Notes under the pieces: model-generated
Seen by the model: the letters and a program-made list of their open reading frames with translations, nothing else
What the model was told of the DNA's origin: nothing
Databases searched by the model: none
Shown here: piece after piece, positions 1 through 64,000 of the stretch
How the letters are laid out: each line of letters starts with the position of its first letter
Numbering within the stretch: the first letter of the stretch is position 1
Assembly: GCA_030390025.1 (NCBI GenBank)
Contig: JASTWF010000171.1
Coordinates: 806,001-870,000 of the forward strand
Origin: Squalus acanthias
Lineage: Eukaryota
Length of the DNA stretch: 64,000 bases
Direction of reading: 5' to 3'
Translations under genes and position numbers: made by a program

Positions 1-1843
1 CCATGCTAGTATATTACCCCCAATCCCATGAGCCCTAATTTTGTTTAATAATCTCTTGTGTGGCACCCTATCGAATGCCTTCTGAAAATCCAAATACACC
101 ACATCCACTGGTTCCCCCTTATCTATTCTGCTAGTTACAACCTCAAAAAATGCTAACAGATTTGTCAAACACGATTTCCCTTTCATAAATCCGTGTTGAC
201 TCTACCCAATCCTATTATTATTTTCTAAGTGCCCTGTTACCACATCCTTAATAATAGATTTTAGCATTTTCCCTACTACTGATGTCAGGCTAACTGGTCT
301 GTAGTTCCCTGTTTTCCCTCTCCCTCCTTTCTTAAATAGTGGGGTTACATTTGCTACCTTCCAATCTGCAGGAAAAGTTCCAGAATCTATAGAATTCTGG
401 AAAATGACAACCAATGCATCCACTATCTCTGTAGCCACCTCTTTCAAAACCCTAGGATGTCAGCCATCAGGTCCAGGGGATTTATTGGCTTTCAGTCCCA
501 TTAATTTCTCCAGTACTATTTTTTTACGAATACTAATTTCTTTCAGTTCCACATTCTCGCTAGCTCCTTGGTTCTCCACTATTTCCGGGAAGTTTTTTGC
601 ATCTTCTTCCGTAAAGACAGACACAAAGTATTTGTTTAATTTCTCTGCCATTTCCTTATTCCCCATTATAACTTCTCCTGTCTCAGCCTGTAAGGGACCC
701 ACATTTACTTTCGCTAATCTTTTCCTTTTAACATACCTATAGAAGCTTTTACAGTCTGGTTTTATGTCTCTCGCTAGTTTACTCTCATATTCTATTTTCC
801 CTTTCTTTATCAATTTCTTGGTCCTCCTTTGCTAAATTCTAAAATCCTCCCAATCCTCAGGCTGACTATTCTTTTGGCAGCATTATAAGCCTCTTCCTTT
901 GATCGAATACGATCTTTAACTTCTCTTGTTGGCTACGGTTGGACCACTTTTCCTATGGGGTTTTTGTGCCCTTAAGAAATGTATATTTGATGTAAATTAT
1001 GCATTAATTCTTTAAATGCTAGCCATTGCTTGTCTACCGTCATACCTTTTAATGTAGTTTCCCAATCTACCGTAGCCAACTCGCCCCTCATACCTACATA
1101 GTTTGCTTTGTTTAGATTTAAGACCCTAGTTTCAGATTTAACTAAATCACTTTCAAACTCAATTTAAAATTCTATCATGTCATGGTCACTCTTCCCTGAA
1201 GGCCCCTTTACTACAAGGTTATTAATTAACTCTTTCTCATTGCACAATACTAGATCTAAAATAGCCTGTTCCCTAGTTGGTTCCTTAACATACTGATCTA
1301 GAAAACTATCTTGCATACATTCCATTAATTCGTCCGCCACACTATTACTGCAAATTTGGTTTGCCCAGTCTATATGTAGATTAAAGTCCCCCATGATCAC
1401 TGTATTACCCTTGTTACATGCGCCTCTAATTTCCTGATTTATACTCTGCCCTACATTATTATCCTCCTTTTCAATTTTGCCTATCTCTTCTGAAAGTTAA
1501 GTATCCTGGAATATTTAGTTCCCAACCTTGGCCACTTTGTAGCCACGTCTCCGTTATGGCTATTAGATCACACCTGTTAATTTCTATCTGCTCTATTAAT
1601 TCATCTATTTTGTTGCGAATACTTTGCACATTCAGATATAGTGCCTTTAGATTTGACATTTCTTTGTTTCCCTGATGTCACCTTAGTCACTGATGCCTTA
1701 TTACCTTTGTTACTCTCTCTGTCCCTTCCTGACCCACTCTGCTTATTTTTACCCAAAACTCTGCTTTAGAGCCTTGATATTTCTCTTGCTGCTTTTAAAT
1801 TTAATCTTTCCTGAATCCTCCCACCCCCACTTCATTAGTTTAA
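1..1843 (-). mobile_element. CR1-clade LINE ORF2 fragment (AP endonuclease + RT N-part), degraded
   Basis: LYLNVQSIRNK, ITETWL, MGDFN, SDH, KSPGPDG, NYRPVSLTS motifs across broken ORFs. Confidence 0.92.
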
Positions 1844-1849
1844 TGATGT

Positions 1850-2320
1850 AAAAGTGTTTAATGGGACCATCCAGAGGGAGCTTTACTCTGTATCTAACTC
1901 CTGCTATAGCTGACCTGTGAGTGTTTGATGGGACCATGGAGAGGGAGCTTTACTCTGTATCTAACTCCTGCTATAACTGACCTGTGAGTGTTTGATGGGA
2001 CAGTGTAGAGGGAGCTTTACTGTCGAACCCTTGCTGTACCTCCTGTGGGACTGTTTGATGGGACCGTGTAGAGGGAGCTTTACTTTGTATCCTAACTGTA
2101 CTAGATGTCACTTGCCAGTGCTAGTTGCGACAATGAAGAAGGAGCTTTACTCTGTATCTAACCTGTGCTATACCTCACCTGAGCGTGTATGATGGTACAG
2201 TGTAGAGGGATAGTTACACTATACCTAACCTGTGCGATACCTGACCGGAGAGTGTTTGATGGGACAGTGTACAGGGAGCTTTACTCCGTATCTCACCCGT
2301 GCTGTACCTGCCCTGGGATT
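1850..2320 (+). repeat. ~67-bp tandem repeat (gtgtttgatgggacagtgtagagggagctttactctgtatcta...); second cluster at ~2990-3310
   Basis: Direct reiteration of the unit. Confidence 0.8.
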
Positions 2321-3592
2321 ACCTCGACTGGGAGGGGCTTGGGCTGCTTTGTGACATTGTACCTGGCTGCTGCTGTTATTGGCTTCTGGCTCCTTTGTGA
2401 TGTCACCTGGAGACAGGTTTACGCCCCTGGTTACACACCATCAGTGGCATTTCACTGTGGGAGGAGATGGAGTTGGCAGCAGATATGGAGAGTGAGTTTA
2501 GTCAATATAAATAAGGGTAAAGAAAGAAAAGAACAATTTAATAGTAAAGTAAGTAATTCAACCAAATGTCATTAATTGCAAATATATTGAACTAATCATA
2601 GTCCCAGAAACAGTCCCCCTGTATTCCAGTTACAGATTCTAGAATTAATATTAATCTTTTTTATATTACAAGTTTCTTGGAGTGAGCAATATCTCAGGAA
2701 GCTGGAGAGAGAGAAGTCGAATCATCACCACACTAACTGGGCTGGAGAAATGTCACTGGGTTCACAGAGCAGATCTGGTGGGACAAGACCTCCAGTGTCG
2801 GAGATGGGATAAAACGGGAAGCTTCAACAATGTTTGGAAAGGTAAGGAACTCTACTGGGAATCCCATCAGTCCAGGATTTTGTCAAAGTGAGAGTCTAAC
2901 CAGCTACTGGGAGCTGTTCAACATCTACCATCAGGCTCACCCTTTGATGCAGCAAGTTGACCGGAGCTCAACTCGTGTATAAACCTTGCCCAGACCTCAC
3001 CTGGGAATGCTGGACACCTCCGTGTAGAGGGATTTTTATTCAGTATCAATCACATGCTGTACCTGAGCTGGTGTGCTTCATTGGGTAGTGTAAAGGGAGC
3101 TGTATGCTGCTTTTAACACATTCTGTATCTGAGGTGGCTGTGCTTGGTGAACCAATTGAGAGAGAGTTTTACTCTGTACCTAACTCGTGCAATACCTGAC
3201 CTGGAAGTGTTTAATGGGACAGTGTAGAGAGAGCTTTACTCTGCACCTAACTCGTGCAATACCTGACCTTTGAGTGTTTGATGGGACAGTGTAGAGGGAG
3301 CTTTACTCCATTATTGCCCATGATGTCTCCTCCAATTATTGCTCCGATGGTCCCTGAATCTGACACCCCTGATATCACTGATTATTGCTGCTGACACCCC
3401 TTTCTATTACAGGGTATAGACTGGTTTCAGAACAGAGGACTGTAATATCCCAAAACCATTGCCTGAAGCTGCCACTCACCGCCAAAGTAGGAGGGAGACA
3501 CACTGCCTGATCTAAAGAGAAGGGAGACTTTGAGGTGTATAATGCAAGAGGTGGGCATGGGGGCCATTGAATCGTGGGTCCTCACAGTTTGA

Positions 3593-3835
<243 letters not shown>

Positions 3836-4079
3836 TTGAATGGACTGGATTCACAACTGTCCCTGTTTCACTGAGATTCACAGAGTGAAACCAACTATAA
3901 ACACTTGAGGTTTCAGTAATTTGATGTTTAGAATGGCCTCCTTTGCTGCAGTAACTGTGCCAATGAAGTTAATTATATCACTGCTCACAATCTGACGGCA
4001 CAATATCGCACTTTCCCCCGGAGAGTTACAGAAATAAGTGTCGGCTAAAAACATCGTATTTCCACAAGGGAGAGTGTAA

Positions 4080-4365
4080 TTATAGGAACAGGAGTCGGCC
4101 ACTTAGCCCCTCGAGCCTGTTCCGCCATTCAGTGAGATCATGGCTGATCTGTGACCTAACTCCATATACCCTCCTTTGCCCCATATCCCTTCATACCGTT
4201 GGTTAACAAAAATCTATCAATCTCAGATTTAAAAATAACAATTGACCTCATCAATTGCCGTTTGCTGAAGAGAGTTCCAAACTTCGACCACCCTTTGTGT
4301 GTAGAAGTGTTTGCTAACTTCGCTCCTTAAAGGCCTGGCTCTAATTTTGAGATTGTGCCCCGGAA
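4080..4365 (-). mobile_element. CR1 3' end fragment
   Basis: GHNLKI...HFYTQRVVEVWNSL plus CR1 3' UTR. Confidence 0.85.
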
Positions 4366-4579
4366 CACGATGGATATCCTGATCCTGGAGCGATTGAGCC
4401 CAGTTTGATACTTGACCTTCTTGTAGGCGTGGACAATTCACAAACAAAGTCTGTGGTGTGAAGAGTGCAGGTCAATTCTGGCTCTCGATGAAGGGCAAAT
4501 GGCACAGAATGAAAGACAGCTGCCATGTGGGAGAGAGAAAAAAATATATATAATAAATGAAATGAATGGAGAAAAAAAG

Positions 4580-4800
4580 GAATAGGGGCCGAGGTTATGG
4601 TCTGAAATTGTTGAACTCTATGTTGAGTCCAGATGGCTGTGAAGTGCCTAATCGAAAGATGAGATGCTGTTCCTCGAGCTTACGTTGAGCTTCCTTGGAA
4701 CAGTGTAAGAGGGTGAGGTCTGAGTGGGAGTGGAGCGGAGAATTAAACTGATAGGCGACCAGAAGCTCGGGGTCACCCTTACGGACTGACTATAAACAGT
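4580..4800 (-). mobile_element. Penelope-like element fragment (GIY-YIG C-terminus)
   Basis: Reverse-complement homolog of ~5650-5860. Confidence 0.75.
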
Positions 4801-5307
4801 GTTGATCTCAGTGGAGAAAGTAATTGGGGTGGAGATGGGAAGGTGCTTCACAGGAGCGTTATCAAACAAAATTTGACAGCGAGCTACATAAGGAGATATT
4901 AGGAAAGATAACCAAAAGCTTTATCAAAGAGGTAGGTGAGAAATAGGAGGGGGCGAAGGATAGATGCTTAGGGCACTCCAGAGGTTATGGTGCGGGAGCA
5001 GGAAGAGAAGCCATTGCAGGTGATTCAGCTTCTCCGATCTCTCCACGTTACTGAAGTCCCTCATCCCTGGTACTATTCCAGTAAATCTCCTCTGCACCCT
5101 CTCCAAGGCCTTGACATCCTTCCACGAGTGTGGTGCCCAGAATTAGACAATATACTCCAGCTGTGTCCTAACCAGTGTTTTATAAACGTTTAGCATAACG
5201 TCCTTGCTTTTGAACTCTTTGCCTCTATTTATTAAAAAAAGACTTGCAATACTGAGCCTTTCACGACCGCAGGACATCCCAAAGCGCTTTACAGCCAAAT
5301 AAGTACT

Positions 5308-6122
5308 CCTCCAACATGATCCCCCCCACCAAACGCATCTTCCCCTCACCTCCGCAATCAGCATTCCGAAGGGATCGCTCCCTCCGCGACACTCTGGTTC
5401 ACTCCTCAATCACTCCCAACAGCCCTTCCCCTTCTCCCGGCACCTTCCCGTGCAAGCGCAGGAGATGCAACACCTGCCCTTTTACCTCCTCCCTTCCCAC
5501 TGTCCAGGGCCCCAAACACTCCTTCCAGGTGAAACAGCGATTTACTTGTACTTCTTGCAATTTAGTATACTGTATTCGCTGCTCACGATGCGGTCTCCTC
5601 TACATTGGGGAGACCAAACGCAGATTGGGTGACCGCTTTGCGGAACACCTCCGTTCAGTCTGTAAGGGTGACCCCGAGCTTCCAGTCGCCTGTCACTTTA
5701 ATTCTCCGCTTCACTCCCACTCTGATCTCTCTGTCCTCGGCCTCTTACACTGTTCCAACGAAGCTCAACGTAAGCTCGAGGAACAGCACCTCATCTTTCG
5801 ATTCGGCACTTTACAGCCTTCTGGACTCAACATTGAGTTTAACAATTTCAGACTATAACCCCTGCCCCCATTTTTCAGGCTGTATGATTCTGCCATCCCC
5901 ATTTGCAACATTGAATCTCTCCTGCCTCCTACCCTCGCACAGAATGTTCCTTCCTCCCCACCCTGCCCCCTTTCCCTGCCTCTGCACCTGCTTAAAACCG
6001 GTTACATCTCCAGCCTTTTCCAGTTCTGATGAAGGATCCCAGACCTGAAACGTTAACTCTGTTTCTGTCTCCACGGATGCTGCCTGGCCTGCTGAGTGCT
6101 TCCAGCATTTTCTGTTGTTATT
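5308..6122 (+). mobile_element. Penelope-like element 3' part (GIY-YIG endonuclease + pLTR), TSD taagtact
   Basis: NLVYCIRCSRCGLLYIGETKRRLGDRFAEH...GLN; duplicated taagtact at 5300-5307 and 6123-6130. Confidence 0.9.
6021..6060 (+). ncRNA. Minimal type I hammerhead ribozyme motif (Penelope pLTR)
   Basis: agtt-CTGATGA-agg...cct-GAAACGTTA-act: catalytic core with stems I and II and a palindromic stem III. Confidence 0.7.
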
Positions 6123-7554
6123 TAAGTACTTTTGAAGTGTGGTTGCTGTTATAATGTAGGGAAACGTGGCAGCCAATATATGCACAGCAAGCTCCCACAA
6201 ACAGCAATGTGATAATGGCCAGATCATTTGTGTTTTTTAGTGATGTTGATTGAGGGATAAATATTGGCCAGGACACCGGGGATAACTCCCCTGCTCTTCT
6301 TCGACATAGTGCCATGGGATCTTTTACGTCCACCTGAGAGAGTAGACTCAGTTTAACGTCTCATCCGAAGGACGGCACCTCCGACAGTGCAGCACTCCCT
6401 CAGCACTGCACTGGAGTGTCAGTCTCGATTTTTGTGCTCAAGTCCCTGGAGCGGGACTTAAACCCACAACCTTCTGACTCAGCGGCGAGGGTGCTACCAA
6501 CTGAGCCACAGCTGACAGTTAAGGGCTGGCTCGATGAGCACGAGGGAGAAAGGAATAGAAGGATATGCTGATAGGGTTAGATGAAGAGTGGTGGGAGGAG
6601 GCTCGTGTGGAGTACAAATGCCAACATAGACCAGTTGGGCTGAAAGGCCTGTTCCTGTGATCCAGACTCTGTTCCCACTGTGAAATCTGTATAGAATTAC
6701 ACAATCCGTTTTCTCGCTTCTCAGTTATTAAATACAAGATGGAACACTCTTTGAACACTGGCTCACCTTCTCACTGGAGTGTCAGCCTAGATTTTAGTGC
6801 TAGAGTGGGACTTGAACCCACTGCCTTCTGACTGAGGGGCAAGGGTGCCCACTGAGCTGTGGCTGACTCTGTAAAACCCAGGAGCCCTTAGGCTTTTTTA
6901 AGCAGCCTTCTCAAATTGTCCTGCCACCTTCAGCGATTTGTGCAGATACACCCCCAGGTCTCTCTGTTCCTGCGCCTCCTTTAAAATGGTCCCATTTAGT
7001 TTATATGTGCCTCCCCTCAACCAAGTACCCAGACTGATTCACTTCCACATGGAAGTACTGGAAATGACACACCCACCCAGATCTGTGGTGGGCCATCAAA
7101 GGCAGGAACCACTGCTTGGGGAGGTGGAGCTGGACAGGGTCTTGAAGGTTAATTGTCGTCAGCTTCCTGCATTCTAGGTCCTAATCTGAAATGCCGGGCT
7201 GGCATGGTACAAGGACATTGCGGTCCGGCTAAAGCCTTCTTTTGTGAAGACAGATGCAAAGTACTCATTTAATCTTCTCCAATAATCCCCCGTGTGGCAC
7301 CTTGTCAAAGGCTTTCCTAAAGTCCATGTGCACCACATTCACTGCATTTCCCCATCACCATGTCTGTCACCTCCCCAAAGAATGCTGTGAGCTTTGGCAA
7401 GCACGATCTTCCCTTTTGAAATCTGTGCTTGCAACTTATTTACTGTTATTATTTCCTCTTCCCCTAGATACCTGGTAACTTCATCCTTAAAACACTCAAT
7501 TTTCCCCAATACAGGTTCATTAGTTTTGAACTGAGGAGTGTGCAGACAGAGACA

Positions 7555-8079
7555 GTAAGTGGAGTATGGACCTCCTTTATTGAAGAAATTGCAGGAAAGA
7601 CCATCAGCAGGAACAGATTCCCGTTTGCAAAGCACAAGCACCCCCACCCCCGCCCCCCCCCCAACACCCCAAAAAAAAACTCATGTACAGGTTCCCTGAC
7701 CTCCCCCCCCAACGCCCTCGGGACAGGGCAACATCTCCCGACACCCACACCCGGGGACTCTAAGGGAGCAGACCCTCGCTCTACACACTCCCCTCGCAGT
7801 GAATGAATCTGCACTGAGTAAATCGGAATCCTGGAGTATGTGCAGAGTAAACCGAGCAGAGCAAAGCTCAAATCATCCGGCTCCAAAGAGAGAAATCCCA
7901 GACATTTAATAATCTGCAATTGGCACAATTCCTATTACAGAGTCACAGATGTGGAGCCGCCTTCAGTCACTCGCCGTCACCTCGATGAAATCACACCCTT
8001 CCCGATCCTCTCATCAACTCCTGCTGCTGATCTCGGGGAACTCAAGTCCCTTGAGTACCAGCCGGGACACGGGAGGCCA
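7555..8079 (-). other. Probable terminal 3' UTR exon of the MHC class I gene
   Basis: Pyrimidine tract + ccccag acceptor at 8080-8081; AATAAA at 7576-7581; unique sequence. The 3' end is approximate. Confidence 0.6.
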
Positions 8080-8221
8080 CTGGGGAAGAGAATTAGATTG
8101 TTACAGAGAAAGGAAAACCCATCAGACCCAGTAAACCCCCGCAAACACCAGCAGCAAAACTGTTCAGACAAACTCCAGCAGCAAAACCCAGCAGACCCCT
8201 CCACCCCACAAACACCAGCAG

Positions 8222-8700
8222 CACTTGCCTGGATGAGTGCAGCTCCAACAACACTCAAGAAGCTCCACACCATCCAGGACAAAGCAGCCCGCTTGATTGG
8301 CACCCCATCCACCACCTTAAACATTCACTCCCTCCACCACCGGCGCACCGTGGCTGCAGTGTGTACCATCTACAAGATGCACTGCAGCAACTCACCAAGG
8401 CTTCTTCGGCAGCACCACCCAAACCCGCGACCTCTTCCACCTAGAAGGACAAGGGCAGCAGGCGCATGGGAACACCATCACCTCCAAGTTCCCCTCCACG
8501 TCACACGCCAGTCATTCATCGTCGCTGGGTCAAAATCCTGGAACTCCCTACCTAACAGCACTGTGGGAGTACCTTCACCACGCGGACTGCAGCGGTTCAA
8601 GAAGGTGGCTCACCACCACCTTCTCAAGGGCAATTAGGGATGGGCAATAAATGCTGGAGTTGCCAGCGACGCACGCATCCCATAAAAAATAATTAAAAAA
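8222..8700 (+). mobile_element. CR1/L2-clade LINE 3' fragment in MHC intron 7
   Basis: LAWMSAAPTTLKKL.TIQDKAARLIG...WNSLP, 3' tail ctcaagggcaattagggatgggcaataaatg and A-rich end. Confidence 0.85.
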
Positions 8701-9283
8701 AACCAGCAGACCCCCCACTCCAACAAACACCATCAAAACCCATCAGTCCCACCCCACAAACACCAGAAAAAAACCCATCAGACCCACCCCCAAACACCAG
8801 CAAAACCCATCAGACCCACACCCAAACACCAGCAAAACCCATCAGACCCACACCCAAACACCAGCAAAACCCATCAGACCCACACCCAAACACCAGCAAA
8901 ACCCATCAGACCCACCCCACAAACACCAGCAAAACCCATCAGACCCACACCCAAACACCAGCAAAACCCATCAGACCCACCCCACAAACACCAGCAAAAC
9001 CCATCAGACCCACACCAAACACCAGCAAAACCCATCAGACCCACACCCAAACACCAGCAAAACCCATCAGACCCACACCCAAACACCAGCAAAACCCATC
9101 AGACCCACACCCAAACACCAGCAAAACCCATCAGACCCACCCCACAAACACCAGCAAAACCCATCAGACCCACCCAAACACCAGCAAAATCCATCAGACC
9201 CACACCCAAACACCAGCAAAACCCATCAGACCCACCCCACAAACACCAGCAAAACCCATCAGACCCACCCCACAAACACCAGT
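8700..9283. repeat. 32-33-bp minisatellite (aaacaccagcaaaacccatcagacccacaccc), MHC intron 7; degenerate copies also at 8115-8220
   Basis: About 18 tandem copies. Confidence 0.95.
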
Positions 9284-9630
9284 AATATTGAATCCTGGGG
9301 GAGCAACAACACTGGGAAATTCGACACCCCTGAGGAAATTGATTATCTGACAGGAGGCCACATCCAGGGTGAGAGGTTTCTGGACACCTTTACCCCACTC
9401 CCCTCCCCCACAAGATATCTCCAGCCTCAGACCGTACAGGACCAGCCATCTCCAGAAGGCCAGTCTCAGTGTTGAATTGTACGGCCCAGTCTTTAGGGAC
9501 TACACAGGGAGAGACAGGCACTGTGCTCAGATTCCACCCTTGAGATTGTACAGTAAACACCTGCTGTAATAGCCCAGTTAGAAGGCCAGGGAAAGATCTG
9601 CTCACACTAGTGATCAACACTATTCATACC

Positions 9631-9677
9631 TCAGGCAGTGGCGGAGGAGCTGGAGGAGGATTCCCCTTTATCAGAAG
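9631..9677 (-). CDS. MHC class I exon 7 (cytoplasmic end TSDKGESSSSSSATA*)
   Basis: attaacag acceptor; Ser-rich tail typical of class I; TGA followed by G|GTATG donor. Confidence 0.85.
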
Positions 9678-12600
9678 CTGTTAATGGAAGGACAGGCATT
9701 AAAAAACTGTTCATTGTCACACACAGAGAGAGAGACAGACGGAGAGAGACAAATGGAAATAGAGAGACAGAAGGAGGGAGACAGAGCCAGAAAAAGAGAG
9801 ACAGAGCCAGTCACAGAGTGAGAGACAGAAACAGAGAGCGAGACAGTGAAAGAGAGAGACAGGAAGAGAGAGAGAGAGAGAGATAGCGAAAAACAGAGAG
9901 AGAGAGACAGAGCCAGAAACAGAGAGAGCCAGTCACAGAGAGAGACACAGAGACAGAGACAGAGACAGACACAGAGAGAGCGAGCCAGACACAGAGAGAG
10001 ACAGAGAGCCAGAGCCAGATAGAGAGAGAGACGAACAGAGGGAGACACAGAGCAATAAACTATTCAGTGTATCAGACACAGAACGAGCAACGATTCACAG
10101 TTACGGAGATGCAGAGGATGTTTGATGGTCAGCTTACTGGTTGTAGGATTGTAGCCGCTCTTCCCTCCCCCTGTAAAACAAGGAACGCTCAGTGAGTGAC
10201 GAGACACCGACAGACAGTCAGAGAGGAGAGAGGCTCACGCTCAACCTGACACTCCCCACCACCCTGGCTCCACCACCCAGAGCCCCTCCCCCTCACAGAG
10301 CCCCAGCCCCTCAGCCAGAGCCCCTCCCCCACACCCAGAGCCCCACCCCCTCACCCTGGACCCCTTCCCTCAGCCAGAGCCCCCCCCCCACACCCAGAGC
10401 CCCTCCCCCACACACAGAGCCCCAGCCCCTCAGCCAGAGCCCCCCCTCCCCCACACCCAGAGCCCCACCCCCTCACCCTGGGCCCCTCACCCACACCCTG
10501 GGCCCCTCACCCTCCAGCCCAGTACACTTCCACCCACCACCGGGCCATCCCCCTGACACTGGGCTCCTGCCCCCGCTTAAAGGACTCCTCCACCTCCAAC
10601 CTGGCCCCTCCTCCCAATCCAGGCCCCTCCCTCCCTCCCTCCCCCAGCGAGGATGTGACCATTTTCTCTCCACTTCCTACCTTTCTTTCTGTAGATGACG
10701 ACAGCCACAATGGCGAGAGTGATGAGCAGCCCGAGGACCCCAATCACACCGACAATAGCAGGGACCATGGAGTCAGACTTCGGTACTGAGAGAGAGAATC
10801 AGAGACAGACAGGGATACACCGGGCACTTGTACTGCAATATCCCAGGATACACCGGGCCCTCGTACTGTAATATCCCAGGATACACCGGGCCCTTTCGTA
10901 CTGTAATATCCCAGGATACACCGGGCCCTTTCGTACTGTAATATCCCAGGATACACCTGGCCCTGTCGTACTGTAATATCCCATGATACACCGGGCCCTG
11001 TCGTACTGTAATATCCCAGGATACACTGGGTCCTGTCGTCTTGTAATATCCCAGGATACACCGGGTCCTTGTACTATAATATCCCAGGATACACCGGGTC
11101 CTTGTACTGTAATATCCCAGGATACACCGGGCCCTGTCATACTGTAATATCCCAGGATACACCGGGCCCTGTCGTACTGTAATATCCCAGGATACACCGG
11201 GCCCTGTCGTACTGTAATATCCCAGGATACACCTGGCCCTTGTACTGTAGTATCCCAGGATACACCGGGCCCTGTCGTACTGCAACATCCCAGGATACAC
11301 TGGGCCCTGTCGTACTGTAATATCCCAGGATACACCGGGCTCTGTCGTACTGTAATATCCCAGGATACACCGGGCCCTATCGTACTGCAACATCCCAGGA
11401 TACACCGGGCCCTTTCGTACTGTAATATCCCAGGATACACTGGGCCCTGTCATACTGTAATAACCCAGGATACACCAGGTCCTGTCGTACTGTAATATCC
11501 CAGGATACACCGGGCCCAGTAGTACTGTAATATCCCGTGATACACTGGGCCCTGTCGTACTGTAATATCCCAGGATACACTGGGCCCTGTCATACTGTAA
11601 TATCCCAGGATACACCAGGCCCTGTCATTCTGTAATATCCCAGGATACACTGGGCCCTGTCGTACTGCAACATCCCAGGATACACCGGGCCCAGTCGTAC
11701 TGTAATATCCCAGGATACACTGGGCCCTTTCGTACTGTAATATCCCAGGATACACCGGGCCCTGTCATACTGTAATAACCCAGGATACACCGGGCCCTCG
11801 TACTGTAATATCCCAGGATACACTGGGCCCTGTCGTACTGTAATATCCCAGGATACACTGGGCCCTGTCGTACTGTAATATCCCAGGATACACCAGGCCC
11901 TGTCATTCTGTAATATCCCAGGATACACCGGGCCCTGTCGTACTGCAACATCCCAGGATACACCGGGCCCAGTCGTACTGTAATATCCCAGGATACACTG
12001 GGCCCTTTCGTACTGTAATATCCCAGGATACACTGGGCCCTTTCGTACTGTAATATCCCAGGATACACCGGGCCCTGTAATACTGTAATAACCCAGGATA
12101 CACCGGGCCCTCATACTGTGATATCCCAGGATACGCCGGATCCTGTCATACTGTAATATCCCAGGATACACCGGGCTCTGTCGTACTGTAATATCCCAGG
12201 ATACACTGGGTCCTGTCGTACTGTAATATCCCAGGATACACCGGGCTCTGTCGTACTGTAATATCCCAGGATACACCGGGCCCTGTCATACTGTAATATG
12301 ATGCGGAGATGCCGGAGTTTGCCGTGGCAGGGTTGTGTGGTGTCGTGGTCGCTGTTATCCTGAAAGCTGGGTAATTTGCTGCGAATGATGGTACTTCTGA
12401 GGTTAGGCGGCTGTTTGAAGGCAAGTAGTGGAGGCGTGGGGATGGCCTTAGCGAAGTGTTTGTCGTCATCGATGACATGTTGAAGGCTGCGAAGAACATG
12501 GCGTAGTTTCTCCGCTCCGGGGAAGTACTGGACGACGTAGGGTACCCTGTTGGTTGTGTCCCGTGTTTGCCTTCTGAGGAGGTCTATGCGATTTTTCGCT

Positions 12601-15600
12601 GTGGCCCGTCGGAACTGTCGATCGATGAGTCGAGCGTCATATCCCGTTCTTACGAGGGCGTTTTTCAGCGTCCGTAGGTGTCCATCGCGTTCCTCCTCGT
12701 CTGAGCAGATCCTGTGTATTCGCAGGGCTTGTCCATAGGGGATGGCTTCTTTAACGTGGTTAGGGTGGAAGCTGGAGAAGTGGAGCATCGTGGGGTTGTC
12801 CGTGGGCTTGCGGTAGAGTGAAGTGCTGAGGTGTCCGTCTTTGATGGAGATTCGTGTGTCCAGGAATGAAACCGATTCTGAGGAGTAGTCCATGGTGAGT
12901 TTGATGGTGGGATGGAACTTGTTTATGTTATCGTGTAGTCTTTTCAGTGATCCTTTGCCATGGGTCCAAAGGAAGAAAATGTCGTCGATGTATCTGATGT
13001 ACAGCGTTGGCTGGAGGTCCTGTGCAGTGAAGAAGTCTTGCTCGAACTTGTGCATGAAGATGTTGGCGTATTGGGGTGATAAAGTTAATCAAGTCAGCCA
13101 GGAAGGTACCACATCAAAGACATAGCAAGATACAACTGAGACAATGAGGTGTAGTCGCAGGGGTTCTAACGTGTCAAAAGCTGCCGTCTGTATGTAAAAC
13201 GAAAAGCTTTAAAATTTTTACTTTTTTACTGGGAAAATTTTTACTTTTTTACTGGGAATCACATCTGTGAACAAGCCAACGACGACTCGAGTCCGGATCA
13301 CGTCATGTATCGTGACATAAACCCAAGATCCCGGTTGAGACCGTCTTCATGAGTGCGGAACTTACCTCGGCAGATAGTCAGGATGATTTAATTTAGTGGT
13401 CTGCAATTGTAAGGTACACATGCTTTGTTCTCTATATATGCTTTGGCGATTCTGTATCTAATTTACTTCACCTGAGGAAGGAGCAAGAAGATAGCTCCGA
13501 AAGCTTGTGATTTCAAATAAAACTGTTGGACTATAACCTGGTGTTGTGCGACCTCTCAATTTTGTCCACCCCAGTCCAACACCGGCATCTCCGCATCATG
13601 ACCAGTACTGTAATATCCCAGGATACACCGGGCCCTGTCGTACTGTAATATCCCAGGATACACCGGGTCCTGTCATACTGTAATATCCCAGGATACACCG
13701 GGCCCTCGTGCTGTAATATCCCAGGATACACCGGGCCCTGTCATACTGTAATATCCCAGGATACACCGGGTCCTGTCGTACTGTAATATCCCAGGATACA
13801 CCGGGTCCTGTCATACTGTAATATCCCAGGATACACCGGGCCCTGTCATACTGTAATATCCCAGGATACACCGGGTCCTGTCATACTGTAATATCCCAGG
13901 ATACACCGGGTCCTGTCATACTGTAATATCCCAGGATACACCGGGCCCTGTCCTACTGTAATATCCCAGGATACACCGGGCCATCGTACAGTAATATCCC
14001 AGGATACACCGGGTCCTGTCATACTGTAATATCCCAGGATACACCGGGCCCTCGTACAGTAATATCCCAGGATACACCGGGTCCTCCCTCCCGCTGGGAG
14101 CTCAGCACTGATCCCACCCCCCTCCCCCCTGTGGGCCTGTCCAGGGCTTGGACTTCAGCACTGACCCTCCCCCTGTGGGTCTGTCCAGAGGCTGGGAGCT
14201 CAGCGCTGACCCTCCCTCCTGTGGGTCTGTCCCAGTCTGGGAGGTCAGCACTGACCCTCCCTCCAGTGGGTCTGTCCCGAGGCTGGGAGCTCAGCACTGA
14301 CCCTCCCTCCTGTGGGCCTGTCCCGAGGCTGGGAGCTCAGCACTGACCCTCCCTCCTGTGGGTCTGTCCCGGGCTGGGAGCTCAGCATTGACCCTCCCCC
14401 CTGTGGGACTGTCCCGGGCTGGGTCCCCTCTAACAGTGAGAGACAGTCTTACCATAAATCACCACCACCATCTCCTCCAGCCCACTGTGCTCCACCTGAC
14501 AGGAATACTCGGCCTGGTCCTTAGGGTCAAACTCCACCCATTTCTGGATCTGGTAGGTGCCGTCGTGATTGGGCAGGATACCACTGGACTGAGTCTCACT
14601 GACCAACATTCCATCTCTCCACAGAGTCACCTCGATGGCTTGAGGGTAAAACGCGGTGACGACACAGGAGAGCCGGTTAGCTTCCCCCGGACGGATAAAG
14701 GACACGATGGGTGGGACTGAGAGAAAGAAATAGGATTTAGTATAGGAACCGCGATAGAGAGAGTCACTGCACCTCACTCACCCACTCTCAGTCCCCCCTC
14801 ACTCACCCAGTCTCAGTCCCCCCTCACTCGCCCACTCTCAGTCCCCCCTCACTCACCCACTCTCAGTCCCCCCTCACTCACCCACTCTCAGACCCCCCTC
14901 ACTCACCCACTCTCAGTCCCCCTCACTCACTCTCAGTCCCCCCTCACTCACCCACTCTCAGTCACCCCTCACTCACCCACTCTCAGTCACCCCTCACTCA
15001 CCCACTCTCTGTCCCCCCTCACTCACTCACTCTCAGTCCCCCCTCACTCACCCACTCTCAGTCCCCCCTCACTCACCCACTCTCAGTCCCCCCTCACTCA
15101 CCCACTCTCAGTCCCCCCTCACTCACCGTCCCCCCTCACTCACCCACTCTCAGTCCCCCCTCACTCACCCACTCTCAGTCCCCCCTCACTCACTCACTCT
15201 CAGTCGCCCCTCACTCACCCACTCTCAGTCCCCCCTCACTCACTCACTCTCAGTCCCCCCTCACTCTCAGTCCCCCCTCACTCCCCCACTCTCAGTCCCC
15301 CCCTCACTCACCCACTCTCAGTCCCCCCTCACTCACCCACTCTCAGTCCCCCCTCACTCACCCACTCTCAGTCCCCCCTCACTCACCCACTCTCAGTCCC
15401 CCCTCACTCACCCACTCTCAGTCGTCCCCCTCACTCACCCACTCTCAGTCGTCCCCCTCACTCACCCACTCTCAGTCGTCCCCCTCACTCACCCACTCAG
15501 TCCCCCCCTCACTCACCCACTCTCAGTCCCCCCTCACTCACCCACTCTCAGTCCCCCCTCACTCACCCACTCTCAGTCCCCCCTCACTCACCCACTCTCA

Positions 15601-18600
15601 GTCCCCCCTCACTCACCCACTCTCAGTCCCCCCTCACTCACCCACTCTCAGTCCCCCCTCACTCACCCACTCTCAGTCCCCCCTCACTCACCCACTCTCA
15701 GTCCCCCCCTCACTCACCCACTCTCAGTCCCCCCTCACTCCCCCACTCTCAGTCCCCCCCTCACTCACCCACTCTCAGTCCCCCCTCACTCACCCACTCT
15801 CAGTCCCCCCTCACTCACCCACTCTCAGTCCCCCCCTCACTCACCCACTCTCAGTCCCCCCTCACTCACCCACTCTCAGTCCCCCCTCACTCACCCACTC
15901 TCAGTCCCCCCTCACTCACCCACTCTCAGTCCCCCCCTCACTCACCCACTCTCAGTCCCCCCTCACTCACCCACTCTCAGTCCCCCCTCACTCACCCACT
16001 CTCAGTCCCCCCTCACTCACCCACTCTCAGTTCCCGCTGCCCGTACTGCAGGTATTTCCTCAGCCATTCGATACACTCCTCCTCCAGGTAATTCTTCCAC
16101 CGCTGGTTGCCGACTGTGTCCTGGTCCCACCTGTTCTTGATGCTCTGTGCCCATGGGACCGGAGTGACCCACACCAGGTGATCCTTGTCGAAGCTGATGA
16201 GGTCTCGCCCGTCCCAGCCGAACTGGACAAACCCGCTCGTGGTCCCATCGTCCCTCAGGTCACAGCCAGTCATCACCTGGGACGTGTGGATCCCTGTCAA
16301 TCAAACACACACACAGCCAATCAGACCCAGTCCCACCGGGAGACCCGCCCACCGTCCCCCAGCTCACAGCTGGTCAGACACACCTGGGAAGCAGGCGGTA
16401 TTTAAAGGAACCCCCAACCCTGGTTCCAGATCTGTGTATTTAAAGACCCTCGGAACCCGAGCTATGAACTAAAAACACCGAAAACCAATCTGCATTTTAA
16501 AAGACTAAAGACATTGATGTCTAATAAAAGGAACCAAAGAACATGGTATATAAATTTGAAGGACCCCCCAATTCCTGATCTAAATATTTAAAGGGGCCTC
16601 CACCCCCACCCCTCGGTTCCTGATCTGTGTATTTAAAGGACTGATGTGAGGCCGCTCCCCATTGGTCGCTGCCCCTGGTCTGGGAGATGGAGTGCCTCTT
16701 TTCCCGGGGACCCTGGCTCCCTGAGCTCGCTCCACTCCACAGCTCGCTCCCCATTCCCACCCGGCCACCCTCAACCCAGGGAAAGAGCCCGACCGCGGCG
16801 GGAGGACGAGGACTCACCTCCCGACTGATTGGCCCGGATCATGAGCATCTGAATATTGGCCTTGTGATACACCTCCTGCTCCCGTGCGAGCTGAAATTTC
16901 CGCTGCCAGGACTCGGGCCCCTCACTCTCCACCATCCACTGCTCCCGCGGGATCAACTCCTTCCGATCACTGTCGTACATAACAAACTGGACCTCGTCCA
17001 CATATCCGACACCCACAAACTGTGGCAGACCGGGAATTGGAGTTATGGTGGTAAGGAAATACCGGAGAGAGTGAGAGCCTGAAACAGAGAGAGAGAGAGA
17101 GAGATATCAGGGCATGAACCCCAAAACACCAACCCCACACACACACACACAGTCATAAGGGTATGAACCCCAAAACACCAAACAAAAACGCACACGGACA
17201 TCAGGGCATAAACCTCCAAACACCAAACCCGCACACAGATAGACATCAGGGCATGAACCCCAAAACACCAACCCCCACACTCAGTGTGACATCTGGGCAT
17301 GAACCCCAAAACACCAAACACCCTCCCCCCACACACACACAGACATCAGGGCATGAACCCCAAAACACCAATCCCCCCACCCCCCCCCCCCGAAACCAAC
17401 AGACAGAGAGAGATAGACATTCAGGGCCCTCAACACTCCTGATGAGTCCCGTGTCCTGCAATCTCCATCCCCGATCCCCCATGGACCCTGATCAGGGACT
17501 CCGAGGCCCACCCATTCCTCCTCCAGACCCCCGCGACCCAACCCCATCCCTTACTGTAACCTGGAGCACTGACCTGCGCGGCCTCCTCCCCAGGTGCCAT
17601 CTCCAGTGCACTGGGGTCCGAGGCCAAGAATCCGCGGGCTTCTCAGACCTCAGTGTTTGAGCGCGGGTTGTAACACAGTGTTGGGGCGGGGGGCTCCCGA
17701 AGTTAACCCCAGACACTTGTATATCTCAGTTTGCTGACGACACTAAGTCAGGTGACCCAGTAAATTGTGTAGACGGGGGCAGCAAGTTGCAAAGGGTCAT
17801 TGAGAGAGTAAGTGAGCGGGCAAAACTGTGGCAGATGGACCTCAATGTGGGCAAGTGAGAGCTCATCCACTTTGGAGCTAAGAAAGATCAATCTGAATAT
17901 ATTCTACATGGTGGGAAACTCGGAGCTGTGGAGGAGCACATGGAGAAATCATTAAAAGCCAGTGGACAGGTACAATAAGGATTGGGAAAAGCTCATGGAA
18001 TGTTGGCCTTTATCTCGAGGGCTGGAATACAAGGGCTGGAAGTTCTGTTACAGCTGGACCGAGCTCTGGTTAGACCCCATCTGGAGTAACTGTGTTCAGT
18101 TCTGGGCATCGCACCTCAGGAAGGAGAAACTGGCCTTGGAGGGAATCCAGCGCAGATTCACCAGAGTGATACCGGGGCTTAGAGGGTTAAATTATGAGGA
18201 CAGGTTGCATAGACTAGGCTTGTATTCCCTTGAGTATAGAAGATTGAGGGGGAATCTAATTGAGGTGTTTAAAATGTTACAAGGATTTGATAGAATCAAT
18301 CTGGGGAAACTAGTGCCTCTGGTGGGTGAATCGAGAACGAGGGGACAGAATCTTAAAATTAGAGCCAGACCGCTCAGGAGCGGAATCAGGAAGCACTTTT
18401 ACACACAAAGGGTAGTGGAAATCTGGAACTGTCTGCCCCAAAAGGTGTGGATGCTGGGGCTCAACTGGAGCTTTCAGACCTAAGGTCGATGGATTTATGT
18501 TAGGTCAGGATATCAGGAATATGGAGCAAAGGCAGGGAAATGGAGTTAAGATACAAATCAACCAGGATCGAATTGAATGGAGGAACAGACTCGAGGGGCT

Positions 18601-19666
18601 GAATGCTCGACTCCTGTTCCTGTGGACCCTGCTCTCCACTCTCCAGCCCACTGCCCCTGTCCCTCACTCCCCGCCATGGTCTCTCTCTCCAGCCCCAGTA
18701 CCCAGCCTGGCACTGCCCCTCTCACACCCCGTTACTCACTGACCGAGGGTTAATGCCCAGTACCCAGCCTGGCACTGAGACCCTCTCACACCCCATTACC
18801 CACTGACCGAGGGTTAATGCCCAGTACCCAGCCTGGCACTGAGACCCTCTCACACCCCATTACCCACTGACCGAGAGTTAATGCCCAGTACCCAGCCTGG
18901 CACTGCCCCTCTCACACCCCATTACCCACTGACCGAGGGTTAATGCCCAGTACCCAGCCTGGCACTGAGTCCCTCTCACACCCCATTACTCACTGACCGA
19001 GTGTTCATGCCCAGTACCCAGCCTCACACTGCCCCTCTCACACCCCATTACTCACTGACCGAGGGTTAATGCCCAGTACCCAGCCTGGCACTGAGACCCT
19101 CTCACACCCCATTACTCACTGAGCGAGGGTTAATGCCCAGTACCCAGCCTGGCACTGACCCTCTCACACCCCATTACTCACTGACCGAGGGTTAATGCCC
19201 AGTACCCAGCCTGGCACTGCCCCTCTCACACCCCATTACTCACTGACCGAGGGTTAATGCCCAGTACCCAGCCTGGCACTGAGACCCTCTCACACCCCAT
19301 TACCCACTGACCGAGGGTTAATGCCCAGTACCCAGCCTCACACTGCCCCTCTCACACCCATTACTCACTGACCGAGGGTTAATGCCCAGTACCCCAGCCT
19401 CACACTGCCCCTCTCACACCCCATTACTCCACTGGCCCGAGGGTTAATGCCCAGTACCCAGCCTGGCACTGCCCCTCTCACACCCCATTACTCACTGACG
19501 AGGTTAATGCCCAGTACCCAGCCTGGCACTGCCCCTCTCACACCCATTACTCACTGACCGAGGTTAAATGCTCCAGTACCCAGCCTGGCACTGCCCCTCT
19601 CACACCCCATTACTCACCAGCAGAGACCCCTCCACACAGAAGGGCCAGCACTATCAGTCCAATCAT
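9631..19666 (-). CDS. MHC class I heavy chain (shark U-lineage/UAA-like, probably non-classical); join of exons 19618-19666, 16818-17078, 16021-16293, 14453-14716, 10681-10785, 10138-10170, 9631-9677; 343 aa
   Basis: Exon lengths 49+261+273+264+105+33+47=1032 nt give an unbroken frame; all junctions GT-AG, phase 1. Domains in order: leader, alpha1, alpha2, Ig-C1 alpha3, TM, two cytoplasmic exons. Confidence 0.95.
9720..10050. repeat. GA-rich compound microsatellite, MHC intron 6
   Basis: (GA)n/(GACA)n mosaic. Confidence 0.9.
10138..10170 (-). CDS. MHC class I exon 6 (cytoplasmic, GGGKSGYNPTT)
   Basis: 33-nt exon with ttttacag acceptor and GTAAG donor; carries the Tyr typical of class I exon 6. 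Confidence 0.85.
10250..10520. repeat. C-rich degenerate repeat, MHC intron 5
   Basis: Reiterated cccagagcccc / cctcagccagagc motifs. Confidence 0.75.
10681..10785 (-). CDS. MHC class I exon 5 (connecting peptide + transmembrane)
   Basis: VPKSDSMVPAIVGVIGVLGLLITLAIVAVVIYRKK; pyrimidine tract + cag, GTAGG donor. Confidence 0.93.
12298..13599 (-). mobile_element. Rearranged Penelope-like element (minus-strand RT 12316-13075; plus-strand pLTR ~13440-13599)
   Basis: YIRYIDDIF, FLDT, LYRKPTD, HP.HVK.AIPYGQALRI motifs; 18-bp inverted termini. Confidence 0.9.
13468..13510 (+). ncRNA. Minimal hammerhead ribozyme motif (Penelope pLTR)
   Basis: tcac-CTGAGGA-aggagc...gctcc-GAAAGCTT-gtga. Confidence 0.65.
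14090..14425. repeat. 46-bp tandem repeat, MHC intron 4
   Basis: About 7 copies of gctgggagctcagcactgaccctccctcctgtgggtctgtcccgag. Confidence 0.85.
14453..14716 (-). CDS. MHC class I exon 4 (alpha3, Ig C1-set)
   Basis: LSCVVTAFYPQAIEVTLWRDG...PNHDGTYQ...YSCQVEHSGL; ctctcag acceptor, GTAAG donor. Confidence 0.96.
14773..16030. repeat. 25-bp minisatellite (ctcactcacccactctcagtccccc) filling MHC intron 3
   Basis: About 50 copies; the terminal copy overlaps the exon 3 end and donor. Confidence 0.96.
16021..16293 (-). CDS. MHC class I exon 3 (alpha2)
   Basis: GIHTSQVMTGCDL...WDGRDLISFD...YLEEECIEWLRKYL; conserved C101/C164 pair; gacag acceptor, GTGAG donor. Confidence 0.96.
16818..17078 (-). 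CDS. MHC class I exon 2 (alpha1)
   Basis: GSHSLRYFLTT...FVGVGYVDEVQFVMYDSD...EGPESW...IRANQSG; tttcag acceptor, GTGAG donor, N86 glycosylation sequon NQS. Confidence 0.96.
17100..17430. repeat. Degenerate ~45-65-bp repeat (atcagggcatgaaccccaaaacacc), MHC intron 1
   Basis: About 6 imperfect copies. Confidence 0.75.
17720..18620 (+). mobile_element. CR1 3' fragment in MHC intron 1
   Basis: FADDTK, LEGIQRRFTRVIPGL, FYTQRVVEIWN and 3' UTR. Confidence 0.88.
18692..19617. repeat. 62-64-bp minisatellite starting at the exon 1 donor, MHC intron 1
   Basis: About 15 copies. Confidence 0.95.
19618..19666 (-). CDS. MHC class I exon 1 (leader MIGLIVLALLCGGVSA)
   Basis: ATG in ACAATGA context, hydrophobic signal peptide, donor G|GTGAGT. 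Confidence 0.92.
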
Positions 19667-19909
19667 TGTTGCTTCCCTCGACAGGCTGGGAGGGGCAGTT
19701 TGCGGACAATCCTTTTCCAAGCGAGCGGCTCTTCTCGGAACGTGAGCTGTGCCCAGTGCGGACCGTGTGATTCCTGAGCCCTGCGCTCTGGGTCTGTGAT
19801 TCCTGAGCCCTGCGCTCTGGGTCTGAGCAGCGCTCTGCACGGAGTCTGTGCCCCGGGTGTGTGAGCTGAATCTGTACCCTGAGCCTGTGAGCAGCGCCCT
19901 GGACTGACG

Positions 19910-19961
19910 ATATTAAACCAGCAGATGTTCCCGGGTGCTCAGACATCTCCATACTGATTGG
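19910..19961 (-). promoter_or_regulatory. Proximal CCAAT box (19957-19961) and TATA-like TTTAATAT (19910-19917)
   Basis: Motif match and position between the X/Y module and the ATG. Confidence 0.5.
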
Positions 19962-20070
19962 TTCGATGTATGTTTGTGTCCAACCAGAATAAACCAGGCT
20001 CCGGGTAGAAGAGTCCCAGAGAGTTTGAGTAAAAGAGTCAGAAATAAACTTTCCAAACATCGTGAACTAT

Positions 20071-20134
20071 CCAATCAGAGAAATACTTCTAAGTACGTCA
20101 TCAGTTGCCAGGCAGGATGAGCTGAACTGAAAGC
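20071..20134 (-). promoter_or_regulatory. MHC enhanceosome module: X1 CCTGGCAACTGATG (20099-20112), X2 TGACGTA (20094-20100), Y CTGATTGG (20071-20078), ISRE-like CTTTCAGTTCA (20123-20133)
   Basis: Close match to the MHC X1 (CCTAGCAACAGATG), X2 (CRE-like) and Y (inverted CCAAT) boxes in canonical order with a 20-bp X1-Y gap, ~410 bp upstream of the ATG. Confidence 0.8.
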
Positions 20135-20159
20135 AGTTTGATGCAGAAAGTGACAGAGG

Positions 20160-21150
20160 GAAGAACATGAGGAACAGGAGGAGGCCATTCAGCCCCTCTG
20201 GTCTGCTCCGCCATTCAATTAGATCACTGGCTGATCTGTATCTTTACTCCATTTTCACGGCTTTTTCCATATCTCTTGATACCGTTACCCAACAAAATCT
20301 ATCAATCTTAGTCTTAAACACTCCAGTGGGACCAACACCCACAGCCTTTGGGGGAGAGAGTTCCAAATGTTTACTACCCTTTGTGAAAATCTGCTTCCTG
20401 ATTTCCCTCCGAAACAGCCCAGCTCTAATTTTAAGATTAAGTCCCCTTGTTCTTGATTCCCCCACCACAGGAAATAGATTAGATCACCCCTCAACCTTCG
20501 ATACTCAAGGGAATACAAGACAAGTTTACACAACCGCCCTTTAAGCCCTGGTATAATTCCGGTCAATCTGAGCTGCTCCCCCTCCAAGGTCAATCTATCC
20601 TTCCTGAGGTGTGGTGCCCAGAACTGAACACAGTTACTCCAGATGGGGTCTGACCAAGGCTCTGGACACCTGAAGCATCACTTCCTCCACTTTGTATTCC
20701 AGCCCCCTCGAGATAAAGACCAACATCCCATTGGACAGACTGGTGAAATGGGCGGACACATGGCAGATGAAATGCAATGCAGAGAAGTGTTTAAGTGCTG
20801 CATTTTGGAAGGAAGAATGAGGAGAGGCAATATAAACTAAATGGTACAATTGTAAAGGTGGAGCAGGAACAGAGACACCTGGGAGTGAACGTACACCGAT
20901 CATTGAAGGTGGCAGGACAAGTTGATAAGGCTGTTAAAAAAGGCATTTGGGATCCTTGTCTTTATAAATAGAGACAAAAGCAAGGAAGTTATGCTAAACG
21001 TTTATAAATCACTGATTAGGCCCCAGCTGGAGTATTGTGTCCAATTCGGGCCACACTTTAGGAAGGATGTCAAGGCCTTGGAGAGGGTGCAGAGGAGATT
21101 TACTCGAATGGTACCAGGGATGAGGGACTTCAGTTACGTGAAGAGATTAT
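20160..21150. mobile_element. CR1 fragments (minus ~20160-20730, plus ~20735-21150)
   Basis: LYSLEYRRLRGDLI; RPQLEYCVQF...LERVQRRFTRM. Confidence 0.8.
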
Positions 21151-21377
21151 TCAGTGACCAAGTTGTGTGGGTGCTTTTTTCAGACGTGTGTGATTTATTT
21201 AATGTTATTTTGAGTTGGGCACTGCCCTGACTGAACCAACAAGGTCCCACCACCAGTGGGAGGGAAATTTTGAGCAATTTGATTGACTTTGAAATTGAGT
21301 GACTGATTTAATTGGCCAATGATCTCTCATTGTACTTTATGCTCGATTGTTCACACTTAGTCAGTCAGATATTTGAT

Positions 21378-21910
21378 TAGCAGTGGGTCCGGTACCATAG
21401 TGGTTATGTCACTGGACTAGTAATTCAAAGAAACAACAGAAAACGCTGGTAAAACTCAGCAGGCCAGGCAGCATCCGTGGAGAGAGAAACAGAGTTAACG
21501 TTTCAGGTCGAAGACCTTTCGTCAGAACTGGAAAAAAGTAATTCAAAGATCCTGGGCTAATAAACTGGAGATATGAGTTCAAATCCCCATCATGGCAGCT
21601 GGGGAATTTCAAATCGAACTTTTTAAAATAAATCTGGAATTTTAAGAAAAAGCTAGTTTCAGTAATAGTAACCATGAAACTACTGGATTGTCATTAAAAA
21701 CCCATCTGGTTCAAGAATGACCTTTAGGGAAGGAAATCTGCTGTCCTTACCCGGTCTGGCCTATATGTGACTCCAGACCCACTTAACTGCCCTCTGAAAT
21801 GGCCGAGCAAGTCACTCAGTTGTATTCAAGAAGTGTCTCACCACCACCTTCTCACGGGCAATCAGAGATGGGCAATAAATGCTGTCCTCGCCAGCGACGC
21901 CCACATCTCT
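21378..21910 (+). mobile_element. LF-SINE-like tRNA-derived SINE containing a short Penelope insertion
   Basis: Core ctttagggaaggaaatctgctgtccttacccggtctggcctatatgtgactccag and CR1-type tail gatgggcaataaatg. Confidence 0.75.
21492..21530 (-). ncRNA. Minimal hammerhead ribozyme motif in a ~105-bp Penelope pLTR insertion (21432-21536, 13-bp TSD)
   Basis: agtt-CTGACGA-aaggtcttcgacct-GAAACGTTA-act; TSD agtaattcaaaga at 21419-21431 and 21537-21549. Confidence 0.75.
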
Positions 21911-22567
21911 GAGGTGTGACACTCTGAGGAGTTACTTTCTGTGGTTTGATACCTTGAGTGACATTCTGAGGCTGAACACAGAAGCTGGGATCGGGAGATG
22001 ATTCTGGGCCGAGTCCGGTGCAGTTGTGACTCGCACACTGTGAGTGGGAGTCCCGTGCTCGATGCAAGGGTTACAGAATGAGTAAACATTAGCTTCTCAG
22101 AAGAAGCTGGACTGCAGCCAGTGCAGAGACTGTGGACTGTGACAGGGGATTGCCAGGGTTGTGTAACAGTATCGTGCTGACCTCAGCGGGCAGGATTCAA
22201 GCCCAGATACTCGGCTACATGTTAAAACAACAGTTTCAAATAATTCACAGGCTGTGAGGCGTCCTGGGGACATGAACCGTGCTGTATAGACGTGGGTTTG
22301 ATCAACAACTTTCTAAAACTTACTTCAGTGACTTTCCAACAGAGATAAACACAAGGGAGGGGCAGCGAGCAGACAAGGACGTGGGTGGGACCAGACACAA
22401 CTAGACATAGCAACCAAGGAGAGTGAGGAGAGTGTGTGCAGGGTCATAGTGAAATGGAGGAGGGTTAGAACATGTAGACTGCAGGCAATCAAACCTCTGA
22501 AACAGCTCTCTGCTCAGTCCCATTCCCAGCCCTTCCCCCATTCACCCATCACACTGTGCCCCCCCCC

Positions 22568-24565
22568 CCAGTAATAAACCGTACACCCAGTAATAAACCG
22601 TACACCCAGTAATATACCGTACACCCAGTAATATACCGTACACCCAGAAATTAACCGTACACCCAGTAATATACCGTACACCCAGTAATAAACCGTACAC
22701 CCAGTAATAAACCGTACACCCAGAAGTAAACCGTACACCCAGAAATATACCGTACACCCAGTAATATACCGTACACCAAGTAATATACCGTACACCCAGT
22801 AATATACCGTACACCCAGTAATATACCGTACACCCAGTAATGTACCGTACACCCAGTAATATATCGTACACCCAGTAATATACCGTACACCCAGTAATAT
22901 ACCGTACACCCAGTAATATACCGTACACCCAGTAATGTACCGTACACCCAGTAATGTACCGTACACCCAGTAATATACCGTACACCCAGTAATGTACCGT
23001 ACACCCAGTAATATACCGTACACCCAGCAATATACCGTACACCCAGAAATAAACCGTACACCAGAAATATACCGTACACCCAGAATACCGTACACCCAGA
23101 AATATACCGTACACCCAGTAATAAACCGTACACCCAGAAATAAACCGTACACCCAGTAATATACCGTACACCCAGTAATAAACCGTACACCCAGTAATAA
23201 ACCGTACACCCAGAAATAAACCGTACACCCAGTAATAAACCGTACACCCAGTAATAAACCGTACACCAGAAATATACCGTACACCCAGTAATAAACCGTA
23301 CACCAGAAATATACCGTACACCCAGTAATATACCGTACACCCAGTAATATACCGTACACCCAGAAATAAACCGTACACCCAGTAATATACCGTACACCCA
23401 GTAATAAACCGTACACCCAGTAATAAACCGTACACCCAGTAATAAACCGTACACTCAGAAATATACCGTACACCCAGTAATATACCGTACACCCAGTAAT
23501 ATACCGTACACCCAGTAATGTACCGTACACCCAGTAATATACCGTGCACCCAGTAATATACCGTACACCCAGAAATAAACCGTACACCCAGAAATAAACT
23601 GTACACCAGAAATATACCGTACACCCAGAAATATACCGTACACCCAGTAATAAACCGTACACCCAGTAATAAACCGTACATCCAGAAATAAACCGTACAC
23701 CAGTAATAAACCGTACACCCAGTAACAAACAATACATCAAGTAATAAACCGCACACCCAGAAATAAACCGTACACCCAGAAATAAACCGTACACCAGTAA
23801 TAAACCGCACACCCAGAAATAAACCGCACACCCAGAAATAAACCGCACACCCAGTAATATACCCTACACCCAGAAATAAACCGTACACCTAGTAATAAAC
23901 CGTACACCCAGTAATAAACCGTACACACAGAAATAAACCATACACTCAGTAATATACCGTACACCCAGTAATATACCGTACACCCACTAATATACCGTAC
24001 ACCCAGTAATATACCGTACACCCAGGAATATACCGTACCCCCAGTTATATACCGTACCCCCGTTATATACCGTACACCCAGTAATAAACTGTACACCCAG
24101 AAATAAACCATACACCCAGTAATAAACCGTACACCCAGAAATAAACCGTACACCCAGTAATAAACCGTACACCCAGTAATAAACCGTACCCCCAGAAATA
24201 AACCGTACACCCAGTAATAAACCGTACACCCAGAAATAAACCGTACACCCAGAAATATACCGCACACCCAGTAATAAACCGTACCCCCAGAAATAAACCA
24301 TACACCCAGTAATAAACCGTACACCCAGAAATAAACCGTACACCCAGTAATAAACCGTACACGCAGGAATATACCGTACATCCAGTAACATACCGTACAC
24401 CCAGTATTATACCGTACACCCAGTAATATACCGTACACCCAGAAATATACTGTACATCCAGTAATATACCGTACACCCAGTAATATACCGTACATCCAGT
24501 AATATACCGTACACCCAGTAATATACCGTACACCCAGTAATATACCATACACCCAGTAATAAACA
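22568..24565. repeat. 19-bp minisatellite (cccagtaatataccgtaca)
   Basis: About 105 tandem copies. Confidence 0.96.
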
Positions 24566-25605
24566 GGGCTTTTACAAAAGCAAAGAACAGTAGAGATCCC
24601 GTGGACTGAGTGAGATATAAAGAACAGCAAAGGGATGCACAGAAAGTAGTAAGAGCTGCAAAAAAGTAATATGAGGAACATGAAGGACACTCCCTCATCG
24701 ACCACGTTAGTTACCTCCTCAATACATTTAACTAGTTTCGTTAGACATGACTTAACCTTTACAAATCAAAGCTGGCTCTCTCTGATCAGCTCATATTAGC
24801 CCAAATGCTCCATCACTCTGTCCCTAATAATCGATTCTAGTAACTTCCCCACAACTGACGTTAAACTAACAGGCCCATCATTTCCTGGTTTCTCTCTCCC
24901 ACTGTTCTGAAATAATGGAGTGATATTGGCAATTTCCCAATCCAAGGGAATAATTCCTGAATCGAGCGAGTTCTAGTTAGTTCCTATCCTTGATTTATTT
25001 TTAGTTGTCCTTGTATCTCTGGCACGTTATCTTCATTCTCTACTGTGAAGACCAATACAAAGTAGCCAGCTGGTAAGTCTGCCAGTCACTTATTTCCAAT
25101 GACAATATCACCGGTATCTCTCTTTAAGGGACCCACATTACTCTTACCCACCCTCTTTCTCGTAATATCCTTGTAAAAACCTTTAGTGTTATCCTTGATG
25201 TTCCTCACAAGCTTTTTCTCATATTCCTTTATTGCGGCTCTTACTACTTTCTGTGCATCCCTTTGCTGTTCTTTATCTCTCCCCCAGTCCACGGGATCTC
25301 TACTTTTCTGTGCTTTTGTATAAGCCCAGTCTTTTCATTTTATACTATCTCTCACTTCCCTTGTTGACCAAGGTTGTTTAATTACACACATGGAGCTCTT
25401 GTCCTTTCGGGCTCCCGACAGGTCCTGTAATCTACCAAGTGCTGTTTTGAACACCGCCCACTGTTCATCTGTAGTTTTACCCGTTAACAGTTCTGCCCAG
25501 TCTATTGTGGTCAATTCTTGACTCATCCCTCCAAAGTCGGCCTTACCTCAATTTAAAACCTTGGTTTGTGACTCACCCTTCTCCCGCTCGAACCTAATAT
25601 CGATA
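24566..25605 (-). mobile_element. Degraded CR1 ORF2 fragment with a short inverted duplicate at 24566-24680
   Basis: IDWAELL, NIKDNTKGFYK, NVGPLK motifs. Confidence 0.75.
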
Positions 25606-26057
25606 TAATGGCCCCGATCTTGACGGGGCGGGTTGCGTAGGTGGGAGCGGAGTTTCGGTCGGGAAACCCGGAACTTCATGCTGTGCAGTTTTGACTTCAT
25701 ACCGTGCGACTCTTTTCTTTGCCAGTGTCCCCGCGAGTGGGAGCACTTCGGAGCAGGCATAAGGAGTAGGTAGATCCAGTCCCTGACCCCGGGGGGGGTC
25801 GATCCCGGGGGTCTTTGTATCGGGCGGGGTCTGATGTGGGGAGGGTGCGAACCAAAGCAAGAGGGTAAGCCTGGGGGGGCCGGGGGGGAAACACTCCTGC
25901 TCCTTCAGGCCCACAAGCAGCGCTGGAAAGGCACTTACCTCCTCCCCGAAGCTGACCTCTTCCCCCCTTCAACTGCCGGGTTTCCCCAGGCCTGGGAAAC
26001 ATGGGCGGCCGTTGTTAAACCTATAAAGCAGGTTAAAATATTGAAATGACCAACCTG

Positions 26058-27000
26058 CCTCCTGGAGGGAGTTCCAGGATTTTGACCCAGCAATGATGAA
26101 GGATCGGCGATATGTTTCCGAGTCAGGATGGTGTGTGACTTGGCTGGGAACTTGGAGGTGGTGGTGTTCCCATTCGCCTGCTGTCCTTGTCCTTCTAGGT
26201 GGAAGAGGTCGCAGGTTTGGGAGGTGCTGCCGAAGAAGCCTTGGCGAGTTGCTGCAGTGCATCTTGTAGATGGTACACACTGCAGCCATGGTGTGCCGGT
26301 GGTGGAGGGAGTGAATGTTTAAGGTGGTGGATGGGGTGCCAATCCAGTGGGCTGCTTTGTCTTGGATGGTGTCGACCTTCTTGAGTGTTGTTGGAGTTGC
26401 ACTCCTCCAGGCAAGTGGAGAGTATTCCATCACACTCCTTACTTGTGCCTTGTAGATGGTGGAAAGGCTTTGGGGAGTCAGGAGGTGAGACACTCGCCGC
26501 AGAATGCCCAGCCTCTGACCTGCTTTTGTTGCCACAGTATTTATGTGGCTGGTCCAGTTAAGTTTCTGGTCAATGGTGACCCCCCAGGATATTTATGGTG
26601 GGGGATGGTAATACCGTTGAATGTCAAGGGGCAGTGGTTAGGCACTCGCTTGTTGGAGATAGTCATTGCCTGGCACCTGTTTGGCGCGAATGTTACCTGC
26701 CACTTATCAGCCCAAGCCTGAATGGCGTCCAGGTCTTGCTGCATGCGGGCATGGACTGCTTCATTATCTGAGGAGTTGCGAATGGCACTGAACACTCTGC
26801 AGTTATCAGCGAACATTCCGACTTCTGCCTTATGATGGAGGGAAGGTCTTTGATGAAGCAGCTGAAGATGGTTGGGCTGAGGACATTGCCCTGAGGAACA
26901 CCTACAGCGATGTCCTGGGGCTGTGATGATTGACCTCCATCCACCACAACCATCTTCCTTTGTGCTAGGTATGATTCCAGCCAGTGGAGAGTTTTCCCCA
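26058..27000 (-). mobile_element. CR1/L2-clade LINE RT fragment (same family as 8222-8700)
   Basis: GVPQG.VLSPT, FADN, YKAQVRSVMEY, WNSL. Confidence 0.88.
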
Positions 27001-27014
27001 TGCTCCTTTATACA

Positions 27015-30000
27015 TAATGGCCCGTATTTTCCGACGCCTACGGGTGTGTACGCGCTGTGTACTCACCCGTAGAGACATCGGAAATGCCGGTTTCAGGCAT
27101 GCACAGCACATGCGCTGAAAACCGGCATTTCCAATCTGTCAAGAATGATCTGGAGAAGGGCCTCTGCGGGGGGAGAGTTCTGCTTTCTGCAGAACCTCCG
27201 CCCGCTGAAAACCCTTAGAAATCTTACACCTGGTAAAAGCTTTTACCAGCATAAGAGTGAAAAAAGTTAAAATGTTTTCACTCCTTTATAATTTAAAAAT
27301 ACTTTTAAAAAAGGTAACTTTATTTTTAGCCCCGTAAAATAAGAACATAAGAAATAGGAGCAGCAGTAGGCCATTCGGCCCTTCGAGCCTGCTCCGCCAT
27401 TCAATGAGATCATGGCTGATCTTCTGCCTCAACTCCATTCACCGGCATATCACCATATCCCTTGATGCCCTTACTATTCAGAAATCTATCGACTTCTGTT
27501 TTGAATATACCCAATGACTGAGCCTCCATATCCCTCGGGTAGAGAATTCCAAAGATTCACCACCCTCTGTGTGAAGAAATTTCTTCTCATCTCAGTCCTG
27601 AATGGCCTACCCTTTATCCTGAGGTTGTGGCCCCTGGTTCTAGACTCCCCAGCCAAGGGAAACATTCTCCCAGCATCCACCCTATCAAGCCCTGTAATAA
27701 TGTTGTATGCTTCAATGAGATCCCCTCTCATTCTTCTGAATTCAAGAGAATACAGGCCTAGTTTACTCAATCTCTTCTCATACGACAGTCCTGCCATCCC
27801 AGGAATCAATCTCGTGAACCTTCGTTGCACTCCCTCTATGACAAGTATAACGTTCCTTAGGTAAGGAGACCAAAATTGTACACAGTACTCCAGGCGTGGT
27901 CTCACCAAGGCCCTATATAATTGGAGTAAGACTTCTTTACTCCTGTACTCAAATCCTCTTGTAATGAAGGCCAGCATACCATTTGCCTTCCTAATGGCTT
28001 GCTGCACCTGCACATTCACTTTCAGTGACTCATGTACAAGGACACCCAGGACCCTTTGAGCATCTGCATTCCCCAATCTTTCACCATTTAGGAAATACTC
28101 TGCCTTTCTGTTTTTTCTACCAAAGTGGATAACTTCACATTTATCCACATTATAATCCATCTGCCATGTTCTCGCCCACTCACTGAGCCTATCGAGATCC
28201 CCTTGAAGCCTCTTCACATCCTCTTCGCAACTGACACTGCCACCTAGTTTTGTGTCATCAGCAAATTTGGAAATGTTACATTTAGTCCCCTCATCCAAAT
28301 CATTGATATAGATTGTGAATAGGTGGGGCCCAAGCACCGATCCTTGCGGTACCCCACTAGTCACAGCCTGCCATCCTGAAAAAGACCCGTTTATCCCTAC
28401 TCTTTGTTTTCTGTCTGTTAACCAATTCTCAATCCATGCTATTACCCCCACTTCCATGTGCCCTAATTTTGTTCACCAACCTCTTGTGTGGGATCTTATC
28501 GAAGGCCTTCTGAAAATCCAAATACACCACATCTACCGGTTCCCCTTTGTCTACTCCACTAGTTACATCCTCAAAGAACTCCAATAGATTTGTCAAACAG
28601 GACTTCCCTTTCATAAATCCATGTTGACTCTGCCCAATCTTACTATTAGTTTCTAAGTGCCCAGTTATTGCATCCTTTATAATAGATTCCAGCATTTTCC
28701 CAACTATTGATGTCAGGCTAACAGGTCTGTAGTTCCCCATTTTCTCTCTCCCTCCTTTCTTAAACAGCGGGGTTACATTTGCTATCCTCCAATCTGCAGG
28801 AACCGTTCCAGAATCTAGAGAATTTTGGAAGCTGACAATCAATGTGTCCACTATCCCAATGGCCACCTCATTCAAAACCCTAGGATGTAGGTCATCCGGT
28901 CCTTGAGATTTATCGACTTTTAGTCCCATTAATTTTGTTAGTACTGTTTTTTTACTAATAATAATTTCTTTAAGTTCCCCATTCTCGCCACACCCTTGGT
29001 TTTCTCGTATTTCTGGGAGGTTTTTTGTGTCTTCCTCCGTGAAGACAGAAACAAAGTACTTATTTAATTTCTCTGCCATTTCCTCATTCCCCATTATAAA
29101 TTATCCCGCCTCTGACTGTGAAGGATCTACATTTACCTTCGCCAGTCTTTTCCTTTTCACATACCTATAGAAGTTTTTACAATCCGTTTTTATATTTTTT
29201 GCTAGTTTGTGCTCATATTCCATTTTCCCTTTCTTTATCAATTTCTTGGTCCCCCTTTGCTGATTTCTAAAACGATCCCAATCCTCAGGCTGACCGTTTT
29301 TTCTGGCAACTTTATAAGCTTCCTCCTTTGACTTAATACTAGCTTTAATTTCTTTTGTTAGCCAGGGTTGGATCACTTTTCCTTTTGGGTTTTTATGCCC
29401 TAGAGGAATATATGTTTGTTGCAAATTATGCATTATTTCCTTGAATGTGAGCCATTGTATGTCCACCTTCATACCTTTTAGTGTAATCTCCCAATCTACC
29501 ATGGCCAACTTGTCCCTCATACTCTTGTAGTTTCCTCTGTTTAGATTGAAGACCTTAGTTTCAGACTGGACTACATCACTCTCAAACTTAATATAAAATT
29601 CAATCATATTATGGTCACTTGTCCCTAAAGGCCCCTTTACCACAAGATTATTGATTAGCCCTTTCTCATTACACAGTACCAGATCCAGAATAGCCTGTTC
29701 CCTGGTTGGTTCCTCCACATACTGATCCGGGAAACCATCTCGCATGCATTCCAAGAATTCGTCCTCCACACCATTAGTGGTAATTTGATTTGCCCAGTCA
29801 ATATGTAGATTAAAGTCCCCCATGATTACCATATTGCCCTTGTTACATGCACTTCTAATCTCTTGATTGATACTGTGCCCTACATTACCATTACTGTTTG
29901 GTGGCCTATACACAACTCCCACCAATGTTTTCTGCCCTTTGCTGTTTCTTAGCTTCACCCAAACTGATTCCAGTTCTACATCACGATCTGCCAAGCCAAG

Positions 30001-31420
30001 AGCTTTTATCTCTACCGTACCGATCTCATCCCTTATTAACAGCACTACGCCACCTTTTCCTTTTTGTCTGTCCTTCCTAAATGTTGAGTACCCTGGAATA
30101 TTCCGTTCCCAGCTTTGGTTACCCTGCAACCATGTCTCTGTAATGGCAATTACATCATATCCATTTACTTCTATTCGTGCCATTAATTCATCCACCTTGT
30201 TGTGAATGCTACGTGCATTTAGATAAAGTGCCTTCAACTTTGCCAGTTTAATATTTTTCTGCACTTTGACCCTCTTTACTGTTGGCCTTTGTTTCTGCTC
30301 CCTACTAGTTTTGCTGACTACTTTTCTAACTTGCTCTTCCAGCTTTGTTTCTCTCTGTTCTGGGCCCACACTTAGGTTCCCAGCCCCCTGACAAACTAGT
30401 TTAAATCCTTCCCACCCCTGCGAGGATATTGGTCCCGGTTCTGCCGAGGTGTTACCCGTCCAGCATGTACAGGTCCCACCTTCCCCAGAATCGATCCCAA
30501 TGCCTCAGGAATTTAAATCCCTCCCTCCTACACCATCTCTCTAGCCACACATTCATCTGGTCTATTCTCCTATTTCTGCTCTCGCTAGCACGTGGCACTG
30601 GGAGTAATCCTGAGATTACTACCTTTGAGGTCCTGCTTTTTAATTTATTTCCTAGCTCCCTATATTCTGCTTGCAGGACCTCATCCCTCTTTCTACCTAT
30701 GTCGTTGGTACCGATATGGACCACGACCTCTGGCTGTTCACCCTCCCCCTTCAGAATGTCCTGCAGCTGCTCAGTGACATCCTTGACCCTGGCACCAGGG
30801 AGGCAACATACCATCCTGGGTCACGTCTGTGGCCACAGAAACGTCTATCTGTTCCCCTTACGATAGAATCCCCATCACTATTGCTCTCTCACTCTTTTTC
30901 CTCCCCTCCTGTGCAGCTGAGCCACTGATAGTGCCAAGGACTTGGCTCTTGCTGCATTCCCCTGAGAAACCATCTCCCCCAGCAGTATCCAAAACGGAAA
31001 ATCTGTTGGAGAGGGAGATGGACCCAGGGGACTCCTGCACTACCTTCCTAGTTCTTTTACTCTTTAATATTTAATTTAATGTAATTTTAACTCATTTTAA
31101 AAACGTGATGGGTTTTTAAAAATGTATTTAATGTTTTAGTGTCTTTTTGGGGTGATAGCCATTCATACTTTTGCCGGGTCTATCTGTCAAAAGTATGAAG
31201 GGAGATTCTCTTCTCCTATTGGCTGGCCTGTCCCACGTGATCCCAGGGACGCTTGTGAACTGCCTGCGCCCCTGGGATACGTGGGCCCTGTGCATTTCAA
31301 CTGTGGAGAGGCCCAGCATCGGAAGTGTCCGGATCTCGGGAGCCCTCAGGTAAGGGCGTAGATTTTTTTCCGATAGTAGGCATCCGCACGCAGGAAGCCT
31401 ATCAGAAATTACGTGCCCAT
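27015..31420. mobile_element. Possible non-autonomous DNA transposon split by the CR1 (arms 27015-27340 and 31066-31420)
   Basis: Imperfect terminal inverted repeats atggcccgtattttc / gaaattacgtgcccat; non-coding arms. Confidence 0.35.
27340..31065 (-). mobile_element. Near-full-length CR1 LINE: ORF1 esterase (SGNH) part ~30400-31050 and ORF2 APE-RT ~30230-27486 with frameshifts; (aagaacat)n tail
   Basis: CLPGARVKDV...VHIGTND (ORF1); LYLNARSI, ITETWL, GDFN, SDHN, GVPQGSVLGP, FADDTK (ORF2). Confidence 0.95.
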
Positions 31421-31819
31421 ATTTTGACATTAAAGGATAATGCCGTGGATAAGGCTGTATGATTTATCTATTTCCCAAATACTTTGAAATCAGACTACCT
31501 ATATTGACAGTTTGCAATTGTCAACCTCAGAACCACTTCCCCGACACGAGACTTCCTGACTTAACATCTGTTCGCATCTTTGAAGTAAAAGCTGTACCAA
31601 CTGCTCTCTGTATCTAATGGATTGCTACCCCTGTTTTATTACCCTAAAACTAAAGTTTACATTTTATAACCTGCACTTATACCCTTACACAAGCACTTTA
31701 CATCTCAAAAAACAAGCAATGCATTCTTTGACTTCACAGTCATCCTGCTTATATCTTGGAAAGTCTGGAAGCCTGTTAATCCAAGATACAAAGAAGATTG
31801 ACTGTTAACCCATAACTCC

Positions 31820-32800
31820 CCAAGGTGTCCAACATACATCTCTCCAGGATGTCCAACACTATGTCACCTCTGACATTCACTTTTCTGATCCCGAACAATC
31901 AGTTCACAGCAAAGGCCTCAGCTTCCTCCCCTTATGCTCCCACCTCAATGAATTTCGAGCTCAGCACGATGCTGAGCTCTTTTTCCATCGCCTTCGCCCC
32001 TACTTCTTTGGCCAGGAGACTTCCTCCACACAGCAGAAACTATCTCTCAGCTTCAGAATTTTCGTTCCACCTGGACCCCTCCCTCTGCCCTCTTACCCTC
32101 TCTAGATCTTTCACTGGGAACTGCTGGCGTGACGTCGGCTGTCTCAATTTTAATACACTGCTCACAAATCTACTCGAACCTACCTCCCTCTGAACTTGCA
32201 ACACTCCGTTCCCTCAGGTCCAACCCTTACAGTCATTAAACCTGCTGACAAGGGTGGCGCTGATGTTGTTTGACGAACTGGCCTCTACCTTGTGGAGGCT
32301 GAGCGTCATTGTTTCCCAGTCTGTCACTAACCTCATCTCCTCTGGAAATCTTCCCTCCATGGCCTCCAACCTCACAGTCCCCAACCCCGCACAGCTTGCT
32401 TCTACCTCCTTCCCAAGATCCACAAACAGGACTGCCCTGGTAGACCCATCGTTTCAGCCTGTTCTTGCCCCACGGAACAGATTTTTTCCTATCAGGACTC
32501 TATTTCTTCTCCCCTTGTCCACTTTCTTCCCACCTACATCCGCGACTCTTCTGACACCCTCCACCACTTTAACAGTTTCCAGTTTCCTGGCCCTAACTCT
32601 CTTCTTTTCACCATGGATGTCCAGTCCCTCTACACCTTCATCCCCCACCAGGACGGTTTGAGGGTCCTCCACTTATTCCTTGAACGGTGGCCGAATCAGT
32701 CCACATCCAACAGCATCCTCCTCCACCTGGCTGAACTTGTTCTAACATTGAACAGCTTCTCCTTTGACTACACTCACTCCCTCCAAATAAAAGATCTTTC
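31820..32800 (+). mobile_element. Degraded Penelope-like RT fragment
   Basis: KPADKG, PGRPIVS, MDVQSLYTFIPHQDGL, LAELVLTLNSFSF. Confidence 0.8.
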
Positions 32801-32819
32801 AAAATTCCACTCACTTCCT

Positions 32820-33743
32820 CCAAATAAATTATCTTTCAAAATTCCCTATATTCTAGATTGGTCCCAGCGGATTTGAAGGTAGCAAATGTTACCTCGCTAT
32901 TCAAGAAAGAAGGGAGAGAGGAAACAGGGAACTGCAGGCCAGTTAGCCTGACATCAGTCATCGGGAAAATGCTGGAATCCATTATTAAGGAAGTGGTAAC
33001 AGGGCACTTAGACACTCATAATATGATTAGACAGAGTCAACATGGTTTTACATAAGAACATAAGACGTAGGAGCAGGAGTAGGTCATTTGGCCCCTCGAG
33101 CCTGCTCCGCCATTCAATAAGATCATGGCTAATCTTGGCCTCAACTCCACTTCCCTGCCCGCTCCCATAACCCTTGACTCCCTTACCATTCAAAAATCTG
33201 TCTATCTCCACCTTAAATATATTCAATGACCCAGCCTCCACAGCTCTCTGGGGAAGAGAATTCAAAAGATTCACGACCCTCAGAGAAGAAATTCCTCCTC
33301 ATTTCCATTTCAAATGGGTGCCCACTTATTCTGAAATTATGCCCCCTAATTCTAGATTCCCCCACGAGGGGAAACATTCTCTCTGCATCTACCCTGTCAA
33401 GCCTCTTCAGAATCTTATAAGTTTCAATAAGATCCCCTCTCATTCTTCTAAACTCCAATGAGTATAGGCCCAACCTGTTCAACCTTTCTTCATAAGACAA
33501 CCCTTTCATCTCCGGAATCAACCTCGTGAACATTCTCTGAACTGCCTCCAATGCAAGTAATATCCTTCCTTAAATAAGGAGACCAAAACTGTATGCAGTA
33601 CTCCAGGTGTGATCTCACCAATGCCCTGTACAGTTGTAACAGGACTTCCCTACTTGTATACTCAATTCCCTTTGCAATAAATGCCAACACTCCATTTGCC
33701 TTCCTAATTACTTGCTGTACCTGCATGGTAACTTTTTGTGATT
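32820..33743. mobile_element. Two CR1 fragments tail-to-tail (plus 32820-33050; minus 3' end 33051-33743)
   Basis: ANVT.LFKK / SQHGF; RALVRSHLEYC, RRMRGDLIE, cataagaacataaga tail. Confidence 0.85.
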
Positions 33744-34185
33744 TGATGTAAGTGGGAGCGGGCCCTGTGATATACAGGGTCGATGCTTCGTTGGGTACAG
33801 ATGACAGACTTCGAGTGATGGTTCAAAACGATCATTTAATTTTCACAGGCCCGGGGAGGGCTTGGGGAGAACCTTCTGAGACCCTTCTCAGATTCGACTC
33901 CCTGAGACCCTAGCGACATTCATACTTATACACAAAAATCATACCTTGCCCTAGGGGCGGGTGAGAAGCTATCAACGTCCCGATTAATCACATTTCTTTT
34001 ATCAGTTGGTTCTGGGACCAGATGGTTTGTTTAGTAACATGTTTTCTTAAGGTAACAGTTCCTGTTCTCGTAACGAGCTCAAGTTACTTTGAATGCACAT
34101 TTTTCCTTAACAAGCTCACAATTTTTTCCTTAACAAGCTCACGTCTAACACTTAATGATATTAATTATAAATTTTAATTACTTCA
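33744..34185 (-). mobile_element. 3' LTR (442 bp) preceded by polypurine tract AAAGGGGGAC (34186-34195)
   Basis: Termini TGAAGTAA...TTACATCA (7/8 inverted match); TATAAG at 33925-33930, ATTAAA at 33835-33840. Confidence 0.8.
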
Positions 34186-34318
34186 GTCCCCCTTTATGGC
34201 CCATTGGTCATATTGACCCAATAAGGCCAGTATTCTATAGCTTAAGATTGTTTCATATAAGCTCCCGTCGCCCTGGTGGTACCAACCCAGGGTGTCTGGT
34301 ACTCATAACCTGACAATC

Positions 34319-36193
34319 CTAAACACAGGCTGCATAGACAGTCCCCTTACGTTCTCCCCCAAGTTCATTGATGGTTAGCAACAGTTTTTCTTTCTCTTCC
34401 TCCTTTCTTACTCCTCTGGCTATTTTCTTCGCTAAGGTTTTCATTTTTCGTCCGTGACACTTGCTACAACAATCTATCAGAAGGTAAACTGATAGTGATA
34501 ATTGAACTATCACTAGCACGTGTGACATGATCCTGATCCATGGATGTACATTCACATTGAGTCCCCAGTTCCAGACCTTATTGCACCAAGGGGTTTCCGA
34601 TAAGGTTTTACTAATGTCTTTACTTTGTTGCTTTAAGTCTTTTTCTATTCTATTATAATGCTTTAAAATTTCTTTCGTTTCCCGCTGTAATTTCTTCCAA
34701 GCTTCTTGTTCCTTTAACTTAGGAATTGCCTTGGGCTCCGGTATGACATATGTTTTAATCATTCTATTAAGTCCCGTATTATTAAGTGACCAGGTTTTCT
34801 CTTTGTGTGGTCTTGGTGGGTGTATATACTCGTGTCCTATCTGTGTAGGCATCTTTGGGTAAAAACAAAAGTTTGGCTGGGGAATGGGACAAGTCAGGTC
34901 TTGGTATTCATATTTCTGTTCAGCTGTGGTGACACACAATGTCCCGTTGTTCTCTGGTGCTACCCTTGTTCGGCGTATCCCCCTTGGGTGTACCTCAAGG
35001 GTGCAATTGGTGGTTTTCGTAAATCCGCACTCGGCTGTGTCTCCCTCGGTGGGGGGGGGGGGGGGTGTGCACACCCATGTCCTTCCCTTGTGGTGGCACC
35101 CGTCCATTACCACCCCCCTTAAGGTTCCATTCTTCTGATTATCTTCATCCCTTTCCCAAATTGCCTTGGTAGGGACATCATGATATTTAACCCAACTCTC
35201 CCTTTGTACCTCTCCTATATTACCCACATCATATAGGGCCTGTCCTCCTTCAGGGAGTTGTGGGATGGCCAGTACAAAGCCAATCACCTTAGTCCATGGG
35301 GTCAGACAATTGCCTGCCCTGTGTACTTGTCCCATTTTACGCCCTTTGCATAGGCTTTTATTTGTGTCAATCCAAGGTTCCAGATCCTCATTAGTAATCC
35401 AATCAGGGATCTGTCCATTATTTATTTGCTTCATGTTATGCTGAGCATTCGACAATAGCCATGAGCCATACATGGCACATGCCAATTCCTTATGGGTTTG
35501 GTGTGATGCATTGCTGATCTGATTATTAATTGTTTTTGCATGGGGAGCTACTATCTCTTCCACCCCCAACAATTGTTTTGCCGTTTGTCCTACTGCCAGT
35601 GCCATTTGTGGGCTATTTTCAGTGGCTTGTTTTAGTAACTTCTTTATTTTTGCTTGTAGTTCTTCTACTCCTTCACTTACTCCTTCTATGTCAAAACTAT
35701 TAACTGTTGCTAACCCGGCCGCATACCCTGCTCCGGCCATTTCCAATGCTCTCCATTTCTTACGTCTCTGTAAGATAGATTTCCTTGTGGACCCTCTAAT
35801 TGTTTCATCCACAGGGAGTCCCATAATCGTTTGGTATAATCCTTACACATCGCGGGCATAGTAAAAGTACTCATATTGATAGCAAGTTTAATAATTCTAT
35901 GTGCTGCTTTAAAATACACCTCATCCTGTGTTTTCCTTATTACTAATCCCCCTCGTGCTCCCTTCTAGTACCCCCACGCCACATTTGAGATATATGGTTT
36001 TTCCCACAGTGACCGTCAGCGCTCCGCGCTCTCGATCGCAGCCCACGTCCGTCAAGCTTTTATGATATAGCCCAGTATTCGCCCTTCTGGCGATTAGTGC
36101 CGATTTCCTGGCGGTCATCTTAACCACTACCCCCTTGACAACGGCAATACTTATGTTCATCCCTAGGATCATGGCGAGAACGTTCCACCTCAT
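34319..36193 (-). pseudogene. Envelope/fusion glycoprotein gene; frameshifted N-part, open ~475-codon post-cleavage subunit
   Basis: Signal peptide MRWNVLAMILG..., basic site RRKKWR, fusion-peptide-like ALEMAGAGYAAGLATVN, heptad regions, Cys-rich block, Trp-rich pre-TM, TM IMSHVLVIVQLSLSVYLL; acceptor-like ttttgtaattacag just upstream. Confidence 0.8.
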
Positions 36194-37389
36194 TCTGGAC
36201 GTCCAATGTTCCTGTAATTACAAAAAGGGGGCTGGTCGTCACCAGCCAGTTAGAATTATTCCACTCTTATCGGTTCTATCAGTTCAAAATGCTGTACATC
36301 TGGTTCATTTCTTGGTCTGTGGCTCTGTCTCCAGACATACTTGAAGATGCAAATCACAACGTATAAGGTTAACATCACACACAGCCCTATCATTGATATA
36401 TGTATTTTAAGATTGAAAACATAGATCAAACGCTCTCACTTGGTCCAAGTTATTGACGTTTTTTAATTTATTATTTTAGAGGATCTTTTATTTTTTCAAA
36501 AGTAACCCAATATATAGTGCCCGAGTCCATTTTGTCATTTCAAAATTATCCCGAAATCCAAACAGCAGTACTGTTGAACTGACAGGTTTAGTCAATGTTC
36601 AATTTCATTTCTATCAATTTATCTTATCAATTCCAATTTCAGAAACAAGTGATTTCCAGGCTAGGTGGTTTACACAGTGTTTTAACATTAGAGACAGAAG
36701 TGCTGCAAATAGTTTACAAGGTAACTTCCATATAACAAAAGAAAGAAGAGAATCCATTGTGACTCTGCTTAAAGCCCAAGGGGTTAATCTATCAAATCAT
36801 AATTTTCCTTCTGGGAAATGTTAAATTAGAATTAAGAAACTTAAATTTAATAATGTCCAATATCTTTAAATTTCATTCAGCAATACTAAAGTTATTGCTT
36901 GATGAACTTAAACAGCTGTCAGTGGAAAGGGTTAACTCCTTTGCAGGTTTTTAAGAAGGTGGAGCGAAACATTGTCAGGCGCACGCAATTGCGTCACTTC
37001 ACGTAAATTAAAAAAAAAACTTTCCTGATCGAAAAAAGACAGTTGTGTTTTCACACTTTAACTAAACACGAACAGAACAGATAAAACAAAACAAACTAGT
37101 ACATGCCTGCAGAAAACATTAAATTACGTCATATTTCTTATTGTCCTTTCTTCAGATGCCTTTCCAAAATCCTGTAAAAACATTGAATATAACTGGAGAA
37201 AAATTAGTTTTTCACATTTAAACAAATCAAATCAAACTGCTTTGGAAGATTTCACCATAGCAACCACGACTCCAAGGTTAAATTTTAGACCGAAACTCAA
37301 TCTTTTGTTAAACAAACTTTTTGTTGTTCTTCTCAGTTTTACACACCAGCTTAACTTAAATTGTAGTTCAAGTTTTTTTTTCAATTCTT

Positions 37390-38170
37390 GGGGCACAAGC
37401 TATTGCAGCCACACATCGTGGCATTGCCTTCGCTACTGGATCCCTCTTGGTGGAGTAATACGCAACGGGTCTCTGTTTCCCTCCGTGATCTTGCATTACC
37501 ACGGCTGAATAACTCCCTTGGTCCTGGTCACAGTACAAGTGGAAGGGTCGGGTATGGTCTGGCAGTCCTAGGGCAGGGGCTGTTATTAATTCCTGTTTAA
37601 GGGCCCTATATGCTTCCTCCTGCTCTGTCTCCCCCCTTTAACTAACCGTTGAATCGGCTCTGCTTTCCCTGCAAAGTCTGATATAAAATTCCTGCAGTCG
37701 TTAAATAGTCCCATCACTTTCCTCACTCCCCAGACGGTCACTGGCCTTGGCATGTCTTTTCTGGCTGCCTTTTGTTCCTGCAGGAGTGCCTTTTACCCCT
37801 GGTTAATTTCGTGTCCTAGATACTTTACTTTGGACAGTCCAACCTGTGCCTTTTTGGGTTCAATTTAAAGCCAGCTTTCTTAAGTGTCTGGAGGGTGGCT
37901 AGTAATGCTCCCATGTGTCCTTTGGCATCCTCTGATGCAATCATTATGTCATCGACATATTAGAGTAGGGCACTCTGATACTTTGATAGGTTTAACTCGT
38001 CTAAGGCTTGACTCAGTACATGGTGGAATATATTTGGACTATTGTGGAACCCCTGCAGGACCCTGGTCCATGTATCCTGTCTATCCCTGACAGTAAAGGC
38101 GAATTTCCCTTGTGATTCCTCTGCCAATGGTATGGACCAGAACCCGTTCTGTATCCAAGACTGTACATAT
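37390..38170 (-). pseudogene. Retroviral pol fragment (RT core + tether/connection domain), disrupted
   Basis: NGFWSIPLAEESQGKFAFT...WTRVLQGFHNSP...YVDD (37948-37959)...AGFKLNP...VKYLG...GLFNDCRNFI; APALGLPD..RPFHLY...RPVAYYS...DPVA. Confidence 0.88.
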
Positions 38171-38741
38171 TTTAAAGTCTGGTTTCAGGCCATTAAATAT
38201 CTTATTCAATGCGGTCTACACAAATTTACACCAACCAGAATTTCACCGTGCACAATAAAAGTCTGGTTTTTAATAGGTTAATTAACCTCAATAACTCCAA
38301 TTCAATCCAGATTAATTGTTTTTAAACTAACCAGTATCGCTTGGAAAAGAAACCATAGCCACATTTACAAAGAAACAATTACCCATGCCCTGTAAACATT
38401 CAAATTCATTTTCTTCCAGGCACATTGGCAACTGTGACTTCAAGGCTGAAGCTTATCTTTTGTAAAACAATTAACAAACTTAAAACAACACACGCTTGTC
38501 CATCCTTCAAGACAAGTCTTCAAAGGGTTAAACAGCTTTTAGTGCTCTATACAAAAGAGTGGGTGGACCTAAAACAAAAATGACAGACACCTTTTTTTAA
38601 AGACAGACTTTCAGACAAAATAAATACTGTAACTTCTTAAACATTCACAGTCAGGTAAACTTTTAATCTTTTAACACACACTTTCACACATACTGAGATC
38701 CCAGCATTCCTTTTAAGATTCCTTTCACTCAACAAATCTTG

Positions 38742-40119
38742 GTTCCCTCATCCAAATCATTGATATATATTGTGAATAGCTGGGGCCCAAGCACTGATCC
38801 CTACGGCACCCCACTAGTCACCGCCTGCCACCCCGAAAAAGACCCATTTATTCCTACTCTGTTTCCTGTCTGTTAACCAATTTTCAATCCATGCCAGTAT
38901 ATTACCCCCAATCCCATGTGCTTTAATTTTGCACACTAACCTCTTATGTAGGACTTTATCAAAAGCCTTCTGAAAATCCAAATACACCATATCCACTGGT
39001 TCTCCCTTATCTATTCTACCAGTTACATCCTCAAAAAACTCCAGTAGGTTTGTCAAACACAATTTCCCTTTCATAAATCCATGTTGACTTTGTCTAATCC
39101 CGTTGATATTTTCTAAGTGTCCTGTCACATCCTTTATAATAGACTCTAGTATTTTCCCTACTACTGATGTTAGACTAACGGGTCTGTAGTTCCCTGTTTT
39201 CTCTCTACCTCCTTTTTTAAATAGTGGGGTTACATTTGCTACATTCCAATCCACGGGAACTGTTCCATAATCTATAGAATTTTGGAAGATGACAACCAAT
39301 GAATCCACTATTTCCATGGTTACCTCTTTTAGTACTCTGGGATGCAGATTATCAGGCCCTGGGGATTTATCGGCTTTCAGTCCCATTAATTTCTCCAGTG
39401 CTTTTTTTTATTAATACTAATTTCCTTTAATTCCTCCTTCTTACTAGACCATGGATTCCCTAGCATTTTTGGGAAGTTATTTGTTTCCTCTTCTGTGAAG
39501 ATAGAACCAAAGTATTTGTTTAATTGCTCTGCCATTTCCTTGTTCCACATTATAAATTCTCTCGTTTCTGACTGTAAGGGACCTACATTTGTCTTCACTA
39601 ATCTTTTTCTTTTTACATACTTGTAGAAGATTTTACAATCCGCTTTTATGTTCCTTGCAAGTTTACTCCCATACTCTATTTTTCCCCTCTTAATCAATCT
39701 CTTGGTCCTTTTTTGCTGAACTCTAAACTGCTCCCAATCCTCAGGCTTGCTACTTTTTCTGGCAACTTTATATGACTCCTCTTTGGATCTAATACTATCC
39801 TTAATTTATTTTGTTAGCCATGGTTGGGCCGCTTTTCCTTTTGTGTTTTTGCGCCAGAAAGGAATGTATAACTGTTTCAAATCATACATTCGTTCCTTAA
39901 ATGTTAGCCATTGCCTATCCGCCATCAAGCCTTTTAATGAAGCTTCCCCATCTATCATAGCCAACTCACTCCTCATACCTTCCTAGTTTGCTTTGTTTAG
40001 ATTTAGGACCCCAGCTTCGGATTGGACTTCTTCACTTTCCATATTAATGAAGAATTTTATCATGTCATGGTCACTCTTCCTTAAAGGACACCCGCACAAC
40101 AAGATTATTAACTAACCCT
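38742..40119 (-). mobile_element. CR1 ORF2 fragment
   Basis: KSPGPDNLHPRVLKE, NYRPVSLTS, YLDFQKAFDKV. Confidence 0.92.
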
Positions 40120-40565
40120 GAAGTGCTGGGTCTGATTTCGCCCCCTGGGCTGTTTCACTGCGGTAAAGGCGCTGCCTCGATGCAAGTTGTTGTTGGTGGT
40201 GAGCGAGGCTTCCTCCATTGTCTTTTCTCCCGCGCTCTCAGCCGCTTATGGCCGTTGATTGGACGCCCCGGTGAGGTGAGAGGTTAGCAGGCGGTGAGCG
40301 CGGGCCGGCGGTTGGTGCTCACGCCACCGCCCCCACCCGAAACCGCCTCCCTCCCTGTTCTCGCGGCGCGCCGGTGACGCAAACACGTACAGCGTCCTCG
40401 TTACGTCACACCGAGGGGCGCGAGCTGGCCCCTCACGCGTTCTTTGATTGGTTCACGGTCCGCGAGCGGCTGCCGCTCTGTTTCTGTGTCCCCGCGAGGC
40501 CGGGCCCGCCGCCATTTCCCAGGCTGCCGATTGGAGGCGCAACGCGGCGAGGAGTCCCTCGGCAT
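40120..40565. promoter_or_regulatory. CpG island / promoter-like element
   Basis: High GC and CpG density; three ATTGG boxes, CRE-like TTACGTCA and TGACGCAA, YY1-like CCGCCATTT, GC-box-like CCGCCC. Confidence 0.65.
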
Positions 40566-43500
40566 TCAGCAACCGCTCCCACGGCCCTTAGCAATATCTC
40601 CCTTGGTCCTTAGCAACCAGTCCCTCGGCCCTTAGTAATATCTCCCTTGGTCCTTAGAAACCAGTCCCTCGTCCCTTAGTAACCGGTTCCTCGGCACTTA
40701 GCAACCGCTCCCTCGGTCCTTAGCAACCAGTCCCTCGGCATTTAGCAACCGCTCCTTGGCCCTTTAGCAACAGGTCCCATGGCCCTTTGCGACTGGTCCT
40801 TGGTCCTTAGCAACCAGTCCCTCGGCCCTTAGCAACCGCTCCCTCGGCCCTTTAGCAACACCTCCCTTGGCCCTTGAGCAACCAGTCCTCGGTCCTTAGC
40901 AACCGATCCCATGGCCCTTTAGCAACCGATCCCAAGCCCTTTAGCAACCGGTCGTCGGTCCTTTGCAACAGGTCCTCGGTCCTTAGCAACCGGTCCCATG
41001 GTCCCTTTGCTCTTAGCAACCGGTCCAGGTCCCTTGGCACGTAGCAACCAATCCCATGGTCCTTTAGCAACCGGTCCCAAGGCCCTTTAGCAACCGGTCC
41101 CTTGGCCCTTAGCAACAGGTCCATCGGCCGTTTAGCAACCGCTCCCTCGGCCCTTAGCAACCGCTCCATCGGCCCTTAGCAACTGCTCCCTCGGCCCTTA
41201 GCAACAGCTCCCTTGGTCCAAAGCAACCAGTCCCTCGGTCGTTAGTAACAGGTCCCTTGGCCCTTAGCAACAGGTCCCTTGGCCCTTAGCAACCGCTCCC
41301 TCGGGCCATAGCAACCGCTCCCTCGGGCCATAGCAACCACTCCCTCGGGCCATAGCAACCGGTCCCTCGGGCCATAGCAACCGGTCCCTCGGGCCATAGC
41401 AACCGGTCCCTCGGCCCTTAGCAACCGCTCCCTCGGCCCTTAGCAACCCCTACTCGGTCCTTAGGAATCGGTCCCTCGGCCCTTAGCAACCGCTCCCTCA
41501 AGCCTTAGCAACTGCTCCCTCGGCCCTTATCAACCGATCCCATGGCCCTTTAGCAACCGGTCCCTTGGGCTTTAGCAACTGGTCCCTTGGGCCTTAGCAA
41601 ACGCTCCCTTAGTCCTTAGCAACCGCTCCCTTGGTCCTTCGCAACCGGTCCCATGGCCCTGAGCAACTGGTCCCTCGGTCCTCCACAGTTACTTCATACC
41701 AATGTGTCCCTGGAGATGGAGCACGCTGTGTCCCCGAGTACACTTGAGGCCTTCCGTGACCGGTGGGCACTGGAGGGACTCGACTTCTTCATTACCACCC
41801 GGAATTGTATTTTAAGTTGATTACATTTGATTTAAGTTCGTTTAAGTTACAGTATAGGTTGTGCCCCTTTAAGAAGGGGGCACTTGCTTCTGTTTTATTG
41901 GTGATGGCATCAGCCAATCAATGTTATCAACCAATATGAATAAGCCAATGGTTCCTCAGTCCTTAGCAACTGGTCCCTTGGCCCTTAGCAACCTGTCCCA
42001 TGGCCCTTTAGCAACCGGTCCCTTGGCCCTTAGCAACAGGTCCCATGGCCTTTTAGCAACCAGTTCCTTGGCCCTTAGCAACCGGTCCTCGGTCTTTAGC
42101 AACAGGTCCCTTGGCCCTTAGCAACCGGTCCCATGGCCCATTAGCAACCGGTCTCTTGGCTCTTAAACCGGTCGCATGGCCCTTTAGCAACCACTCACTT
42201 GGGCCTTAGCAACCGGTCCCTCGGTCCTTAGCAACCGGTCCCTTGGACCTCCACAGTTACCTCATACCCATGTGTCCCTGGAGATGGAGCACGCTGTGTC
42301 CCCAAGTACACTTGAGGCCTTCCATTACCGGTGGGCACTGGATGGACTCGACTTCTTCATTACCACCCAGAATCGTATTTTAAGTTGATTACATTTGATT
42401 TAAGTTAGTTTCTGTTACAGTATAGGTTGTGTCCCTTTAAGAAGGGGGCACTTGCTTCTGTTTATTGGTGATGGCATCAGCCAATCAATGTTATCAACCA
42501 ATAGGAATTAGCAAATGGTCCCTCAGTCTTTAGCAACCGGTTCCTCAGTCCTTAGCAAACGGTCCTCTGTCCTTAGCAACCGGTCCCTTGGCCCTTAGCA
42601 ACCTGTCCCATAGCCCTTTAGCATCCGGTCCCATGGCCCTTTATTAACCGGTCCCATGGCCCTTTAGCAACAGGTCCCTTGGCCCTTAGCAACCGGTCCC
42701 ATGGCTCTTAGGAACCGGGCCCTTAGCCCTTTAGTAACCAGTCCTCGGTCCTTAGGAACAGGTCCCTTGGCCCTTAGCAACCAGTCCCATGGCTCTTTAG
42801 CAACCGGTCATTGCTCCTTAGCAACAGGTCCCTTGGCCCTTAGCAACCAGTCCCATGCACTTAGCAACCGGTCCCTTGGCCCTTTATCAACCGGTCCTCG
42901 GTCCTTAGCAACCTGTTCCATGGCAATTTAGCAATTGGTCCCTTGACTCTGAGCAACCGGTCCTCTGTCCTTAGCAACAGATCTCTTGGCACCTTTAGCA
43001 ACCGGTCCCATGGCGCTTTAGCAACCGGTCCCTTGATTCTTAGAAACTGGTCCTCGGTCCTCAACAGTTACTTCATACCCGGGTGTCCCTGGAGATGGAG
43101 CACGCGGTGTCCCCGGGTACACTTGAGGCCTTCCATGACCGGTGGGCACCGGAGGGAATGGACTTCTTCATTACCACCCGGAATCGTATTTTAAGTTGAT
43201 TTATTACATTTGATTTAAGTTAGTTTAAGTTACAGTATAAGTTGTGCCCCTTTAAGAAGGGGGCACTTGCTTCTGTTTTATTGGTGATGGCATCAGCGAA
43301 TCAAGTTTATCAACCAATAGGAATTAGCAACCAGTCCCTTGGCCCTTAGCAACCGGTCCCTTGGCCCTTAGCAACCGGTCCCTTGGCCCTTAGCAACCGG
43401 TCCAACGGAACTTAGCAACTGGTCCCTTGGCCCTTAGCAACCGGTCCCTTGGCCCTTAGCAACCGGTCCCATGGCCCTTTAGCAACCGGTCCCTTGGCCC

Positions 43501-43847
43501 TTAGCAACCGGTCCAACGGAACTTAGCAACTGGTCCCTCGGCCATTAGCAACCGCCGGTCCCTTGGCCCTTTAGCAACCGGTCCCATGGCCCTTTAGCAA
43601 CCGGTCCCATGGCCCTTTAGCAACTGGTCCCTCGCCTCTTAGCAACTGGTCCCTCGGCACTTAGCAACCGGTCCCACGGCCGCTAGCAACTGGTCCCACG
43701 GCCGCTAGCAACTGGTCCCACGGCCGCTAGCAACCGGTCCCACGGCCGTTAGCAACCGGTCCCTTGGCCCTTAGCAACCGGTCCCTTGGCCCTTTAACAA
43801 CCGGTCCCTTGGTTTTTAGCAACATGTCCTCGGTCCTTAGCAACAGG

Positions 43848-46152
43848 TCATAGAGTTATACAGCACAGAAAGAGCCCCTACGGCCCATCGTGTCTGTGCC
43901 GGCCATCAAGCCCTATCTATTCTAATCCCATTTTCCAGCACTTGGTCCATAACCTTGTATGCTATGGCGTTTCAAGTGCTAATCTAAATGCCTCTTGAAT
44001 GTTGTGAGGGTTCCTGCCTCTACCACCCTTTCAGGTAGTGAGTTCCAGATTCCAACCACCCTCTGGGTGAAAAGGTTTTTCCTCAAATTCCCTCTAAACC
44101 TCCTGCCCCTTACCTTGAAACTATGCCTCCTGGTTATTGACCCCTCTACTAAGGGGGAAAGTTCCTTTCTATCTACCCTATCCATGCCCCTCATCATTTT
44201 GTACACCTCAATCAGGTCCCCCCTCAGCCTTCTCTGCTCTAAGGAAAACAACCCCAGCCTGTCCAGTCTCTCTTCATAGCTGAAGCGCTCCAGCCCAGGT
44301 AACATCCTGGTGAATCTCCTCTGCACCCTCTCCAATGCAATCACATCCTTCCTATAGTGTGGCGACCAGAACTGCACACAGTATTCCAGCTGTGGCCTAA
44401 CTAGTGTTTTGTACAGCTCCATCATAACCTCCCTGCTCTTATATTCTATGCCTCGGCTAATGAAGGCAAGTATCTCATATGCCTTTTTAACCACCTTATC
44501 TACCTGTCCTGCTGCCTTCAGGGATCTATGTACATGCACACCAAGGTCCCTCTGATCCTCTGTCCTTCCAAGGGTCCTACCATTCATTGTGCATTCCCTT
44601 GCCTTGTTAGTCCTCCCAAAATGCATCACCTCACACTTTTCAGGGTTAAATTCCATTTGCCACTGTTCTGCCCATCTGACCAACCCATCTTTATCGTCCT
44701 GTAGCCTGAGGCTTCCCTCCTCGTTATTTACCACTCCACCAATTTTCGTGTCGTCTGCAAACTCACTGATCATACCTCCTACATTCATATCTAAATCATT
44801 AATGTACACTACAAACAGCAAAGGACCCAGCACCGATCCCTGCGGTACACCACTGGACACAGGCTTCCAGTCACAAAAACAACCTTTGACCATCACCCTC
44901 TGCCTCCTGCCACTAAGCCAATTTTGGATCCAATGTGCCAAATTGCCCTGGATCCCATGGGCTCTTACCTTCTTGACCAGTGTCCCATGTGGGACTTTGT
45001 CAAAAGCCTTACTGAAGTCCATGTAGACTACCTCAATTCTAGGGAATGTAGCCGGGCAAGTGGCAGAAGTGTCAGTAGGAGAGCATTTTGGTAACAGTGA
45101 CCATAATTCGGTGAGATTTAAGGTAGTCATGGAAAAGAACAAAGATGGACCGGAAATAAAGGTTCTAAATTGGGGGAAGGCCGATTTTAATATGATAAGG
45201 CAGGATCTGGCCAAAGTGGACTGGGATCAGCTACTTGTAGGAAAATCCAGATCAGAGCAGTGGGAGTCTTTCAGAAAGGAAATAGAGAGAGTACAACGGC
45301 AACATGTTCCCGTAAAGGTCAAGGGTGGGACCAACAAGCCCAGGGAACACTGGATGTCAAGGGATATACAAGAATGGATTAGGAAAGAATGGGAGGCTTT
45401 TGGCAGATACAAAGGACTAAAAACAGTGGAGTATGGAAAGTGCAGGGGGGTACTTAAAAAAGAAATTAGGAGAGCAAAGAGGGGGCATGAAAAAACACCG
45501 GCGGGCAAAATAAAGGAAAATCCCAAGGTGTTTTATAAATATATTAAGGGCAAGAGGATAACCAGGGAAAGAGGATGGCCCATTAGGGACCAAAGTGGCC
45601 ATCTGTGTGTAGAGCCAGAAGATGTGGGTGAGGTTTTAAATGAATATTTTGCATCTGTGTTCACTATGGAGAAGGACGATGTCGGCATAGAAATCAGGCA
45701 GGGGGATTGTGATATACTTGAACAAATTAGTATTGAGAAGGAGGAGGTACTAGCGGTTTTAGCGGGCTTAACAGTGGATAAATCCCCAGGCCTATACGAG
45801 ATGCATCCCAGGCTGCTGTGTGAGGCAAGGGAGGAGATTGCAGGGGCTCTGACACAAAATTTCAGATCCTCTCTGGCCACAGGGGAGGTGCCAGAGGACT
45901 GGAGGACATCTAACGTAGTACCATTATTCAAGGAGGGTAATAGGGATAAACCAGGGAATTACAGTCCAGTCAGCCTAACATCAGTGGTAGGGAAATTAAT
46001 GGAAAAAGTTGTGAGGGACAGAATTAGTCTCCACTTGGAGAGGCAAAGATTAATCAAGGATAGTCAGCATGGCTTTGTCAGGGGGAGATCATGTCTAACC
46101 AATTTGATTGAATTTTTCGCGGAGGTGACGAGGTGTGTGGATGAGGGTAATG
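43848..46152. mobile_element. CR1 insertion with 5' inversion (minus 3' part 43848-45035; plus upstream part 45036-46152)
   Basis: Plus arm ends ...VDEGNA; minus arm begins EVVYMDFSKAFDKV, the next RT residues. Confidence 0.9.
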
Positions 46153-47679
46153 CCCTCATCCAAGGCCCTACCCTTCAGCAACCAGTCCTTGGTCCTTAGC
46201 AACCGGTCCCTTGGCTCTTAGCAACCGGTCCTCGGTCCTTAGCAACCGGTCCCTCGGCCCTTTAGCAACCGGGCCCTTGGCTCTTAGCAACCGATCCCAT
46301 GGCCCTTTAGCAACCGGTCCTCGGCCCTTTAGCAACCGGTCCCTCGGCCCTTTAGCAACCGGTCCCATGGCCCTTTAGCAACCGATCCCATGGGCCTTTA
46401 GCAACCGGTCCCTCGGTCCTTAGCAACCGGTCTCATGGTCCTTTTGCAACCGGTCCCTTGGCCCTTTAGCAACTGGTCCCTCGGTCCTTAGCAACCGGTC
46501 CCTCGGCCCTTTAGCAACCGGTCCCTCGGTCCTTAGCAACCGGTCCCTCAGTCCTTAGCAACCGGTCCCTCGGCCCTTTAGCAACCGGTCCCTCGGTCCT
46601 TAGCAACCGGTCCCTCAGTCCTTAGCAACCGGTCCCAATGGCCCTTTAGCAACCGGTCCCTCGGTCCTTAGCAACCGGTCCCTCGGTCCTTAGCAACCGG
46701 TCCCAATGGCCCTTTAGCAACCGGTCCCATGGCCCTTTAGCAACCGGTCCCTCGGTCCTTAGCAACCGGTCCCTCGGCCCTTTAGCAACCGGTCCCTCGG
46801 TCCTTAGCAACCGGTCCCTCAGTCCTTAGCAACTGGTCTCATGGCCCTTTAGCAACCGGTCCCTCGGCCCTTTAGCAACCGGTCCCTCGGCCCTTTAGCA
46901 ACCGGTCCCTCGGCCCTTTAGCAACTGGTCCCATGGCCCTTAGCAACTGGTCCCTCGGTCCTTTAGCAACCGGTCCCAATGGCCCTTTTGCAACCGTTCC
47001 TCGGTCCTTAGCAACCGCTCCCTTGGTCCTTAGCAACTGGTCCCTCGGTCCTTAGCAACCGGTCCCTCAGTCCTTAGCAACCGATCCCATGGCCCTTTAG
47101 CAACCGGTCCCTCGGTCCTTAGCAACCGGTCCCTCAGTCCTTAGCAACCGGTCCCATGGCCCTTTAGCAACCGGTCCCTTAGTCCTTAGCAACCGATCCC
47201 ATGGCCCTTTAGCAACCGGTCCCTTAGTCCTTAGCAACCGGTCCCATGGCCAGTTAGCAACCGGTCCCTCGGTCCTTAGCAACCGGTCCCATGGCCCTTT
47301 AGCAACCGGTCCCTCGGTCCTTAGCAACCGATCCCTCGGCCCTTTAGCAACCGGTCCCATGGCCCTTTAGCAACCGCTCCCTTGGTCCTTAGCAACTGGT
47401 CCCTCGGCCCTTTAGCAACCGGTCCCTCGTTCCTTAGCAACCGGTCCCTTGGTCCTTAGCAACCGGTCCCATGGCCCTTTAGCAACCGGTCCCTCGTTCC
47501 TTAGCAACCGGTCCCTTGGTCCTTAGCAAACGGTCCCTCCGTCCTCAACAGTTGCTTCATACCCGGGTATCCCTGGAGATGGAGCACGCTGTGTCCACTG
47601 GTACACTTGAAGCCTTCCGTGACTGGTGGGCACCGGAGGGACTGGACTTCTTCATCAATACTTCTTCAATAGAGAGTGA

Positions 47680-48596
47680 GAGTTAACTTGCAAGGAACAT
47701 AAAAGCAGACTGTAAAAGCTTCTACAAGTATGTAAAAAGAAAATGATTAGTGAAGACAAATGTAGGTCCCTTACAGTCAGAAACGGGAGAATTTATAATG
47801 GGGAACAAGGAAATGGCAGAGCAATTAAACAAATACTTCGGTTCTGTATTCACGGAAGAAGACACAAATAACTTCCCAGAAATGCAAGGGAACCAAGGGT
47901 CTAGTGAGAAGGAGGAATTAAAGGAAATTAGTATTTGTAAAAAAATAGTGCTGGAGAAATTAATGGGACTAGAAGCTGATAAATCCCCAGGGCCTGATAA
48001 TCTGCATCCCAGAGTACTAAAAGAGATAGCCATGGAAATAGTGGGTGCATTTGTTGTCATCTTCCAAAATTCTATAGATTATCGAACAGTTCCTGCAGAT
48101 TGGAGGGTGGTAAATGTAACCCCACTATTTTAAAAAGGAGGGAGAGAAAACAGGGAACTACAGCCTAACATCTGTAGGAGGGAAAATGCTAGAGTCTATT
48201 ATAAAGGATGTGATAACAGGACACTTAGAAAATATCAACGGGATTAGACAAAGTCAACATGGATTTATGAAAGGGAAATTGTGTTTGACAAACCTACTGG
48301 AGTTTTTTGAGGATGTAACTGGTAGAATCGATAAGGGAGAACCAGTGGATGTGGTGTATATGGATTTTCAGAAGGCCTTTGATAAAGTCCCATATAAGAG
48401 GTTAGTGTGCAAAATTAAAGCACATGGGATTGGGGGTAATATACTGGCATGGATTGAAAATTGGTTAACAGACAGGAAACAGAGAGTAGGAATAAATGGG
48501 TCTTTTTCGGGGTGGCAGGCGGTGACTAGTGGGGTACCGCAGGGATCAGTGCTTGGGCCCCAGCTATTCACAATATATATCAATGATTTGGATGTT
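47680..48596 (+). mobile_element. CR1 ORF2 fragment, same subfamily as 38742-40119
   Basis: KSPGPDNLHPRVLKE, GVPQGSVLGP, YINDLD. Confidence 0.92.
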
Positions 48597-51500
48597 ATGA
48601 CAGATGTTAAGCTAACTGGTCTTAGCCCTTAGCAACCGGTCCCATGGCCCTTTAGCAACCGGTCCTCAGTCCTTTAGCAACCAGTCCCTTGGCCCTTAGC
48701 AACCGTTCCTCGGTCCTTAGCAACCGGTCCCTCAGTCCTTAGCAACAGGTCCCTTGGCCCTTTAGCAACCGGTCCCTTGGCCCTTTAGCAACCGGTCCCT
48801 CGGCCCTTTAGCAACCGGTCCTCAGTCCTTTAGCAACCAGTCCCTTGGCCCTTAGCAACCGTTCCTCGGTCCTTAGCAACCGGTCCCTCAGTCCTTAGCA
48901 ACCGGTCCCATGGCCCTTTAGCAACCGGTCCTCAGTCCTTTAGCAACCAGTCCCTTGGCCCTTAGCAACCGTTCCTCGGTCCTTAGCAACCGTTCCTCGG
49001 TCCTTAGCAACCGGTCCCTCAGTCCTTAGCAACAGGTCCCTTGGCCCTTTAGCAACCGGTCCCTTGGCCCTTTAGCAACCGGTCCCTTGGCCCTTTAGCA
49101 ACCGGTCCCTCGGCCCTTCAGCAACCGGTCCCTCGGCCCTTCAGCAACCGGTCCCTCGGCCCTTAGCAACCGGTCCCTCGGCCCTTCAGCAACCGGTCCC
49201 TTGGCCCTTTAGCAACTGGTCCCTCGGCCCTTTAGCAACCGGTCCTCGGTCCTTAGAAACCGGTCTCATGTCCCTTCGCAACCGGCCCCACGGTCCTTAG
49301 CAACCGGTCCCTCGGCCCTTAGCAACTGGTCCCTCGGTCCTTAGAAACCGGTCTCATGTCCCTTCGCAACCGGCCCCTCGGTCCTTAGCAACCGGTCCCA
49401 TGGCCCTTTAACAACTGGTCCCTCAGCCCTTTAGCAACCGATCCCTTGGCTCTTAGCAACCGGTCCTCGGTCCTTAGAAACAGTTCCCTTGGCCCTTCAG
49501 CAACTGGTCCCTTGGCTCTTAGCAACCGGTGCTCGGTCCTTAGAAACAAGTCCCTTGGCCCTTAGCAACCGATCCCATGGCCCTTTAGCAACCGGTCCCT
49601 CGGTCCTTAGCAACCGGTCCCTCGGTCCTTAGCAATCGGACTCATGGCTCTTTAGCAACCGGTCTCATGGACCCTTAGCAACCGGTCTCATGGCCCTTTA
49701 GCAACCGGTCTCATGGCCCTTTAGCAACCGGTCTCATGGCCCTGTAGCATCCGGTTCTCAGTCCTTAGCAACCGGTCCCATGCTCCTTTAGCCACCGGTC
49801 CCATGGCCCTTTAGCAACCGGTTCTCAGTCCTTAGCAACAGGTCTCTTGGCCCTTTACGAACCGAACCTTGGTCCTTAGCAACCGCTCCCTTGGTCCTTA
49901 GCAACCGCTCCCTCGGTCCTCAACAGTTACTTCATACCCGGGTGTCCCTGGAGATGGAGCACGCTGTGTCCACTGGTACACTTGAGCCCTTCCGTGACCG
50001 GTGGGCACAGGAGGGACTGGGCTTCTTCATTACCACCCGGAATCGTATTTTAAGTTGATTTATTACATTTGATTTAAGTTAGTTTAAGTTACAGTATATT
50101 GGTTGTGCCCCTTTAAGAAGGGGGCAATTGCTTCTGTTTTATTGGTGATGGCATCAACCAATCAATGTTATCAGCCAATAGAAATTAGCAACCGGTCCTC
50201 GGTCCTTAGCAACAGGTCCTTTGGCCCTTCGCAACCGGTCTCATGGCCCTTTAGTAACCGGTCCTCGGTCCTTAGCAACCAGTCCCATGGCCCTTAGCAA
50301 CCGGTCCCATGGCAATTTGCAACCGGTCCCACGGTCCTTAGCAACCGGTCCCTCGGTCCTTAGCAACCGGTCTCTTGGTCCTTAGCAACCGGTCCCTCGG
50401 TCCTTAGCAACCGGTCCCTCGGCCCTTCGCAACCGGTCCCTCGGCCCTTAGCAACCGGTCCCTCGGCACTTAGCAACCGGTCCCATGGCCCTTTAACAAC
50501 CGGTCCCTCGGCTCTTTAGCAACCGGTCCCTTGACTCTTAACAACCGGTCCTCGGTCCTTAGCAACCAGTTCCTCGGTCCTTAGCAACCGGTCCCTTGGT
50601 CCTTAGCAACCGCTCCCTCGGTCCTTAGCAACTGGTCCCATGACCCTTAGTAACCAGTCCCTCGGTTCTCAACAGTTACTTCATACCCGGGTGTCCCTGG
50701 AGATGGAGTACGCTGTGTCCACTGATACACTTGAGGCCTTCCGTGACCGGTGGGCACAGGAGGGACTGGACATCTTCATTACCACACAGAATCGTATTTT
50801 AAGTTGATTTATTACATTTCATTTAAGTTAGTTTAAGTTACAGTATAGGTTGTGCCCCTTTAAGAAGGGGGCACTTGCTTCTGTTTTATTGGTGATGGCA
50901 TCAGCCAATCAATGTTATCAACCAATAGGAATTAGCAACCAGTTCCTCGGTCCTTAGCAACCGGTCCCTCGGCCTTTTAGCAACCGGTCCCTCGACCCTT
51001 TAGCAACCGGTCCCTCGGCCCTTTAGCAGCCGGTCCCTCGGCCCTTTAGCAACCGGTCCCTCGGCCCTTTAGCAACCGGTCCTCGGTCCTTAGAAACCGG
51101 TCTCATGTCCCTTCGCAACCGGCCCCACGGTCCTTAGCAACCGGTCCCTCGGCCCTTAGCAACTGGTCCCTCGGTCCTTAGCAACCGGTCCCATGGCCCT
51201 TAGCAACCGGTCCCATGGCCCTTTAACAACTGGTCCCTCGGCCCTTTAGCAACCGATCCCTTGGCTCTTAGCAACCGGTGCTCGGTCCTTAGAAACAAGT
51301 CCCTTGGCCCTTAGCAACCGATCCCATGGCCCCTTAGCAACCGGTCGCATGGCCCCTTAGCAACCGATCCCATGGCCCTTTAGCAACCATGTCCATGGCC
51401 CTTTAGCAACCGGTCCCACGGTCCTTAGCAACCGGTCCCTCGGTCCTTAGCAACCGGTCTCTTGGTCCTTAGCAACCGGTCCCTCGGTCCTTAGCAACCG

Positions 51501-54469
51501 GTCCCTCGGCCCTTCGCAACCGGTCCCTCGGCCCTTAGCAACCGGTCCCTCGGCACTTAGCAACCGGTCCCTCGGCACTTAGCAACCGGTCCCATGGCCC
51601 TTTAACAACCGGTCCCTCGGCTCTTTAGCAACCGGTCCCTTGACTCTTAACAACCGGTCCTCGGTCCTTAGCAACCGGTCACTCAGCCCTTAGTAACCGG
51701 TCCCATGGCCCTTAGTAACCGGTCCCATGGCCCTTTAGCAACCGGTCCCTTGGCCCCTTAGCAACGGGTCCTCGGTCCTTAGAAACAAGTCCCTTGGCCC
51801 TTAGCAACCGATCCCATGGCCCTTTAGCAATCGGTCTTCAGTCCTTAGCAACCGCTCCCTTGGTCCTTAGCAACCGGTCCCTTGGTCCTTAGTAACCAGT
51901 CCCTCGGTTCTCAACAGTTACTTCATACCCGGGTGTCCCTGGAGATGGAGCACGCTGTGTCCACTGGTACACTTGAGCCCTTCCGTGACTGGTGGGCACC
52001 GGAGGGACTGGACTTCTTCATTACCACCCGGAATCGTATTTTAAGTTGATTTATTACATTTGATTTAAGTTAGTTTAAGTTACAGTATATTGGTTGTGCC
52101 CCTTTAAGAAGGGGGCAATTGCTTCTGTTTTATTGGTGATGGCATCAACCAATCAATGTTATCAGCCAATAGAAATTAGCAACCGGTCCTCGGTCCTTAG
52201 CAACAGGTCCTTTGGCCCTTCGCAACCGGTCTCATGGCCCTTTAGAAACCGGTCCTCGGCCCTTAGCAACCAGTCCCATGGCCCTTAGCAACCGGTCCCA
52301 TGGCAATTTGCAACCGGTCCCACGGTCCTTAGCAACCGGTCCCTCGGTCCTTAGCAACCGGTCCCTCGGTCCTTAGCAACCGGTCCCTCGGCCCTTCGCA
52401 ACCGGTCCCTCGGCCCTTAGCAACCGGTCCCTCGGCACTTAGCAACCGGTCCCTCGGCACTTAGCAACCGGTCCCATGGCCCTTTAACAACCGGTCCCTC
52501 GGCTCTTTAGCAACCGGTCCCTTGACTCTTAACAACCGGTCCTCGGTCCTTAGCAACCGGTCACTCAGCCCTTAGTAACCGGTCCCATGGCCCTTAGTAA
52601 CCGGTCCCATGGCCCTTTAGCAACCGGTCCCTTGGCCCCTTAGCAACGGGTCCTCGGTCCTTAGAAACAAGTCCCTTGGCCCTTAGCAACCGATCCCATG
52701 GCCCTTTAGCAATCGGTCTTCAGTCCTTAGCAACCGGTCCCTCGGTCCTTAGCAACTGGTCCCATGGTCCTTAGCAACCGGTCCCTCGGTCCTCAACAGT
52801 TACTTCATACCCGGGTGTCCCTGGAGATGGAACACGCGGTGTCCACTGGTACACTTGAGGTCTTCCGTGACTGGTGGGCACCGGAGGGACTGGACTTCTT
52901 CATTACCACCCGGAATCGTATTTTAAGTTGATTTATTACATTTGATTTAAGTTAGTTTAAGTTACAGCATATTGGGTGTGCCCCTTTAAGAAGGGGGCAC
53001 TTGCTTCTGTTTTATTGGTGATGGCATCAACCAATCAATGTTATCAACCAATAGGAATTGGCAACCGGTCCTCGGTCCTTAGCAACAGGTCCTTTGGCCC
53101 TTAGCAACCGGTCCCATGGCCCTTTAGCAACCGGTCCCATGGCCCTTCAGCAACAGGTCCCTCGGCCCTTTAGCAACCGGTTCTCAGTCCTTAGCAACAG
53201 GTCTCTTGGCCCTTTAGCAACCGCTCCCTTGGTCCTTAGCAACCGCTCCCTTGGTCCTTAGCAACCGCTCCCTTGGTCCTTAGCAACCGGTCCCTCGGTC
53301 CTCAACAGTTACTTCATACCCGGGTGTCCCTGGAGATGGAGCACGCTGTGTCCACTGGTACACTTGAGCCCTTCCATGACCGGTGGGCACAGGAGGGACT
53401 GGACTTCTTCATTACCACCCGGAATCGTATTTTAATTTGATTTAAGTTCGTTTAATTTGCCGTATATTGGTTGTGCCCCTTTAAGAAGGGGGCAATTGCT
53501 TCTGTTTTATTGGTGATGGCAGCAACCAATCAATGTTATCAACCAGTAGAAATTAGCAACCGGTCCTCGGTCCTTAGCAACAGGTCCTTTGGCCCTTCGC
53601 AACCGGTCTCATGGCCCTTTAGTAACCGGTCCTCGGTCCTCGGTCCTCAGCAACTGGTCCCTTGGTCCTTCACAACCGGTCCCACGGTCATTAGCAACCG
53701 GTCCCTCGGTCCTTAGTAACCTGTCCCTCGGTCCTTAGCAGCCGGTCCCTCGGTCCTTCGCAACCGATCCCTTGGCCCTTGGCAGCCGGTCCCTCGGCCC
53801 TTAGCAACCGGTCCCTCGACACTTAGCAACCGGTCCCACAGCCTTTAGCAACTGGTCCCTCGGCCCATAGCAACCGGTCCCTCAGCGCTTAGCAACCGGT
53901 GCCACACCCTCAGCAACCGGTGCCACGCCCTCAGCAACCGGTGCCACGCCCTCAGCAACCGGTGCCACGGCCCTTAGCAACCGGTGCCACGGCCCTTAGC
54001 AACCGGTTCCACGGCCCTTAGCAACCTGTCCCTTGGCCCTTAGCAACCGGTCCCATGGCATTTTGCAACCGGTCGCTCGGTCTTTAGCAACCGGTGCCAC
54101 GGCCCTTAGCAACCGGTCCTCGGTCCTTAGCAACAGGTCCTCGGCCCTTAGCAACCTGTCCCTTGGCCCTTAGCAACCGGTCCCATGGCATTTTGCAACC
54201 GGTCCCACGCCCCTTAGCAACCTGTCCCACGGCCCTTAGCCACCGGTGCTCAACCCTTAGCAACCGGTGGCACGGCCTTTAGCAACAGGTGCCACGGCCC
54301 TTAGTAACCGGTCCCTTGTCTCTCAGCCGCCGGTGCCCAGGCACTGAATTAATTTTTTTAATTTCTCTTGCCCAGGCTGGATGGGAAGTGGGACCCTGTT
54401 GGGTGAATTGTGTGTCGCTTCGGAGCTGAATCAATGACGGTTGGAGATCCTGCGACCAAGCACCGCCCC

Positions 54470-57400
54470 CCTCCCCTTCACCGCCCACAGCACTGACAGA
54501 CAGCGGGCTGTCCTCCTCCCCTTCACCGCCCACAGCACTGACAGACAGCAGGCTGTCCTCCTCCCCTTCACCGCCCACAGCACTGACAGACAGCGGGCTG
54601 TCCTCCTCCCCTTCACCGCCCACAACACTGACAGACAGCGGGCTGTCCTCCTCCCCTTCACCGCTCACAACACTGACTGAAAGCGGGCTGTCCTCCTCCC
54701 CTTCACCGCCCACAACACTGACAGACAGCGGGCTGTCCTCCTCCCCTTCACCGCCCACAGCACTGACAGACAGCGGGCTGTCCTCCTCCCCTTCACCATC
54801 CACAACACTGACTGACAGCGGGCTGTCCTCCTCCCCTTCACCATCCACAGCACTGACAGACAGCGGGCTGTCCTCCTCCCCTTCACCGCCCACAGCACTG
54901 ACAGACAGCGGGCTGTCCTCCTCCCCTTCACCGCCCACAGCACTGACTGACAGCGGGCTGTCCTCCTCCCCTTCACCGCCCACAGCACTGACTGAAAGCG
55001 GGCTGTCCTCCTCCCCTTCACCGCCCACAACACTGACAGACAGCGGGCTGTCCTCCTCCCCTTCACCGCCCACAACACTGACTGAAAGCGGGCTGTCCCC
55101 CTCCCCTTCACCGCCCACAACACTGACAGACAGCGGGCTGTCCCCCTCCCCTTCACCGCCCACAACACTGACAGACAGCGGGCTGTCCTCCTCCCCTTCA
55201 CCGCCCACAGCACTGACAGACAGCGGGCTGTCCTCCTCCCCTTCACCGCCCACAACACTGACAGACAGCGGGCTGTCCTCCTCCCCTTCACCGCCCACAA
55301 CACTGACAGACAGCGGGCTGTCCTCCTCCCCTTCACCGCCCACAGCACTGACAGACAGCGGGCTGTCCTCCTCCCCTTCACCGCCCACAACACTGACAGA
55401 CAGCGGGCTGTCCTCCTCCCCTTCACCACCCACAACACTGACAGACAGTGGGCTGTCCTCCTCCCCTTCACCGCCCACAACACTGACTGAAAGCGGGCTG
55501 TCCCCCTCCCCTTCACCGCCCACAGCACTGACAGACAGCGGGCTGTCCTCCTCCCCTTCACCGCCCACAACACTGACAGAAAGCGGGCTGTCCTCCTCCC
55601 CTTCACCGCCCACAACACTGACAGACAGCGGGCTTTCCTCCTCCCCTTCACCGCCCACAACACTGACTGAAAGCGGGCTTTCCTCCTCCCCTTCACCGCC
55701 CACAGCACTGACAGACAGCGGGCTGTCCTGCTCCCCTTCACCGCCCACAACACTGACTGAAAGCGGGCTGTCCTGCTCCCCTTCACCGCCCACAACACTG
55801 ACAGACAGCGGGCTGTCCTCCTCCCCTTCACCGCCCACAACACTGACAGACAGCGGGCTGTCCACCTCCCCTTCACCGCCCACAGCACTGACTGAAAGCG
55901 GGCTGTCCTCCTCCCCTTCACCGCCCACAGCACTGACTGAAAGCGGGCTGTCCTCCTCCCCTTCACCGCCCACAGCACTGACTGAAAGCGGGCTGTCCTT
56001 CTCCCCTTCACCGCCCACAACACTGACAGACAGCGGGCTTTCCTCCTCCCCTTCACCGCCCACAACACTGACAGACAGCGGGCTGTCCTCCTCCCCTTCA
56101 CCGCCCACAGCACTGACAGACAGCGGGCTGTCCTCCTCCCCTTCACCGCCCACAGCACTGACAGACAGCGGGCTGTCCTCCTCCCCTTCACCATCCACAA
56201 CACTGACAGACAGCGGGCTGTCCTCCTCCCCTTCACCGCCCACAACACTGACTGAAAGCGGGCTGTCCTCCTCCCCTTCACCGCTCACAGCACTGACAGA
56301 CAGCGGGCTGTCCTCCTCCCCTTCACCGCCCACAACACTGACAGACAGCGGGCTGTCCACCTCCCCTTCACCGCCCACAGCACTGACTGAAAGCGGGCTG
56401 TCCTCCTCCCCTTCACCGCCCACAGCACTGACTGAAAGCGGGCTGTCCTCCTCCCCTTCACCGCCCACAGCACTGACTGAAAGCGGGCTGTCCTCCTCCC
56501 CTTCACCGCCCACAGCACTGACAGACAGCGGGATGTCCTCCTCCCCTTCACCATCCACAACACTGACAGACAGCGGGCTATCCTCCTCCCCTTCACCGCC
56601 CACAACACTGACTGAAAGCGGGCTGTCCTCCTCCCCTTCACCACCCACAGCACTGACAGACAGCGGGCTGTCCTCCTCCCCTTCACCGCCCACAGCACTG
56701 ACTGAAAGCGGGCTTTCCTCCTCCCCTTCACCGCCCACAGCACTGACAGACAGCGGGCTTTCCTCCTCCCCTTCACCGCCCACAACACTGACTGAAAGCG
56801 GGCTGTCCTCCTCCCCTTCACCGCCCACAGCACTGACAGACAGCGGGCTGTCCTCCTCCCCTTCACCGCCCACAACACTGACAGACAGCGGGCTGTCCTC
56901 CTCCCCTTCACCGCCCACAACACTGACTGACAGCGGGCTGTCCTCCTCCCCTTCACCGCCCACAACACTGACAGACAGCGGGCTGTCCTCCTCCCCTTCA
57001 CCGCCCACAACACTGACTGACAGCGGGCTGTCCTCCTCCCCTTCACCGCCCACAGCACTGACAGACAGCGGGCTGTCCTCCTCCCCTTCACCGCCCACAA
57101 CACTGACTGAAAGCGGGCTGTCCTCCTCCCCTTCACCGCCCACAACACTGACTGACAGCGGGCTGTCCTCCTCCCCTTCACCGCCCACAACACTGACTGA
57201 AAGCGGGCTGTCCTCCTCCCCTTCACCGCCCACAACACTGACTGACAGCGGGCTGTCCTCCTCCCCTTCACCGCCCACAACACTGACTGACAGCGGGCTG
57301 TCCTCCTCCCCTTCACCGCCCACAGCACTGACTGAAAGCGGGCTGTCCTCCTCCCCTTCACCGCCCACAACACTGACTGAAAGCGGGCTGTCCTCCTCCC

Positions 57401-58481
57401 CTTCACCGCCCACAGCACTGACAGACAGCGGGCTGTCCTCCTCCCCTTCACCGCCCACAGCACTGACAGACAGCGGGCTGTCCTCCTCCCCTTCACCGCC
57501 CACAACACTGACAGACAGCGGGCTGTCCTCCTCCCCTTCACCGCCCACAACACTGACAGACAGCGGGCTGTCCCCCTCCCCTTCACCACCCACAACACTG
57601 ACAGACAGCGGGCTGTCCTCCTCCCCTTCACCGCCCACAGCACTGACAGACAGCGGGCTTTCCTCCTCCCCTTCACCGCCCACAGCACTGACAGACAGCG
57701 GGCTGTCCTCCTCCCCTTCACCGCCCACAGCACTGACAGACAGCGGGCTGTCCTCCTCCCCTTCACCGCCCACAACACTGACAGACAGCGGGCTGTCCTC
57801 CTCCCCTTCACCGCTCACAACACTGACAGACAGCGGGCTGTCCTCCTCCCCTTCACCGCACACAGCACTGACAGACAGCGGGCTGTCCTCCTCCCCTTCA
57901 CCGCCCACAACACTGACAGACAGCGGGCTGTCCTCCTCCCCTTCACCGCCCACAGCACTGACAGACAGCGGGCTGTCCTCCTCCCCTTCACCGCCCACAA
58001 CACTGACAGACAGCGGGCTGTCCTTCTCCCCTTCACCGCCCACAGCACTGACTGAAAGCGGGCTGTCCTCCTCCCCTTCACCGCCCACAACACTGACAGA
58101 CAGCGGGCTGTCCTCCTCCCCTTCACCGCCCACAACACTGACTGACAGCGGGCTTTCCTCCTCCCCTTCACCGCCCACAACACTGACAGACAGCGGGCTG
58201 TCCTCCTCCCCTTCACCGCCCACAACACTGACAGACAGCGGGCTGTCCTCCTCCCCTTCACCGCCCACAACACTGACAGACAGCGGGCTGTCCTCCTCCC
58301 CTTCACCGCCCACAACACTGACTGAAAGCGGGCTGTCCTCCTCCCCTTCACCGCCCACAGCACTGACAGACAGCGGGCTTTCCTCCTCCCCTTCACCGCT
58401 CACAGCACTGACAGACAGCGGGCTGTCCTTCTCCCCTTCACCGCCCACAACACTGACAGACAGCGGGCTGTCCTTCTCCAG
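54470..58481. repeat. 45-bp minisatellite (cactgacagacagcgggctgtcctcctccccttcaccgcccaca[g/a])
   Basis: About 89 highly homogeneous copies with no visible indels. Confidence 0.97.
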
Positions 58482-58599
58482 TCTTGTCGAGAAATCCCAT
58501 CACAAACAGCAGCCAGACCAGGTAGGGTCGGCAGTTTCCCTTCCCTGAAGCACCTCAGTTAGTTTTTACAGCAAGCATTCACAATGATGATAGAATAGT

Positions 58600-59095
58600 G
58601 GCGAAGTTATATCCAGCAGGATTAATTGAACAGACTGGGTCTCTTTTCTTGAGAAAAGGGTAGATTGAGGGGTGACCTGATTGGTGTCTTTAAAATGATG
58701 AAGTGGTTCAATAGGGTAGAGGTAGAGAAGATGTTTCCACTAGTGGGGAAAGTCCAAAACTAGAGACCATAAATATAAAGAAGGAACTTGCATTTGTACA
58801 ACACCTTTCACAACCTCGGAACATCCCAAAGCTCTTTACAGCCAATGAAATACTTGCTATGTGAAGTGTAGTGACTGCTGTAATATAGAAACTATTAATT
58901 TAAGGTAGTCACTAATAAATCCAATAGGGAATTCAGGAGAAACTTATGGTGAGAATGTGGAACTCACTACCACAGGGAGTGGTTGAGGCAACTGGCATAG
59001 ATGGATTTAAGGGGAAGCTGGATAAGCACATGAGGGAGAAAGGAATAGAAGGATATGTTGATGGGTTTAGATGAAGAGAGATGGAAGGAGGCTCA
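58600..59095 (+). mobile_element. CR1 3' fragment with an embedded Deu-SINE tail piece
   Basis: RLRGDL-type region and gtgagaatgtggaactcactacc; acatcccaaagctctttacagcc tail. Confidence 0.7.
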
Positions 59096-59545
59096 TAGAA
59101 ACATAGAAACTAGGAGCAGGAGTAGGCCATTCGGCCCGTCGAGCCTGCTCCACCATTCAATACGATCATGGCTGATCATCCAAATCCAGTACCCTGTCCC
59201 TGCTTTCTCACACAGAATCCCCATCGAGCCTGCACCGACACATATCCCACCCTATCCCCGTAACCCCACGTATTTAATTCCCCCTAACATATCCCTTCCT
59301 ATCCTATCCCCGTAACCCCACATATTTAATCCCCCCTAACACTAAGGGTCAATTTATCATAGCCAAATCAACCTAACCCGCACATTTTTGGACTGTGGGA
59401 GGAAACCGGAGCACCCGGAGGAAACCCACGCAGACACGGGGAGAATGTGCAAACTCCACACAGACAGTCACCCGAGGCCGGATTCGAACCCGGGTCCCTG
59501 GCGCTGTGAGGCACCAGTGCTAACCACTATGCCACCGTGTTGCCC
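59095..59545 (-). mobile_element. HE1-like V-SINE with CR1-derived tail
   Basis: tRNA-like head ggtggcatagtggttagcactg...ggttcgaatcc and V-domain gtgggtttcctccgggtgctccggtttcctcccacagtcc. Confidence 0.85.
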
Positions 59546-59859
59546 ACTCGTGTGGAGCCTAAACACCAACATGGACCAGTTGGGCCGAATGGCCTGTTTC
59601 TGTGCCGTACATTGTATGTGAGCCGACAGATAACATGAGTGTTGTTGCTTGTGCAGCCCACCAGATTTATTCAGCTCAATGGGATTTGAGCTCACAACCT
59701 CTGGGTTACTTGTCCTGGACCAGAACCAGGTCATTCCTGTACCTGGGAACCATCGGAGAGGCCTCCACGATCACGACACAGCAAATCCTTTCAAACAGGG
59801 GCGGTGCCTTCAAATTCTGCCCAGTGCCTGATTCATCCAGTGGAGTGTGAAGGATGATC

Positions 59860-60190
59860 CTTTATTAGAATCTCACAGCACAGTAGGAGGCCATTCGGCC
59901 CATCATGCCTGTGCTGGCTCTTTGAAAGAACGATCGAATAAATCCCACTCCTCCCTGCTCTTATCCCAGAGCCCTGCAAATATTTCCCCTTCAAGTATTT
60001 ATCCAATTCCCTTTTGAAAGTTAATACTGAATCTGCTTCCACCGCCCTTTCAAGCAATGCATTCCAGATCACAGCAGCTCAATATGTGAGAACATTTCTC
60101 TTCATCTCCCCTCTGGTTCTTTTGCCAATGACCTTAAATCTGTGTCCTCTGAAAACAGATTCTCCCGATCTACTCTATCAAAACCTTTAG
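59860..60190 (-). mobile_element. CR1 3' fragment
   Basis: IWNALLERAVEA...FKRELDKYL. Confidence 0.75.
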
Positions 60191-60975
60191 AAGGCTGACG
60201 GTCATCTCTTAATTTATCAGCTCTCTCTTCGCTCCCTGCACTCTGTTGCTTGGCAATTCTTCAGAGAACCCAAATTGTGGTGGGCAGTTGTGGAGTGGGC
60301 ATTGGGCACCGGGCGTCTCCAGTGCCACCAGCCTTCTCCTGCCCCTCTCCCGATGGTGATGGGGAATGGGTTCCACCAGCATCCAGCGCCCTTTGGCAAG
60401 TGAACCGAAGTGGCCCTTTCTGGACACGCTATTGGTCCAAAGGTTGATCCTGGGGACCTGTTGCAGGGCTCCAGGTCAAGGGCTTCCATCTTAGGGGACA
60501 AGTTATGAGGATGGTAGCGGACTTTAGTTCCCCAGGTATCCTGCAGTGATCTAGCAAGTTTTGAGGAGGAGGGCTGGAATGAATGTCGATACTGAAATGG
60601 TTGCTCTCATGTTTACCTGTCCCGGTGAACAGGATCTGAATGAATCGAGTGGCCTGGGTTGTGGTCCCAGGTTGCTCATCAATATGTGAGGATTTGCATC
60701 AGCTGAACAAAGGCTCGCTGTCCCACACGCACAAGGAAACAAAACGACTCCAACTCCAACATCAAATATTCAAATCCACTCGCACTCCTCTGACATTTCA
60801 GTATCATTCCCAGCTCCGCTCACTGGCTTCACTCTTTCCTCTCTGAACCAGGAGACTTCATCCAATAATCCAGGCCCACACTCCCGGTGCCAGTACTGAG
60901 GGGGCGCTGCACTGTCGGAGGTAGATGTTTACACTCTAGTACTTGAGCCTATAATCCAGGCCGACACTGCCAGTG

Positions 60976-62325
60976 CCAGTCTCTTGTCTCTCAGCCACCA
61001 GTCTCTTGTCTCTCAGCCACCAGTCTCTTGTCTCTCAGCCACCAGTCTCTTGTCTCTCAGCCACCAGTCCCTTGTCTCTCAGCCACCAGTCTCTTGTCTC
61101 TCAGCCACCAGTCTCTTGTCTCTCAGCCACCAGTCTCTTGTCTCTCAGCCACCAGCCCCTTGTCTCTCAGCCACCAGTCCCTTGTCTCTCAGCCACCAGT
61201 CTCTTGTCTCTCAGCCACCAGTCTCTTGTCTCTCAGCCACCAGTCTCTTGTCTCTCAGCCACCAGTCCCATGGCCCTCAGCCACCAGTCTCTTGTCTCTC
61301 AGCCACCAGTCCCTTGTCTCTCAGCCACCAGTCCCTTGTCTCTCAGCCACCAGTCTCTTGTCTCTCAGCCACCAGTCTCTTGTCTCTCAGCCACCAGTTC
61401 CTTGTCTCTCAGCCACCAGTCTCTTGTCTCCCAGCCACCAGTCCCTTGTCTCTCAGCCACCAGTCCCTTGTCTCTCAGCCACCAGTCTCTTGTCTCTCAG
61501 CCACCAGTCCCTTGTCTCTCAGCCACCAGTCTCTTGTCTCTCAGCCACCAGTCTCTTGTCTCTCAGCCACCAGTCCCTTGTCTCTCAGCCACCAGTCCCT
61601 TGTCTCTCAGCCACCAGTCCCTTGTCTCTCAGCCACCAGTCTCTTGTCTCTCAGCCACCAGTCTCTTGTCTCTCAGCCACCAGTCTCTTGTCTCTCAGCC
61701 ACCAGTCTCTTGTCTCTCAGCCACCAGTCCCTTGTCTCTCAGCCACCAGTCTCTTGTCTCTCAGCCACCAGTCTCTTGTCTCTCAGCCACCAGTCTCTTG
61801 TCTCTCAGCCACCAGTCTCTTGTCTCTCAGCCACCAGTCCCTTGTCTCTCAGCCACCAGTCTCTTGTCTCTCAGCCACCAGTCCCTTGTCCCTCAGCCAC
61901 CAGTCTCTTGTCTCTCAGCCACCAGTCTCTTGTCTCTCAGCCACCAGTCTCTTGTCTCTCAGCCACCAGTCTCTTGTCTCTCAGCCACCAGTCTCTTGTC
62001 TCTCAGCCACCAGTCCCTTGTCTCTCAGCCACCAGTCCCTTGTCTCTCAGCCACCAGTCTATTCTCTCTCAGCCACCAGTCTCTTGTCTCTCAGCCACCA
62101 GTCCCATGGCCCCACAGCCACCAGTCCCTTGTCTCTCAGCCACCAGTCCCTTGTCTCTCAGCCACCAGTCTCTTGTCCCTCAGCCACCAGTCTCTTGTCC
62201 CTCAGCCACCAGTCCCTTGTCCCTCAGCCACCAGTCTCTTGTCTCTCAGCCACCAGTCTCTTGTCTCTCAGCCACCAGTCCCTTGTCTCTCAGCTACCAG
62301 TCCCATGGCCCTTAGCTACCAGTCC
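60976..62325. repeat. 22-bp minisatellite (ccagtctcttgtctctcagcca), variant of the TAGCAAC satellite
   Basis: About 61 copies. Confidence 0.95.
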
Positions 62326-62326
62326 C

Positions 62327-62780
62327 TTTTTAAAGTATTTATTCCACATTTATTACACAGAAACTTAACATATTTCAAAATATATACAGATTCGGTATGA
62401 AAATAAGTCCATCAATGACCTCTTTATTTTGTAGATTGGACGTCCTGTGCTCCTGTTAGTTTTTGTCTGCTTCTGTGTTTCTGCTGCATTACTGTCGAGG
62501 AGATCTTTGAATCCCAGTTTCTTCAGTGGCTCTTTTGTCATCAGCTGCCTGACCATTCTGCATCCCAGGTATTCCTTTGATTGCTCTCAGCACAGAGAAT
62601 TGTCAAACTTACTCTCTCTAAGGCACTTCATAAAAATTCTTCATAGTCACCCAAATGGTCGAGGGGGAAGGAGCCCCTGTTGGGAGGCCTCGGGCTGAAT
62701 CTGTTGCTGCAGAAATTCACAGCGTTCGACACCATCTACGCAGGCCAGGCCGGTGACGTCAACCCGCCAGGCCACACATC
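62327..62780 (-). pseudogene. COX19: Processed pseudogene of cytochrome c oxidase assembly factor COX19 (coding relic ~62455-62735)
   Basis: MVSNAVNF...PRPPNRGSFPLDHLG, frameshift, [41 protein letters not shown]; intronless, AATAAA and short A tail. Confidence 0.9.
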
Positions 62781-64000
62781 AAGTCCCTTAGGCCTCAGCA
62801 ACCGGTCCCTTGTCCTCAGCAACCGGTCCCTTGGCCCTCAGCAACCGGTCCCTTGGCCCTCAGCAACCGGTCCCTTGGCCTCAGCAACCGGTCCCTTGGG
62901 CCTCAGCAACCGGTCCTTTGGCCCTCAGCAACCGGTCCCTTGGCCCTCAGCCACCGGTCCCTTAGGCCTCAGCAACCGGTCCCCTGGGCCTCAGCCTCCA
63001 GTCCCTTGGCCCTCAGCCACCGGTCCCTTGGGCCTCAGCTTCCGGTCCCTTGGGCCTCAGCCTCCGGTCCCTTGGGCCTCAGCTTCCGGTCCCTTGGGCC
63101 TCAGCCTCCGGTCCCTTGGGCCTCAGCTTCCGGTCCCTTGGGCCTCAGCCTCCGGTCCCTTGGGCCTCAGCTTCCGGCCCCTTGGGCCTCAGCAAGCGGT
63201 CCCTTGGCCCTTAGCAACTTGTTGAGGTGTTTGTTCAGCCTGCCTCACTTCCACGGTTACTTGATACCCGGCTGTCCCTGGAGATGGAGCACGCTGTGTC
63301 CACTGGTACGCTTGAGGCCTTCCAGGACCGTTGGGCACTGGAGGGTCTGGACTGCATCATTACCACTCGGTATCGTATTTTGAGTTGATTTAATACATTT
63401 TATTTAAGTTAGTTTAAGAAGGGGGCACTTGCTTCTGTTTTATTGGTGATGGCATCAGCCAATCAATGTTATCAACCAATAGGCAGTAGTAACCGATCCC
63501 TTGGCCCTTAGCAACTGGTCCCTTGGCCCAAAGCAACCGGTTCCTTGGCTCATAGCAACCAGTCCCATGGCCCTCAGCAACTGGTCCCTTGGCCTTGGCC
63601 CTTAGAAACCGGTCCCTTGGCCCTTAGTAACTGGTCCCTTAGCCCTTAGGGTCCAGTGCCTTGGCCCTTAGGATCCGGTTCCTTGGGCCTCAGCAAACAG
63701 TCACTTGGGCAACAGCAACCGCCCCTTGGCCCTCACCCACGAGTCCCTTGACCCTCAGTAACCGGTCCCTTGGGCACAGCAACTGGTCCCTTGGGCCTCA
63801 GCAGTTACTTCATACCTGGGTGTCCCTGGAGATGGAGCACGCGGTGTCCACCGGTACGCTTCACGCCTTCCGTGACCGGTGGGCACCGGAGCAATGCAGT
63901 GCCTCATCACCACCCAGAATTGTATATTAATTTGATTTATTAGGTTTGATTTAAGTTAGTTTAAGTTACAATATATTGGTTGTGCCCCTTTAAGAAGGGA
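62781..64000. repeat. Continuation of the TAGCAAC/TCAGCAAC satellite with module copies at ~63221-63485 and ~63802-64000
   Basis: Same units and module as 40565-54330. Confidence 0.92.
63221..63485 (+). mobile_element. Longest copy of the module: probable 3' end of a Tx1/L1-clade LINE (ORF2 C-terminus + 3' UTR)
   Basis: SLPHFHGY, frameshift, RLSLEMEHAVSTGTLEAFQDRWALEGLDCII...*, resembling Tx1-like ORF2 C-termini (recalled, not searched). Confidence 0.6.

Follow-up and report, generated by a model that had tools for sequence, protein, structure and literature searches.

A dead endogenous retrovirus fragment of probably mosaic make-up upstream of an MHC class I gene in Squalus acanthias, and the relationships of its predicted F-type envelope

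Introduction

The described elements closest to the locus presented here belong to snakehead retrovirus (SnRV) and its clade (Huo), the lokiretroviruses, the foamy viruses and Ovex1 of galliform birds. Members of clade Huo have been reported in every major lineage of vertebrates (Xu et al. 2018, PMC6001957), and SnRV-related endogenous retroviruses (ERVs) have been reported from the elephant shark (CmiERV lineage I; Han 2015, PMC4422223). Lokiretroviruses were found in none of the six cartilaginous-fish genomes screened by Wang and Han 2021 (PMC7947760), and four scenarios for the origin of env are left open there. The same authors later favoured independent acquisitions of env because similarity between loki and canonical Envs was undetectable (Wang and Han 2022, PMC9040795). 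Foamy Env has since been shown to be F-like (PMC11468914), and the authors of Ovex1 expressed doubt about the envelope identity of its ORF3 (PMC2717909). Here we describe a shark element in which these lines of evidence meet.

Results

The element lies in a window of 64,000 nucleotides, the whole stretch of DNA analysed (Squalus acanthias, contig JASTWF010000171.1, positions 806,001 to 870,000). A first-pass annotation, made from the letters alone, had described it as a loki-like or otherwise basal retrovirus. Its parts and surroundings are as follows, in window coordinates.

33744..34185, minus strand: 3' LTR, 442 bp, TG..CA, directly behind the purine tract
34186..34195, minus strand: polypurine tract, seen in the sequence; the same tract precedes the 3' LTRs of other copies
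34319..35842, minus strand: env, TM subunit; 507 codons open between two stops, predicted F-like fold
35843..36405, minus strand: N-terminal env remnants with frameshifts and stops, shorter than in related families
36406..37401, minus strand: AT-rich non-coding block 2, partly common to family-B derivatives
37402..37625, minus strand: tether (degenerate RNase H) remnant, close to neither donor family (54-60% amino acid identity)
37630..38200, minus strand: RT palm/thumb remnant with frameshifts and stops, 91-95% nucleotide identity to family A
38201..38741, minus strand: AT-rich non-coding block 1, common to copies derived from families A, B and D
38741, minus strand: 5' break of the element, where the alignment to other copies ends
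38742..39805, minus strand: host LINE, upstream part; about 250 bp of the LINE is absent at the junction with the element
33050..33743, minus strand: host LINE, downstream part, flanking the element on the LTR side
16810-17079, minus strand: MHC class I alpha1 exon (context only)
16028-16294, minus strand: MHC class I alpha2 exon (context only)

The surrounding LINE is one that we take to be of the CR1 type. All parts named in the first-pass annotation were recovered: a pol relic with RT motifs, a tether-type domain, env, polypurine tract and LTR, with the MHC class I exons in the same orientation 16.7 kb further downstream. Its 5' limit at 38170 fell short, the element being alignable to copies with two LTRs as far as 38741 at 95-96% identity. 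NGFWSIPL, WTRVLQGFHNSP and YVDD share a single minus-strand frame with a stop codon directly before YVDD, GLFN.CRNFI lies in a second frame and the tether piece in a third, so that the pol piece consists of three frames with stops, flanked by the two AT-rich blocks. Pfam nevertheless recognized RVT_1 in the RT piece (E 3.5e-19, the stop read as X) and RT_RNaseH_2 in the tether (E 2.3e-16), in which no DAS motif was found. RNase H, integrase, gag and the 5' LTR are absent from the window copy. No RNA data set was listed as containing the element; contigs of four runs cover it, a coverage that cannot show transcription of this copy. The locus is an ordinary dead ERV fragment.

For placement of the RT, references were drawn from 25 gamma-/foamy-type isolates, lenti/delta-type, Gypsy and caulimovirus contigs, two loki-type pol loci and 63 database homologues. 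Rows were labelled from their motifs and genome size rather than from record names. As SnRV reference we used an isolate of 10,688 nt that agrees with the row for SnRV in the alignment of PMC7947760. The careful tree retained 52 of 74 rows after 22 near-duplicates were dropped; it includes two loki RTs, is without labelled Odin, CmiFLERV, ZFERV-2 and WDSV rows, and has a window row filling 43% of the columns. In this tree, a check of the kind proposed in the first-pass annotation, the window RT joined family A (100/95), the shark set including a Heterodontus protein was recovered at 99/94 and a minnow-containing set at 98/94, and the shark-minnow set fell inside the canonical retroviruses (98/97) with loki outside. 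The grouping with loki that had been named beforehand was rejected by an AU test on 35 rows (p 0.0025). The window RT also lay outside the gamma/epsilon-like, lenti/delta and mammalian foamy clades (99/96, 100/100) of a tree in which WDSV is not a row. By identity, the RT piece is closest to SnRV (50%, E 3e-27), with the next references at 32-37%. SnRV, foamy, Ovex1-like and shark rows form an open polytomy in the careful tree; SnRV is not sister in the 35-row AU analysis, and two FastTree runs supported the link at 0.86 and 0.37. The RT lies among canonical retroviruses, likely in or near the SnRV group (clade Huo).

The window RT does not carry the loki signature of the rows in PMC7947760 and agrees with the SnRV row there. 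The loki signature pattern had 0 matches in this genome, and a loki RT query reached at most 41% identity in it, with no loki RT found; six of the eight top loci from that query carry an SnRV-type motif and two have no readable motif. Among viral contigs, the loki pattern again had 0 matches and the pol query yielded no confirmed locus, while two of 11 metagenome matches are loki RTs. The integrase of family B has a loki integrase as its best BLAST match; the integrase tree is poorly resolved and subject to long-branch warnings, and integrase is absent from the window copy. Two other assignments were rejected. Ty3/Gypsy (Metaviridae) does not fit an RT outside the Gypsy clade whose relatives have a tether plus a second RNase H, and an Odin retrotransposon does not fit an element with env, which Odin is without, although no Odin RT was among the tree rows.

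Comparison with other copies indicated that the pieces have different sources. In family A the LTR and primer site are distinct and the order is gag-pro-RT-tether-RNase H-integrase-env; in family B the LTR type, gag and env are those of the window element. At all nine A-type loci the window RT segment matches family A with 91-95% identity, and it is 76% identical to family B across one third of its length, whereas the window env is 87-94% identical to family B and about 33% (amino acid) to family A. A complete 6.6-kb copy (L031), with a target duplication and LTRs 0.7% apart, has the RT segment alone in common with two family-A proviruses (94-95%) and matches family B at 81-94% in LTR, gag and env. 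The tether is 54-60% identical in amino acids to both families. A source family for it was not found among the 150 matches scored, which comprise about 70 close ones followed by a drop to 59-68%. Block 1, of about 540 bp, recurs in defective copies descended from families A, B and D, and block 2 is 86-87% identical to family-B derivatives in two of four sub-blocks. The relatives have a zinc-knuckle (CCHC) Gag, a tether plus a second RNase H (seen in relatives only) and integrase, and gag-stop-pol in frame as in SnRV. On these comparisons the family is a non-autonomous mosaic, with RT from family A, LTR, start of gag and env from family B and the tether from a third source. The assumption that pol and env represent one lineage, on which the loki-like label depended, did not survive this comparison.

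Template switching is a route of retroviral recombination, and the mosaic was likely assembled through such switching between co-packaged genomes. Because the family has no usable pol and yet shows fresh LTR pairs and target duplications, we infer that it was mobilized in trans. Its spread would have relied on complementation, with priming by tRNA-Ser and Gag/Pol from intact relatives, by a mechanism of the kind described in PMC8922424. Consistent with this picture, the primer-binding site (PBS) of the two-LTR copies is complementary to host tRNA-Ser(AGA), copies with paired LTRs carry 5-bp target duplications, and the genome contains young relatives whose LTRs are almost identical and whose gag/pol frames are long and open.

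The genome holds at least 150 matches to the RT piece, 95 to env and 42 to the LTR, the last among the 40 scored of 193 candidates. All four LTR pairs of the window's type are 0.7-2.4% apart, corresponding to 1.5-5.5 My at a mammalian rate or 15-55 My at the rate, ten times lower, that Han 2015 (PMC4422223) assumed. Three further copies are 98-100% identical to the window copy, LINE flanks included, and each has an MHC class I gene 17-37 kb downstream of it. One of these sits on a different contig and may represent the other haplotype. Since the near-identical copies, flanks included, each sit upstream of MHC class I, the insertion appears to have been duplicated with that gene. The alignment shows that the window copy entered a LINE and that its 5' LTR and gag were afterwards lost along with about 250 bp of LINE sequence. 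It was then probably duplicated together with the adjoining MHC class I gene, as the shared flanks suggest. All 35 named homologues among the 36 listed for the alpha2 exon come from sharks, rays or skates. Among the 30 best env loci, the TM frame is unbroken in two, the window copy and one duplicate; env is broken in the remaining two duplicates.

Taken by itself, the window Env had no sequence match in Pfam (Fusion_gly included), the PDB sequences or a word-index homologue search, nor by tblastn against SnRV, loki, foamy and gamma loci. No canonical furin motif, CX6CC or ISD was found in the window env. A gamma-type Env was rejected, CX6CC and an immunosuppressive domain not being found and the profile match to gamma being 2.4%. 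A profile built from 16 shark Env frames, on the other hand, retrieved 73 relatives from a search space of 1.84 billion proteins. Twelve of the 20 clusters looked up were named and come from sharks, frogs, cyprinids and chicken, the chicken protein (LOC422926; library match E 1.6e-6) being the 873-aa ORF3 of Ovex1. Two further matches are loki-type, one of them with Pfam Fusion_gly (E 4.7e-6). In profile-profile comparisons by HHalign, with the loki and Ovex1 rows removed from the query, the shark Env matched loki Env (98.4%, E 5e-15), Ovex1 (98.0%, E 2e-13), SnRV (96.4%, E 1e-9) and foamy Env (64%, E 7e-5), the last being the weakest of the positive matches. A smaller Env profile gave loki 16.6 and 13.8 bits and SnRV 2.0, and loki alone stood clearly above the best of 360 shuffled controls (2.6 bits). 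A language-model search related the window Env to Fusion_gly, Baculo_F, Gypsy env and CoV S2 clusters (0.91-0.94, with a recognition value below threshold) and the SnRV TM region to the same families (0.89-0.90).

The structure model of the Env (pLDDT 69, pTM 0.40; input alignment including loki rows) led to a compatible result. Foldseek against the PDB ranked foamy Env first (E 1.7e-8) for this predicted model, followed by the F proteins of hMPV, RSV, measles virus and henipavirus, and among predicted viral structures the model also matched two walleye epsilonretrovirus Envs (E 6e-7, 3e-6). With TM-scores of 0.2-0.33, low as expected of a long-helix monomer, the model speaks for a fold class and not for close kinship. 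The window Env is accordingly predicted to have a fusion fold of the measles/RSV (paramyxovirus-F) type. In the Env tree the shark Envs group by themselves (100/99) and the loki Envs likewise (100/100), with weak deep nodes (73/90) and long branches. Sister lineages within the same RT clade differ in this respect: two have a gamma-type Env (Pfam TLV_coat, with CX6CC in one) and one is without env.

Discussion

Our results are best explained by a dead, 5'-truncated mosaic shark ERV with a canonical RT and a predicted F-type Env, duplicated in linkage with MHC class I, a reading to which we give a probability of about 0.85. The first-pass annotation was right about a basal retrovirus in a shark that has a tether and whose Env is F-like, but not about its identity as a lokiretrovirus. 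A true lokiretrovirus that widens the loki host range now seems extremely improbable. The dual RNase H of the relatives, an Env homologous to loki Env with loki as the highest profile score, and the loki integrase as best BLAST match would all fit it, but the tree and AU test keep the RT out of loki, the loki motif is missing from the genome with loki RT queries at 41% or below, and the Env tree separates the two groups. Moreover, an F-like Env is not diagnostic of loki, because SnRV, Ovex1 and foamy viruses have one too. An alternative is that a Huo-type canonical backbone acquired a lokiretroviral env, and perhaps integrase, by recombination, so that the F-like Env is borrowed rather than ancestral; this is more probable but still unlikely. 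Its appeal is that loki gives the top Env profile similarity and that the gamma-type Envs of sister lineages show env to be swapped within this RT clade. In the library search, however, the Envs of frogs, cyprinids and birds (Ovex1) come nearer to the shark Envs than those of loki do, the shark Envs are not nested in loki in the Env tree, and the F-like Envs of SnRV, Ovex1, foamy viruses and, by fold, walleye epsilonretroviruses would require several captures.

Two further possibilities concern a foamy origin and a host function. NGFW/QGF.NSP/YVDD motifs are present in foamy RT and foamy Env is the best PDB fold match, as might be expected of a shark foamy-like ERV (clade Tu). This origin is nonetheless improbable: the RT lies outside the mammalian foamy clade (100/100; fish foamy-like rows were compared by eye only), the Gag has a CCHC knuckle, gag and pol share one frame, as they do not in the foamy references, and foamy Env is the weakest positive profile match. 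The CCHC knuckle is absent from spumavirus Gag according to PMC2717909. Host co-option of the window env within the MHC region is very improbable as well. The TM frame is unbroken in the window copy and one duplicate (two of 30 loci) and env adjoins MHC class I, but there is no 5' LTR, the N-terminal env is broken, a canonical furin motif is absent and the other two duplicates are broken.

The locus yields no shark lokiretrovirus, and its value lies in the envelope link. The shark Env family acts as a bridge, its profile being deep enough to join loki Env with those of SnRV, Ovex1 and foamy viruses. At the level of sequence profiles, the resulting detectable Env homology contradicts the premise of independent loki and canonical env origins in PMC9040795. 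With the premise of undetectable similarity gone, the origin of retroviral env becomes testable with sequence and structure trees. An F-like Env does not define loki, and our data suggest for the F-type Env a greater age and a wider distribution among retroviruses than the literature supposes. The profile links from loki Env to SnRV, Ovex1 and a wide anamniote family favour one ancestral F-type env that was later replaced. We give roughly even odds to the broader proposal that an F-type fusogen was the ancestral retroviral Env across loki, foamy viruses, SnRV, Ovex1, walleye epsilonretroviruses and a large, unannotated shark/frog/cyprinid family, with gamma-type Envs as repeated replacements. 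If true, retroviruses and lokiretroviruses would share one env acquisition, with a loss in Odin. Ancient env transfers between lineages may also have taken place, because env swaps occur in the same RT clade, where F-like, gamma-type and env-less lineages stand side by side. For Ovex1 ORF3, a chicken ovary gene, an F-type fusogen ancestry is likely. We found no paper linking SnRV/Huo Env to F proteins or loki Env in the openly searchable literature.

Among known systems, the lokiretroviruses resemble the shark family in the tether plus second RNase H of its relatives, a trait of all retroviruses, and in an F-like Env, related to Mononegavirales F and of detectable homology, with a short surface subunit. 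They differ in that the shark RT lies outside loki and is without the loki RT signature, and its Env is not nested in theirs. Foamy viruses share the F-type ('class Ib') fusion fold (PMC11468914) and give the best PDB match, whereas the shark family has a CCHC Gag, in-frame gag-pol, a tRNA-Ser PBS and an RT outside the foamy clade. Ovex1 has a basal SnRV/class III-type pol and an 873-aa ORF3 homologous to the shark Env; it is a single-copy conserved gene without LTRs (PMC2717909), while the shark family is multi-copy and decaying. SnRV and clade Huo are alike in RT motifs, best RT identity (50%), in-frame gag-pol and the zinc-knuckle Gag of the relatives, and the SnRV TM subunit is homologous and F-like (HHalign 96%). 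The shark family departs from SnRV in its PBS, in being a defective mosaic and in the length of Env (729 aa in an unbroken relative versus 1134 in SnRV), and trees give little or no support to a sister relationship between the two. Because SnRV-related ERVs have already been reported from the elephant shark, and the RT is not loki, the host-range extension proposed in the first-pass annotation falls away, and the element is likely a further shark ERV in or near the SnRV group.

Repeated and shared sequence blocks

Two repeat-related features of the window are as follows.

38201-38741: AT-rich non-coding block that three ERV families, otherwise distant from one another, have in common in their defective derivatives
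54330-58500: tandem array in which a 45-bp unit recurs about 90 times, the copies being about 95% identical

A genome search with the AT-rich block returned 2218 first-look candidates, and the block could be a cis-acting module favouring packaging or export. Another defective derivative, with the same LTR as the window element, was observed on contig G000:C2 (loci L034/L035); it occurs there as near-identical repeats spaced about 79 kb apart, and in it the start of gag is fused in frame to the integrase core in a 561-codon open frame. Sequences resembling tRNA-Ser form a large tandem cluster on contig G000:C889, where the 3' end is matched exactly at more than 60 positions.

Related lineages and carriers of the F-like env

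Young lineages in the RT clade of the window element (L420-L423, L426) have LTRs that are 99.5-100% alike and long open frames; one type lacks env, and two carry a gamma-type env. Dozens of pol matches score equally, which suggests a recent expansion. A related F-like env was found in a pol-deleted family (L124, L127, L144, L145); in one copy the env frame is unbroken over 729 codons. The F-like env is also present in basal ERV families that are more distant (L149 on contig G000:C3301, L424, L425), the RT of which falls outside the A/B set of shark families.

Profile comparison showed that chicken LOC422926 (P0122), which is Ovex1 ORF3, is homologous to the shark F-like Env family; ORF3 is conserved across galliform birds, and its expression is in the ovary (PMC2717909). 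Among the predicted structures in BFVD, the F-like Env model matches the Env proteins of two walleye viruses, dermal sarcoma virus and epidermal hyperplasia virus, as well as an abalone herpesvirus protein.

Follow-up and report, generated by a model that had tools for sequence, protein, structure and literature searches.

A decayed env copy from a shark endogenous retrovirus family with a probable F-type envelope homologous to those of WDSV, SnRV and foamy viruses

F-like envelope proteins (Env) have already been reported for two groups of retroviruses. The available text of PMC7947760 describes them in lokiretroviruses, and that of PMC11468914 in foamy viruses, whose Env is F-like by cryo-EM. 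The Env of WDSV is treated as distinct from the gamma type in the available part of PMC9967133, which names no fold for it and regards it as a recent development. Transfer of the receptor-binding part (RBD) has been reported for gamma-like Env (bioRxiv 10.1101/2024.03.17.585361, available text).

The locus described here lies in a 64-kb stretch of the Squalus acanthias genome (the window; positions 806,001 to 870,000 of contig JASTWF010000171.1), and env coordinates are given as window positions (Table 1). The window holds a decayed copy of a multicopy endogenous retrovirus, with env on the minus strand at 36193-34319. A preliminary description of this sequence had read in env a signal peptide, two frame breaks, a basic cluster, heptad regions, a Cys-rich core, a pre-TM segment and a TM, and this layout is confirmed. 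The ATG at 36193 opens a frame with a hydrophobic, signal-like stretch (19-mer KD 2.13 from residue 6), which is broken near 35960 and again near 35785. The basic cluster RRKKWR is followed by a Gly/Ala-rich segment (35749-35687), a long helical region, a core with nine Cys, a second heptad, a Trp-rich pre-TM segment and a TM at 34522-34457; the heptad and fusion-peptide limits are those read off the sequence and a low-confidence secondary structure. The chain after the basic cluster has 476 residues, in line with the ~475 described before, and a pattern search of the window env found neither CX6CC nor an ISD-like (immunosuppressive) motif, as had also been stated; gamma Env references, by contrast, do show CX6CC, and the TM subunit of that type has about 200 residues. 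The segment between the two breaks aligns with SnRV Env by way of the sister copy L027, and its strand and helix may correspond to F2.

The frame breaks, which had been marked for a check against raw reads, fared differently. Break 1 is genuine and was inherited, being common to the paralogues L005, L020, L071 and L073, and contigs of runs X1, X5 and X7 cross it without a gap. Break 2 is missing from the 99% identical sister copy (L002/L027), from L005, L020 and L071 and from contigs of all four runs compared, and is therefore private to the window copy or an assembly error.

Table 1. Features of the element and its flanks, in window positions
Position	Strand	Feature	Remarks
33743..34185	-	3' LTR, 443 nt, TG...CA ends, polypurine tract just before	Matches both ends of the C6 paralogue L071/L072
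34319..35842	-	507-codon env open frame (35842-34322; stop 34321-34319): pre-cleavage end, basic cluster, fusion-peptide-like segment, heptad A, Cys-rich beta core, heptad B, Trp-rich pre-TM, TM, tail	Homologous to the Envs of WDSV, SnRV and foamy viruses
35750..35767	-	Basic residues at the position of cleavage (RRKKWR)	The window copy departs from the canonical site
35783..35963	-	Start of the conserved core, in another frame between the two breaks	Strand and helix before cleavage
35964..36193	-	Signal peptide and truncated N-terminal head	The family has several such heads, unrelated to one another
36231..36233	-	Splice acceptor AG (36233-36232), exon from 36231	38 nt ahead of the env ATG
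36406..38741	-	Degenerate internal region	AT-rich segments around RT and tether remnant
38745..40060	-	LINE fragment where the element breaks off	CR1-like, which we take it to be from its translated motifs
40117..40600	-	Host CpG-island-like region, GC 0.65, CpG o/e 1.03	Yields the upstream exon; donor GTTAGT after 40117

The LTR search of the window returned a single match, and neither a 5' LTR nor gag was found there. The LTR pair of the paralogous element on C6 (L071/L072) shows 10 mismatches in 421, and divergence within the LTR pair is about 2.2-2.4% in two paralogues. The pol remnant upstream of env carries stops and frame breaks, which bears out the several lesions noted earlier; it matches RVT_1 (E 1.5e-8, 37972-38163) and RT_RNaseH_2 (E 3e-12, 37419-37598). 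An RNase H-integrase part, 2-2.8 kb long in L029, L069 and L073, is absent from the window copy at about 36406. Paralogues carry tether, RNase H, integrase H2C2, rve and MLVIN_C, and two of them have a tRNA-Ser primer site downstream of the 5' LTR. The env search of the 3.7-Gb genome gave at least 112 matches at 34-100% identity, a lower bound since 109 were scored of 7886 candidates; a query from a second subfamily gave 100. The window copy belongs to a set of four near-identical segmental duplicates and owes its recent spread to segmental duplication.

Three further observations concern the surroundings of the element. Summed contig depth is far higher over the internal region than over env, and many RT copies share one 119-codon frame; the internal region is likely a high-copy non-autonomous derivative. 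Long satellite arrays with units of 22-23 nt and 19 nt lie in the window at 40489-50000 and from 22433 onward. A dense array of the tRNA-Ser 3'-end pattern, with about 65 matches, many of them about 1.7 kb apart, occurs at G000:C889:337887-866483.

Pol was placed by means of P0002. This paralogous frame shares 90% identity with the RT fragment of the window and groups with shark Pol proteins. In a 47-row RT tree P0002 joined SnRV and a minnow element (95/86) and lay outside the starred gamma/epsilon clade. P0002 again fell outside that clade in a 29-row tree that included two foamy-like rows of the genome. There the SnRV grouping was lost; P0002 was not grouped with the foamy-like rows in the free tree, and a clade with them was not rejected (p-AU 0.42). 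A scan of viral contigs with P0002 returned no relative. On these RT trees, which had no Loki, class II, ERV-L, ERV-S or FLERV reference rows, the element is provisionally filed as a basal, SnRV-proximal lineage outside the gamma/epsilon clade.

The AU result would also suit membership in the shark-frog foamy-like clade (CmiFLERV/XtrFLERV), in which env was never identified, with the F-like fold inherited from foamy ancestry. This is the likeliest of the alternatives, and we still consider it unlikely. The Env homologues come from sharks and frogs, which are the hosts of that clade, and pol alone was detected in it (PMC5512871, available text); true foamy-type Envs (PF03408, 11 matches), however, lie at other loci of the genome and are absent from the match lists of the family, and P0003, a close RT relative, is 36% identical to a foamy-like RT compared with 42% to SnRV. 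The loci with PF03408 matches (L200-L211, on C6, C22, C20, C17, C23 and C4) belong to a separate, true foamy-like ERV family, and a foamy-like RT was seen upstream of the PF03408 env in four of the six that were fetched.

A full HMMER search gave 37 representative matches, 35 of which fit the family profile. The other two, P0046 and P0066, had no match to the profile and were treated as false; the alignment A5 leaves them out, together with P0054, P0069 and P0073. Ten proteins were looked up, and the seven Env-like ones that were named belong to five sharks and two frogs. P0054 and P0069 are pieces of the shark Env family fused into predicted host proteins, an fbxo15 isoform of Heterodontus and, on our own reading, a cadherin-like protein; these fragments are possibly exonised or mis-annotated.

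Reference retrovirus contigs were taken from IMG/VR, where L133 is SnRV and L119 is WDSV by match to the RT sequences in the supplement of PMC7947760. HHalign aligned A3 with WDSV Env over 451 columns (prob 94.9, E 4.6e-8) and A5 with SnRV Env over 282 columns (prob 94.4, E 8.8e-8); with the shallower A3 the match to SnRV Env reached only E 0.014. The control with an MLV-like Env gave prob 11, confined to the TM anchor. The top match of profile A5 in the PDB was a designed coiled coil (0.001), followed by foamy Env (8rm1_D, E 0.0021), which aligned over the beta core; profile A2 gave no match under 0.1. The A5 profile also matched shark foamy-like env frames of the genome at E 1.4e-7 and 1.8e-6, where the best of the reversed controls among 296 sequences scored 0.11. 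Its foamy matches cover profile 201-374 and 241-356, which is beta core and not coiled coil. A phmmer search of the PDB with the single window protein gave 0 hits, and word-index searches for homologues found nothing with either the window protein or A5. Pfam contained no significant family for the window protein or 50 aligned members; PF00523 reached only E 0.11 in one paralogue, and the PF03408 cut-off (spumaretrovirus Env) was not reached by the family. None of the tests for an F-type Env is decisive singly, but they are concordant. Judged by these profile comparisons, the WDSV, SnRV and foamy Envs are homologous to the shark Env family. The earlier premise that orthoretroviral TM chains are much shorter than the chain seen here is contradicted by WDSV and SnRV, which have long homologous chains.

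The long C-terminal subunit of the Env has the F-type order of fusion peptide, HRA, Cys-rich beta domains, HRB and TM. The ESM Atlas places the window protein and P0038 in F0 (PF00523) clusters at 0.94, this being a single source, with a low recognition value (1733) for the window protein. AlphaFold gave two models of low quality (pLDDT 38.7 and 41.5). In Foldseek searches of the PDB, foamy Env and hMPV F took ranks 1-4 for the window's own low-confidence model (E 0.03-0.55), and the F proteins of NDV, hPIV3 and PIV5 took ranks 1-3 for the low-confidence model of an unbroken paralogue (E 0.009-0.04). No PDB match was at E 0.001 or below, and TM-scores were 0.1-0.3. Against BFVD a low-confidence model found WDSV Env first (E 1.2e-5); ranks 2-3, just under it, were glycoproteins of a fish filovirus (Wenling thamnaconus) and of a water strider virus. 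VIA-align returned generic coiled coils only. The F-like architecture of the preliminary description is supported by the foamy Env links, the Atlas F0 clusters and the Foldseek ranks, and no confident structure was obtained for it.

Poor models, and coiled coils that dominate the VIA-align result and part of the HMM lists, are also what would be expected if the resemblance to F were convergent, with two coiled coils and a TM around an unrelated core. We think this improbable, since the foamy matches fall in the beta core, not in the coiled coils, and outscore reversed controls. Our reading is that the window env is a dead copy from a deep ERV lineage outside gamma/epsilon, and that its protein likely belongs to the F-type class I fusogens and shares descent with the foamy, SnRV and WDSV Envs; we give this reading a probability of about 0.8. 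In a working virus a furin-like protease would cut the Env precursor at the basic site, and the long C-terminal subunit, whose beta core would be shared with the pre-cleavage strand and helix, would refold into a trimer of hairpins, like paramyxovirus F. A separate N-terminal head on a Thr/Pro linker, swapped by recombination, likely bound the receptor. The window copy would yield no working fusogen, as its head is truncated, its frame break inherited and its cleavage site non-canonical.

The leader-to-core segment of 22 rows whose fusion parts are 89.7-100% identical falls into five blastn groups, namely the window type (12), the L007 type (six), the L012 type (two), L069 and L008. The L069 head shares the first 83 nt only; L008 has no upstream anchor and its grouping is uncertain. 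Translated heads are unrelated between groups, and close paralogues carry unrelated N-terminal heads atop fusion cores that are 90-95% identical. In the L007 and L012 types a Thr/Pro linker and a Cys-Pro motif form the end of the head, before the core, and the same linker and motif open the conserved core in the SnRV and WDSV Envs. The Cys-Pro motif was found in five of ten loci tested, none of them of the window type; the pattern missed L088, which shows a variant. The window head is 53-60% identical over 40-49 residues to those of a subfamily with which the window copy shares just 34-35% identity in the fusion part. Other heads are found on homologues elsewhere, and P0038 bears the name Ig-like in UniRef. 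We infer from these comparisons that heads were exchanged by recombination.

The N-terminal part of the window copy had been taken as natively short and F2-like. This finds no support: the window head is without the Thr/Pro linker and Cys-Pro motif, and an unbroken paralogue has about 260 residues ahead of cleavage. The short N-terminal part of the window type is likely a shared internal deletion, which would have caused the shared break 1. A canonical R-x-K/R-R cleavage site is present in 44 of the 56 motif rows of fetched loci, some of which overlap, so the non-canonical RRKKWR is a lesion of the window copy. As in the gamma-like Envs (bioRxiv 10.1101/2024.03.17.585361, available text), where an N-terminal SU part is exchanged without the rest of env, the head appears to move by itself; the shark family differs in swapping it on a probable F-type core, between copies 90-95% identical. 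Such interchangeable heads offer a natural series in which the attachment part of a retrovirus changes and the fusion machine is kept.

Pairwise dN/dS was calculated over 487 env codons between the window copy and 17 paralogues. The values were 0.39-0.60 against seven paralogues at dS 0.11-0.20, and 0.76-1.10 against six of the seven at dS 0.04-0.07, with 0.53 against the seventh. Two of the duplicates gave 1.01 and 2.45, and the third differs by five non-synonymous and no synonymous changes. On the window copy's own branch, dN/dS was 1.15, 1.18 or 2.15, or there were 0 synonymous against six and nine non-synonymous changes. The pattern agrees with purifying selection while the virus still replicated, followed by neutral decay. 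Selection on env, proposed in the preliminary description, finds no support in values of about 1 or more on this branch, and the intact frame under purifying selection by which a co-opted env is recognised was not seen. The eight paralogues at dS 0.04-0.11 have a mean of four lesions in the same 487 codons, against 0 in the window copy, which makes the open frame uncommon (Poisson ~0.02); it is nonetheless expected about twice among 112 copies.

A contig of run X4, the RNA status of which is a guess, carries a 125-nt loose end where it departs from the window, at 36232. The 30 letters shown of this end match 40118-40147 exactly, and the spliced join, GT-AG on the minus strand, links 40117-40242 to 36231; it is seen in one contig of one run, with four duplicates as possible sources. 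An acceptor had been expected near 36210. The only splice found uses the AG given in Table 1, and no joint or loose end near 36210 is listed in the four runs with full tables. The ATG of the host exon is out of frame with env. The splice into the env leader suggests read-through from a host promoter, not function.

We see very little room for the idea that the host has kept or co-opted env and expresses it from the upstream CpG island. The 1.5-kb open frame, the one spliced contig that links host exon to env leader and the coverage of env by contigs of runs guessed to be RNA would agree with it, but dN/dS is not under 1 on the window copy's branch, in every window-type copy looked at break 1 cuts off the signal peptide from the fusion chain, the frame from the host exon ATG closes over the env ATG after 47 codons, and the splice comes from a single contig and run of guessed RNA status among four near-identical duplicates. 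The CpG-island exon itself is present in four 99% copies, each beside an ERV duplicate, and in five further copies at about 80%. No host gene was found downstream of the CpG island, and the window contains no C2H2 motifs. About 27 kb past the left end of the window, on the other strand, L192 (C812:778.7-779.2 kb) has five scattered C2H2 motifs in three frames and is likely a decayed zinc-finger gene.

There is equally little to commend the view that the element is a lokiretrovirus, which would extend Loki to cartilaginous fish and make the F-like Env its known hallmark: Loki Env is described with the same layout and has a PF00523 match, and the dual RNase H is shared (PMC7947760, available text), but the RT motif in the supplement of that paper is PFGY(S/A)NSPAEFN as against PQGFHNSP in the shark family and PQGFHASP in SnRV, compared by eye, and the supplement lists three chondrichthyan genomes, 0 with Loki. 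Paralogues do combine tether, RNase H and F-like Env as Loki does, and these characters are not diagnostic because other retroviruses share them.

The comparisons made here tie the WDSV and SnRV Envs, so far unclassified, and a large shark-frog ERV family to the F-like type. This suggests that the F-type envelope is far more widespread among retroviruses than reported. The available parts of PMC7947760, PMC6001957, PMC11468914, PMC5512871, PMC9967133, PMC12583693, PMC11521997, PMC13524379, PMC9040795, PMC13709493, PMC8922424 and bioRxiv 10.1101/2024.03.17.585361 state neither that SnRV or WDSV Env is F-like nor that such a shark env family exists, and no report of an F-like Env in sharks, SnRV or epsilonretroviruses was found in the literature searched, from which subscription papers were mostly outside. 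Tentatively, and at slightly less than even odds, the F type may be the ancestral retroviral Env (Loki, foamy viruses, SnRV, fish epsilonretroviruses and the shark-frog family), the short-TM gamma and beta Envs having taken its place later, and its core may be a chassis for swapped heads (Cys-rich, Ig-like and others), even among recent copies. With the WDSV, SnRV and shark-frog Envs tied to one type, the origin of retroviral Env, for which Wang and Han left four scenarios open, becomes testable. The interest lies in the family and not in the window copy, the locus itself being a neutral fossil.

SnRV (class III, clade Huo of Xu et al. 2018, PMC6001957, available text) is the closest named virus by RT identity (38-42%). 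It has a YVDD RT like the shark family, and the homologous stretch of its Env begins at the Cys-Pro motif and takes in the beta core. The differences are that some 500 residues precede the core in SnRV Env, that the RT grouping with SnRV is unstable, and that the shark window copy is endogenous and broken. The Env of WDSV (Epsilonretrovirus) shares 451 aligned columns and the same order of cleavage site, heptads, Cys core and TM, and is the top named BFVD match; its head and tail are much longer, and the WDSV RT lies inside the gamma/epsilon clade whereas the shark family lies outside. Lokiretrovirus Env (PMC7947760, available text) has an F-like layout in a vertebrate retroelement with tether and RNase H; its RT motifs are unlike, it occurs in 0 of 3 chondrichthyan genomes, and the Envs are likened by description only.

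Foamy Env (PDB 8rm0/8rm1) has a homologous beta core in the C-terminal subunit and a long post-cleavage chain, and its solved fold is F-like (PMC11468914, available text). The shark Env differs in having no PF03408 match, a variable head N-terminal to the core, and a short signal peptide where foamy Env has a long leader peptide. The F proteins of paramyxo- and pneumoviruses (PF00523) resemble the shark Env in predicted architecture, reach the top Foldseek ranks and turn up in the Atlas clusters. In these viruses attachment is the task of a separate protein; the shark Env, which has no significant sequence match to F, bears an N-terminal head of its own.
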